The notes under the pieces are model-generated. The model saw only the letters and a program-made list of their open reading frames with translations, did no database searches and was not told where the DNA came from. Of a stretch of DNA of 64,000 bases, positions 1 through 64,000 are shown piece by piece (the stretch's first letter is position 1; each line of letters starts with the position of its first letter). The DNA is taken from assembly GCA_002104905.1 (NCBI GenBank), contig MCFE01000106.1, positions 105,886 through 169,885 on the forward strand. Reading direction: 5' to 3'. Source of the DNA: Basidiobolus meristosporus CBS 931.73 (lineage: Eukaryota; Fungi; Basidiobolomycota). Position numbers and translations under genes: made by a program.

Positions 1-1597
1 CACGAGCTGCTCAGCTCCTTTTATTCGGTCGAAAGAAAACTACAAACTACAAAACCGGTTCCGTGTGGTTTCACAAAATCCTATATTTGAGTATTGTGAT
101 GCATGCGAAGTGAAACCTCAGATTGATGGGTTTTGTTCAAATCTTATTTATGTAGAACACAGCATGTATCTTCTGATTAATTCGACCAATATTTCTCATA
201 CTCTGCATCAGCCAATAACTGGCCAGAAAAGGAGCATCTTTAATTGCTTCGCTCAATCTGAGACTATCATCCAGTGTCAATCAGATCTCTGTTGCTGTGA
301 GATTTCCTATCTCATGTACCTTTTTCCTATCGTCAGCCATGGCTCATCTGCCTATCAGCCTACCTCCCGCTGACAATGGATGGCGAGGAGTGCGCGCCTA
401 AGCTTCCCGGGAATCAATGGTGATCCATCTCATCTCTAAGCGGAGGGTTTTCCAGGATTCACTAGTGCTCTTTGCAGTTCCACATATGGCGATATTGGCA
501 GTTGGCCAAAAGTTGTGGGGCTTTGTCCGATTGTTTTATCTAGGATCTATCATAAGTTTAATCAAATCTATCACAGGAATGCATCCATAAATAGCTTTCC
601 ATAAGGGATTCTGTGGCATGACCCGAGAGTTTCCGCCACTCATCTACCTTGCACTTCATTTTTTTCCGACTGCAGCGCATGTGGCGTAGGAAACTTATTG
701 GCTGCGAAAGATAGATTGAATGATCACTAGATGTTGTTTTCATCGTACCACTTGAAAACAGTAGGTGGTGGATCTTGTTTTAATTCCCCAGGTTAATGAT
801 AGCTACCTATGGCATCAGGGGGATCTTAATCCGCTGGGTTGATTATCGTCGTCTAATCAAATAACGTGGTTGGGAGGGCATCATGTATAGGATAGGTCGA
901 GATAATTCTGAGGCAAGCATTCTGGCAGCTGAGGCCCGCGGATGTTGGTGGATCCAGAGTGGTTTTGCACAGTAGAGTGAAAGCCGGCATTTATGGTAGG
1001 GGCTGATCATACCTGCCTAGCACTTGAAAACACTAGATAAACAGATCATGGGCGACAAGTGTGATTGCTACATTCGAACCCCATCAGGAATTCCGATGGT
1101 AATCTCCTCCGTTTTACCGCCCTTCCTCGCACTTTCATGGCAACGGTTTCAACTTGGCATTTAGATTCATGGGTGATACATGCAGATAGAAATTCATCGA
1201 GATGAGAAGCAACATCGATCAAAACTAGAAAGAATGCCATCTGTATGAAAGGAAGCTCAGGCTTTCCGCTGGGAGGAATTCCGCACATTACCTCTAGATA
1301 AGGGGCTTGTAGCACTATGGGAGATCGCCTTCTTGTATTGTAGTAACCGTATTCGCCATTTCCCATCCGTTCAACTCGCAAATATCTCATCAATGCTTTA
1401 TGACCACACTGATCGTGTGGGTTGACGAATTGATGAATAGCGCCACCACAGTGAACGAAATAGGGGCAACGGTGCTATGCTGAATACACCGAAATGATCC
1501 GAGTCCATCCAAAATTGGAATAGCATGACTGGCTACGTTCGTCAGTCAACTCTGACGCCGCTGTTTCACTTGGCTCGGCGTTTGCCATGAAGCCTAT

Positions 1598-3103
1598 GTG
1601 ATGTTATTGCCATGCGAAGTGCGGTTGCCTTTGAACTTTCTTACTAGCACACAAACCGCACTTACCATGTTTCCTTTAGCTGTGTCAGCAGCCCCTTTTT
1701 CCAAACGCCCTAACCAGGCATTTGATGGCTTAAACAACATAATAAAATACCACACGGACGAGCAAACCCCTGGAAACCCCAAGTCTCTGGGAATGGCAAG
1801 ATTTCAAAATCTTGCTTCCCAGCTGGAGGAAAAGCGAGAAACAGTTGGATTGATACATGGCCTGGATGTTTTCACTCAAGACCTTGACCGGGAAATAGTG
1901 GATGTAAGAAAAGCCCTTTTATACCTCAAAAGGTTAACGCTGACAGATTTTTCCGAAGAACTATGTAAGTATTCAGAGCAAGTCTACCCGGCTTTTGGAA
2001 AGCATGCAGCTTCTACGTATAGATACGCACCTTTTGAATCTTCTGTTGCCATGGTTAGGGCTCCGTTGGAGAACACCTCCACAATGGGAGTGGTTCTAAC
2101 CGAAATCTCTAAAGAAAGAACCTCGTGGCAATACATTCAAGGCGCCGACTATATATCCAGGCTGTCAAACGAGGTATTGGCTAGAAAGCGACAGTTGGAG
2201 GAATCGCTCTACAAACTTGATCAGCTTTCGCTGAAAAACTGGAATACTAGTAACACCACGATCCAATACGTAGGCCGAAAAGTCATTCAACTATTTCGAA
2301 ACCATCAGGGACTACTTCAAGATTTGGGGAATGCAGTACGTAAAGTAGAGGAGACTTACTCTGTCCGGTTTCATCCATACGTCATATTACACGTATTAAC
2401 ATCTGCCATCCAGTACCGCCAACGACAGCTTTCAAGCTTTCTCCTAGATACAACCTACAACCGCATCGAGAAAATGGCTTCCGATATTCAAGAAGCAGTT
2501 CAAGCTTCGATATCTCTGGCATGCCAGATGGTTCAACGGTTCGACAAGCTTATGGATTGGCGAAACAAATTGTTGGAACTTTTTCTTAATAAGAAAAAGC
2601 AAATCTGCAAAGTACGAGCCAGCAGATATATGTTCGATAAAGATCACTCTTTGCAAGAAAACGGACCGCCCCGTGAGTCATTGAAGGGGTTGGGGTCACT
2701 GACATTAGAAACTGGCCAAAAAGCACAACAGTTTCTAACCCGCATCCGTAGTCTATTACAGCAAGTCGATGAGCAGCTGGTGGACAGCAGCAAGACCGAT
2801 CAACATGACTTCCTCATTCAACTGATTGTGGCTTCATTTGATGAGGCAGCAGTCACGGATATAGCGCAGCCATCTTCTGAGCATAGTCTTGTTCCATCTG
2901 CAGCCTTGAATGATCAATTAGAGCTCAATTCAGATGAATTTTCCTCTCGTACCCATGCTTTTGAAGCCGAGCACCAATTGGAACTGGAGCATCTTCTCTT
3001 TAAAATACAGGTGCTACATGTTCAAGGGGAGGTGCTAGCCACTGTAAACGAAGTATTTTCCAGCTGGCTGCAGCCATTTAGCCAGTGTGCAGAGAGTTCT
3101 TAG
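1598..3103 (+). CDS. Intronless ~480-500 aa helical/coiled-coil protein of unknown function (likely start at ATG 1667 or 1793)
   Basis: 1.5-kb open frame with Leu/Gln/Glu-rich heptad-like composition; no family motif recognised. Confidence 0.65.
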   Translation: MMLLPCEVRLPLNFLTSTQTALTMFPLAVSAAPFSKRPNQAFDGLNNIIKYHTDEQTPGNPKSLGMARFQNLASQLEEKRETVGLIHGLDVFTQDLDREIVDVRKALLYLKRLTLTDFSEELCKYSEQVYPAFGKHAASTYRYAPFESSVAMVRAPLENTSTMGVVLTEISKERTSWQYIQGADYISRLSNEVLARKRQLEESLYKLDQLSLKNWNTSNTTIQYVGRKVIQLFRNHQGLLQDLGNAVRKVEETYSVRFHPYVILHVLTSAIQYRQRQLSSFLLDTTYNRIEKMASDIQEAVQASISLACQMVQRFDKLMDWRNKLLELFLNKKKQICKVRASRYMFDKDHSLQENGPPRESLKGLGSLTLETGQKAQQFLTRIRSLLQQVDEQLVDSSKTDQHDFLIQLIVASFDEAAVTDIAQPSSEHSLVPSAALNDQLELNSDEFSSRTHAFEAEHQLELEHLLFKIQVLHVQGEVLATVNEVFSSWLQPFSQCAESS

Positions 3104-3981
3104 ATTAATATGTTGAAAAAAGCCGTTCGCCCCCAAAAGGGTTCTCGGGCGTTCATTATGCTGGACTGTTGAGAACCAGGGCCCCAACTAAATATACATT
3201 GAATTTCACTTTTCCTGAGTTTGAGAGAAGCTATTACCCGCGTACCCAACGGTCGCAAGGACTCTCAATCAACATGTATCTTGTACATTCAATGTAGTAG
3301 TCTAGGTTTAGTGCCTTTAAGCCAAACTAAAATATCAAGTTGGTGTAAGTAACTATATAGCCTTGGTTGGCATGTGGGGTGACATTACGATCATAGGTGT
3401 GGAAATATGTAGGTAAGTTAGCATAGTGTGTATGGCTGGCACGAACAAGCATACACAATGACAACCTGTTCAATCAGAAGTCTACCAAATGTAGCTCCAC
3501 TGTATTGCTATACAAAAACAATGCCACATTCAAATTTGTGGCCAATATACTAGCACACATGCAGTGAAGCGAAGTGCCTTCATTAGTAAGTGCTTCAACA
3601 TCTGTGTTGCAATTCTCGCAAATATGTTGTTTATGTTCTACATGTCTTATGCCAAGTTTGGTGATGGTTTTGGAGTGTATGTAGCTGCAACAGTTGTACT
3701 TGTGTCACAGGAATGCCGGAAATCGCCATCTCCGGGCCCACGGTTTAACTTCCATGCTACCATGCAAGCATATTGGATTGCTGTACTCATACAAATCTTT
3801 TTTACCACCTGTGGCTTGGTTGGGCGTGTATCCCAAAACACTTACTTACCATCCATATTCTGCAAGAGCATTTGCAGTATGCTGTACTACATGATCTTGA
3901 ATGGATTCCTGAAGTGATGCATTGGATATCAGTTTATTGAATCAATGCATTGAGTTTACTGGAGTGGTGACCAGAAGGTAG

Positions 3982-4419
3982 CTATCCTGAGACATTTGTG
4001 GGCGATACATTGCCAAGAACATCCAGAATCTTGACTGGAGACATCGCATAGACCGTGCAATTAGCAGGCTCATAGAGAGCAAAGTAAGTGGGCAGGTCAG
4101 CGACCTGTGGGGAAACATTAATGATCACTCCCACGCGAGTTTGAAGCACCTGCTGTTTCTGAAACTGAGATGGACTTAAACTTTCCAAATCTTTGATAAA
4201 ACCCAGTTCTGGAGTGTACAACCCCAATATTAAGCGCGACTGGTGAGCTATGGTCTCGTCGATTAGCGAAATCCCAAGCCAGTTGGTGATGGAGGAGTGG
4301 ACCTGCCCAGGAGCCTGTATCGATGCTGCAGCTATATGTAGTCGTGGGCAATTGCAGGCCGCGCAGGCCAAGTGCGTCAAGCCTAATAGCACTATAAGGT
4401 GAAGTAGATGATATAGCAT
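3982..4419 (-). CDS. Small secreted protein of unknown function
   Basis: 145-aa ORF with a clear N-terminal signal peptide (MLYHLLHLIVLLGLTHLACA); no known domain recognised. Confidence 0.55.
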   Translation of the reverse strand: MLYHLLHLIVLLGLTHLACAACNCPRLHIAAASIQAPGQVHSSITNWLGISLIDETIAHQSRLILGLYTPELGFIKDLESLSPSQFQKQQVLQTRVGVIINVSPQVADLPTYFALYEPANCTVYAMSPVKILDVLGNVSPTNVSG

Positions 4420-4982
4420 TGTTGGGCTGTTCGTTGGTATCTTTGCGGCAGGTTAGAAGGATGTGCCCATTTTATAAAGGAGTCGTCTTGACTTGGGCTG
4501 TATTGGCCTGCTTAATCAGACTCGATCATATTTGAGTCATGTGGATCTTTATGCTGTATATTTCCTGCCAGTGATATGGTTCTGTGGAGAGTCATTCCAT
4601 TCGAGTGCATGATTCTGGTAATAGTCCTCACTCATCAGCACCACGAAATTATCGTAGTGTCTTGCTTTAGAAGCCCTGCGCACCTCTTGACCATCAATAA
4701 CACCGGAAGTGACTCAAACTGATTGAACTGACCAACTCTTGGAACTTGGCATCCGCCCTTTCACAACCATCTTAATTTTGATCAAAACCCATTATAAAAG
4801 ACTTCGAAACAACCAGCTACCAAGATCCAAGCGAGCAAATTATACACAGAGCCGCGCACTAATTAATCATAAAACTTTTCCTTACAGTGATGATCCATAT
4901 CTTCTAGGTCGCAATGATGGAATCACGTGCGCGGGGAACGCCCATCTTTTTGTTTGCTGTGTTGTTCGGCCTACTCTGAATC

Positions 4983-6010
4983 ATGGAAGAGACGGACCAG
5001 ATTTTCGACGATGCTATCGAGTTTATCCAACTAGAGACGCGAATCCATAGACCTTCCTCTGTTGTCCAAGCTTCCCCTTCCGTCATTTTCCCAAGTGCGA
5101 TAGGAACTCAACGCCCAAAGCCCCTTCAAAGTACCCTTCGTCATATATACTGTGTCTGGAGTCCATTGCTTATACTTTCCCTCTCCTTGCTGTGCTTCAT
5201 AGCAACAAAGATACCGACAGGCCCGGATCCGAAATTACACGCCTATGTATTAAATCTCCAGAAAGAAAACTCTAAATCGGGTTCTAGTAAGTCTCTACCA
5301 TCAGCTCTCACCAAACATACCAGTTCTAAGACCCTCTTCAGAGAATAGAGGCCAAAAATCGAGAGTTTATGAGGTATTGCTTCATTTATTCGAAACCACC
5401 GGTCGGCGTGTTGCTTCTTATGAGCAAAGCACACCGGTGAATGTACTTGGCTTATACTAAGCCTCAATGATACCAATATACTTAATTATCAATGCCTTCG
5501 TTTCGAAGCCACGGGTAAAGCCTGAAAGGGCTCTTGAATCAGAGAACGTGCTAGATAGAAAATCCCAAGAACTACTGGAACTCGGCTCACCCGTCGGCCA
5601 AACTGTGTTTGTGGGTAACTTGTCCAGCAGCGTATCCAACCGATTGGTTGAAGAGATCTTCAAGATATTCGATGAATGTGTCCAAGTAAAGATTGATATA
5701 TGGAAGGCCAGCGGGTTGGCGGAGTACTCATCTGGATCTCCTCACTTCTATTGATACAGGTAGAGATCGTGTGTGATCCATCGACCAAAGTGTCTCGTGG
5801 CTATGGGTTTCTTGTGTTCTCCCGAAGAGATTTGGCGGAGAAAGCCATCGTTTAGTAAGGCGGTTGAATCCATTGGCAATGGCCGCTGGGACTAACCTCC
5901 ATAGTATGCAAAATTTCCGTCTTCTAGGCAATCCTATGGTGCTGAGTTGGAGCACCACTTCAGAAGCCCCCGCCACACTCCCTGTCCTAAACAAGGTTCG
6001 CAGAAGGTAG
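4983..6010 (+). CDS. Multi-exon single-RRM RNA-binding protein
   Basis: RNP2 VFVGNL; after removing GT-AG introns (gtaaag..gatacag; gtaagg..ctaac..catag) the frame gives VEIVCDPSTKVSRGYGFLVF (RNP1)...AIVYMQNFRLLGNPMVLSWS. 5' exon structure is uncertain. Confidence 0.75.
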
Positions 6011-6873
6011 TTTTCAAACATTCTCTCTACTCGAAGTTTGTTTTTATTAACGCATTTCCTATAAATCTAGACCCACACGGTGGCAAGTGCTGTGGGATCA
6101 AAAGACATGCAATCGAGAGCTACTTTTGAGTAGGTCAGTGGCATATCAACGTCCATCGTTCACTGACAGCGAAAGGGACCACTATGTAAGGGAGCACTCT
6201 AGTCAACGAAGACTTTTGGGGGTTTTGAAGTAACCTTTTATTTTGTCAGGTGAACCTTGTTTACCAGAAATTGAAGGCTCTAAGGGTTCCTTACTCGTAG
6301 TAACGAAACGTGACAAGGGGCCCCTCTTGCTGTGTCTATCGGTCTACTTGAATTCTATTCAAGGATAGACCAACCAACATCATGCTTATCATAGGCTGGG
6401 CTGTATCGAAAAATACATTATGCCATAGAACGGCCAAAAGTATCAAGCATCATGTCTCAGTACCCGCTTTTACTCATCACAGTGAAGCCCATGCGCACAT
6501 ATCCTTCAAGCCGTTCTCTTGAATGACTAAGCCCACAGGTTCGTAATATTGGGATGCTGGCTATGAGAAAATAAATCTAGAATTTCGTCCTCCCGATCAA
6601 ATCCTGGTGAAAGTACATTAGATTGTCCTCAGGTACATTGCCAGGCAGGGCCCTGAAGTATCGTGTGAGCTTGGTTTATTGAGAGCGGGGTTTCCAGATG
6701 CTCACATCAGAAGGAAATATACATGATGTGAAGGAGGGGTTCCGTACAGTAGAACTGATGAATGGTTGAATTAGAGGGATAATACATTACGGACTGTGGC
6801 TGAGAACATGAGAAAAACGTTGTTACAAATACTGCTCTTGGGGAGTAAAGAGTCCCTTGATGAAGGTTGCCAA

Positions 6874-9362
6874 TCATTCACGATTGCTATCGAACAAGTA
6901 TAAGAAGTCCTGCATGGTAAGCTTGCCAATCTTCATCGATTGGATTTCACCAAGGGCACCCTTCGCCAGTTGCCGTTTCTTTTCCTGAAGGTTGATGATA
7001 CGATCCTCGACTGTGCCCTCTATTGTAAGCCGCACAACATGGACAGGTAATTGCTGACCAATTCTATGAACGCGGTCGATAGCCTGCTCTTCGAGAGCAG
7101 GATTCCACCAAACATCTAATAGGATGACCCGATTGGCACAAGTCAAGTTCAGTCCAAGCGAGCCGCACTTCAATGAAATGAGCAGAACTGTGGTTTCCGG
7201 GTCTGATTTCAGTTGCTCTAGACTCTGTTCGCGAAGTTTGTTCACCATGGAGCCGTCATAGCGGCAGAACTTGAAGCCGCCCTTCTTCAGTGGTTCCTCA
7301 ACAAGGTCCAACATCGAAGTGAACTGAGAGAAGATGATGGTTTTGAAGGCAGGGTTTTCCGCTCGAGTTTTTTTCAAAATGTCCATCATTTTGCTGATCT
7401 TAGCCGATTCCATGAGATGCCCTTCATGGAGTGGTGCTTGGGAAGCAATGGCCGATACACAATCAGGGCATTGCAAATCGCTCGGGTTCTTTAAAACTTC
7501 AAAACAGGTCGAGCATTTTTTGGTTGATTTTTCCAACGCCATGCCTCCAAGAAGGTCTGCCAAGTCATCAAGCTGCTGATCTTCAGAGTCCTGTTGGGGG
7601 ACAGGATCCAAAGAGTCCAAGTCGACGCCGACAGATGAGCTCACGAGATTTGGGTGATTGCAAGCTTGACGAAGTCGTAGAAGCAAGCATAAGATGTTCG
7701 TGTACTGACGATTGGCGCCGCCTTGCTGAAGGATATCCTTGAAACGATCCTGCATTTTGTTCTCCAGCTTTTCATAGAAGAGTCGCTCTCTGGGACTGAA
7801 AGGAATGGTGCAAATATCAACTCTACGCTCGGGCAGGTTAAGCAGAGGTTTGCCTTCTATCATGGTGGTTTTGGTTCGGCGCAGCATAATCGCTTTGAGG
7901 ATCACTTGTAGACGCTTGATAGCTGTCTGCTCTCTGCCTTGTTGAAGTGGACGCGTGATTTGGTCACAGAATGTGGGATAATGCAAATACGGTTTGACTT
8001 TCAAGAAATTCAGCAGGGAGTACAGCTCATCAACGTTGTTCTGGATTGGGGTACCCGTGAGGCACCAGCGTTTAACGCTGCTCAACGAGGAGCATCCCTG
8101 AGCCGACCTGGTGGACTTGTTTTTGATGGTTTGGGCCTCATCCAGAACCACGCGGTACCATTTCATCTGGTAAAGGGGTCCCAATTTGGATTTTGCCTTG
8201 GGCACGTCGTCATCCTTCTTCTTGGATTCCTTGGTGTATTCTGACGCCACAACATTATACGTGGTGATCACAATGTCGTACTGCTTGAGCTTAAGAGGAT
8301 CCTTCGTTCTGCTAGGGCCATGGTGAACATAGACAGAGAATGCTTGCTTCTCCACTTTTGTCTGAATCTCCTTCTCCCATTGCTTGATCAATGCAAGGGG
8401 GCCAACAATTAGAGTGGATTTGGTTTCGCTGGTAGGTGGCTTGTTTGTAAGTAGTAAGGAGATGGTCTGGACAGTTTTTCCCAAACCCATATCATCCGCT
8501 AATATCCCACCGTTGTGCTGGGAGTTTTCGCGGTCAACCATCCATGCAACGCCCTTGAACTGGTGATTCATAAGAGTTACCTTGAGCCCAGGTGGGTTTT
8601 CTATATCACACTTCACGTCCACCTCCTCTGGGATGGTTTGGAAGAATTCCCGAATTTCATCCCGAGACTTCTTCATGCCGCCGTCCAAGGCACCTGCGGA
8701 ATGATCGAAGCCGTATTTCTTGCGCTCTAGTTCGTTGGCAATCTGATTCTTCTTCGTCTCAATGGGAGAGTACTCTCTGTACGGTCCGTGGTTGGCACTG
8801 TTCTTGATGTCACGGGCAGTAAATTTACGATTCCAAGTGGGGCTGTTGGGGGAGTGCAGTTCAATCAAGTTTCGGTTCTGCTGCAGATCCAACTGCTTGT
8901 TTTTGTTCAATTTCGAGGCAGGAAGTACCTCAGGTGGAGTACCTCCGTTGTTGATCATGGCCTGCTGTCTGAACTTCGATGGGAAGCGGGGATTTTCTAT
9001 CGGATATGGAGGTGAATAAAGCGTCGATAAAAGTTGTTTAGTTTATACGTACGATTATCGGGCGTAGTGTTCTTTTTATTCTGGGGAACTAGCTGGTGCG
9101 GTTTTGCACCAGGGAAGTTGTAGTTGTAGCGTGGCTTGGCTTTGTTGCTTCGATGCTTCTCGAGTAACGAAGGGGACCCGAAAGTGGGCATGTAAGCTTT
9201 CTGCTTCTCGCTAACACTTGGCTCTGGGTGACTGAGGTTTGAATGGCGGAACTTCTCGGCGTAGAAGGGCTTACGAGCCCCTTGGACAGGAGAGCTCTCG
9301 CCAGTTAAGTCAATAACTCTTGTCTCTGGGCTCTTGACATTTGGGGTATTGTGGACACTCAT
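6874..9362 (-). CDS. SNF2-family ATPase of the Rad5/16-like group (Uls1/Ris1/Rrp2-like), 2 exons
   Basis: GGILADDMGLGKT, VVLDEAQTIKN, WCLTGTPIQN, FSQFT, QAIDRVHRIGQ; Cys cluster between helicase lobes; N-terminal SIM-like VIDLT; intron gtacgt..gatag at ~8997-9052 joins the two ORFs in frame. Confidence 0.92.
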
Positions 9363-9762
9363 CGAAAACTGTAGGTGAAGAAAATACTACGGCACCTAGC
9401 TACCATGGGATTATATTGCGGAAGGTTATTTTTGTACATTGGGACCTTCCAAGGGCTTCGGCCAATGAAATGCGCTCGCTCCTTTGAAAACAAAACAACT
9501 TAAACCTTGCAAATTATCCAAATATATCCGTACCCTTGTTTTCCATGAAAGGTTGCATACAAAGAGTGATGATCAATTGATCATGCCCATCAGAAGGGTC
9601 CTGGTAGTCAATTTGTCTTTATTGATGAAGTGTCGCTCAGTTTAAGTCTAAGTTATTCCATGGAATAGATTCAGGGGTATTGATATAATAGTTAGAGATC
9701 CAAAAGATTGAACCGGATGTCAACAGAGCCAAGTGGATCTTTAAGCTTCTGGATTCACCAAG

Positions 9763-11080
9763 CTAAAGCCACATCCAGACACCGAATGTCGTGGCAAGAA
9801 TGAGGCCAAGTGTTTTGTGACCGACTCTCTCGGCTCCAGATATTACTAAAAGCCATAGGTGAGTGTTTGTTTTGGATGCATATCCGAGCTGAGCTATACT
9901 TACAATCCAGGATCTTCTCCTGCTTAGCGGGCAGCGTGTACAGGAGTTCAAACACCTCCCCTTCGTATGTGCTCAGGTGACCAGGGAAGACAGGGGCATT
10001 CTTTCCGGCTTCAGTATATATGAAAAGTCGGTACATGCCTTCCTTCGTGCCCTGAGGTACATTCCAAGAATACGCCCTAGTGGTGCTTGGAAGATTACTA
10101 GCTACTGGAATTACTGAATTATCAAGCAGATTCCTAGCTTCAATATTGATCGATTGGGGTGCCACGATTAGTCCAATGGGGCTCCAGGATAGGTTTATGG
10201 TACCTGGGATCTGAATGGCTTGCCCCAGTGTGGGAATTTCGAATTTCAGCGTTGCAGGGGGATTAACAAAGTTGGCTTGTCCATTATAGTTGGTGCCGGG
10301 CGCATTACCCATGCCTGGGGGCGATTGTCCATCTATCGAAAGTCAGGCCACTTGTATGTCTTTACAACGTATCTAACCCAGTTACCTTGTGGCTCTGGTT
10401 CTTCTGGAACGGACTCAGTTTCATCCTCAGGAGGAAATGGCAGCGTTTCATCAGGCAGAAATTCCGGTACTTGTTGGCTATGCTCATCGATGGTTGGGTC
10501 CATGAATGTAGGTCCACCTAAATATTTATGCAGCATTTTAATAACGCATGCTCCAAGAGAGTTGCATCAGGGCTGATCTTACTTGCAGGATTTTCAGCTG
10601 TACTCTGTACGGTCGAAGCTAATCAATGATCGTCAGGTCAATATCAGAATAGACAAAGATACTAGTTTTAAGACTGTTTACAAGCTTCATCCAATCCTCG
10701 GCCCGGTTCCTGGGTATCTGTCGGAAGGACCGATTCCGGTGGGTTAGCGTCGCTTGGGGTGCCTATGTAACCTGATTAATGATCTTTATCAAATAATCCA
10801 GGCTGGTGCTTAATCATACTCTGGATGCCTATATTCTCTTGGCCAAGGTCAATGGGTGGTGCTACATCTGTATGTAGAAGGTTAGTCTGCTTTTCTACAC
10901 TCTAGTAATCCTATACTAGTCATCACCTTGAGCTCCAGCAACCTCAGATTCTGGGGCGCCAGTTGGCGAGTTTGAGCTGTCATCGGCTAAATCTTGGCTT
11001 TGAGCCTGGGATAATGTTGATACGATGACAGATGAGAGTAGCAGAGCTAGGCCGATATTGCGTTTGAAATAGACAATCAT
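9763..11080 (-). CDS. Secreted, probably GPI-anchored protein with acidic/Pro-rich spacer and Kre9/Ser-Thr-rich-GPI-like beta domain (about 7 exons)
   Basis: Signal peptide MIVYFKRNIGLALLLSSVIVSTLSQA; GT-AG introns keep the frame; IPGTINLSWS...AYSWNVP...YRLFIY domain; hydrophobic C-terminus ISGAERVGHKTLGLILATTFGVWMWL. Confidence 0.75.
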
Positions 11081-11942
11081 AATAATTCGTTGTATTGGAC
11101 CTTTGAAGCGCTTGCTGAAGATAAGGCCTTAGGGGCGATACTACTTTGGTATTCGAAAACGAAAATACTGTTACTTTCAAATGTGCTGATATTTATACGC
11201 TCCTCAGCGAAGGCTGAATGAGGAAGCATATGTTGTTTAGGTATGTTTTGGTTTTGTGGAGTGAATACACACAGCGTCAGATCCACATTATTCCACATTG
11301 GATGGTGTTTTTGGCTGAGATGTCAACTTTCCGAAAGCCCTGTGTTAGTCATAAGGAAGCCCTCTAGCATGCACTCATATGCGATCATAATTCCATTCAT
11401 GCTATGAAGCATATATAGTATGAAGTGTCGCCCCCCAGATTTGAATGGTTTCATATGTAAAACGAAAGGGCTATCGTGATTGTATTGGAGTGACCTGCGT
11501 TCGCTTATTCCCCTGCCCTACCTCTGCTCTTGTCGGCATGTTTGCTTCGAATAGATTGGTGCCCGTATGTTGGTCGTCACGAATTCGTTGGTTCTTGGCC
11601 TTGTGTGGGGGCTGTATAAAGTCCATAATAGTAATAGCACTGTTCTCCTGAGCAAACATAAACGCTACCAAATTCAGAGCTCAGCCTTCTAGAGCATCAA
11701 AGCGCAAGCTTGATCGCTTTGTGGCGGTGAAGAATAAGTTGAGACCCTGCTTTGGTACTAGCCTCAATGAGACTGGAGCATGCCTGGGAACACATCAAGT
11801 TCCTCGCTAGAATTACCCTTGATATTTATTTGTATTGTTCCGATAGAAATCAGTTTATCAATGTTGAATCTCTACCGTGGTGAATGATCATTATTTACTT
11901 TAGTGTGATGACAAGTGACTCTAAGACCACAATTGTAGCTAC

Positions 11943-12857
11943 TCATTTATTGAGTATGAAGTCAAGCGTTAGCGTTCGACTCAAGCGGCGGTGATGAGGT
12001 GGAGGTCCTGATGCGAAAGTTTCAGAAACCAATGTTTTGGGTGGTGTTCCTTCTCAGAACATTACCTTTATGTGCGAAAGCCTCTTCTTCACTAGTATCG
12101 GAGTCAACAGGCTCGAATTCTGGATGGATGCTTTCAAGTGGTGGGGTCGTAATAGGAGGTAGCATACTTAGAGCAGCGCTAAACGGGCGTGGCTCATGGA
12201 TGTTTAGTGGAAAGGTAGCAGAAGTAGGTGTCCGGAGGGTTCCAAAAAGGTTAGGATATATATAATTCAGATCTCTAGAAACTGGACTAGAGCCCATGTA
12301 GTGTGGGGTGCTCCTGTGTTTCTGTGCAAGGTTTTTGAGCGGCACCAGTTGAGGCTTGGAGCTAAGGCAGGCCACCGTGGGGGTCATGGAAACAAAAGAC
12401 ACGGGGCTACCCAAATTAGAGGCATGAGTAGTCACGCAACCCTGTTGCAAGTGTGGACCCTCTGCCTTTACCCGCTTTCTACTCGGAGTTCTAGTTTAAG
12501 TCCATTGAATATCGAACGTGGAGAAAAAAATATACAACAGACATACCTGTTGTCATTAGATAGATAATGATTGTGTGTCATGCACTTTCCGGCTCGAAAC
12601 TCCCATAAATTCTTATCTGTTAAGTAAAGAACCACCCGCCAGTCACAGTTACATCTCTCTGAAGTCCTATTACGCTTCCTAATGGCATTCTTTTTGGACT
12701 CTGGATGGCCCTCCCGGGAGCAAACAATGTATATTGTAGAGCTCTTCGAGGTCCTTCTTCGTACCCCAAATCCACACCTTTTCGCTAGTTGTTGGCACCA
12801 TTCAAATGCCTCTTGTGCAGCATCAAATTGCATTGCGAAGATTTCGCGAAAGTCCAT
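11943..12857 (-). CDS. FAR1/WRKY-GCM1-fold DNA-binding protein (MULE transposase-derived transcription factor), 3 exons
   Basis: F..AFEWCQQLAKRCGFGVRRRTS..YIVCSREG..RTSERCNCDWRV..W..HNH signature; low-complexity tail ending LDFILNK* after splicing; no DDE transposase domain. Confidence 0.8.
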
Positions 12858-15800
12858 ATCTTGGTCGATAGCTTCTCGTATAAGAAAATAGTTTACCGAT
12901 ATACGATGGCATCAATTCACGACGGGTTCTTGCTTTATATACAGTACCCGAGGGCTACTTTCCCAGAAGGGAAACTGGTTGTTACATAAGTCGAATTTGC
13001 AAATCCTAATATCCCGAACGGTTTACAAGATTCAGCACTAGACTGCAATCTCCTAAGATTTTGGAATCATGCAATATACAACTTATAAACCAATGGTTTA
13101 ACCCATTCATGTGGAGTGACATTTACGATAAAAATACGAAACCTTCTATACGTGTTTATTTGAAGCTCAGAGCACTTTGTTAGTCTAAGGCCTAGAGTGG
13201 AAAATTTTATGTCCACCGATCGAGGTGACTGCGACACCTAGCTTACGAAATGCTGGCATAAACTATCTTTGGCCCATGTGGTAGAGTAGATTCTGACTCT
13301 ACAGCATGGTCGTGTCACACGAGATGTTAATACATTCTTAGCATTAACCATTGGAGTTTCGACCATTGGGCTACTAGGATTATGCGTTTCTCTCAATCCT
13401 GACTCTACACCTCTTGTTCAATTTCTCGCTTAAGTTTTATTCATGGCATAACTGATCCATCAACCAACTGTGCAAGAGGTGAATTTGACGTAATCAGCCA
13501 TGTTCTTGAGCAAGACTGAATGTGGACTGGCTCATAAGCCTCCAAGTTGGTCAATAAAATTCGGGCCTCGCATACAGGTTTGTACGGAAGAAAATGATTG
13601 GTATTGTCGAGCAATAGGACTCCTATCTAGTCCTTTTGTATAAATGAAATATCGGCATATGGATCCCAAATAAAGAGCACAACCTTTAGCCCTACGATTT
13701 CGATAAAAGACGATTAGTATGATAACACCAACACAGTATACTATCTTGCTCCGAGCATCTACATCATTTCGTAGATGATTGGAATGGATTGCTGTTTCAT
13801 GTCCCCACGCATGAAAACATGTGGTCTGTGATGACGAGCAGCTTTACGAAGGCGCCTCAAGTGCTCATATTCGAAGAGAGGAGACTAGTAGCACAAACCG
13901 AGCTCAATTCAATATAACAAGGAGTGGACAAGGAAGCGAAGATAAAGGCCGCTACGCGATGGATGAACCCAGAAATATGGGGCGTTGTCCTGACATAAGA
14001 TCTATGCATGCTATCATTTCGGTGAAGGCATACACATTCCGAAGGGATTAGTCACATCGCATAGGGATACGGGCCAGTATTTTGGAGGTCTGAGACATGG
14101 GTCAATTCATGAGTATCTCCTGTTGCTATGGGCAAGCTCGATTAGCCTGCCTGGTTCTGGATCCTTGGAGGGAAGAAACCTTGTCTCAAGTGAGGCAGCG
14201 ATGAAATATCCCTCTTCTGGACCGCGTTTGTGAATAGCTTTTCCATATACTCGGAACACCTCACCTCCATACAGTTGAGACAAGATTCTATGACTGGTGT
14301 TAATGCCAAGTTACGTTTCTGCATGTGTCATCGTGATTACGACCTTCATAGGTTATAGATTAATGGATCTCGTCCAGCCAACACAACCACAATTTCGCAA
14401 TTTGCAGAATCCGAAACTTTGTTCATCCATGGATCAAGTTGGCAACGGATATACTTGTACATATATGGGACTCCTGTTGGCCTCAGTTTTCTTACGAAAC
14501 GCGAGGGGTATGCGAGGTCCACAGATTCTCACCGCACACATTACCCTGGCATTTGAGACAACCGATTCAAGTCCAGAGTACCAATCTTGACTAATATTAA
14601 GTGTTACTACTCTTAATCCGGGTTTATGCATCATGCATGGATGAAGTTAGTAATATTTCCCAGCTGTTTCAAAGTGAATTTTGAGATTGAATGTTAATGA
14701 GGCTAATCCATTAATAGGTCTCCTGAGGCTTATTCTAATGTATACAAGAATAATGTGCAAAAAGCCGATGCTACCGGTCGTAATTGATAAGAGCCGATCT
14801 CCTCCAAGATCTTGGAGGCCCCAGAGATTAGTGCTGTTCGTGACAAGATGATGAAATATGTTAATACATGCTAAATACGATACAATACAAATCAGATCCT
14901 TTCGATATACGGATAAAACACGGGGCTTAGAACTCGAGGAAAGCAGTGGTTATTGTGATTTTACCTGATCATGTCTGGCAGGCTATGCTACTAATTTGCT
15001 ACGTCACTACTCAATGCAATATCAGACTATTTTACAAGAATATCATTGGACAAACAAGCACGACAGGGATTTGTTTGGAGATTGTCAGAATAATATTATG
15101 AAGGCCCTTGTCCCTTTCTGGATATTGCAGTCATTCTATTCACCCATTCCTGGCCCCTTGCTGCGACACTCTAACCGAAAAACCATATTTCAATTGGATG
15201 CTCTGACATGGTGCTTGCATAGTCATTAGATTCAAAGACTTGAAATCCTATCAAGAATTGGTTCTGTTAGGTGCACGATAACGGCTCCCCGGCCCTCAAT
15301 TACCCTCGTATTACTGTTCTTTTTGTTTAGTTGTTGAGAGCAACCCATTACCTTGATTGTATTGTAGAAATATACTACAGTAATCAGCTGATTTGCAAGA
15401 GCATTAAAAGATTCCCGTTGATGAGGATTTACCTAGACTCACCCAGCACATACTTCCTATGAAATGGGGTGAAATAACCCGGTCAGGAGAAATGCCTTCT
15501 TTGGTGTAAACTCGACCAACGATACCTCCGGCATCAATAGTGCCTACACTGAAGCATGGAAGTGATTACGAATTGCAGTATATCGCTCTTTGAGTTTAAG
15601 GTGCTTGGAGTATTTCAGATCGCATGTTGTATGCGAAGCGAAGGATGGTGCTCAAGCATTCTTTAACGGTACGGTAAAATCAGCTAGGAATCTGACCTAC
15701 TCGGTGCTTGCTTGTCAAGGTTATCATTCCAGGCTGAATGGATATCCCTCGTCACACATTTTAGAACAATACTGAAATAGTTACGTGGAGATGGTTGAAC

Positions 15801-16008
15801 TACTCTCGCCAACATGTTGTTTAGCATACTCCTTGAACCCAATATAGTCATTGTGAAATACAATTGGAATTTTGACCGTAGGATCCGACAACCTAACCAC
15901 TTTAATTAAGAATATTCAGAGTTGACACTGCTTTGAGCATGTCCGGAACATTAAAGAATAAACCTCTCATCTGGTGTAGTTTATGAAATATCTTGGTCCT
16001 TGCATAAC

Positions 16009-16656
16009 TTATTTCTTGTCCCATTTTTGGCTTGTATGATCGATCTTCTTTTGCGCCTTAACACCAGACTCGGTGGCCGATCGATGAATATTTTGTGCAG
16101 TCGCATTACTCTTTTGTTTGGCGTCATGGGCATGGCTATGTGCTTCCTTACGCGCACTCTCGGCACTCTTTTGAGCCTTACTGGCGGCTTGGTCGATACT
16201 TTTCTTGGTGGCCTTTGTTGCAGCCTGAACTTTCTCACGGATGGGATCAGAGTAGCCTTCCGCCTTCTGATTGATGGTGTCCAATGTTTCTTTGGCACTG
16301 TTGGCGACGTTCTCGGCACCTGTCTGGACTTTCTTGGCTGCTCCTTCCGCGGCGCCAAGAGCACTGTTGATGGTCTCGCCAACCTTTTGATTTACAGATT
16401 GAGCAGTCTCCTTAATGCTTTCCACAGTGGTTTCAGCAGCTTCTTTGACCTTATCAGTGAAAGTTTGCGGCGCCTTATTTTTCTTCTATGTTGTGTGTTA
16501 GTAAATGCAAGCAACAGAGTGGGAATTGCAACTTACATTGAAAGAATAAGTCTGGAAGGATCTCAGAGAGACAGCCCGTGGCGCATTGGCAATAGAGGAA
16601 AACCGTACAGTGGCAAGTAGAGAAGGCTTTAGGGCTGATCTGGACAACGGATGCAT
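16009..16656 (-). CDS. LEA (group 3-like) hydrophilin with probable mitochondrial presequence, 2 exons
   Basis: Ala/Lys/Glu/Thr-rich quasi-repeats (KVKEAAETTVESIKETAQ, AKETLD, KVQAAT); upstream exon MHPLSRSALKPSLLATVRFSSIANAPRAVSLRSF joined by gtaagt..ctaac..catag intron. Confidence 0.8.
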
Positions 16657-18547
16657 GATTGTAAGCGGGAATCAATGAGGCGATATTTTGTTCAACTCTC
16701 GATATCTCTGTAGACTATATATATGTTTGAACCAACCCTAATTCCCTAAAGCCCTTAAAAATATCCAGTTCTTGCCCCTTTCCCAACCAGAAAGATCTCA
16801 CTAACATGCAAACGTCATCCAAAGATCCAACTGATGCTCTAATAACAATCCCATTATATACCAAGAGGGGCATTTCTCAAACTCTACAGTTGCTACCAGT
16901 ACTTAGTGGCTGAGCCCAGATTTAGAGCATATGCTATGCTTGTGATGTCACCCAACTTGCTGAGCAGGTGAGCTACTGAGCCTATAAGTTGGTCAAACGT
17001 CACACACTCGCCATCTCACCACGTCACTTCAATCAGACGATCTCTGAGAATTGATCGCTGCAACTCGTTTCAAGCCCCACTATTGGTCACATAAGCGGCC
17101 TACCACTTGAAAACGGATGATCCGGAACCTACCCTCAAGAGCTTGTTTTCGTATAGCTTTGCCAGTCACCACCGTCATCAGGTGGTTGAAAAAGGAGTTC
17201 AAGCAACTGAGAAATGATCTCATTTCACAACCACAGTCAGGACGCTGAATATATGATGATCGTCAACCTCCACTCAAGTTCTAGATATTTTCATCTCAAC
17301 CCCATGGGCCAGACCAGACTCTACTTTCTTTGGTGTAAAAGTATGCTTCGGATCTGAACATCCAATCTCTACAGTGAAGACGGTTGGTCTGTTCCAGATA
17401 GCCATGTGATCGAGGGGTGGTAATTCATCTCCCACCAAACTACTTGAACGTAATCCACCTTAGCGAGCCATCTGGCTAGGTTTGATTTTTCGGTAAGACC
17501 GAAGTTGCAGATACCATTCAATCGAGCAAACTATGAGTGTCACTGGCGCCAGTCGTCAGACCACTTTGGGCGGTAGCAGATATCGCCTGTGTATGGATCG
17601 GCTTTATGGTGGTGCCTGAACTTTCGACATCTTCACCGAAACCACGATGTACGTAGAGTCTGCATCAGTACATTAGAAGGGATCAATCTTGTTCAGTTTC
17701 GAGATATCTGGATCAACCACAAACAATTCTTCCTCATGCGTCCCCGAATAGATTATACTCAGCAAGACGAGAGTGGGCCAATCCAAACTCGACCAGGCGC
17801 CAGGTCCATGTTCTTTGAGATCGCACAGCATTCGGTGGGGTTCACCACCGCCTATTGCATTATATTAACGCCAATCTTGACGCCTATATGTTGGGAAAAC
17901 CATGGTGTACGGTATTGTAGATACCAGAGATTCAGTATCGCTTTGGGTGAAGGGAACTCCACGTGTAAACCACGCGGATATGAACAGAATGATCAGAATT
18001 ACGAGGGTTTTCAAGTATACAGTGTTGGTAACATTCGTGCAACTTCGCCAGGCGGGCTCACGTGGAGCAGTCGGCCAATGAATACCTTTGATCTACATAT
18101 TGTATTGCCTACTGCTAGTAATGGAAAAGGCAGTTGAACTAAGATTGGAATAGAAACGTCAAGATGGAACTCGTGGCTCATGTCCCATATACGTATAGTC
18201 CAGTACCCTCTTCGATACATGAGGCTTTTGTTTAAGTTGGGCCCTGCCAGTATGTACCCTTATGATTGTAGCTGACAAAGGATTATTTATTGATAAATAT
18301 ACATTAGCTCCAACATAAATAACAACGCATTCATCAATGATACTTGGATAATCACCAAACGGGGATCTACAGATTAGCTACAATTACACAAAATAAAGAA
18401 GTCCTACTAGATAGGAATGACTTATTTACATTGTTCACCAGGGTAAACGAGAAAGCAAATATTCATTTGCCAACAAAGATTATTGCTATAGCATGCGTGT
18501 AATTACATTCCATCAAGAGAGACTCCAAGTGGATGGTCCGATTGCTT

Positions 18548-19711
18548 TCAGTAATCGGTATTGTCGGAACATGCTTCCAGGTCAATAAATTCATCCATAT
18601 CAAGTGTCAACTCAATAGACATATCCATCATATCGATAACTTCGGGCGAGATGGGAAAGGTGGCTTCGCCAGCATCATAACCAAGCATCACGTCATTTTT
18701 CAACACAGGTGAAGCTTCTATTTCTGGTGGGATATTCAGATTTAACGCCTCTTCCGGAATGTATTGGAGCGACTGCTGGACAATCTCGCTCAGTGTATGT
18801 AATTCATCCAATGTCGGATCCTCCGGTAATTTAAGGTAATCTTTTGCGAGTCGATACACGGTATAATCTACCATGAACGTATGAGCGTTCATATACTTGG
18901 TGGCCACAGAACAAGTCTGTTGTACAGTATTCGTTAACGATTTCATTGGTGTGGGTGTAACTTGTCCGGTTGCATATTTGGTAATCTCTTCCGATAATGA
19001 ATTCAAATCGAAATTCGGAAGTAACGAGCGTGATTTACCTTCGGCCAATTGAGGCTTAGTCCCACTCGGGATGGTATGTTCGTGACTGTCTTCGGGCTTG
19101 TAATAAGGCTGAGGTCTTGTTCTGCCCTTACTCTTACTTTTCCTGAATCGAGGGCTACTTTTGTCGCTGGATTTTTTCATCTCGTATCCCTTGGGTATTG
19201 ACATCTCGTTGTTGACGTAAAATTTGTGATATTCTGGTACGATGGTCCAATAGTTCCCTTTGCCTGGTGTGCCTTTTTGTCGAGCGACTTTCTGGAATGC
19301 TTTGTGTAAAGAAAGGTTGTGGCGGATACTGTTTTGCCATTGTTTTGTAGCAAACTGGTAGTAGCGATAGTTCTCGGTGATGAATGCGTAAATATCTTGC
19401 AACAGCATTTTCTGGTCAGAGGCTGACATGATTGACTGAGCAATTAATGATGCGTAGGTATATCTGGGCTCAACGAGACGTTCACCGTTGGGCAGCACAA
19501 TGACATCGGGTGCATTTAACTCCGATTCATTAGACTCGTCCGAGCTATTAAAGGATTCCTCACTGTGAAGGGTGGGCGTATTGAGTCCCGAGGAACTTGA
19601 GGACGAAACCTCAGAGTCAAACTCATTAAACAAGGTATTATTTAACTGCGCGATGACATCATCCGTAGCGCTGTAAAGTCCTTCAACAGGCATTGTCTGA
19701 ATGTTGAACAT
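18548..19711 (-). CDS. Forkhead (FOX) transcription factor, intronless
   Basis: PRYTYASLIAQSI..LLQDIYAFITENYRYY..WQNSIRHNLSLHKAFQKV..PGKGNYWTI; ATG chosen at 19711 (the track start at 19795 is a GTG). Confidence 0.93.
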   Translation of the reverse strand: MFNIQTMPVEGLYSATDDVIAQLNNTLFNEFDSEVSSSSSSGLNTPTLHSEESFNSSDESNESELNAPDVIVLPNGERLVEPRYTYASLIAQSIMSASDQKMLLQDIYAFITENYRYYQFATKQWQNSIRHNLSLHKAFQKVARQKGTPGKGNYWTIVPEYHKFYVNNEMSIPKGYEMKKSSDKSSPRFRKSKSKGRTRPQPYYKPEDSHEHTIPSGTKPQLAEGKSRSLLPNFDLNSLSEEITKYATGQVTPTPMKSLTNTVQQTCSVATKYMNAHTFMVDYTVYRLAKDYLKLPEDPTLDELHTLSEIVQQSLQYIPEEALNLNIPPEIEASPVLKNDVMLGYDAGEATFPISPEVIDMMDMSIELTLDMDEFIDLEACSDNTDY

Positions 19712-21687
19712 CTTAAAGAGTAGTATAACTTTGGAGCTCGTCGGTAGCCAAGATGCTAAAAATGAATCGGCTTCGTTGTTGGTGTTGGCGATCACCTTTG
19801 AGAGGTTTTATAGGGAATCTCGACGAAGTTGGTCTACGAATTACGACGAGTTGAGTAATACAGGGATTGGAAATCCCATCAATTCACGGTTGATCCAGTG
19901 AAAATTTGTTGAGAAGAATTCTTAGTCGTCTACTAGCACCTTTCTACATGCCCGGATCCAGGTTTCCAAGGTGATCAAATTCCGGATTTAACCAATCCTC
20001 TTCAAGATAATCTCCAGAAAATGCAATATCAGTCGGGTACGATCGCCAATGAAGCGAGCTTCCCTGTCACGGCAAGAATCACCTGCAACAAAATGGACGT
20101 TGGTTATGTTTGGGGCTATTAAAATGATAGCCTATTCCATCGGCTCATCTGAAATTCACGGACTTTCTATATACGGATGCTTCTATATCTTAAAAATAAG
20201 GGCCAGAAGGTCTTAGCAGACAATCCACAGGCTCTTCTCACCGAAGCTCCAATCAAAAGGTCGGCAGCGATTTATAGTGAATCCATCTACTGATTTAACA
20301 TTGACACAGCAGCCTACGACAGGCCCTGTTTCCGAGTGTAGGGAAGGAATTCATACTCTGTTTATAACCCAGTTTGGTAACCTTGGCATCGCTCACTGAT
20401 GATAATATATTTAAAGGAACAGGCCAAAGGCTTGGGTGGATTCGGAACCGTCACGAGTGACAATTTGGTGGAACAGGTAACCATGACTGTTATTCAGCTA
20501 ATGCCATGTATTACTGGACAAGGCGAATATCAACTGCCACTAGAAAATAATTGACGGGGCGTGCGTTCAAGTAGGTTTTTCAATACAATAACATGATATA
20601 TCTCTATCTGGATTGGACTACGAGCTATTCATTGAATGCGATATGGCTTTTAGTGTATGATTTACGTTGAATGATAGTTAGCTATATGCATTCATTTACA
20701 ACAGGAAATAACTGGCCTTTTGACTCGATGTATGCACCAAATCTAACCAGCTCCTCGTTTCGTGATTTGGATGTACAAAACACGCGCTTGAACGGACACA
20801 TAAAGTCCTCACAGATAGCAGAGCGCGTTAGCTTTTCAAAGGATGAATGTTAGTATGTTTGTTCAGGATAGTGCGGAGCGGTGTGCAAGGCGAACTCAGC
20901 TATGACATGAGCAGCCCTCAATGCCATAAGAGTGCGTGATCTTTACTTGGACCATCACCTTTTGCTCATTGGGAATGTGCCGAATGGCTTTCACCAATCC
21001 GTGAATGTGAAACTGGGTATGATGATCGTACGAGATTCCTTAAAAATAGCATCCTGTTTGTTCATCTGATTTGTATTCATTAATGTTGGCATTAATGCAT
21101 GATCGTGAAATGAGCCTTCTTGACTGGATAAAGTCCATGAATGCTATGCCAGCACCATGGTGGATGCTCGAGCTCCTCATTGGTGCTAACTCTTACAAAA
21201 CACAAGCAAATCATATATGCAGTGCACCGAATATATTCCTTGATTTCGGTTCAACCTATTGGACGGCCTTATCTTATGGCATAGATTGAGTGGGCGAGTT
21301 TTTCGCCCGCTATTGGTCACATCCTTCGGTAAGCATTGCTAATTAGATCAATCCAAAGATTTCAGTCACATTAGAGCCTCAAGACTGTATAAATCAGTAA
21401 CCAATATGCATACAGATGGCTAACATTTGAATATACTCAATAGCCATTTACGACTATCTCCTCCAACTTAAATTCGAGACCTTCATTAATTGAGCGCTTA
21501 CAATTACAATATGAATAAGACGATTTGAATAAGATTGGAGCACCCTTTATGATAGCAGGTACAATGAAAAGATGAGTCCGAGCTTCAGAGCTAACACAGG
21601 ATTAGCTTGGGTTGCGATAAGTAGCGTGGGTTGATGGTGGGTGTGAAAGATGCATCTACGCTGAGAATAACTCCTGCGAGCTATCTC

Positions 21688-23241
21688 TCAACGGGAAGCC
21701 CTGTTTAGAAACTTTCTGTAGGCCCATCTCTTCACAAGGTATGCAAATATCCCTGTCACCATAAAGGGGGAGAAGAAGTTCAGAATTTCTCGAATAGCTT
21801 GCAGAGAGCGACTCGTTTTAAATATCCCGGAATGAACACTTGATGTGAGAATGGTTAGCTGCCTCTCTAGATTGCTAACACGGGTAAGGATCTCGCTCAG
21901 TTGTATCGATGCAGCTGAATTGTTTGCCGGAACATTCGAGGGTTGTTTTTGCCCTGTAGAGCCTTTGGGTGCTTGCGTGGAATCCGCAGAGCCAGGAGCT
22001 TGTATTACACGAGACACACTCTCAGGAGGAAGTAATGAGAGTTTTTGATTCAGTTGTCGAAACGACTTTGGGAGCGCAGTGGTAGCAACTTCAAGAGTTG
22101 GTGAGTATTGATTTGATACGATTTCAACAGAAAATAATATCCGTTACCAAATTTGATCACGCTTTTCGGAATCCACCCTTTTGGATCACCATCCACAATT
22201 TGGACCACCCGGCATTTGTTGGGGAACCCAGGCTCAGAACTAACTACCTGTCCAGCAAGTCCGGCTTCCATTCTGACTGTTCCTTTACTCGTCAAATCGG
22301 GGCATTGATCATGAACGACACTTTGGGTGACATTCAAATATCTACCATCCTCTAGTTGCTTCACGTAGGATAGAAGGACAGTATCTCTGGCAGAGGTTGG
22401 CCATATTGGTTTCATCTTCACATATTGGATTTTTGTAGCTGCGTCAAGTTCCTCGATAATTCTAGTCGAGTCGCACAGATCATCCCATTCAGGTCTTTTG
22501 GTTACATCCGAGAGTAAATCAAACGCTGTCTCTGGAGTGTTGTCAGCAGTGGCGACGATTTTGTAGCAAAAGTCCGCATCCTTATGCTTGTAAATCTTTA
22601 GGAAGGATGGCTGAAGCTGGTTCACCATGATTGTCCACGGGCTCCCTGGGGCGTCGGCGTCTTCATCGATGAGTGAGCTGAAGCGCGCAGTCATCTTTTC
22701 ACATTCTTGTACATACGGATGCTTAGGCACTGCGAGTCAGGGTGACCGGAATTAGTACAAGCTTAGAAGAACGGAGTTCTAGAATACAAACCTCCCGTAG
22801 TGGCTTCCTCGGTACTTTGATATTGGTTGGTAGATTGGGTTTCAGTCACTTTATTTCCAAACTGTTGTTTTTCTACAATAGCATCCATAGCGCCAGCATC
22901 AGCTTCTGTTCCAGCACTTCCATTCATGTGGCTGTATTGGTGGGTATTCCCATTCATCACTGCCAAACGTCTATCCTTGGTAGGCACCGCTTTTGCGTTC
23001 CGAAGGAAGCCTATATGATATAGTGGTGCTAAAGAAAAGAAAAGTAGCTGGAATAAAATGTAATGAAGGGCGTCCAAAGTATGTGTCGCAAGAACTAGAT
23101 TTCAAGGAAATTAACAACAGAATGTGGCTTGAGAGAGCTCTGAATTGGAAACGTACATTGATTGAAGGAATAAATCGCAGGCAAAGGTACGGTGAGGAGT
23201 GTAAGTACGACAGCTGCTTCTTTGGTTGACATATACGACAT
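21688..23241 (-). CDS. START-domain lipid-transfer protein with N- and C-terminal hydrophobic segments, 4 exons
   Basis: RPEWDDLC, PIWPTSARDTVLL, DGRYL, RMEAG, DPKGWIPKSVIKF|VATTALPKS; introns gtacgt..ctag etc. maintain frame. Confidence 0.88.
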
Positions 23242-24092
23242 CTTGGGCTTGTCTTCTACTTTATATGCAATCAACTCCGCTACAAATTTTTATCCAAGCT
23301 TAACCTGACTTTGGCTCTTAGTTATACTATGGGAATTTCAGGGTCTGTGGACCAGTAATATAGCGTGACAGTCAGAGGGTGGGTATTTACATCTGATTTC
23401 TGCTCAGAGTCACATGAAATACGACAGAGCGGGGGAACGAGATGGTATAATGGAAATGACACAAATCGTAGGGTCCTTGTCCGACATGAATTTCATGAGG
23501 ATAGCCTAGTAGAATCACTATAAATCAGGACTGTTGTATCCCTGCGCTGAGGCACATAGCAGAAAACATTCGATTAGGCAATACAATATCTCGTACGGCT
23601 CGAATTGGAGAGAGGTATCAGGGTCACCTGATTGCATTCTGCTCTGAGACAAGTAATAAGCAATAAGCATGTGAAGATGATGTTGTGCATGTCATATTCA
23701 ACAATCATATGAAATCCCGCCTACCCCTACTCATCAACACCAATCAACTTCGTCCAGCTTGGAGCTTTTGTAGTTTCCACAAAACCAACTCCCATCCACA
23801 TAATACGGATGACATCAACTGGTAAGTCACGGTCTCGTGATGACAGTTAGCGGTACCAACTTCCCCCCATGTGAGCATCATCCGATTGATATTACCTCGA
23901 CTCGACCCACAGAAACCATAAAAAGGATGCAGCAATTCAACGATTAGACGGATTAAAGTTTATGACGATTCTAGAGTAGTCACACAGGACGCTGAAATCT
24001 ATCAAGTTCGGGAACGGATTAAAGAGGGGAGAGGGTGCAGATTATGTTATTTGTTGAGGGCAGGCGATATTTCCAGAATCTATACAATTACT

Positions 24093-25658
24093 TTAAAGTG
24101 GATTAAGACATGCTACTTTCAACCCTGGCGAGGCGCCGTTGTGATACCGCGTGAGGGATGGATCGAGCATTTTCTCGTTGAACTCTTGATGTCCTACTTT
24201 GGAGCTTGGTATTCCCATTGTGTTTTGGACTCGAAGTTTTAGCCGTCGGAGTTTACCATATATCTTTTCGGTTAAATGTTTGGGTGGAACTAATATACTG
24301 CGTCGGCGTTTAGTATGGACAACTTTAGTGCCCGTTGAAATTGTGCTGGGGGCTAGGGTGGTCGTCATGTCGTCCGAATCGGATGGTATGGTCGATCTGG
24401 AGTTGATGGCGTGAGCACACGAATCCACCAAAGACGGTAGGTAGGTTGCAGTGCTCCGAGATTCCGAAAAGGAGGGGGTTTCAGGTGGCTCAAAGGTGGA
24501 GGCGGCAGCGATTGCAGGCTTGTCTTCCCCTGCCACTGCGCTCTCTAGTGTTGGTGATTCGGATCGAGAATATTTCGAAAGGTTTGAGGCTTTTGAGGCA
24601 ACGGATGTCACGCTCCTAGCGGAGAGACTTCTTTGATATCCCTCGCCCTTGCTATTCAGCAGAAAGGAGGAAATGATGGACACTCTTGATTTAGTATTGG
24701 TTGGCGATTTCATGCTGAGCCTCAGTATACTAGAGCGCAAACTGGACAGCAAGGATGAGGGGGTTACAGGTGTGAACTCAGAAAGCGAATTCAGTATCGG
24801 CACCAGGTTATACTCAATGGAGGACAGCGACCCTAGGCTTTGACTCAAAATTCGAAGCGACATTGGTATTGCATTGGTCGCTACTGTGGAAAGAGTCAGT
24901 AAATCGTCCCTCACAATAGCGTTGAACCAGTGGCGGCTTACCGAATTTCACGATGTTTCTGGGGACCCAACCTTTGGGATCCCCGTTGGCCACGAAAATC
25001 ACTCTGCATTTCGTATTATCATTCGGGTCGGGGGACACGCACATTCCCAGGAAGTTGACCTCCATCCGAAGGACACCTTTCTTGATGGGGCATTTGTCGT
25101 GGTCCATGCTTTTGCCGACCATCACATATCTGCCATCGTTAAGTTTTTTCATCGTCGTTAGCAAGAGAACATCTCTGGCTGAGATTGGCCAGACTGGTTT
25201 TGTCCTGATATGTTGAAAGCGGGTAACTGGATCCACAGCTTCAATGATTTCCGCACAGTCACAGATTTCATCCCATTGCTTCCATCGATTAACATTCAGC
25301 ATGTACTCGAAGGCTAATTCCGGAGTGCAATTTAGATGCGCTACGATCTTGTATCCATAGCTCACATTTGGATTCTGGGAGATATGTATGAATGGCTCGT
25401 CTGCATGATGGAGCACTTTCAAGGACTCATTACTCTCCAAGGAGTCATCCAACGACTCGACAAACTGTGAAAGCATCCTTTCGCAATCCGATGAATATTC
25501 ATGGTCGAACACTAACGTAGAGCACTCGTTAATCGAAGTCAAATGAAAATGTGGCTTAGCAACTTACTGGATCCCTCGTTCAGTTTCCTATCTGCAGGTT
25601 TCACCGCGATCTCTGATTTGTTAGAGAGGTCTAAGGAGGCTCTGGTGGAGACGGTCAT
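24093..25658 (-). CDS. START-domain lipid-transfer protein with Ser-rich cytosolic tail, at least 3 exons
   Basis: WKQWDEIC, PVWPISARDVLLL, DGRYV, RMEV, DPKGWVPRNIVKF|VATNAIPMS; first exon MTVSTRASLDLS.. joined by gtaagt..ttag intron. Confidence 0.88.
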
Positions 25659-28219
25659 AACGAAAATACAAAATATCGAAGATAGAGTGCGAATGGAGAA
25701 CAAAAACTTTGAGTTTCAAAAAGTACAGTCGGTAAACTAGGTGAGGGCTATACAACAGTGGCTAGGGTTTTTGAATACTAAACCGAGATTCAAACACAAA
25801 TAAATAGATACCCCAAAGGAGCAGTTGTATAAATACAGAGAATGCGACGCAAGTCGAGTACTCACTTAATATGGTTTAGAGAATGTACTAAGGCAATTTT
25901 TATACAGACTTTCCGTATAGACAAGGGGTGACAACGTTTGAACGAGGGAGTATTCTGTAAAGAACAGCAATGACCTGAGGAAATATACAAGAGCTGCTGA
26001 GCTGCCGTTGAAGCAACAGAGCGGAGCAACCTTTATAAGGGGAAGATATTAATCCATGCCCCAACCAACATCTGTACCTAGTGCTTGTCAGGAAATAACG
26101 CCGGCGTAACGAGAGGAATTCCCGACGACTAACTAGTTTCTTTCTGCAATAGGAAGGAAACGTTACACCAAACAGTGTTTGCAAGCTGCAGTCAGAGTCG
26201 TAGTAAATGATGGCAATTTCATGGGATCGACAATATCTCTCTACATTGGACTCTAACATATAGATCCATCTTATTGGTTCAGATAGTTACATTTCCTCGT
26301 CTATTCCATTCATGATCACTGGTGTGCTTACCGAGGCTACACTCGGAAGAATATGATAATTCAAACTTGATGGGCTTCCTGCATCAGCCCCATTTTTGGC
26401 TTTTGAAGCACAATGAAGGCTGGGAACTATTGTAGAAACAGTCCAAATGGAAATGTGAAACTGGAAAGTCCTGGATTGCACATGTTCTTACGCCACGGGC
26501 CTGGCCATCTTAGTACAATACCATGAAACTGGTGCATGAGCCAGGATATCCAAGCCGAATTGGTTGCTCTTGTGAAGTGCTTTTCAGAGATGGGCTATTG
26601 CTATCCGGAGAAAGCACGGTGCCCCAAATGCAAAAGGATTGGATCGTTGCTACGTTGATCAGCACCATATGGATGATAAATTCGGTATTGAATGCAGGCA
26701 TGCATTGGCGCTCCTTGAACTTTGTGATAGATGGTGGTTACGCAGCAATCTTGGCTGTTAGCCTCAATCAGCTTCTACGCATAGAGGTGCCTGTCCTTGG
26801 AAAAGTAAATTGGTAGCCGGAGAACTATTCTAGAATCTGTACATCTGCTCACGCTACACCAAACATGAGTGATATCTCCGGATGCCAGGTGATTCGAAGT
26901 TAAAGTTGAGGTACTGATGCAAGGAGAGTTGATAATGGTTGCATACAAAGGCACACCTCAAAACCCCCGAGGCATTGGGATATGCAGATGTCAATGATAC
27001 GCTCATGACACATTCTTGGGATTCTGTGCTACAGAGTAAACTACTGTCGCCACGATCAGGAAATACTAACTTGACATGGTGAGGATTCCCACACGGCAGC
27101 GAGTTGAACACTTCATCCCATCTTACATACTTTTCGGTGGCGAATTACCAACAAAACGTACCATATGATGATTGGGACGAATTAAGCGCATCATTGGTCA
27201 GCGCGGATAGTGCATATGTTGACCTTTAACATCTGGGATTTGAGTTATGGAGGTATGATATCATCATGTAGTTTCTGCTAGAGGCCTGTTGATTATTCAA
27301 TGTCTGACTGCTGTCGTGTACACGTTGCTGATACATTTTCTTGATCTCGCGAAGCCACGGAATGTGGTTTCTGCTGTGCCATCCTAACGGTAGGACATGT
27401 TCATACCCATAATAGCCCTCTCAACGCCACAATCTATGTAGAACCAGAAATATCTTGTAACATATAGGGCTTTATACCACGGGATGTGTTCCATGGCACA
27501 TGCACCCGTGGTTTTTCCCATGGTATCAAACATAGTCACTGCACCCGCCTGTGTTCGTCTGTATGCATCCTGACTTGTCAGATACATGCAGAATGGAGAT
27601 TCAACCAGATTGGCGATTCCCGGCGCAAGTAGCTCGGTGGGAAGTGCGATTTCCTTCGACTGTATCATTGCTGAATCTCCGATATACTAGGTCGATTTGG
27701 TTCAGTCCCCAAGCCTATTGGTGTGCACCAATAAAGCAAGGACAATGGATCCTGGAACTCAACAAATATGATTGTCTGTACTAGACAAATTTCCAACCAT
27801 CGCATTCCCAGGTGTGACTACGACTTCTGAAATCCCAGTCAGATTTCAGTTTGGATGCAACCAATAAAGTAAATTTGCGACTACATCTCATATACTATTG
27901 GCGACTACCAATGTGGAGGAGTGGGTAGCAGCCACTAAGATATAGAGGTCACTTCACTTGGCCGATTGCAGTTGCACCTCTTCTTGACATTCAGCCCCTA
28001 TTACTTAGTACATATATCACTCACCCTGAATCCCTGCTCTTGATAATATTTTTGCAGGGTTTCTTAATATATATATGATCTGACGCCCGGTTTAAGGTTG
28101 TTTGTTGAGTATCTTTTGGAAGACTTACATTCATTTCGAGTTCCTCTGTGCATTGGAGTTGATTTCATTGCAATATATTGATCCAATCCCTGACAACATA
28201 CCCTCCATTTAGGAACAGA

Positions 28220-30505
28220 ATGGACTCTAAATACTCATTGCCAACCGATCTACACCACTCTCCAACCTCGCCAGATGCATCCTTTTCCACAACGCTCGCA
28301 CCTATCTTAGCATCCGGCCAAGTTAGTGACAATGCCTGTACCTACCTTCCACCACCGTCCAGCTTCTCTCGTACTTCAATGGATTCTGCTTTCAAGTCAC
28401 AGCTTCCTTCAGTTGCCACCGAAACGGAATCCAATCCCCTCGTCACACAACATCCCATACAAAGGCCAACAGCGAATCCCAGTATCAAGCGCTCAGATAT
28501 GGAAGGAACTATACCTGAATATAAGTCTACATTGAAACCGCCTTCAGATGTAGAGACTAGCGTTTCAAGTACAGACAAGTTTTGCAGGCTCGCTTTGGGA
28601 TCCCGGGAGAACGTGGGATCGCTTGGAGCAAAAGAACATGAATCTCCACCGGGGCCAGCTGATAACGCACGCTCTATATTGATTAGCACATGGTAATAGC
28701 CACTTTGCAGAGCACTTGCGAAATAAGAAGCTGAATGAGTTTCTCAAAACCATAGGTTAATTGACAATTACGAACAGGTGGATGATCAAAGCACTCCTAG
28801 AGAAACATTGTATAGCCATTACACCTCTTTTTGTGATAGGGTAGGCGTACCACATATAAACTCAGCCAGCTTTGGGAAAATCATTAGGTCCGTCTTTCCA
28901 AACATCACAACAAGAAGACTGGGCACTCGTGGACAGTCTAAATATCCTTTTTGATCGCGTGTCAGATGTATCCAAGAATCTCATCACAGGACCAAAGAAC
29001 CATCCTTCACTCTGCAGGTTACATACCATTACTGGGGAATCCATTCCAAGCACATCCAAACTGCCAGTGCCCCTTATGAATGGTTTGTGGTTAAGCGTAG
29101 CTAGCAATACTAATGTACAGAGTTAGTCATACTACCTGTTTCCAAGGAATGACCCACCTTCAAACGACGATCTGAACGGCCCAGGTTACTCCATTGAGTT
29201 TGAGTCACTTAATGGCGTCGATCTTGCCACAATACCGCTCCCTGCAGCAACGGACTTCATATCGCTTTACCGATCTCACTGTCAGAAGGTCTATGAACTT
29301 GCCAAGTCTCAAAACTTCGATGAGGCAAGTACTCCGATACATGACTTGCATTGGCTCCTGTGATCTAGGCCATTGGCACTTACGATCTTCTGTCGATCGT
29401 AATTATAGATTGCAGCAACCATTAAACGATTCTGGTTGGAGCTTCCACCACGATTCGAGAGCATCACTGAAGCCCCTGAGATCACCCGTATTATCGGAAA
29501 AGATGACGCGCGGCTCTATGACGTGAGTTGAGCCATATCGGTTGAATGTTGACTGCATCCATATTCATCCTATTGATAGAATATTTCCCAGTTGATGCTC
29601 ACAGACGACCCAGCCCTACTTCCATTGGACACCATTCAAGCTATCCATAACTTTGCAGCAGGCCTAAGCGGATGGATCACCACCGCCCTCTACAAATACC
29701 CACCTTTGCTTAAAACGAGGAAGCTCGAAGGTAACCTTTGAGCAATCATTTCCGATACAGACAGCGTTCTCAACTGCCTCAAGTAGCTCGTACCTTTACC
29801 GGGATCTTGCTGAAACTTTGTTCTCTCAAACATTTGAGCCGGTCTGTATCGTCGATCATACAGAACAAAGAGCAGACGGCACAAATGGCCCTTGATTGGG
29901 CTGACGTTGACTTCCATTCCTTGCGTGATCAGGCATATGTCATTTGTCATTGCACCAAGGCCGACTTGGTTCAGATATGTATGTTACAAGTACATCCACT
30001 TGATCCAACGTCATCAACTAATCTGGGATGTGAACCAGTGGAGATCGATATCAAGCAGCTGCTGGAAACCTCGGCTCCTCTTGAACAATGGGTTTGCTGG
30101 ATCGAAAAGATATACGGCAGATACGTCGGCGAGGTAGTACCTCGAGTTGATTTTGAAATTCATCCAGCCATTCTCATGCTTAATTCGCGTAGAATTCTAG
30201 TATAGATGGAATAGGCAACATTCAGTCATTTGTCATGAAATGGTCCTACTTCGGATCACTCGTTGTTCGGGATCTCTCCATTCGAAGTGCCCAGAGTTTT
30301 GGTGAGTTCACAACTGCTTCACTTGAAATAGGATGGGGATGGGGATTAACAGCAAATCACCCATTCAAACCAATGTTTAGGATCCTTTCAAATCCTGCGG
30401 CTGTTTATTGACGATTATGTATATCATCTGGCACAAAGGCACATTGCCCGACTCACGATCAGCAATGCGTCAACCCTTGGAGGGCCTATGGTATCTTATG
30501 ACTAA
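28220..30505 (+). CDS. RFX: RFX winged-helix transcription factor with dimerisation domain (about 9 exons, including one AT-AC and one GC-AG intron)
   Basis: [114 protein letters not shown]. Confidence 0.95.
28942..29022 (+). other. U12-type (minor spliceosome) AT-AC intron in RFX
   Basis: 5' ATATCCTTTT, branch-like CATCCTTCAC at 29001-29010, 3' TTAC; removal gives TCT AA|A TAC CAT TAC (SKYHY); read-through hits TGA at 28952. Confidence 0.88.
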
Positions 30506-30899
30506 TGACCACGCTCCAACCGAAATTTTGAATTCACGCCATGTCCGCGTAGCTCCATGGCCTTTAATCCAGGAGTAAGAGCGACGCATAGAGTTAAATA
30601 AATCAATATTCCACACATTTTCGGTCCGTCTATGGGTCTGTGTTGATTATCAATAAATCCAAGTATATCCCGTAGTACCCTCATACCCAACAGCTCCAAT
30701 AACTGCTCAGCTATCATCCTGATGTACTGCAACGCCCAAATAGTCGATGTGCAGATTATTTGGATTACCGGAGAGGGTAGCAAATTTATTAGCTTTCAAG
30801 TCGATTCTATAGGCAAAATTGAATTATTGGAGATAAGTAAGGGATGGTTAGGATCCGGGGTGCATAGAGAACGGATTAATATCCTTCTTTTCCACTTCT

Positions 30900-32853
30900 C
30901 TAATCGCGTCTTGTGTATTTGCATTTGACGGGTGCCTCAGGAGTGACAAACAATTTGGTGTAATCAGGAGAGGGGAACTCCTTGTTCGGTATCTGCTCAA
31001 TCTCGAACAGGCGTACGACAGTGGCCAGGATCGTCTTGACTTGAACGTAAGCGAATGGCTCACCGATACATCTGTGGCGTCCAGCTCCAAAGGGAAGATA
31101 GGGATTCTTGGCACCCTTTCCGGCTGTTCCGAAAATGGAATCATCCTCTTCCTCGGAGTTGATAGAATTCCAACGAGTGATGTCGAATTGCATAGGATTC
31201 TCGAAATGCTCCTCGGAAAGTTGAGTAATAATAGGACTGGCACAAAGATAATGTCCCTTGGGGACCACGATATCGGATTTGGGATAGCTGACTTCTTGGA
31301 CGACCTTTCGCATGATCGCCACTATAGGAGTGTGCATCCGAAGTGTCTCGCGAACCAGATTATCCAGGACCTTGCACTTGTTCAAATCATTGAAGTTGAG
31401 AGGCTTCAGATCCTCACCAAAGATCTCTTTCTGTTCCTTGTAGATTTGAGAACTGATCGACAACGTAAAACGTCAGCACCGGCTTGCCAGGTTCGACGTA
31501 CTTGAGAGCTTGTGCTTACCGTAATTCAGGATCATACGCAATGTGTATCAACGCCCAGGTGGAGGTGGCAGCACTAGTATGCTGGCCAGCCATCAATAAA
31601 GCAATCATCATATGAGCGACTTCCTTATCAGTCATTTGATGGCCGTCCTTGTAGGTCGCAGTCATCAGGTGCTGAAGAATATCCTCGTTGTTCTAAGAGT
31701 TCGCTTAGCCATTAATTCGAGGGATTCTACAAAAACTCGTGAAATACACACCATATCGCCGCTTTGTCTTCTATTCTTGATAATGTTCAGGAAAACATCA
31801 GTCAACTTAATATGCGCTTCATCGCGTTTTCTGTAGCTAGGAAGAGGAAGCCACTCGAAAAGAAAATTGATGGGCTGGAAACCGTTGTCCAGATCATGGA
31901 TTAAATGTGCAACTGTAGGCGCGTTAGCGGTCTGGGTAATATCTAAAAAACGTGGAGCAATCACCTGTCTCATCAAGCTGAGAACGAATCTCTTTGCCCA
32001 TAAGGCATCGGGAAGCAGTATTGATGATCAATTCTGCGAATGCAGTATCGACTTCGGCTTCGCCAGATTTCTCGCTCCAACGTCTATTTAAAGGCCATTT
32101 AGTAGAGGTAAAAAAGCGCAAGCTACCGTTTCAGATACAGTACTTGAAGTAATCCACAGTCTCTTCTACTATCATTGGGACGTAGGTTCTCAAGGCATCG
32201 AAGGACAGGCCTTCTTTGGCAAACCTATATTAAACGCCTCAGTCAGCACTTCAGAGATGCAGCAATTGCTTGGTTTAACGAAAATACCGTTTTTGATCCA
32301 TCAGCATGTGGTTTGGACAATCGTATACAACCCCCTCTCCAAACACCGGTTTGGTGAGGGCTCTGTACGCCTCTTCAGCATTGACATGACTATGCTTTGA
32401 GTTCAGGACAAAGTTGTTTCCTTCAGTACCGAGAGCGTATGTCATTTTACGTCCAAACATCAAGAAGGTAAAGACGTCTCCATACTATGCAATCAAAGTC
32501 AGTTAAACCCTTCATCGGTGAAAGGGTCCGGCCGTTTGTCACGCAGCCACTGTACCTTCTTTCGATTCTCGGTCAGAAACTCGACAGGATTCATCCCGAA
32601 ACTAATCATTGATCCGATGAAAGGAACCCAATACGGAACCATAGGAGGGGCGTTTGGATCTTTCTTTCCGTACTGAAAAACAAAACTTGTTTATGCCAAT
32701 CCATCGTGTTCGCGGCAAAAGACAGACCTATACCTTTTGATTTCCCCAGTCTGCTAGAACGCAAACAAGTAGCAAGCCGATGATAATGGTAAAGACATCG
32801 GAGAATGAACGAATGGAGAGGCAACTCTGGAAGAAATTCACTACCGCGCTCAT
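30900..32853 (-). CDS. CYP51: Sterol 14-alpha-demethylase (CYP51), multi-exon
   Basis: PPMVPYWVPFIGS, YGDVFTF, AEEAYRALTKPVFGEGVVYDCPN, LMAGQHTS, ETLR, heme motif PFGAGRHRCIGE; all introns GT-AG. Confidence 0.97.
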
Positions 32854-34681
32854 GATGTCTTCAAGGGAGGAACCGCTCGATGGTATGTGCGGGCTCTGTG
32901 CCGCCGGTGTTGCGTTTATATTTTTGAAAAGCCTCGCTAGCGACCCATGCGAATTTGGTAAATAAACCCTGATTGGACTATGGAGATGGGCCTAGTGTCT
33001 GGACACAAATTCTAACACCTATTTGGGAAGAAGATGACATTTGAAGCATTACAATATATTGGATTCCATTATTGTTTTATTACCCAGATGGACTGTACAC
33101 TTATAAGAAGGCTAGATTTGATCAGTTTTTGAACACTGTATTCTGAAGTTTCCCCGCTCCAAATAGAATCTAGACAAAACCATTGCATATGCTGGTGATT
33201 CTGCCGATTAACTTTGATCTTGCTGGATTCGCGAAATCACATGCTTCTCCGAATCAGCCAATCATACTCCAGTCCCGACTAATTGTTGCCCAGAGGGGCA
33301 TATTTTGGTTAACAGCCAACCTTCTGTAACCCTCGTAATTGTTCGATGAATCTAGATTTAGCTCAATCCTACTCATTTAGGCACATGGAAGAGAGTTAAC
33401 ATGAGGACTTTTCTTGGGAAGCCAGCAGAGTATCTGAACTGGCTGATATGATCAGTCATCAAAAATATGTGGAGGTGATCTGTGGGGAGTTCTATCTGCC
33501 TCTGATTTCTATACTATCCTGGCGTGATATCGATAAGCGCAGTTGATAATTCTGGAAACATATGCCGGCTTCGGTTTGGGTTCAAGGCAACGCTTCCAGA
33601 CAATTTTCCGTGAGATTTCCGGTCAGCTTTCTAGAAGTGACCGTTGTTTATTGAGCGACATTAGTACGATTGGCAAGCGCCAATGTCACAGATTACCTAC
33701 TGGCTCTAGGCATAGGCAAGTCTCCAACATATTCAAGTAGATGGTTGGGTACAAGTATTGGTGAATGTCGAGATCATTCAGTCACGTCGGAGTGATCCAG
33801 ATTGCTCACAATAACCTATTCGGTGTACATGTATAAAATTAATTAGGATTTCCGCGATATTCGTTGCACAAGAAATGAAGTTTACCATGGAAAATTAATT
33901 AGTGGATGTGTAAATTTAGAGAATGCTGTCCCATGGTCACCTACCTTTCGTTCATTCTTCAATTCGTATTTTGTATAATACAGCCCAAGTTAAACATGCT
34001 TCTGGTAGTCACGGCAGCGTCTCACCCAACCCAGGACATACTACTTTCGAAGCTTTCTCTGATGCCGCCGAAAGCTGTTCGTAGCGCTTCAACGCTCGTA
34101 TGGGGCCTGACGACTAGATCTCTTCGAGTGCACAATACGCTGTAATATTTAACATAGTCCATACAATACTTGTAGACTTATCTAAGCAGTTATTGAGGCA
34201 TTCAAGTCAACGGCCTGGATACACGTCATCTCATGGATTAGGATGTAGGCCTACCTGGTAACACGGAGGCGGAGGCAACATTCATCCCTGGTAGCACTCC
34301 CATAATACATAATGCGTGAATAATCTTATCCGGCATGTATGTACGAATGCAAATATCCCGGAATCAATTACACGAAATCTTGATATAATTCTCAAAATAG
34401 AAAGGAATCGGAGTATTCCGAATAAATCCAACAAATGTCAGAATGCAATAGATTGAAAACCACCAAATTTCCCAAGGGGTTTGGATTGATTTATTGTACG
34501 AACGTAATGGCATTGCCACTGGATTAAGGAGGCATTTAAAAGGTAGAAACATACTTGATGGCAAAGCTAGGAGTACTCAACCAACTGCGTTTTTTGACAA
34601 TACTTGTCTTCAATCAACAACAAAAACCTTATTCGTACACAGTGTTCACACAGTCAAGTTTACTAGCCTTCAACTACAGCG

Positions 34682-35999
34682 ATGTCTGAGGTTTACTCTA
34701 CCAACTTTAAGCTTAAGCATGGCCCTGTTGCCACAAAGCCCTCTTCCACCAATCTCTTTGCCACTCAAGCCCCGTTGAATTTGCGCCCCAACGCCTGCGT
34801 CATTTGTTTGACTTGCTTAACTTGCGCCGGGAAATACGGAACTGAAGATTGCCGTTGTCCTGCTGCTGAAATCCAATGGAACAAGAAAAAGCAAGGATAC
34901 AGGGTTGAATTCCGACGCCGAAGTGTGTTTCCGGATGACGAGATTTTTATGACCTGGCTAAAAGGGAATCTCTCCCAAAGGCTAATTTGGGATGAAACCT
35001 GTAAAGAGGTGAAGCTCTGCATGGCGTGCAATTCGATATTTTGGAGGTGGAGCAAAGGTTAGCCTACTACTTTCCATATGGTTTTCAAAGCGCTTAGGGT
35101 ATACGCTGACGTTTTTCAACTATTGCAGTCTTCAAGAAGAGCAGTCTTGTAGCTGAGCCAAGTACTGGAAGTTCTAGGCTTTGTGCTAATCGGTTTTCTC
35201 CTCTCAGAACGTTGACAAATCCAGTATCAAGGAGAAGGTTAAGCAGGAGCATTCGAGGTCAAACTGATCTTATCACATGGGCCATCAAGATTTGATGTTT
35301 TAACACTTCACACTGAACCCCATGTAGATAGCGTTAATATATTTGATAATTCCGGAGATCTTTTATCGAAGCGGTCGACTTCAAGGTTCACAATACAAAG
35401 CGCCCCGAGGATGTCGGCCACTTGTCTTCAAAAAAAGGACAGGTTTTTATTAACAGTCCCTTTTCAAGCTCTCCCCATGGAAGTTGATGTACAAACTGTG
35501 ATGACAACACAGGATATATCCCCCAGCATCCTCGATAGCGATATATCTCAGCCGTCTTCGCCATCACCGCGACTGCAAACGCCTCCCAATGGGGAAAACA
35601 TCTGCTTAGTAACTTATGATCTCGCTCGGTTGGCAGCTACTGCTTGTCCCAGAGGTAATTTCTTGATAGCCAAAGCGGTTGCCAAGCAGTGACATTAAAC
35701 CATTTCCCAAAGTAGAAAGACGCCCGCTGAAAACGGTTACTCTGCGGACGAAGAACAGAGTCATCAAGGATCGAATAGTAGTCACGCCGAGAATGACATT
35801 CAGTCGATTGGCACAGCATGCAATACAAACTCCCCTTTCAAAAGGAATGCGCTATGTATTCACTAGCCCAGATAGGCAGTACGAGTATCTACCTGATGAC
35901 TTTTTATCAGAAACATTCTACGGACAGGAGCACATGGAGCTTAGCCTGGATTCTGAGATGATTCCATCAGTCAATTTGGATGATATCGATATGTGCTGA
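34682..35999 (+). CDS. Uncharacterised protein with Cys-rich (putative Zn-binding) N-terminal domain and small C-terminal alpha/beta domain, 4 exons
   Basis: CVICLTCLTC..CRC..LCMACN; introns gttagc..tgcag, gtcaaa..atgtag, gtaact..gatag link three track ORFs in frame. Confidence 0.7.
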
Positions 36000-37494
36000 G
36001 TGCCTAATTGTTGATACTGTAGATTATCGTGTACATATTTCAACCCATTTCTGTAAGATCATGGCCGTCTTGAACACTCCATACTCGCACTATTTCCTGA
36101 TATTTGTAAATAGCCACACTAATCTCGCAAATATTGTATATTCTAATGGATTGATTGTGAAATATTATTATTATGAATGTTTCTGCTTAGCCATGCTTGC
36201 AAGTGTAATATCTCATCTGATCTGCGAATGAATCGAATAAGTGTATGATCGGTCATGATGGTAGTAGTGGTGATCTTAATTATTATGGTACTGACTTCCT
36301 TTTTTGTGTCGGTTGGCGCAGTTTGCCAAAAATCATTTCGCACTGGGTTTAGCTCAGCATTGATTTCAACCGGGTGGCTCATCCGACACAATTCATAACT
36401 CATCTGGGAGGCCCGTCCTACATGTTTGGTACATAAAGCCATCTGCTTCCAACTCCATGTCTCAAACTTTTAATAACTCAAACTCCGATATTACCAAACG
36501 GGATTTCTGGGTTGGCATTATGTCTCAAGGACATTAATTTAGCTTGGTAATCCCAAAATATCTCTGTGATAGCCAAAGGCTGGTGCCTCAACATCAATGA
36601 ACATTGGGAATTGAAATTCATTACATAAATTCACCATACATGCACTTCTAGCATCTTGATTGTGGCCTGAGAGACCATTGTATTATTTTGAGGGTCGCCT
36701 CTGTTCAAGCAAACGCAATCAAATCCACGAACGATGAGCGTTTTTTGAGCCGAGCTAAGGGTTAGAATCCTTATGGTTCTTTTGTATAAAACCATGGGTA
36801 GTTTTATCAGTTATTGAAATACATGTTTCAAGGCTCTGATAATTATTAGCATATCGAATGAATTGTCTCCCCATATGTCTTTGTGGAACCTCCGAACAGG
36901 CTAACGGTGTCTCGGATGAGGTTTCGTCCAAGCATGAGTGGGATTTTGTAGTTATACTTAAGCGTGATAGAGAGACGAAAATAGAATGTATCCCTTGATT
37001 TGAGATTCGCAACCGGTAAAAATTTCCAACAGCTCATATCGTTTGCTGATGGGCAATCATCGACCAAAATCCATTTGCCCCTGAGAAGCAAAATAAAGTG
37101 CGAATCGAAATAACTTTCAAGTATCTTGGTTGCCGTTCACTTTCAGGGGAAGTGAGATTCGAATGGTCTAGACGTGTACGCATCGTTCAAATCGGAAAGA
37201 TTGCTGATGCAATTGGGGAAATATTGGATTTCAGTCAGTATCAGGTAAAGCCCAATTTCTGATAATGGTACGAGTTCACTTTGAAATACCAGAGAGCGTC
37301 ATCGTTACATTTGAGTCAAGTCGGAAGTGCTCTTCATTACAATCCATTGGATATTTCAGTAGTTATATAACCCTGCTGCTGCTCTCCAGGACTGTTCATC
37401 CTGGGTGGCTACTCAGAATTTGAACAGTCACGAAAATACGTTCGTCTCAATTTGAATACTTTTGCGTTCAAGGATCGTAGGCTACTAAATAACA

Positions 37495-38678
37495 ATGCCA
37501 GGTAAATATTATGTTGCTTCCAAAACCATTGCTGTAAATTAGCATGATGCTGAACAACATCTTCCACTGCGGTCTTAGATAACACGCCAATAACCTGGGT
37601 GACTATGGTGGCAGATTTATTTATCTCCATTTCCTACCTGGCCATCCCGGTAGAAATCTTCTTCTTCCAACGCACTCTGACCCTCCCTCTCCCAATGCTC
37701 TACAAGAGTGTCCTGCTTTTATTCGAGGCTTTCATCACTGCCTGTGGCGCCACCCACTTCGTCACCGTGTGGAGGCCTTTCGCCGATACCGATCTAGCCC
37801 TGTGTGTTGTCAAGGTAGCCACCGCCGTTGTCTCTACCATCACCGCAGCCCTCCTGATCCGAGTCTTCCCCAAGGCGTTCTCGTTGCCAGCCAAGGCAGC
37901 CTGGCTGGAGGAGGAGCTCGGGTCCCATATGCGGCACGAGCAGTCGCTCCGCATGGCCAACGACCTTCTCCTGAAGTTCCGTAAAATCACCCAGCACATT
38001 CGCAAGACACTTGACACCGCATCGGTCTGTCAGACCGCGGTATTCGAACTCTCGGTGGCACTGGGAGTTGGCTGTGCCATATACATCAAGGAAGGGGATA
38101 CTTACGTTTGCACTCATGAGGATTACAGACGCATGAATGATCATTCCCTTCGCCACTCGGACAAAGATGTGTTCTGGCAAAAAATCGCCATCTCAATGGA
38201 TAACAAAGTCATCAACCGAATGACCACGTTATCATATGCCTGCTGCCTTAACAAACGGGATCTCTGTGACATGGTCGGAGAAGGAGTGAATCTACCATTC
38301 AAGGCTGCTATGGGCGTGCGTTTCGAATTAGATGAACCAGACTCAGGGTTCGTGCTGATTTATTCTAGCGATGAAAACTGGAGTTTACCCGAACAAGAGG
38401 TGGAGCTCTTTGAGGATATCGTGGGTCAGATTGAGATAGCGCTACAGCAATCCTCCCAACTTCGTAGCGAATCTCATGGAAAATCAACAATGTCACATCA
38501 CAAACAAAGAAGTCAGAAATACCTCAATGAGCAGAGACTATCCTCACTCCGACAGAGCGCAGTATGCCCTGTGATGCCATCCTCTTCACCACCACCACCA
38601 CCACCACCACCTCCGTTTTCAAGTGATGATATCCAGGAATACGAAGATTACGATACAGAACCCAAATATTGGAATTAG
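37495..38678 (+). CDS. Ethylene-receptor-like protein A (ETR1-type ethylene-binding TM domain + GAF, no histidine kinase)
   Basis: ADLFISISYLAIPVEI, FEAFITACGATHF, KVATAVVSTITA, ITQHIRKTLD, LFEDIVGQIEIALQQS align with plant ETR1 (D25, Y32, I35, P36, C65, H69 equivalents); 7-nt first exon plus phase-1 intron 37502-37578. Confidence 0.9.
38587..38611 (+). repeat. (CCA)n microsatellite encoding poly-Pro in receptor A tail
   Basis: caccaccaccaccaccaccaccacc. Confidence 0.9.
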
Positions 38679-39489
38679 GTACATTTTCGAGCATTAACGT
38701 AACTTTCGTCGGAACCCTCTGTAAAAATTGGTGTATAGCTATTTAATTATTCGACTCTAACGTTCCACTCTATCTTATAAAATCATCATCCGCTACTCAA
38801 TGGAAATAAACTATTCAAAAACTACGGTGCTACGTATTGTTGAGGGTTTGCTTAATACTGTTCAATGAAACAAGTGTTATTGACTAGTTGCAATTAAACT
38901 GGCTAGTCAAGGCTTTTCGTAGAGTTGAAATGCAAACCGAGAGCCAAGTCCCATTTAAGAGGTTTGAGTTTGCTCTCGAGATTAGAAAGAAAAGCATTAG
39001 CTCGTTTCATAAAACCACCCATCGCAAAAGATCAGGTACGAAACGGTTGAAGAGTACACTCAACATCAATGAAGTCTACTGCGGTGAGCAAAGGCGTATA
39101 ACAACACGATTGACTGGAAGGTTAGCAAAACCCTACCCTTTCAGCGTATCTCCTGCACAAGCTCATGCACCGCAGTAGCTTATCGTGGCTATGTTGATAT
39201 TACCTGCCGTCAACGATTCAGGCCAATCATGCAGTTGTAAATATCTACCGAAAATCACTTGATATAAAACATTTCCATAAATCACAAGAATTCGCTGAGA
39301 CTTCATGGGTGGTTGCTAAAACACCCTCAATAGTGACTGTAAATTCATCTGTGATTGTAAAAAATAAACATTTCACTTGCTTTATACCACCATACAATGC
39401 AATCAGCGCCCTTTGTCTGGTTAGCCCTCCAGTAACACTTGAAGCAAAATTCCTTGACATACTCACTGATACTGTAATACGCTTTGGTC

Positions 39490-42400
39490 ATGGCTGATGA
39501 ATTTGATGACTTTGATGATCTCGCACTGGATGATGCTTTTCTGGCTGCTGTTGACCAAATAGAAAAACAGGCCGTTTCCTCACACCCAACCACTCATTCG
39601 TCCACTAATCACATACCTCCGCCTTCACACCAGACCTTCAAACCAACACCAAAAGCCAACTTTGGTTTCAATCCTCCCGATTCTGATTTTAGCAACGACG
39701 GAGCTTTTCCTGTAATATACATTCTTTTACATTACTTGAGAGTACTCTGTACAACTTACTCATATTAAACTCCGTATTAGACCATGTCACGCAACCCACC
39801 CACTTCACGCACCAAGCCGATACCCAAAACACTGAACAGTAAGAAGAAAAATACCGGCTCCAACTCCAATGCCGGAAATCAAAAAACCCTTTGGAGTATG
39901 TTTGCCATGGATAAAGAAAACCCCGATACCATTTCCAAGCCGACCAAGAAACCCACCGTATGTATACTTCTTCTATCCTAGTCTATTCCCGGTGTTTACA
40001 CCTGAATGCTCCCTGTAGAAAACACCCAGCAACGCCTCGAATTCGGTGTTGAAGTTTTCCCCAAACTCTTCGGTGGACATATCTCGATGCGACCCGGACG
40101 CGATCAATACCTGGATTTATCCAATCAATTATCCCCTCCGTGATTACCAGTTCAATATCGTGTCAAAAGCGCTGTTTCAAAACACCTTGGTATCCCTTCC
40201 AACCGGTCTCGGCAAAACGTTCATTGCTGCCGTAGTCATGTACAATCATTACCGTTGGTTTCCTCAGGGGAAGATTGTATTTATGGCCCCGACGAAGCCC
40301 TTGGTGGCCCAGCAGATTGAGGCTTGCCACAATATCTGTGGTATCCCTCAGGAAGATACAGTGGAGTTGACCGGAGCCCAGTCCCCAGACAAGAGAAAGG
40401 TTGATTGGGTCCATAAAAGAGTTTTTTTTCTAACCCCCCAGGTGCTACAAAATGACCTGGTACGGGATACTTGCCCCGCGGAGGATATCGTATGTCTGAT
40501 AATCGATGAAGCTCATAGGGCTCGAGGGGAGCACGCGAATTGCGTTGTGGTTAGGGAGCTTTCTAATAGGAACCCGCTCTTTCGGATTCTAGCGCTGTCA
40601 GCTACGCCAGGTACTGACAATACGACTGTCCAAGACGTGGTGAACAATCTGAAAATCTCCAATATCGAGCTTAGATCCGAGGAATCGCTTGATATCCAAA
40701 AGTACACTCACGGTAGAAAAGTCGATGTCATCGTGGTCCCACTGACGAACACGATCAAGGAGATATCAAAGCAGTTTTGCATATGCATGGAGCCTTACAC
40801 CTCTCGTCTTGTCAGGATGCAGGCAATCTGGGAAAAAGACCCCCAACGGGTATCCAGATATATGCTCATCTTGGCAAGAAATAAATTCCGTGCAAACTCG
40901 GCAGCCTTCTCTCCAGAGCAGAAAGCCACTGTCGAAGGTGATTTTGGGATTTGCCTTGCACTATCGCACGCTTACAGCTTATTGTGCCAACACGGGGTGA
41001 GGCCTTTTTATAGCGCACTTTATGGGATTGTTCAAGAGGCGAAGGACGGAAAGAGAATATCCAGAGCTCGTCAAGATTTGTTGAAGAACCCCGTTTTCGT
41101 CAACCTTATGAATCGTATAGAAAAGATGATGGAAGAGCCGACGTTTATCGGACATCCCAAGCTAGAGAAGCTCGTGTCTTACGTGGTCAACTACTTTGTG
41201 AACCATCAAGAGAACAACGATGGCTTGGAGGAAGACGCTCAAAGCCAAACCCGGGTTATGATCTTCGCCGAATACCGCGAATCCGTTGATGAGATTGTTA
41301 AATCACTTAACGACCATTCACCAATGATCAGACCGATGTCCTTCGTAGGTCAGGCATCTAAGAAGAGCAAGAAAGGCTACACACAGAAAGAGCAGTTGGC
41401 GGTGCTAACCGCGTTTAAAAAAGGCGGGTACAATGTGATCGTATCTACGTGCATTGGCGAAGAGGGTCTGGATATCGGTGAAGTCGATCTTATCATTTGC
41501 TACGATTCCCACAACTCTCCGATTCGACTGCTGCAACGAATGGGGCGTACGGGTCGTAAGCGAAAAGGTAGAATTTGTATGTTGCTTGCCGAAGGAAAAG
41601 AAGAGCAGATGTACAAACAATCGCAAAACACGTATAAATCTATTCAACGGGCCATTGCGTCTGGTTCAAAAATCAGTCTTTACGACGGCAATCCAAAACT
41701 ATTACCGGAAGATGTCAACCCAGTGTGCAGCAAGGAGACGCTGGTTATTCCGGAATACCTAGTCAAAGAAACCAAGAAATCTCGTCGGAAAACAATTGAG
41801 CAAAACGTGCACCTGATCAAGGACGAGGACGATGATATCGAAGGACAGTATATTCGGTTTCTTAGCAGAATCGAGGGCTCGAATATGTCTCTTTCTAAAT
41901 TTGCGAAATACCAAACTACTCCAAGTCCAACATACCTGGTCTCTCATTCCCAACGAACCATTGATTTTGTAAATATAATGAGCGGAATGGAGACATTAGG
42001 TTTTATGGACGATGAAGATCAGTACAGTGCGCAGCTGCAGGGATATCTGAATATGAACGATGTTATCCCATCCAAAATCGCCTACCCTTCCTCGAGAAGG
42101 CCCAAGTCCTTGAAGGGCAACACTAAGCCAGTAATCACCGAGATACAGGCGTCGAATGCTGATGAGAGTTTCCCGCTTATGATGGACCTCGAGGATGATG
42201 CTGACGATTTTATGATCATGCAAGGATTGGAGGGTATCTTTCCTGAAAATAACGCTTCCAGGCCGTCGACATCACGGGAAGCGGCTATCGTTTCTGAAAC
42301 ATCCGGCTCCAGAGCGTATGAAAGTTCAAATAGAGTGGCACCCATAGAAATTGACTTGGAGGATATAGAATACGACGAGTTACCCATAATCCCTCAAAGC

Positions 42401-43099
42401 CCCGAAATGAGTTTTGACACAAATACTCACGAGAATGCAGCTATCGATATTCCTGAGTCGGACGATGATATATTTATTGATGACACCATGGAGCAGGAAA
42501 TGGCGGCTTTAGTGGATTCTCATCAACTCCAGAATCAGCCGGGAACCACTTGCAACTTTCTAAATACCAAAGCAACGAAAACTGTCGGTTCGCCAACCGC
42601 GAATGGCCTAGCAAAACCCACGACCAGAGAATCCCAGCTAACATTCAAGTACAGCTACACTCCGAAGAGTGAGGCCGTAGATGAGAATCAACATTCCCAT
42701 GATGCGTTATTTGAGATCTCCAAGGACATTTCGCTAGATCTGGATAGCTCCTTCACGATTGACGACCCTCACGTCACACATTCATCAACCAAGAAACTGC
42801 CCATCAACCATAGTTACGATCCAAGCAAGGAACCTGCAGTGCAGGATATTCCTCCGTTTCCCAAGAACGTGAAATTTGGTGATTGGCGGGAAGTAGCGAA
42901 GATTTTATCGTCACGGAAGGTCGTTCACACCCCCGCCACCGAACACCAAAAGGGTGTAGATCCCCATGTAACAGATATTTCCTTGACCACAGCAGCCGCC
43001 AAACCCATTATTTCCCCAACGAAGCCACCCAGCGATACAGTTCGCCTAGCAAGTAAAAGCAAGCTGGATCAATTCCGGTTCAAGAGACGTAAATCCTGA
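39490..43099 (+). CDS. MPH1: FANCM/Mph1/Fml1 DEAH helicase, 3 exons
   Basis: YPLRDYQFNIV, LPTGLGKT, IIDEAHRA, LSATPG, STCIGEEGLDIGEVDLIICYD, QRMGRTGRKR; two GT-AG introns near the 5' end. Confidence 0.95.
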
Positions 43100-43498
43100 G
43101 ACCCCGGTCCTAGGGTCAATTGAGCACCAAGACTTCTCGAACCACCATCTATTTTTACCGGATTCAATTTCGCTCGCATCTTCAAGGAGGCATCGATGTT
43201 TTTGGATTCATGTAAATATTGTTTTATTGTGCCGCATCACTATCATTAGAATCTACCCCCATCATGTTCTGCAACTTCGATGACAAATATCATGCTCGCC
43301 TCCAAGCACTTACCAGACATGTTGTTTGAAATGAAGGCTACGCACTTCAAGATTTACTTGCCGTCATTGAAGTAATGCGGATAAATAAAGGTCAAGATGG
43401 TTCCCTTTGATGATGTTGGGTATAGAGTTGGACCAATCAAGTGAATTAAATTAGAAAACACCAAAATTCACTAGCAAAGAGATGTCGGGATTGTTAGG

Positions 43499-44635
43499 TT
43501 ACATGGGTGTTGTATCACACTGCTTCTCCTGAGATGGATACGATGATTGTATGGAAAGTGAGGTATTCTCGTGAAGATTGGAGAGGCTGAAACCAGCTGT
43601 CTCCTCTGCTTTGGTGTGGGCCCCCGGTTCCTGTGGCTTTCCCTTGGCCTCGTTCCTTATCTGGGCAGATTGCTGAAGTGCAATCTCAATCTGGCCCACG
43701 ATATCCTCAAAAAGTTCCACCTCCTGCTCGGGTAAACTCCAGGTCGCATCACTTGAGTAAATCAATACGAATCCTGAATTACATTCATCTAGCTGGAATC
43801 GGGCGCCCATAGCAGCCTTGAATGGTAGATTCACTCCTTCCCCGACCATGTCACAGAGATCCCGCTGGTTCAAGCAACACGTATATGACAAAGTGGACAT
43901 TCTGTTGATAGCCTTGTTGTCCATGGGGATCACTACCTTCTGCCAGAAAATACTTTTCTCGACATGGCGAAAATGGCGATCGTTTGTTCTTCTGTAATCC
44001 TCATGAGCGCAAACGTAAGTATCCCCTTCCTTGATGTATATGGCACAGCCAACTCCCAGTGCCACCGAGAGTTCGAATACCGCGGTCTGACAGACCGATG
44101 CGGTGTCAAGTGTCTTGCGAATGTGCTGGGTGATTTTACGGAACTTCAGGAGAAGGTCGTTGGCCATGCGGAGCGACTGCTCGTGCCGCATATGGGACCC
44201 GAGCTCCTCCTCCAGCCAGGCTGCCTTGGCTGGCAACGAGAACGCCTTGGGAAAGACTCGGATCAGGAGGGCTGCGGTGATGGTAGAGACAACGGCGGTG
44301 GCTACCTTGACAACACACAGGGCTAGATCGGTATCGGCGAAAGGCCTCCACACGGTGACGAAGTGGGTGGCGCCACAGGCAGTGATGAAAGCCTCGAATA
44401 AAAGCAGGACACTCTTGTAGAGCATTGGGAGAGGGAGGGTCAGAGTGCGTTGGAAGAAGAAGATTTCTACCGGGATGGCCATGTACGACAAGGATATCAG
44501 TAAGTCAGCAATCATTGTTATCCACGAAAGGGCGCTGTTTTCCACTGAATTAAAAGCAATTCATTAATACAGATCATACGGTACGAGAGCAACTCATTTG
44601 CAAATGATGGGGCTAGCGTGTTACGTACTTAGCAT
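43499..44635 (-). CDS. Ethylene-receptor-like protein B (ethylene-binding TM domain + GAF, no histidine kinase)
   Basis: Same motifs as copy A; same 7-nt first exon (ATG CTA A) and phase-1 intron; stop only ~400 bp from the Mph1 stop. Confidence 0.9.
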
Positions 44636-46777
44636 TTTATATTATATACTGAAAGCCTGCGTCAAAAGATTTGATCTGGGATGCCAAGAGACACGTCAAG
44701 GGCATTTATATGTGCGATTCCAGCAGCGATGAAGAAAGGCAACATCACAGTCAGTAGCCAAGATGCACATTGGTGGTCTAACATGGTTGTCAACCAGTTC
44801 AAACTGAAACAAAACTCCTATTGCTGCTAAACATTTAAAGATTTACTTTCCCGCGAATTCCATCCCTATTAACTTCCCTGTTTATCCTTCCAGTTTTAGG
44901 AAATATTCACCTCCAAATTCAGTTGGTAAGCCTACCGTTGATTTACCACCAGTTGACCGTACACCAATGTAAGGACATATCACTTGGGAGTATCTTGGGT
45001 TTCGTGTAGTGATTAATTAATTTCGGACGGTTGATGTTTAGGATATACGGGGCTTACTTTTGTTCTGTTGGATGATTTGTGCTTGGAATTGACGTGATCA
45101 CTCATTAAGCAAGATAAGTAATGACGATAATGCGATGTCCAATATTGCTGCTACATATTGCACGAATATAGATGACTGTTGAAATCTCTCGATACATTCG
45201 AACCTCTAAGCCATATCTGCGCTCCAGCTGCACTGACCGCCAGGCGCCTTTGTAAAGAGTGCGAGAGGTAACTGGCCATGAACTGAGTTTGGTTGCTCGT
45301 TTTAGGAAACATGCACGCTTTGGGCATCTTGTGCTAGCTATTTCAGCAACGAACTCGATTGTTAGCAGGTTGGATTTTTATGGGATGAATTAAGCCTGGA
45401 TACTCTGGCATCAAACTTGAAACCTTGTGAAGCAGAACCCGATACGACTGTTTTGGTGAAAGGATAAGCAAATCTGGAGTAGAGTATGATCGGGGCAAAC
45501 TGATGGTAGAAGACCATGCACTTCTCATCAATTCGTATAAGGTCTACCTCATCCTAGGTTTGGAGTAAACCTCAATTAGGCTGTATACCACATTAAATTC
45601 GAACTTTTCTTCGATTCATCTGTAAACCCACCCTCCATTTATTGAGCGTCGAGCCCACGCCTAAAGAATTCTTGAGCCGGATATCTGCGCTGCACGAATT
45701 GAGTAACCGGATGTAACCGTTGTCGAATCAAGGGATCGGTGGCTTTGTTATCGATTATTGGTTATCAGGATTACGAAAGAATTGCTGATAACGTTGGCGT
45801 AGAAATCGGCAGTTCAGTTAGAATCGACTCGGTTCTTTAAACCGGCCAAGTCTACTGAGACTCGCCAGGAAGCAGAAGGGATATTCCCCCGCTTACAACT
45901 CAGTACTCAGGGCGTGATAGCCCACGGCAGTACCAAAATGCATGATCGTGCCATGGATACATATACCTGGATCGCACTCATATATGGACAATTGGATTCT
46001 TAGGCTGGGTCAGATCGCAATGCTTGACACCTGTCCAAGTGGCCATCGATCAACATTGGCTCCCCTATCCTTCACCCTTTTCAAACGAATACCATGGCTA
46101 TTTCATCATGGGCTGCGGTGCCATGTGCTGCTATTAATCTTCATTGTCCGCTCCAAAGGACTGATATGGATGACAGCTTTGCCCAGAAGCACATACATTA
46201 ATTGGAACCAGCACTTTACGCACATCCTCTTACCATTAATGTACCTCGGAGTGTATCGTATGATATGATCAAGCGCCTAGGTTGGTGTTTGCGCATTGTT
46301 GGTGCCATCCTGGGCTGTATATAGATTTCGCATGAGATCAAGTCGAAGCAGCCGCTAAAAGATCGAGTCTGCATCTATGTACTCCTGTCCTCCTCACTCT
46401 CAAGCGTGTGCATATGTGTGTTGGAGCACTCTCTCACTGGTCCGGGAGAAACCCGCCCAGCAGTTTACGATAATGTAGAGGCAATGATTAGTGCATTGTT
46501 TGGGGAATAGATGATTGATGGTTAATTTGCTCTCTTGCAGAATTTTCTTATCCATGATGGCTAGATTGGATCCACTTGCTTGTAAAAAACAACCTAATTC
46601 GCAATTGATGCGGGATACAAATGTGCTTACTTGCTGATTACAGCGGGCTTGACGGAGAGTCACTTTATAACTCGGAGTCTCGGATGAACTTTCGGTATTG
46701 ATGAACCCATCCATCTCATCCGTAAAGAGATTTCAACCCCCACGCAGGAACCCCATAGAGTAGAATCCATCGCAAAA

Positions 46778-47749
46778 ATGATGCAGATAGGTATCATAGT
46801 GCTGAACGTGTTTTCCATCGTCGCATCTATTCTGGTAATAGCAGTCATCATTGGCATTAGGTGCTATCGAAAAACGCTAGTGGACCGGATGTCCTTTAGG
46901 CTTACCGCGTACATTGCAACCCTTGATGCCGTACTGAGTGGTGTTCTGATCGGGTTTTCCTTCACCGACTCTGTATTTGTGACGAGATGTTTGCGTGTCA
47001 TAGCCTTGGGCGTGGACCTGAGCTCGATCTTTCTAACAATGAACATAGCATTAAATCTCCAACTAATATTTCTGAATAATAAGCGGGTTACTATGCGATA
47101 CGAATACTTCTATGTATTTGGCTCGTTGGGCTTGGGACTGATTGTTGCCGTTCTATCCGGCATCTATCGTGCGCGTACCACCTCCCTGGTCCTCCCCGTG
47201 GTGGTTTTTGTCGCCGTCACGTACTGCTTGTCTGTGGTGATTATGATCGTCTATAGGCTGATCAGAAGCAAGGATGGCCAGAGAGATCAGGCCAGGCAGC
47301 TCAACGCGCTTAGTGATAGCAACGTACGTAGAGCAGTTGTCCGGATCTTACTCTACCCATTAGTACTGATTGTAGCACAACTGCCGTTCGCCATCGCCTT
47401 TGTCTTGCTATTAACCTGCGGCGAAAGCTGCATTGACATCAATATCGGAAATACTCCAGTCACCTTGGTGGAGATGTCAATCTATACTATGTCCTTGCAG
47501 GGGATCCTGAACTCCGTAGCATTTATGTTTGATCCGGCCCTAAGAATAGTGGTGGTGATGATCAAAAATGACATGGTCAGCGACTACTTCTACTCTGAAC
47601 ACCAGGTCTTTGAGAAGGATCACAAGCCCACCATTCATCGTTGGCTGGTTCACAAGTACTTGGTACCGCACACTGAGGAATGCGCAAAGATTTCCAGCAG
47701 CTCTGAGCCATTGGTTACCAAAGACATCGAGGTCCTGAAAATGATGTAG
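46778..47749 (+). CDS. 7-TM GPCR-like receptor (Git3/cAMP-receptor-like), intronless
   Basis: Seven hydrophobic segments; DRMSFRL after TM1, RILLYPLVLIVAQLP (TM6), LQGILNSVAFMFDPALR (TM7). Confidence 0.82.
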   Translation: MMQIGIIVLNVFSIVASILVIAVIIGIRCYRKTLVDRMSFRLTAYIATLDAVLSGVLIGFSFTDSVFVTRCLRVIALGVDLSSIFLTMNIALNLQLIFLNNKRVTMRYEYFYVFGSLGLGLIVAVLSGIYRARTTSLVLPVVVFVAVTYCLSVVIMIVYRLIRSKDGQRDQARQLNALSDSNVRRAVVRILLYPLVLIVAQLPFAIAFVLLLTCGESCIDINIGNTPVTLVEMSIYTMSLQGILNSVAFMFDPALRIVVVMIKNDMVSDYFYSEHQVFEKDHKPTIHRWLVHKYLVPHTEECAKISSSSEPLVTKDIEVLKMM

Positions 47750-48414
47750 TGTACTCCGAGTCGTACTTTGCACCCATACCTAAGCAACAAGTATTATATC
47801 TCTAAGGCCTATTACCCTCTACATTAGATTACTATTATAACAATCGACTTTTTATCCTTGCCAACGAATTGGTTCATAGAACCGGCCTTTATATAAATAG
47901 TGATTAGCTGTCACATCATGCTTGGTGAGCATTTTGGTTCAAGCCAGCTGGCTCATAGTGTGTTGTTCAAGTCTCGATATGTATAGCAGAAACCGAGGTG
48001 TTGTATCTTTCTGCTGTCTCCAAAGGATATGGGTCGGTGCATTTGCGTGCATCCTATAGCCGCTTGATAATTGTGGTAGAATTGCGAACGGATTTGTATT
48101 TACGAAAGAACGCTAAGCAATCGCTTTGTATTTATTTTTCAAAAATCCTGTACTTGTATATCGCAAAGTTAATACCCCAGACTAATGCCGCGGCGTCCTT
48201 CAATTGAGAGGTCTACACATTATTGAAGTTGGTGTAGGATTCGGTCACCCTCACTTCTCCTTGCCTTTCCAATGGATTTCAGAAGGCTTATGGAGCCAGA
48301 AAATACAAGCTGAACAATATAAAACGGAAGATATTCACATGCATGGATACAGATATATCAAGAGTAGGCTGATTCCCTTGATATATGGATGAACCGACAG
48401 GGCGGAGGTGTTTT

Positions 48415-49987
48415 TCATAGTGCTACGCAATCTAGTGGAAATAAACCCTCTTTCTCTTGGTGGCGACTAAGGTTTCTTCCATATACCCAATTTCCTGGCC
48501 GAATTTGATTCACCGCCACACTGTCGCCCATTCGAATTTCGAGCTGCTCGGCATTTACTGGAATGAAATCTTTCCGGACTCTTCCTTGACGATACGGTAC
48601 TCCTGTGACAAGGACTGGGTATGCTCTACCCGAAGGAGAATCGGGCGAGTTGACCGTGCAATCTTCTCCGGCCTTCATCGGATATTCGAGCAACTCGTTG
48701 GTAGACGAAGGTAGTCCTAGAGCACAGGTTAGCAACCACACTAAACCTCGAAACAAACTCCAGTCAACTACCTGGCCATTGTGAAGTTTTTGGCTTCCTC
48801 TTTTGCTTTCTCCTCCACCATATCACCCCTATAACCAGCCCTACAGCCACTAATACTCCAACCACTATACCAATTTTCAGGACCTCGTTGAAAGAGCGCC
48901 CATTGGATGGCAAGAGCGATTCTAGCATAACGTGATTAGTGTAAATGTGAATGCACGTGATACGCCAGCCAATGAAACAAATGATTGTACCACATGAAAT
49001 GAGATCAGATGTTCCACTACATGAGGAAGGTGCGCCAGGCCAGATGCATGTAAATTGATTTCCTTGTAAATCACAGCCATCGGCATCATCAGATAACTTA
49101 AACGGCGGTATTTGCCCAAGAAGGTGGTTATTTTTGAATCCACTAATGTTAATTGAATTAGTCAAAGATGGATTAGGTAATCAGCTCATCATTCACCACA
49201 CTTACAGATAGTTATAACTTCTAGACCCCCTTAGAGTCCCAGGTATCTCGCCCCATAGATCGTTGTCATTGAAGTTTCTAATTTGGAAGATGAGAAATCA
49301 TACCAACGTGCCTACTGAACAAATTTGATCAACTTACATATGTTGGAGCGCTAAAATGAAAAGCTCGTCAGGTATACTACCGTTAAGCTTGGATCCCTCC
49401 AGGGAACTAAATAATCGAGTCTACGGTCAAAACATGGTCAAAAGCAGTAGATACCGGTGCACTTACATATGTTTTAAGTACGCAAGTCGATCTATGTTGG
49501 AAGGGATTTTCCCATGGATATGGTTGCCATCCAATTTTCTGTTCAAAAAGGCGTTCAGTACTGGCGCCAACATGAGCGAAGCAACAACAAAGAAAAACTT
49601 TCAGCATACAGATAATTGAGACCGGATAACGTGTCAATATCGTCTGGGAATTCGCCAGTAAGGTTGTTACTAGATAGGCGGCTGAAGTAAAGTGACTTAA
49701 TCTCGAGAATTTAGGGTTCTCTTCAACAAACATTGAAGTACATACAGTCCATATACCCGACGCTCTGTATTTGTTTTGCACTCGACCCCAAACCAAGAAC
49801 AGCAATCGTCGGAATCTGGGCCGAAATCATTCCAATAATCGTCATTAATCCACCACCGGCCATGCAAGGTTGGGTAGAAGACTCGGCTGAGGTACATGCA
49901 ATCCTGTTGTAGAAGGGAGCCGTATGTCAAAGAGGGCGCGATTAAAAATAATACAAGAGTAGGTAGAAGAGAGAAGGCAAAGGACAT
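48415..49987 (-). CDS. Single-pass receptor: signal peptide, LRR N-cap, ~5 plant-type LRRs, TM, SH3 (8 exons)
   Basis: DCCSWFGVEC cap; LRLSSNNLTGEFP, LKLDGNHIHGKIP, ISLEGSKLNGSIP, INFNDNDLWGEIP, LGFKNNHLLGQIP; TM IGIVVGVLVAVGLVIGVIWW followed by RRKQKRK; SH3 DFIPVNAEQLEIRMGD..WVYG..EGLFPLDCV. Confidence 0.88.
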
Positions 49988-50647
49988 GAGGTAGTAACTC
50001 TTTTAGCGCATGCGGGGAGGACAACAAATAAAGAGACACTGTACTAAGTTCGAGATAAGGATTCCAAGCTGCACTCGTAAAAAGGTCGTTCAGAGATAAA
50101 TCATCAAATTGCATTGTCTATCAATTGGACCAGAGTCAGGTTCTCAAGCAATTGTCCCACATAAGCGAGCTATTACAACGACCATTAGAATAAGCAATAT
50201 TGTTTGGTTCTCTAAAAAGCACGATGCTTGTGGATATTTTAGGTTTCGGTGATTCGAACATCAGTTCGGTCATTATATATCATCAGTACCCAAAATGTTT
50301 ATATAGATGGTTACTATCTTCGATAACGGAATAACCATCATCCGCTATGGAGTGCATTCACGATCCACTGCTCATCGAAACGTTCGACTGTCACAACCAT
50401 TACAACCAATAATATTTAGTATATCAAGAACATAGAGGTAATTTTAACCTGGATAAACAGGAAAATCACCAAATTTGAGTAACCTAGCGGCCTCTCCAAG
50501 ACATTAGGCAACGCTTGCTCAATCTCGACAATATCACAGTTTTATTCATCGGAAGATTATAATTGTTCATAAATCTAATTTCTATTAAGCATTACACCAA
50601 TACAGCATCGGCACAGCGTTGGTTTGTGGCCCGCGTATTTACCATGG

Positions 50648-52386
50648 TTATGCATACCCATTGGCCTCGAGTACCTTGTATTTTCTGATCAATGCTCTCT
50701 TTCTCTTTCTCTTACATTTGCAGCACCTACACTCGCCATCGCTTCCGTCTGTTTCTGATAGCGTATCGCTAACAACAATGTCATCGCTCTCTGAGCTAGA
50801 AGTTGAGCTAGACGAACTACTGCCACTGCTAGGACATAAGGCTGGCACAAATTCCAGTGTATGAATGTGAAGCGCCAAATCTCTGTAATAGTTGGAGGAG
50901 TGGGGGGTGAAGTTTTTCACTGGGCAAGTTGCCCCATCGGTACCAAGTTGCTCCAATTGTTTGAGTAGCTTACGCGCCAACTTGGGCCGAGAATGGCGGG
51001 TGTTCAGCCATACACTCTCGAGATTGGTTGGGGAGCAAAAGTTTTGGGTTATTGCCACCGTAAAGTCTGAAGAATCAAATTTAAGTGACTGTGTATTTCG
51101 CAGGACTCGCATGGACTTACCCAGATTCATTACTACATGGTGCCAGCCACCAGGGACGAACATGGTTTCACCTGGTTTTTGCACTACTTCGATCATTCCG
51201 TATTGTTCACCTAGGGTTTTGCCCGGCATCTCCTCTGATTGTTGTTGAAACTTCGGATACACGTGTGTGAACCAGCTAACCGCCTCTCTGTCAAACGGCT
51301 TCATCGGTGGATCTACTAAAGATTTGGGGACATCGGGGGGAAACAATATCCATCTATATTGGCCTGTTGAGAAGGATACGAGACATGAATATACTAAGCT
51401 GAAGATATCATACCTTTTGTGACCAAATATTAAGGCGTTCCATGCACTCGTACCCAACGGGTCAGTATGAATTCTAATGATTAATCAACAAATAAACCAC
51501 TGCTGGTTGAGCTGAGTAGCCATATACCATAAACTTACCCGGTACCACTTCGAGCACCACCTATAACAATCCATCTATAAGGTGGCCTACGCCCTTCTCC
51601 GGTGAGACTGAACAAATCGTCTTCGAAGTAACTTGGTACAGAATAGTCACTAAGCAGATTCATTTTGGAACATTTTTCATCAACTTTGGCCTTCTTTGCA
51701 GTCGGCCCATTGTCAGAATTAGATTCCTTCGACCTTTTGGCTCTTTTGCGCGGGCCATTAAACTTGCTATCAAAAATATACAACGGGCTGTCATCGGAAA
51801 TTCCCTCGTTCTCCGTGTATCGAAGGAAATATTTCATTTTCATATAAACAGGATCGCCCTCATCATCTTCGCCGATTTTAAACTTTTCACTACCATAGTT
51901 TTTTAGTAGCGCCTAGTACACGGGCAAATTTAGTACTTCTGCTACCTTAAACTTTGTACTGGAAAGAAATCTCTTTCACTCACCTCCTTAGTCCACTCTT
52001 TATTGGCCGCCCATTTTTTGGTGACGCCAGTAAGAACTGCGGGTAAATTGGGTTTCTCAAAATTGTCTATGAATTCTTGCAGAGTAGTTGTATTCACGTC
52101 AACTCGTACTAGGGTGTCTTTTGACGACGGGATCCAATAATCGTTTTTGGCGTAATTATACTTGTTCCATTCGTGGTAATCCAGTTCTAAAAATTAGGTT
52201 GGGTTTGGTTGAGCTTTCTTTCGGAGGGGAATTCCGCGGCAAACTACGAAAATGATGATTACCTGAACGCGCCTTAACTTTGATTTTCCTGACTTTTCTT
52301 TCATATCTATATTCATCAATCTTATTCAAAGTCTTCATATACTCGACCGGATGGAGACTCAAAGAAACTACCTCATTAGGAGACAT
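50648..52386 (-). CDS. JMJD6: JmjC-domain oxygenase, JMJD6/PSR ortholog-like, multi-exon
   Basis: DSPLYIFDS, YFEDDLF..RRPPYRWIVIG..RSGTGIHTDPLGTSAWNAL, QKPGETMFVPGGWHHVVMNL, AITQNF, C-terminal poly-Ser. Confidence 0.9.
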
Positions 52387-53493
52387 GGTGTTTCTCAAGT
52401 TGCCTTAGCTGCTAAGCATGGAAACACACGTATTTAGCAAACAAAAAATCAGCAAAAAAACCACGTCTAGAACCTACACCTGAGATTGATCAGGTTTTTT
52501 ATCATCCTTTAATGTTATTGGAAGGGCAGTGATTTTTTTACACTATTTTGGGTACATATCTCGATTCCATGTCTGTGCTCTTGTCCCATAAGGTTCAGAA
52601 ACAGATTGCAAATTCTCCATCATTTGACAAAAGCTCTACACAGAGGTCAGTTGGATCTGAACCCTCCCCAAATAGCGGAGGTTTACACAGGAATTTAATA
52701 CAGTTATCCATTGCGTCATAAAGGATTCAAGCTGATCAACCGGTATTTACAGAATTTTTATCACATGCAACGGGTAGCTATAGTAAACGAAGCCTAGTCC
52801 GTGTAGTAAGGACTAATCTCAAAAGTTCATCAGACGCTTGCAATTACTGATTCATCCGTCTGCGCACACATCCTACACAACGGTATTTCTCTTCTGTTCA
52901 GTGCCCACTTCATTGATAGATGATAAGGCAAACACCCAAGAGAGAAATCCCAAAGCATTCATAACACCCAGATGGCAACTGGCATAATTTAGCGCTCCAG
53001 CCCCTTGATCCTGGATGCCAGCTTCAAGGGTATATATATTGAGCTCCTATATCCATCTCTGTACTCAGCTGACCGAAGGACCCTGATCATGAGTGTCTCT
53101 TAGAAATTAACCTGCAACTTAATTTGTTAATATTAGTTGGTGATGATTCCACCTGGATCCGGCGTTCAACAGAGTTAGCGGATGATTCTAAGCACTCCAA
53201 GCCTGAAACTCATTAGGATATGTATTTCCATGCGATAGAGGGCCAGAAATATCAGGAAATATTCCTTTTATTTCTCCTTTCTATGTGTTCACGTATGAGT
53301 CATGTGCTATAGGGATTTCGTAGGAAGGGCTATTGATGTTCGGAAATTATTTTTTAGATTAAGTTGTTGACTGAACGGACACCAGGCATAACTATATATT
53401 AAAGCGTTCCCGACAATTATAGGACTGCCTTTGCTCTGGTGGCTGAAGAGGCATTACCTTGAGGGATCGTACTGGACGTTACAACCGATCACT

Positions 53494-53841
53494 ATGACAA
53501 TCCCCAGCTCATCCAATGAATGGCAGGCAAAGTGCGGAACTCTTCACCGTTCGAGGCCTAGCGTGTTCTCCAGAGGGGGTGTGAGCAAAAGATTTGGATG
53601 TTTGAGTAAACGCTCGTCATTTGCTGACTTGCGGTTGCAACGTAAGTTGGGGACATCCGTAAACGAGGTCAGCAGAGCCCATAGAGATAATTCAGAATTT
53701 CAAGAAGCTATATCCAAACTACGAGGAGCCGCAAATTTCGAGGATGTATTGGCTAATGGATTTTTGGACGAGACAACGGGAGTTCGCCACGATACAATCC
53801 GTTTCTCACTCACACCACCGTTGGTTCGTGACAACTACTAG
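53494..53841 (+). CDS. Small protein of unknown function ending in an FEDVLxNGF..TIRFSLTP motif
   Basis: Shares its C-terminal motif with the convergent ORF at 54388-54696, which supports coding status. Confidence 0.65.
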   Translation: MTIPSSSNEWQAKCGTLHRSRPSVFSRGGVSKRFGCLSKRSSFADLRLQRKLGTSVNEVSRAHRDNSEFQEAISKLRGAANFEDVLANGFLDETTGVRHDTIRFSLTPPLVRDNY

Positions 53842-54387
53842 GCCCATGCATTGAGGATGTCGAGATAGAATCAATAATCTCTATAGTAAATATTTCTACC
53901 CGATATTTATCTCCACTAAGCACTTAGTTTCGGACAGAGCAACCCATCCAATGTATCTAAATATTACATGCTATACACACCATTTAACACTTTTGAGTAA
54001 GCGTTGTTTAATGAATACGGATTGCGAAGCGAATGAGCACACGTGCTTCATTGATGAAGCCGCAGAGCTATATGGGTGGTCTTGCCAGGGTTCACTCTCA
54101 AGTACTAACCTACTCCTATACTAATAAATATAAATGTAATTAGTTGAAAAATCCGCAACTTCGCTATTAAAGTTAGGTTTTGAATCTGAAATAGATTTCG
54201 CGCAAATACATGAAAATATTGTTCGCTTTTTGATATGAAGTACTGAATAACTCAAGATTGGGTTGCTTTTGGCCAAGCTTAGTCCAGAAACTTGTTTGGT
54301 TTAGTTTTAGTTTATTTGCATATCTCCAAAGAATCCTGCTTTGGAATACGATTCGATCATAAGTTACATGAGCTCCTTAGAGTTATG

Positions 54388-54696
54388 TTACGAGGAGATT
54401 TTGGCTAGATCTGGGGTTAGAGTGAACTTGATGGTAGATTCCCTTGTTCCAGAGTTGTCAAGCAGAAATCCGTTATCTAGAATGTCTTCAAAGCTCGGTG
54501 CTTTCTTCAGAGTTTGTCTAGCGAACTCTATGGTATATACATATTCATTCTGGTGGTAGATTGCTGACTCTTCATCCTCGCTTGAACGTAAATACACAGC
54601 ATCCTCCGAGATATCAGAGCTACTCAAGCCTCTACAATGATACTTGGCTAATTTAGCTGTTGCATTCCGCCACCTAGTAGATTGTGTTCTATGCAT
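54388..54696 (-). CDS. Small protein of unknown function, paralog of 53494-53841 (FEDILDNGF..TIKFTLTP)
   Basis: Motif shared with the convergent neighbour. Confidence 0.65.
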   Translation of the reverse strand: MHRTQSTRWRNATAKLAKYHCRGLSSSDISEDAVYLRSSEDEESAIYHQNEYVYTIEFARQTLKKAPSFEDILDNGFLLDNSGTRESTIKFTLTPDLAKISS

Positions 54697-56056
54697 CTCA
54701 CGTGACAGTTTATAGTGTGGGTTGAAAAGACAGAAAGTCACTGTGGAGGCAAGGGTCTAATGATGCTCTTTTATAGTGGAATACACCTTTGGATCATGGG
54801 CATAGGCCATTTGGATGATAATCTGGCGCGAGGCTTGGCCGCGGAAAATATGTACTGCCAAAAATTAAGGTAATTGGCGGAACTGTATGATACGCAGGAA
54901 ATAGCGATCAACTCCTTTCATACTTAATTATTCAGGTTATTGAGGGGTCAAGTTATGCTGCTAATTAATTGCCAAAGGGCTAAACACATGGGTGTGTATA
55001 CTCCTCCTTTATGAAAAGCATAGCTTGATTATTAGTGATTTGCTAAACAAAGACCTGGACTCCAAAATTGAATCAGAATATGTTGGTTACACTGACCACT
55101 CTGCATTAGTGGGGTGTATCGCACACTTCGTACAGATTGTCGTTTTTCCCTTGTATTACACACCATCAGTGCTTAATATTGCCATTGGAGGCATTAAGTA
55201 TAATATCGCCGTACCGTTCACATTGAGAGCGCTACCAAAATGATGTTTTATTGGATCAGAGTTGTAAGCCACCCCACGTTTTCGTTGTGACTGACAAAGG
55301 TAACGGCTTTTAGAAATTGAGAATAAATAAGATTAGGTGCAATCCTAATGGCAGATGGGTTACCAAATCCAGCTACAGATTGTCTTTGCCCTAGAGGGCG
55401 TTTTACGGTCCTCCACCTTGAGCATATGGATATATTGTAGTGACCAACGAATAGCAAATATACGTCATATCAATCCAGTAAGATTGACTATGTTTGACCA
55501 TCTACGTAGATATTTCCCCAATAAGCCCAACCCCAGCTCAGCGTCCATGTCCCTGTGCATCAGTGGCCAATCAACAAAGAAACCAGACGCTTGAAATGCT
55601 TACAGAAATAAACTAGAGATTGGGGTGTTTTTAAACTCGATACATGCGCGACTGCTCTCTCACGTCGGGACCGACAATGTTGATCCGAGGTTACAAACGG
55701 TTCGTGGCGCATGGCGTAGGTGTTGGATATTCTCCACACGAATAAGAAACGTTTTCGCAGGGTTAGCATTCGTGAAAAAACTCGTCTAGTAATCCAAGAT
55801 AGGAAATGTAATAGACGTCTATGGGGTATGGATGGGAACCTCATACAGGGCACATTGGCGAATGCCCCTGCCTCAGATTATTTATAAATGAGGTAGGCCT
55901 ATTATATGGAAGGGCTTAAATGAAAGCAAGATGTGACGGCGTATTGCCAAAAGCATGTCCCATTGTTCCGGGTGATAAGCATGAAATGCCGGAAATATCT
56001 CGAGATAACCACCGCTGTTAACTGATGCTTGATGTAGACGTAATTTCAAGGCGATT

Positions 56057-56464
56057 TCAACGAACCAATTGCGGCCACCACTTACGAGGCTTGTCGGACG
56101 GTTCGTAGATAGGTTTTTCTTCTGCCGAATGTCGGATATGGTACATCGGGCTAGCTAAGGAAAGCAGTGCCTCAATGGTAGGATATGACTTTCCTACCAT
56201 TTCCTTGACAACTGTGAAATAGTGATATAGTATAAGGTTGCTGACCTCTTCGGTTCTTGCAGCCTTGCTAACAGCGAATCCACGACAGCTAACCTCAATT
56301 GTAAGCTGTATTCCTTCCAGGGTATGGAAGGTGAAGATAGACCAGGGAACGCAGTGATTGTTAGGGTATCCCATACGCTGAACCAACAAGCTGTCCTCTT
56401 GTATGTCAGGGAGGAGATTCCGAAGTAGATTCACAATGTCTTCCCGAGGAACGGTCGATTTCAT
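56057..56464 (-). CDS. Probable GSKIP-domain (DUF727-like) protein
   Basis: FHTLEGIQLTIEVSCRGFAV..YPTIEALLSLASPMY resembles the GSKIP pattern (..TxE..Y.LEL..GL.V..ETxYSLLD..SPxY); recognised from memory only. Confidence 0.55.
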   Translation of the reverse strand: MKSTVPREDIVNLLRNLLPDIQEDSLLVQRMGYPNNHCVPWSIFTFHTLEGIQLTIEVSCRGFAVSKAARTEEVSNLILYHYFTVVKEMVGKSYPTIEALLSLASPMYHIRHSAEEKPIYEPSDKPRKWWPQLVR

Positions 56465-57811
56465 TGCCGCTACGAGTAGTGGGGTAAGCTTGAGGTAGAT
56501 GCTTTTCGATGCCTGCTATTCACCAATGATGAAGCAAGTGGATATAAGAGAGGGCTGGAGTGGGAGAAAATGAAGAGATGAAATGAAATCGTCTAGGCAG
56601 CAACCGATCCATTATATAATATACCGGAAACGTTTTTGGGGGCCCACTCTGGATAGACTCACCGCCAGCCTGCGATACGCTTGCTGAGTAGACATGAACT
56701 GGTGATTCCCAATATAGACAAGCTAATTCCGAGTAACGCTTAACAGCAAGTAATTTGCCAGTTGTGCAAGGTAAGCTCATATGATCTGCTTGCCTAGTGA
56801 TCGACCAATGACATTAGAAGTGTAGCATGATTACGTGGGGAGATTCGAAGCTCTAACTCAATCTTGAAAAAGCAGTCAGTCACTGTTTTCCAAGTCAGTC
56901 CAATGATCGGAAGTCTTCAGAAAACCACCCAAGTGAGACACTGCACAATTTATCGGTTGATAAACTGACGATTGGTAGGATACAACCTACATGGCCTGAT
57001 TGAGGTTATGCATTAAATCTATTACCTAATACTATTTTGTTGATTTGTGCCACTTCTATGGTGGTGATCTGAGTGTACAGTAAACTCAACCCACCAAAGC
57101 TTGGCGAGGTAGGGGAATACAGCAGTGGTGGTGTCTCGCCTAATCAGTTGATGAGCTGTAAAGATGAATTCCAGTCGAGGCAGCCTGCGGTTACCTGTCT
57201 AGTAGCTGTGCAATGGAGATATGGTTCGCCGTAGCTAAATCATATACGCGAAACAGATGGCTTATGATTTGAAAATGTGTAAGGTACCAGATGAGCCTCA
57301 CACATTGCAATACCCTAGATCTATTAGGACTAAGAAGAGCCTGAAACCAGATAATGCGTGCACAAACACCGCCAGTTGTAGCCGAGCCACTTGTTCAATC
57401 CATTCCTCATGAGCAACGGTATGGCAATGTCTGCAATCAAATGGATCCGCAATTTCATGACTAGCTGTATACCAACGGCCGGTGGAGGGAAGCTTTGGAG
57501 CTCACATCTTAATTTTTGGTCAACCTGGATGAGTATCTTGGTGTATTGGTCATTAGGTGATTGTTATTACTGTATACTTCGTATTGCAGGCTGGTAAAAT
57601 TATCAACTTGGTGGCTTAGGTGCAGTTTAGTTTTGTGCCGGCATTCAAAAAAGCTTCATATAACTTCTTAGTAATCAGATTCTAGACGCCATGATTTCTA
57701 AATTTGTATGTTGACACAATCATACAAACAATCATTCAAGTTTGAAACATTTAAAAAAACAGTTAACAACTTTCCTAGGACATTACAAAAATAGACCTGA
57801 ACTTTAATAGT

Positions 57812-58072
57812 GGGTTGTAAGGGGTGACAACCATCAACAGGTGAAATCCTTACTTTGATGACTTAAAATAATGAAGCCAAATGCTACATGGGTTGCTATT
57901 TGTAAGTGAATAAAGAGAAGGGTCATGTTGAGAAAGCTCATAAGAAAGGCCACTAAGTTCAAGTGGAGTTAAAATATAGTTAAGTGACACTGGATGGATT
58001 GCAAAAGAAGGTAGTGGCTTATCAGCAATTGTAACCAAGTTAGATAAGTATGGATAGGAGGAAAGTAAGAAT
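57812..58072 (-). pseudogene. Most diverged LINE 3' fragment with a degenerate tail at the array boundary
   Basis: IHPVSLNYILTPLEL matches the C-terminal motif; tail reads AAAGTAAGGATTTCACCTGTTGATGGTTGTCACCCCTTACAACCC. Confidence 0.6.
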
Positions 58073-58130
58073 GGTTAGGGAGGGAAAGTCACCATTGCAG
58101 TGAAATCTTTATTTTTGCTAAGTAGTTACC

Positions 58131-59459
58131 CCTATGAGAAGTTCTTGTGATGATCCTGTCAAAAGGCCATCACAAATTTAAAGTCCTGCAACTAAGAGGT
58201 ACTGATCCTGTCAGGACACCATGTAAAGTCCATCAAAAACTTAGTCAAAATTTTTCATTACAACAATATATTAGTGGCTTTTAATTGGTTCCCTGCCAAT
58301 TTGCTCACTTTCTGATCCTGGACACTTGGTCACCTCCTACATTTGTGTACATTGATTGGCTATTGCCTCTTTTTCACACTCCTTGCTTCTTGACTCAACA
58401 GTTTCTCTTACTTTCTATGCATACAAATTGCTTTATTTCTGCTGAAACTTCAGTTGTACCTCAATTGCCAATTGTATTGACCTATACAAGTCCCTATACC
58501 CTACACTAACATTATGCCCAACCCCACACTCAACAAGTAACTCCATTAAAATCCACCATCCAATAAGCATTTCTTAGGGGAGGGAAAGTTACCAAGTTGG
58601 TGAAATCTTTATTTGGGTCAAGAACTAATCTAAGCACAAATAAAGAAGCCAATTAAGAAGTCTAGAACCTCTCTAATAAGTAATCTAATTTATGTTTTGT
58701 TTCATCTCTAATGTTTGTTTCAATAAAGTAAAGCTCATCAGGGGTAAATATAAAATTCAAGGGTTTTGGGGGAAGTACAAATTGTAGATGTTTCTGATCA
58801 ATATAATCTAAGACTGGAACCCAGCCTGGGATTAGGTGTAGTAGGAAAGGTGTGTGGACTTGCAAGTAGCTCTGCCACATAGATCTTAGATGGTCCTGAG
58901 CCAGTAGTCTTGGTTTCTCAGTTTTTAAAGTATTGAAGCAAGCTCTGTTACTACAGCAGAGCCAACCAGGGTGTGCCAGCAAGAAGCCCTATGAAAAATT
59001 ATTGAGATGATCCTGTCAAAAGGCCGTCACAAAGTTAATGTCCTGTGACTGAGAGGTACTGATCTTGTCAGGACTCCATCCAGAGACCATTGAAAAATAA
59101 TTGCACCCCAGATTTCACAAAAAACTTTGTCAAAATTTTTCATCACAACAATGTATAAGTGGCTTTTGATTGGTTCCCTGCCAATTTGCTCACTTTTTAA
59201 TCCCATACACTCTATTGCCTCCTACATTTGTGTGAATTGATTGGCTATTGCCTCTTTTTCACACTCCTTACTTCCTGACTCAACCGTTTCTCTTACTTGT
59301 AATGCATACAAATTGATTTATTTCTGTTGAAACTTCAGTTGTACCTCAATTGCCAATTGTATTGACCTGTACAAGTCTCTATACCCTACACAAACATTAA
59401 GCCCAACCCCACACTCAACAAGTAACTCCATTAAAATTCACCACTCAATAAGTATTTCT
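58131..59459. repeat. Two ~440-470 bp direct repeats (58131-58573 and 58987-59459)
   Basis: Collinear blocks (gatcctgtcaaaaggcc, ttggttccctgccaatttgctcac, aaacttcagttgtacctcaattgccaattgtattgacc) with scattered substitutions and one indel. Confidence 0.92.
58574..58986 (-). pseudogene. 3' end of a diverged LINE subfamily (C-terminus of the RT ORF + tail)
   Basis: EKPRLLAQDHLRSMWQSYLQVHTPFLLHL..LPPKPLNFIFTPDEL is homologous to EKPKLAYLKYLTDLWQQYLQQHTPFMMNI..LPPFPLNSVLSTEEL of the RT ORF. Confidence 0.8.
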
Positions 59460-60282
59460 GCTATAATGCTCTGGTTCCACAATTTTGGCGGGATCTCAAT
59501 GGCTTTATGCCACTGTTCATTCACTGGTCCCACACATCCTGGTCTTCAGCTGGCACTGCAAGGTCTAGCTCCTCATCTGCCAGTCTTTGCAATAAATCCT
59601 TGCAATATTCCAGTGCGTTTTCTTGAGCACTGCTCTTGAGGAAGTGCTGCAACCTCTTGGTGTGCCTATTAATGTTCCAAAACTCCACTGAAGGCATTGT
59701 GATAGTCTTTCAAGCTCTTGACATTGTAGCCTTGTCTGTCAGTGGGATCTCCACTCTGTCAACAATGGAGGCAGTGGAGGCTGTGGTAGACAAATTGCCG
59801 TTTTCAGCAAACTCATCTACCTTGCTGGAGTGTAGCTCAACTGGCTGCGCTTCCAACTATTGTGAAAACAGCTGTTTTCTTGTTGGTAATTCTTCTTGGC
59901 TATGATGGGATTCAGTCTGTTCCTGGCTTGCGGTGTTAATTGGCAAGAACTGCAGTTTTTTTTGCATGCCTCCCTGTCTCAGGCTTGGGTAGACATTTTT
60001 CCCTTTACCTTTCCCTTTATCACTCCCAGGTCTTTCACTGCTACTTTGTCTGAGTGCTTCTTGTAAAGAGCTACATTTTCTCCTAGATACATTCTGCTCT
60101 GACACATCTGTTTTGGCCTACTTGTCCCTGCTGGCACTCTTCTGGCAACCTGATGTTTCTTTTCAGCTTGCTTTGAGCTCTCAACTATAGATGTGACAGG
60201 CTCCTGTAAAAGCAGCTGGTTTTTATCTCTGCCAGGTCCTTCACTGCTACTTTGACTGGGTGCTTCTTGAGTGGTACTACAC
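59460..60282 (-). pseudogene. Degenerate ORF of a second element family with in-frame TGA/TAG stops and an internal duplication
   Basis: QEAPSQSSSEGPGRDK / QEALRQSSSERPGSDK duplicate; reading frame broken by stops; CpG-poor. Confidence 0.5.
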
Positions 60283-61064
60283 TTAGGGTTAGGTGGGAGA
60301 TAGTCACCAACAGGTGTAATCTTTATTTCAGCTGAAACAAAGAAGCCAGCGCTACTGTTGCAGCTTTGATACAACTGTGGGTAGCTGAGGGGAATTTGTA
60401 GGTAAGTTTACAAGAAGTGATGATAGTTCTTCAGTGCTCAAGACACTGTTCAGGGGGAAGGGGGTAGTACAAGGGGTAAGAATGATTTGTGAACAACATT
60501 AATGAGGGGAATATGATAGGGATTGATTTTCATCATAAAGGGAGTGTGCTGCTTCAGATATTGCTGCCAAAGGTCTGTCAAGTACTTCAGGCAGGCCAGC
60601 TTGGGTTTTTCTGACTGCAGAATATAGTGAGCAAACTTCTTGACTTCAGGGTCTCCAAATATAGTTCTCCAGCAGGAGCCAGGTGTAGTGTGGTGTGTTC
60701 TCTTCCAGGTCTTGATCAGTGGGTTGTTGCAGTGGTGAAGTCTGAGATATAATCTGGTTCTAAGGTAGAGTAGTCTGATCTTGTAGGGCATAAACCCAAA
60801 AGCACCAAGAATAGCATGTCCGTAGGGGCATTCAAGTAGATGAGGCACCAGGGATGTAATGCACCAGACTGCAAACTTGTCAAGCTTAGTGCAGTCTCTA
60901 GAAGTAAGAGAGAGAAGTGGTAAGCCAAATTCCAGGACAGGGAAGACAAACTGCTTGAGTAGAAGGAGGCAGCTAGGAGCTGAAGTTGTAGGAGGAGTTA
61001 CAGCCAGTAGCTTGTGGAGTGCTTGTCTTGCCAGGATGATTCTCTTCTTCATGTGTGCTCCAAA
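60283..61064 (-). pseudogene. 5'-truncated, frameshifted copy of the C-terminus of the RT element
   Basis: Close copy of 62146-62927; starts at GAHMKKRIIL; 1-nt loss in the poly-C run near LPPSP shifts the frame. Confidence 0.9.
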
Positions 61065-61611
61065 GGGTTAGGGGAGGGAAAGTCACCAAGGTAGGTGAAA
61101 TCTTTATTTGATTGCAGACAAGTCTAACTACAAATAAAGGAGCCAGCTGGGAATAGAAGATTCCCAAAGTAAACACTAAGTTGAATATGAATAAATCTAA
61201 GCTAAAGTTAAGGCAGTATCCCAGAGTACACTGGAGTTCAGGTTCATGGGGGAGTGAAGTAGATAAGCTTGAGAGATATAATAATCCTTTAAGAAGTGGG
61301 TAACAGCAGGTGAAGGGGAGTTTTTGATAAGTGAAGTAAATCTTGAGATCAGAGATTCCTCTAATGAGAAGGTCTTGTAAACTGGAGAATCCGGAAACTC
61401 TTTAAAGGCATGGTCAGTAGGTTCCCAGTAAAACTGGTCAGAGACATTTTGAGAGAACTCTTTAGCAATACTTTTGTCAAGTACTACCTCCATAGTGTGA
61501 TGGTTGATAAATCTCATGTTAACAATCTTGGATAAGTTGTAACCTTGTTGCTTGAGATACATCCTATGATCAGATATAGGAATAAACTCCACATTGGCAA
61601 AGTAGCAGTAG
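61065..61611 (-). mobile_element. 5'-truncated unit encoding an ORF1/gag-like fragment followed directly by 3' UTR and the shared tail
   Basis: ORF 61197-61592 (RMYLKQQGYNLSKIVNMRFINHHTMEVVL..FYWEPTD) resembles ORF1 C-termini I recall from Mucoromycota LINEs; no RT between its stop and the tail. Confidence 0.5.
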
Positions 61612-62145
61612 GGTTAGGGTAGGGGGGAGGAAAGTCACCAAGTGGTGAAATCTTTATTTACTTATGACAAGTATCTAAAGAAGCCAAGTTAATCTGAAGT
61701 AATTCCTAGAAAGCTAGGTCTGAGAGATATCTTCCTGGTAAGCCAGGTCTGAGAGTTGAGAAGCTGAGTGGTACTATATTTCCTAGTTAGCTAGGTCTGA
61801 GAGAGGTTTCCTGGAAAGCCAGGCCTGAGAAGTGAGAATCTGAATATATCTGAGCTAAGTTATACTGGTTTGCGGTAGCTGGATTGTGGCCGGAAAGGCC
61901 AGTAGACTGGGGGAACTGAGATGAATTTCTGGGCGATCACTGGCCAAATTTACTAGGCAAATCTGGCCATTAGCATTTCAAGGATTTCAGCCAATCAGAG
62001 CCTTTACTTTGCCCGATGGTTGATCAAGCCATCTCCCAATGAGCACACATCAATTTATTAATCAAATTTTTTGCTGGATCCAGGATTTGAACCCACAGCC
62101 ATGGGTATGGAAGGGTTAGGGATAACCACAAGGCTAAGTGTTCTT
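61612..62145 (-). mobile_element. Candidate tRNA-derived SINE (A/B box head, hairpin-repeat body, LINE-type 3' tail)
   Basis: A-box-like TAGCCTTGTGG (62136-62126) and B-box-like GGTTCAAATCC (62093-62083) 32 nt apart; non-coding body; ends in the shared tail. Confidence 0.45.
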
Positions 62146-62210
62146 GGTTAGGGGGGAGACAGTCACCAACAGGTGAAATCTTTATTTCAGTTGAAACAAA
62201 GAAGCCAGCG

Positions 62211-64000
62211 CTACTGTTGTAGCTTTGATACAAGAGTGTGTAGCTGAGGGGAATTTGTAGGTAAGTTAATAAGAAGTGATGATAGTTCTTCAGTGCTCAA
62301 GACACTGTTCAGTGGGAAGGGGGGTAGCAAGAGAGGTAAGAATGACTTGTGAACAACATTAATGAGGGGAATGTGATAAGGATTGATATTCATCATAAAG
62401 GGAGTATGCTGCTGCAGATATTGCTGCCAAAGGTCTGTCAAGTACTTCAGGTAGGCCAGCTTGGGTTTTTCTGACTGCAGAATATAGTGAGCAAACTTCT
62501 TGACTTCAGGATCTCCAAGTATAGTTCTCCAGCAGGAGCCAGGTGTTGTGTGGTGTGTTCTCTTCCAGGCCTTAATCAGTGGGTTGTTGCAGTTGTGAAG
62601 TCTGAGGTATAATCTGGTTCTAAGGTAGAGAAGTCTGATCTTATAGGGCATAAACCCAAAAGCACCAAGAATAGCATGTCTGTAGGGGCATTCAGGCAAA
62701 TGAGGCACCAAGGAGGTAATGCACCATACTGCAAACTTGTCAAGCTTAGTGCAGTCTCTAGAAGTAAGAGAGAGAAGTGGTAAGCCAAATTCCAGGACAG
62801 GGAAGACAAACTGCTTGAGTAGAAGGAGGCAGCTGGGAGCTGAAGTTGTAGGAGGAGTAACAGCCAGTAGCTTGTGGAGTGCCTGTCTTGCCAGGATAAT
62901 TCTCTTCTTCAGGTGTGCTCCAGAGTCTAGTCCAGTAGGAAGGAAAGGAAAGCCAAGATATGTAGCAGAAACCTGAGCAGGTAGAGTGGAGTTCTCCAAG
63001 TTGATGGGAGAGCCCAAAGGTACTGTCTTTGCAATGGAAAGCTGGAGATTATTCTTCTGCAGATACTGGTGGATGGTCTGGGAGTCTTGTTGCACATTGG
63101 AGGAGGATATTCTGATGTCATCAGCAAAGAGAGTAACCAGGCAGTCAGCTGAGAGTCTTGGGAAATCATTCAGGAAGATGGCAAACAGTATAGGACCAAG
63201 CACAGAGCCTTGAACCACTCCATTAGGAACTGAGAACACAGCTGATTGCTCACTTGGGTGCAGAATTCTTGCTTGTGGATCCAGAAACAGAGACCTGACA
63301 AGGAGGGTGAGAGAGGTACTGGAGAAGCATTGCAACTTGGACCAAAGCAGATTTCTGTCAACTGAATCAAAGGCCTTAGTAATATCAAACAGAACAGAGG
63401 GATACTTGCACTGGAGAGAGTGATCTTGGCTAAGTATGACTGCATATTCCAAGGAGAGGCCAGGAACAAAGCCAAACTGTGCAGGATGAAACTTGAGAGA
63501 GTCAGAGTAGAGCTCCTGAGCAAGCAGAAGCTCAAACACCTTTCTGCAGGTGGGCAGCAGAGATATTGGCCTGTAGGAGCTAGGATCCAGGTGCTTTCCT
63601 TTACCCTTGTACAGTGGCAGAACATTTGCAAAGGACCATTCCTCAGGAGTAGAAAGCTGGGCTGAGCATTGCTGAAACAGTGGAAGCAGAAGTGCAGACA
63701 TGGCCTTGGTACTAGTCTTCAGAAGCTCATAGGAGATTGTGTCCACACCTGGAGCAGTAGAGTTGGGAAGCCTCTTGAGCACATTATGGATTCTCCTTTG
63801 ATCAAGTGCAAGTGGGATGGGCAGAGTCTTGAAGTCAGGATGAAAGCCAGGAGTTGAGTGCTGCTTTGTAGAGAAGAAGATGTTAGCCAGCTGTTCTGTT
63901 GAAGGTAACTTCCTGGAAGAGGGCCTCATTGCCCTGTAGAGTCTTGATACTGTTCTTGTTATAGAGTTGGAAGATTGCAGAGGCAAGGAACTCATAATAT
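62211..64000 (-). CDS. Non-LTR (LINE-type) reverse transcriptase, open frame running off the window edge
   Basis: APGVDTISYELLK, YKGKG..YRPISLL..KVFE, QFGF, FDITKAFDSV, GVVQGSVLGPILF, LFADDI, YLGF. Confidence 0.95.
   Translation of the reverse strand, partial: IMSSLPLQSSNSITRTVSRLYRAMRPSSRKLPSTEQLANIFFSTKQHSTPGFHPDFKTLPIPLALDQRRIHNVLKRLPNSTAPGVDTISYELLKTSTKAMSALLLPLFQQCSAQLSTPEEWSFANVLPLYKGKGKHLDPSSYRPISLLPTCRKVFELLLAQELYSDSLKFHPAQFGFVPGLSLEYAVILSQDHSLQCKYPSVLFDITKAFDSVDRNLLWSKLQCFSSTSLTLLVRSLFLDPQARILHPSEQSAVFSVPNGVVQGSVLGPILFAIFLNDFPRLSADCLVTLFADDIRISSSNVQQDSQTIHQYLQKNNLQLSIAKTVPLGSPINLENSTLPAQVSATYLGFPFLPTGLDSGAHLKKRIILARQALHKLLAVTPPTTSAPSCLLLLKQFVFPVLEFGLPLLSLTSRDCTKLDKFAVWCITSLVPHLPECPYRHAILGAFGFMPYKIRLLYLRTRLYLRLHNCNNPLIKAWKRTHHTTPGSCWRTILGDPEVKKFAHYILQSEKPKLAYLKYLTDLWQQYLQQHTPFMMNINPYHIPLINVVHKSFLPLLLPPFPLNSVLSTEELSSLLINLPTNSPQLHTLVSKLQQ

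What the first reader, a model, noticed from the sequence alone, without database searches (positions are those of the whole stretch)
37495..44635. Two kinase-less ETR1-type ethylene receptor homologs in a fungus
Seen: both proteins keep the three-helix ethylene-binding domain with equivalents of ETR1 D25, Y32, I35, P36 and the Cu(I)-ligating C65/H69 (ACGATH), plus a full GAF domain. They then stop after short unrelated tails, and only ~810 bp (A) and ~400 bp (B) separate them from Mph1, leaving no room for a HisKA/HATPase/receiver module. Established: ETR1-like sensors are known in plants, cyanobacteria and some early-diverging fungi, usually as hybrid histidine kinases. Inference: these are output-less receptors that may act as decoys, ethylene/Cu sinks or heterodimer partners signalling through GAF contacts. 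The divergent tails (poly-Pro in A) could recruit different partners.
Basis: partly seen in the sequence, partly recalled or inferred. Interest (0 to 1): 0.8.

Follow-up and report, generated by a model that had tools for sequence, protein, structure and literature searches.

The report
Kinase-less ethylene-receptor-like gene pair, Basidiobolus
Two intact, strongly conserved genes in the fungus Basidiobolus meristosporus encode the ethylene/copper-binding membrane domain and GAF domain of plant-type ethylene receptors with no kinase part; this truncated type was already published for a sister gene in the same genome, but the data here show it is a maintained gene family, not decaying remnants.

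Summary
Gene A (37495-38678, +) and gene B (44635-43499, -) both match Pfam ETR1_N (E about 1e-20). Both keep every ETR1 ligand and signalling residue tested, including D25, C65, H69 and K91. Both carry a GAF fold (AlphaFold2 pLDDT 88.6; Foldseek and profile matches to solved GAF domains), then stop. No kinase or receiver remnant lies in the window or in four related loci.

The window is Basidiobolus meristosporus CBS 931.73 (contig MCFE01000106.1). Hérivaux et al. 2017 already reported a "strikingly truncated" ethylene-receptor homologue in this strain and read it as gene erosion. An Ancylistes preprint reports genes with only the ethylene-binding and GAF domains. The kind is therefore known.

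What this work adds:
- The family has at least five intact copies here and four in B. ranarum.
- It is under strong purifying selection (dN/dS about 0.02-0.08).
- It occurs as inverted pairs, mostly around the Mph1 helicase gene. The bodies are homogenised by gene conversion.
- The tails are not unrelated. Two tail types (alpha, beta) with a shared Pro-rich/acidic/Trp C-terminal motif recur across loci. Only the window's beta tail has decayed.

Most likely these are working copper-dependent ethylene-type sensors whose output goes through GAF, helix and tail protein contacts. Expression could not be tested.

The parts
37495..37501 (+). Gene A (alpha type), exon 1: ATG plus 4 nt
   Evidence: ATGCCAG followed by GTAAAT. 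Splicing to 37579 gives MPDNTPITWVTM..., which parallels the annotated N-terminus MSDQTSIAWVTM of B. ranarum P0002.
37502..37578 (+). Gene A intron (77 nt, GT..AG, phase 1)
   Evidence: Read from the sequence. The same intron position is seen in L004 and L001. It is not confirmed by RNA.
37579..38678 (+). Gene A exon 2, ending in the stop at 38676-38678. The whole protein is 368 aa (357 aa from the internal ATG at 37605 = P0003).
   Evidence: Open reading frame. The public gene call for P0003 is at this place.
37602..37886 (+). Gene A ethylene-binding domain: three transmembrane helices with the Cu(I) ligands C47 and H51 and the D4-K70 pair
   Evidence: Pfam ETR1_N E = 4e-20; residue map; helices 2-24, 31-56 and 63 onward in the model.
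38016..38489 (+). Gene A GAF domain (aa 138-295, including its closing helix)
   Evidence: AlphaFold2 model; Foldseek matches to GAF domains; profile matches to solved GAF domains.
38490..38675 (+). Gene A alpha-type tail. A helix continues to about aa 320 (..RLSSLRQSAV), followed by a disordered stretch PSSSP(9)FSSDDIQEYEDYDTEPKYWN.
   Evidence: Model. The tail recurs in Bm L001 alpha and in Br L002 and L004 alpha, with pN/pS 0.09-0.27 over the end motif.
39490..43099 (+). Mph1/FANCM-type helicase gene enclosed by the pair (it has introns near its 5' end)
   Evidence: Pfam DEAD, ResIII, Helicase_C and FANCM-MHF_bd. The start is set by homology to the B. ranarum models.
43499..44544 (-). Gene B (beta type) exon 2, with the stop at 43499-43501. 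The whole protein is 350 aa (338 aa from the internal ATG at 44515 = P0001).
   Evidence: Open reading frame; P0001.
44545..44628 (-). Gene B intron (84 nt, GTACGT..CAG, phase 1)
   Evidence: Read from the sequence. It is not confirmed by RNA.
44629..44635 (-). Gene B exon 1 (ATGCTAA)
   Evidence: Splicing gives MLMENSALSWITM...
44234..44530 (-). Gene B ethylene-binding domain
   Evidence: Pfam ETR1_N E = 1.5e-21; residue map.
43631..44104 (-). Gene B GAF domain
   Evidence: The body (aa 1-295, including the GAF) is 89% identical to gene A. Over the part of the GAF beyond the conversion tract, dN/dS against A is 0.08.
43502..43630 (-). Gene B beta-type tail, degenerate. It keeps FSLSNLHENTSLS but has lost the PPPPPF...YDMKPLNW end.
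   Evidence: pN/pS is 0.5-0.7 against the other beta tails.
37639..38129 (+). Gene-conversion tract, arm in gene A (491 nt, 2 differences from the arm in B)
   Evidence: GC3 is 0.70 against 0.50 in the rest of the gene. The whole inverted repeat spans 37596-38482 and 43638-44524.
43991..44481 (-). Gene-conversion tract, arm in gene B

Best explanation
These are two intact, selected members of a Basidiobolus-specific family of kinase-less ethylene-receptor homologues.

Architecture. Each protein is a membrane protein built from these parts:
- three transmembrane helices that form the ETR1-type Cu(I)/ethylene site (Cys-His ligands, with the Asp-Lys bridge to helix III);
- a continuation of helix III as a long helix into a GAF domain;
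- the closing helix of the GAF domain, running on for about 25 residues (probably a vestige of the coiled coil that once led into the kinase);
- a disordered tail that, in the alpha copy, carries a conserved Pro-rich/acidic/aromatic end motif.

Proposed working (inferred, not shown). Ligand binding at the copper site shifts helix III, as in ETR1. This changes the pose of the GAF domain and the C-terminal helix, and so changes which proteins bind the GAF domain and the tail. The most likely partner class is one of the many hybrid histidine kinases that other readers of this scan noted in this genome (not checked here), regulated in trans. The rice OsERS2 GAF domain inhibits the kinase MHZ1/OsHK1 in this way, and the engineered ETR1(1-349) fragment signals in Arabidopsis without its kinase.

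The pair. The alpha and beta genes are an old duplicate pair held as an inverted repeat around Mph1. Gene conversion keeps their sensor halves nearly identical, while the tails stay type-specific. In this locus the beta tail has lost its motif.
For: Shown:
- Pfam ETR1_N match for both proteins.
- All twelve functional binding-domain residues checked are kept, including D25 and K91, which Azhar et al. 2023 tie to copper/ethylene binding and signal transfer.
- GAF fold confirmed.
- No kinase or receiver sequence nearby.
- Strong purifying selection at saturated synonymous divergence. A against B outside the conversion tract: dS 1.9, dN 0.15, dN/dS 0.08. Binding domain against paralogous loci: dN/dS 0.02-0.04. 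B. ranarum alpha against beta: 0.06.
- Nine intact or contig-cut copies in two species, all ending at the same place with type-specific tails.
- The alpha end motif has pN/pS 0.09-0.27.
- The alpha -> Mph1 -> <- beta layout occurs twice in B. ranarum.
- The fungal clade is separate from plants (100/100 support), so descent is vertical within fungi.

Precedents for output without a kinase: ETR1(1-349) (PMC4238421) and the OsERS2 GAF domain acting on MHZ1 (PMC6981129). Other readers of this scan noted many hybrid histidine kinases in this genome (unchecked).
Against: - There is no expression evidence; no RNA run was listed.
- No ligand binding has been measured for any fungal ethylene-binding domain of this clade.
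- No partner is known, and the tail motif matches no motif class that I could test.
- The plant dimerising cysteines C4 and C6 are absent, and the A+B dimer prediction gave no verdict.
- The window's beta tail looks relaxed (pN/pS 0.5-0.7), so at least that output element is being lost here.
- Hérivaux et al. read the truncation as erosion.
Confidence: 0.55

Rival explanations
1. The domain is a working copper site but senses something other than ethylene, such as copper status, redox state, another small alkene or another gas. Output would go through the same GAF and tail contacts.
For: No fungal ethylene-binding domain of this clade has been assayed. Basidiobolus lives in animal guts and dung as well as in plant litter. 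Residue conservation shows the site is kept, not which ligand it binds.
Against: Every residue needed for ethylene binding in ETR1 is kept, including those not needed for copper binding (Y32, I35, P36, I62, K91). Cyanobacterial and proteobacterial domains with the same residues do bind ethylene (abstracts).
Confidence: 0.15
2. The proteins are passive ethylene or copper sinks, or decoys, with no signalling output (one of the first reader's ideas).
For: There is no enzymatic output domain. Several copies per genome could raise binding capacity.
Against: A sink needs only the membrane domain. Yet the GAF domain (dN/dS 0.06-0.08) and the alpha tail motif (pN/pS 0.09-0.27) are strongly constrained. 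In addition, two tail types are kept apart despite conversion of the bodies.
Confidence: 0.1
3. The genes are eroding relics of a hybrid histidine kinase on the way to loss, which is the 'gene erosion' reading of Hérivaux et al. 2017.
For: A degradation series exists. Rozella and Paraphysoderma have the full kinase plus receiver. Conidiobolus, Neoconidiobolus and Entomophthora have a degenerate kinase in which the phospho-acceptor His is replaced in the alignment. Basidiobolus has none. One alpha copy is a mere remnant in L003, and the window's beta tail is decaying.
Against: The reading frames are intact in nine copies (five full-length, four cut by contig ends) at saturated synonymous divergence, with dN/dS 0.02-0.08. 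The stop position and the end motifs are conserved.
Confidence: 0.05
4. The membrane domains form a cation (Ca2+) channel, as reported in 2026 for rice OsERS1/2, so no kinase is needed.
For: PMC13261662 reports channel activity of ethylene receptors that is independent of C65.
Against: That activity required the N-terminal C4 and C6, which are absent here. The report is a single one on plant proteins. It also leaves the constraint on the GAF domain and the tail unexplained.
Confidence: 0.05
5. The proteins are regulatory subunits that work only as heterodimers with a kinase-bearing ethylene receptor encoded elsewhere.
For: Plant receptors form mixed complexes through GAF domains (cited).
Against: No long form appears among the hits in the exhaustive 1.8-billion-protein search whose names were looked up. 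The best non-Basidiobolus hits are Entomophthoromycotina proteins at 40-44% identity. None appears in the word searches either. The BLAST survey of Hérivaux et al. reported only the truncated form. This genome itself was not searched exhaustively here.
Confidence: 0.05
6. The gene models are wrong and the transcripts splice onward to kinase exons.
For: None beyond the lack of RNA data.
Against: There is no kinase-like coding sequence in 64 kb. The flanks are occupied by Mph1. Conservation ends exactly at the stop codon in four alpha and four beta copies.
Confidence: 0.02

Closest known systems
Truncated ethylene-receptor homologues of Entomophthoromycotina and Basidiobolus (Bm|388937| and Conidiobolus CcHHK3; Hérivaux et al. 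2017, PMC5285503)
   Same: Same strain and same family. P0004 (K493DRAFT_388940) and its convergent 363-aa neighbour on contig MCFE01000683.1 are 75-78% identical paralogues of gene A. They have the same binding-domain-plus-GAF-then-stop architecture.
   Different: The paper lists one Basidiobolus gene and calls it erosion. Here there are at least five intact genes in the genome, in inverted pairs, under strong purifying selection, with two conserved tail types. Conidiobolus CcHHK3 (P0157, 621 aa) still carries a degenerate kinase region.
Ancylistes closterii genes with only the binding domain and GAF (bioRxiv 10.1101/2023.12.22.573025)
   Same: Three binding helices with the essential residues, one GAF domain, and no kinase or receiver region at all.
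   Different: They come from a different lineage (Entomophthoromycotina proper).
Arabidopsis ETR1 and its engineered N-terminal fragment etr1(1-349)
   Same: Same domain order and almost the same length as the engineered fragment. The binding-site residues are identical. The fragment signals without the kinase and independently of CTR1.
   Different: About 25% identity. There are no C4/C6 disulfide cysteines. The natural stop is followed by a conserved tail motif. The plant partners (RTE1, CTR1, EIN2) were not examined in this fungus.
Rice OsERS2 GAF domain inhibiting the histidine kinase MHZ1/OsHK1 (PMC6981129)
   Same: It offers a route by which a receptor's GAF domain alone regulates a separate histidine kinase. 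Other readers of this scan noted many hybrid kinases in this genome (unchecked).
   Different: This is a functional analogy only. No interaction was tested here.
Full-length fungal ethylene-receptor hybrid kinases (Rozella RaHHK2 = P0014, Paraphysoderma P0017 and P0012, Allomyces)
   Same: The binding domain and GAF are homologous over aa 2-292 (E 1e-32 to 1e-26) and fall in the same fungal clade.
   Different: Those proteins carry HisKA, HATPase_c and a receiver domain. The Basidiobolus proteins end about 60 residues after the GAF domain.

Membership tests
ETR1-type ethylene-binding domain proteins (Pfam PF25487 ETR1_N) | N-terminal three-helix membrane domain scoring above the family's gathering threshold | tested here: met
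   72.3 and 76.9 bits against a cut-off of 27. Three helices in the AlphaFold2 model.
ETR1-type ethylene-binding domain proteins (Pfam PF25487 ETR1_N) | Cu(I) ligands Cys65 and His69 in helix II | tested here: met
   C47 and H51 in both proteins.
ETR1-type ethylene-binding domain proteins (Pfam PF25487 ETR1_N) | The Asp25-Lys91 pair and the helix I/II residues needed for ethylene binding (Y32, I35, P36, I62) | tested here: met
   D4, K70, Y11, I14, P15 and I44. These positions are at least 90% invariant across 61 homologues. The roles of the residues come from PMC10266040.
ETR1-type ethylene-binding domain proteins (Pfam PF25487 ETR1_N) | Saturable binding of ethylene and Cu(I) | not testable with these tools
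   Needs a 14C-ethylene assay in yeast and a BCA copper titration.
Canonical ethylene receptors (plant ETR/ERS; fungal group XVIII hybrid histidine kinases) | GAF domain directly after the binding domain | tested here: met
   Fold, profile against solved GAF domains at E = 9e-15, and homology to receptor GAF regions. Pfam GAF is not hit by the single sequences.
Canonical ethylene receptors (plant ETR/ERS; fungal group XVIII hybrid histidine kinases) | Histidine-kinase or kinase-like module (HisKA/DHp plus HATPase_c) | tested here: not met
   No Pfam hit. The proteins end 43-62 residues after the GAF domain. No remnant was found by tblastn. At most a vestige of the linker/DHp helix remains (alignment; helix to aa 320).
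Canonical ethylene receptors (plant ETR/ERS; fungal group XVIII hybrid histidine kinases) | C-terminal receiver domain (ETR-type and hybrid kinases; absent in ERS-type) | tested here: not met
Canonical ethylene receptors (plant ETR/ERS; fungal group XVIII hybrid histidine kinases) | N-terminal Cys4/Cys6 disulfide-linked dimer (plants) | tested here: not met
   There is no cysteine before helix I in either protein. Dimerisation itself is untested (one search gave no verdict).
Basidiobolus/Entomophthoromycotina truncated ethylene-receptor homologues (Hérivaux 2017; Ancylistes preprint) | Binding domain with the essential residues, a single GAF domain, no receiver, and the kinase region incomplete or absent | tested here: met
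   The genes are 70-78% identical to named B. meristosporus and B. ranarum proteins. They lie in the same genome as the published Bm|388937|.

The most novel reading that the evidence does not exclude
The binding domain plus GAF unit may be an autonomous, kinase-independent ethylene-signalling module that fungi have kept for a very long time. It would be a natural counterpart of the engineered ETR1(1-349) 'N-terminal signalling' fragment. Output would be encoded in a short conserved C-terminal motif (PPPPF-acidic-YD.EP.YW) and in GAF contacts. The alpha and beta forms would act as a heterodimer whose sensor halves are kept identical by gene conversion across a palindrome. If so, Basidiobolus would give a simple system in which to find the long-sought partners of kinase-independent ethylene-receptor signalling.
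Probability: 0.25. Interest if true: 0.6.

Novelty: new member of a known kind. Interest (0 to 1): 0.35.

Why it matters
How ethylene receptors signal without their kinase activity is an open point in plant biology. The unidentified 'N-terminal' or alternate route of ETR1 is one example, and GAF-mediated control of other kinases is another. A fungal family that has discarded the kinase entirely, yet keeps the ligand site, the GAF domain and a tail motif under strong selection, argues that the sensor-plus-GAF unit is a sufficient signalling device.

The practical gains are modest:
- It corrects the published 'gene erosion' reading for Basidiobolus.
- It defines the family: at least five genes in B. 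meristosporus, in inverted pairs, with two tail types.
- It names concrete constructs for ethylene-binding and interaction assays.

It does not reveal a new kind of receptor.

Tried and rejected
- **RNA evidence.** The look-up of sequencing runs listed no run. Splicing, stop codons and expression remain unconfirmed.
- **A+B dimer prediction**. No verdict (0.31 against a mark of 0.34). It is not used as evidence either way.
- **Pfam GAF.** Not detected on the single sequences at E <= 0.1. Resolved by the fold and profile searches.
- **Kinase or receiver remnants.** tblastn with six relatives' C-terminal halves gave only chance hits.
- **Hidden continuation of the beta tail.** The other frames downstream of B's stop hold no PPPPF..W motif. 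The motif is truly lost.
- **Long-form Basidiobolus receptors.** None was found. However, only 30 of the top 150 representatives were named, and the genome itself was not scanned.
- **Short ETR1_N hits in the exhaustive search**. They look like plant gene fragments, one fused to a retroelement reverse transcriptase, so they are not natural kinase-less relatives.
- **My own early error.** I first took L001 and L003 for a different species. One search showed that the window is B. meristosporus CBS 931.73 itself, so those loci are paralogues.
- **P0002** could not be located by exact look-up. Its locus was reached through P0026.
- **Recent transfer from plants.** Rejected, because the fungal and plant clades are separated at 100/100 support.
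- **A functional link between the receptors and Mph1.** No evidence. The L001 pair lacks Mph1, so the linkage is best read as structural (a palindrome).
Full report
**What is there.** The stretch holds three genes. Gene A lies on the plus strand, gene B on the minus strand, and an Mph1/FANCM-type helicase gene (39490-43099, plus strand) lies between them.

- A and B are an inverted repeat: the arms at 37596-38482 and 43638-44524 are 887 nt long and 89% complementary.
- The proteins are 89% identical over 295 residues. After that, BLASTP finds no similarity between them.
- Each gene has a 7-nt first exon and a short phase-1 intron. For A these are 37495-37501 and 37502-37578. For B they are 44635-44629 and 44628-44545.
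- The same micro-exon is present in a paralogue (L001) and in the B. ranarum orthologue. There it is part of the NCBI model P0002, whose N-terminus MSDQTSIAWVTM parallels MPDNTPITWVTM in A and MLMENSALSWITM in B.

**Source.** An exact look-up places gene A on contig MCFE01000106.1 of GCA_002104905.1, which is Basidiobolus meristosporus CBS 931.73.

**Check of the observation.**

- Both proteins match Pfam ETR1_N far above threshold.
- I aligned them with an ETR1 orthologue that carries ETR1 numbering (Erythranthe P0163, named). Both keep D25, Y32, I35, P36, E38, F58, I62, C65, T68, H69, K91 and T94. D25 and K91 are the pair that Azhar et al. 2023 link to copper/ethylene binding and to signal transfer to helix III.
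- The plant cysteines C4 and C6 are absent.
- Pfam GAF is not hit by the single sequences. Three other lines show a GAF domain:
  - phmmer aligns residues 2-292 to the binding domain plus GAF of bona fide receptors.
  - The AlphaFold2 model (61-sequence alignment, pLDDT 88.6) has a GAF fold at about aa 138-262, matched by Foldseek to solved GAF domains with a target-normalised TM-score of 0.65-0.75.
  - The family profile hits solved GAF domains at E = 9e-15.
- The distances to Mph1 are 811 and 399 bp.
- tblastn with the kinase and receiver halves of six relatives finds nothing in the window or in the related loci.

**The family.**

In B. meristosporus there are two further loci:
- L001 holds a convergent alpha/beta pair with no Mph1 between the genes.
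- L003 holds a beta gene, a helicase fragment and a 41-residue alpha remnant.

In B. ranarum the layout alpha -> Mph1 -> <- beta occurs twice, in L002 and L004. These are about 76% identical in the helicase, so they are old duplicates. Both contigs break inside the repeated receptor genes.

All copies stop at the same place, and the tails fall into two types:
- The alpha type reads ..(R/G)L(S/A/G)SLRQSA.. SSPPP(P)FS..(D)IQEYE.YD.EPKYW(N/H).
- The beta type reads ..F(R/Q)LSN.H..T..SLPPPP(P)FSY.D..KD.E.YDMKPLNW(P/H).

The tail of gene A, including its poly-Pro run, is nearly the same in B. ranarum L004. The window's gene B keeps only FSLSNLHENTSLS and has lost the Pro-rich/Trp end. No alternative frame restores it.

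The tails are thus homologous, conserved and type-specific, not unrelated.

In the alignment the first part of the tail lines up with the coiled-coil/DHp entry helix of full-length receptors. The model continues the closing helix of the GAF domain to about residue 320. I read this as a vestige of the lost kinase's first helix, which is an inference.

**Selection and concerted evolution.**

- Between A and B, CDS nucleotides 35-525 differ at only two sites. This is a conversion tract, at 37639-38129 and 43991-44481.
- Outside the tract, dS is about 1.9, dN is 0.15 and dN/dS is 0.08.
- Against the paralogous loci, the binding domain has dN/dS of 0.02-0.04. B. ranarum alpha against beta gives 0.06.
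- The alpha end motif has pN/pS of 0.09-0.27. The window's beta tail has 0.5-0.7, which looks relaxed.
- In the gene bodies, the two genes of one locus are usually more alike than same-type genes of different loci, while the tails group by type. The bodies therefore evolve in concert and the tails are kept apart.
- GC3 is 0.70 inside the tract against 0.50 outside, as expected for GC-biased conversion.

**Relatives and descent.**

- The nearest non-Basidiobolus proteins are from Neoconidiobolus, Conidiobolus and Entomophthora (576-626 aa). They have a degenerate kinase region, and in the alignment the position of the phospho-acceptor His is occupied by other residues.
- Next come full hybrid kinases of Paraphysoderma and Rozella, and then plant receptors.
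- A maximum-likelihood tree gives a Basidiobolus clade (100/100 support) inside a fungal clade that is separated from plants (100/100). The order among the fungal groups is unresolved.

**What is known.**

- Hérivaux et al. 2017 reported one truncated homologue in this very strain (Bm|388937|) and one in Conidiobolus. They called the structures 'striking' and a case of gene erosion.
- The Ancylistes preprint describes genes with only the binding domain and GAF. It suggests GAF-based action, citing OsERS2 and MHZ1.
- In Arabidopsis, ETR1(1-349) signals without the kinase.
- In rice, the OsERS2 GAF domain inhibits the kinase MHZ1.
- A 2026 paper reports that ethylene receptors act as cation channels, in a way that depends on C4 and C6.

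**Reading.**

- The kinase-less architecture is real, but it is already published for this species.
- The data here argue against erosion and against a mere sink, because the GAF domain and the alpha tail are constrained as tightly as many enzymes.
- They also argue against pairing with full-length receptors, since none was seen in Basidiobolus. The genome itself was not scanned exhaustively.
- I therefore favour working copper-dependent ethylene-type sensors whose output is protein binding through the GAF domain, the C-terminal helix and the tail. The most plausible target is one of the many hybrid histidine kinases that other readers of this scan noted in this genome (unchecked). These mechanistic steps are inference.

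**Limits.** No RNA run was available. The dimer prediction gave no verdict.

Noticed in passing
window 37639-38129 and 43991-44481: A sharp 491-nt near-identical tract (2 differences) sits inside the 887-nt inverted repeat. It covers the binding domain, the linker helix and the first GAF strands. GC3 is 0.70 inside the tract against 0.50 outside, which is a signature of GC-biased gene conversion. This is the same tract as the scan's note s1-227753.
   Followed up: partly
L002 (B. ranarum JASJQH010008155.1) 1-6638; L004 (JASJQH010007171.1) 1-7047: The receptor-alpha -> Mph1 -> <- receptor-beta triad occurs twice in B. ranarum. The two triads are about 76% identical in the helicase, so they are old block duplicates. 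Both contigs end inside the receptor repeats, which suggests that identical conversion tracts broke the assembly there too.
   Followed up: partly
L001 10001-12931; L003 9968-15224: Paralogous loci in the same genome differ in content. L001 has a convergent alpha/beta pair only about 730 bp apart, with no Mph1 and with almost the whole body converted (pS 0.06-0.12). L003 has a beta gene, a 563-aa helicase fragment and a 41-residue alpha remnant. Both loci are followed by a 508-aa P450 gene at the same distance, which suggests a segmental duplication.
   Followed up: partly
window 43502-43630 (-): The beta tail of this locus has lost the conserved PPPPPF...YDMKPLNW end. Its B. ranarum counterpart (L004 beta, P0002) has W replaced by G and reads on past the usual stop. 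The beta tail therefore seems to be decaying specifically in this orthologous block.
   Followed up: partly
window 46778-47749 (+): An uninterrupted 323-aa open reading frame rich in hydrophobic stretches (a possible multi-pass membrane protein) has no Pfam match at E <= 0.01.
   Followed up: partly
P0009, P0157, P0011 (alignment A1, columns about 395-405): In the Neoconidiobolus, Conidiobolus and Entomophthora homologues, the H-box position that holds the phospho-acceptor His in Rozella and plant receptors (SHE/NHE) reads NKE or GQE. Their kinase regions therefore look non-catalytic, an intermediate step in the loss series.
   Followed up: no
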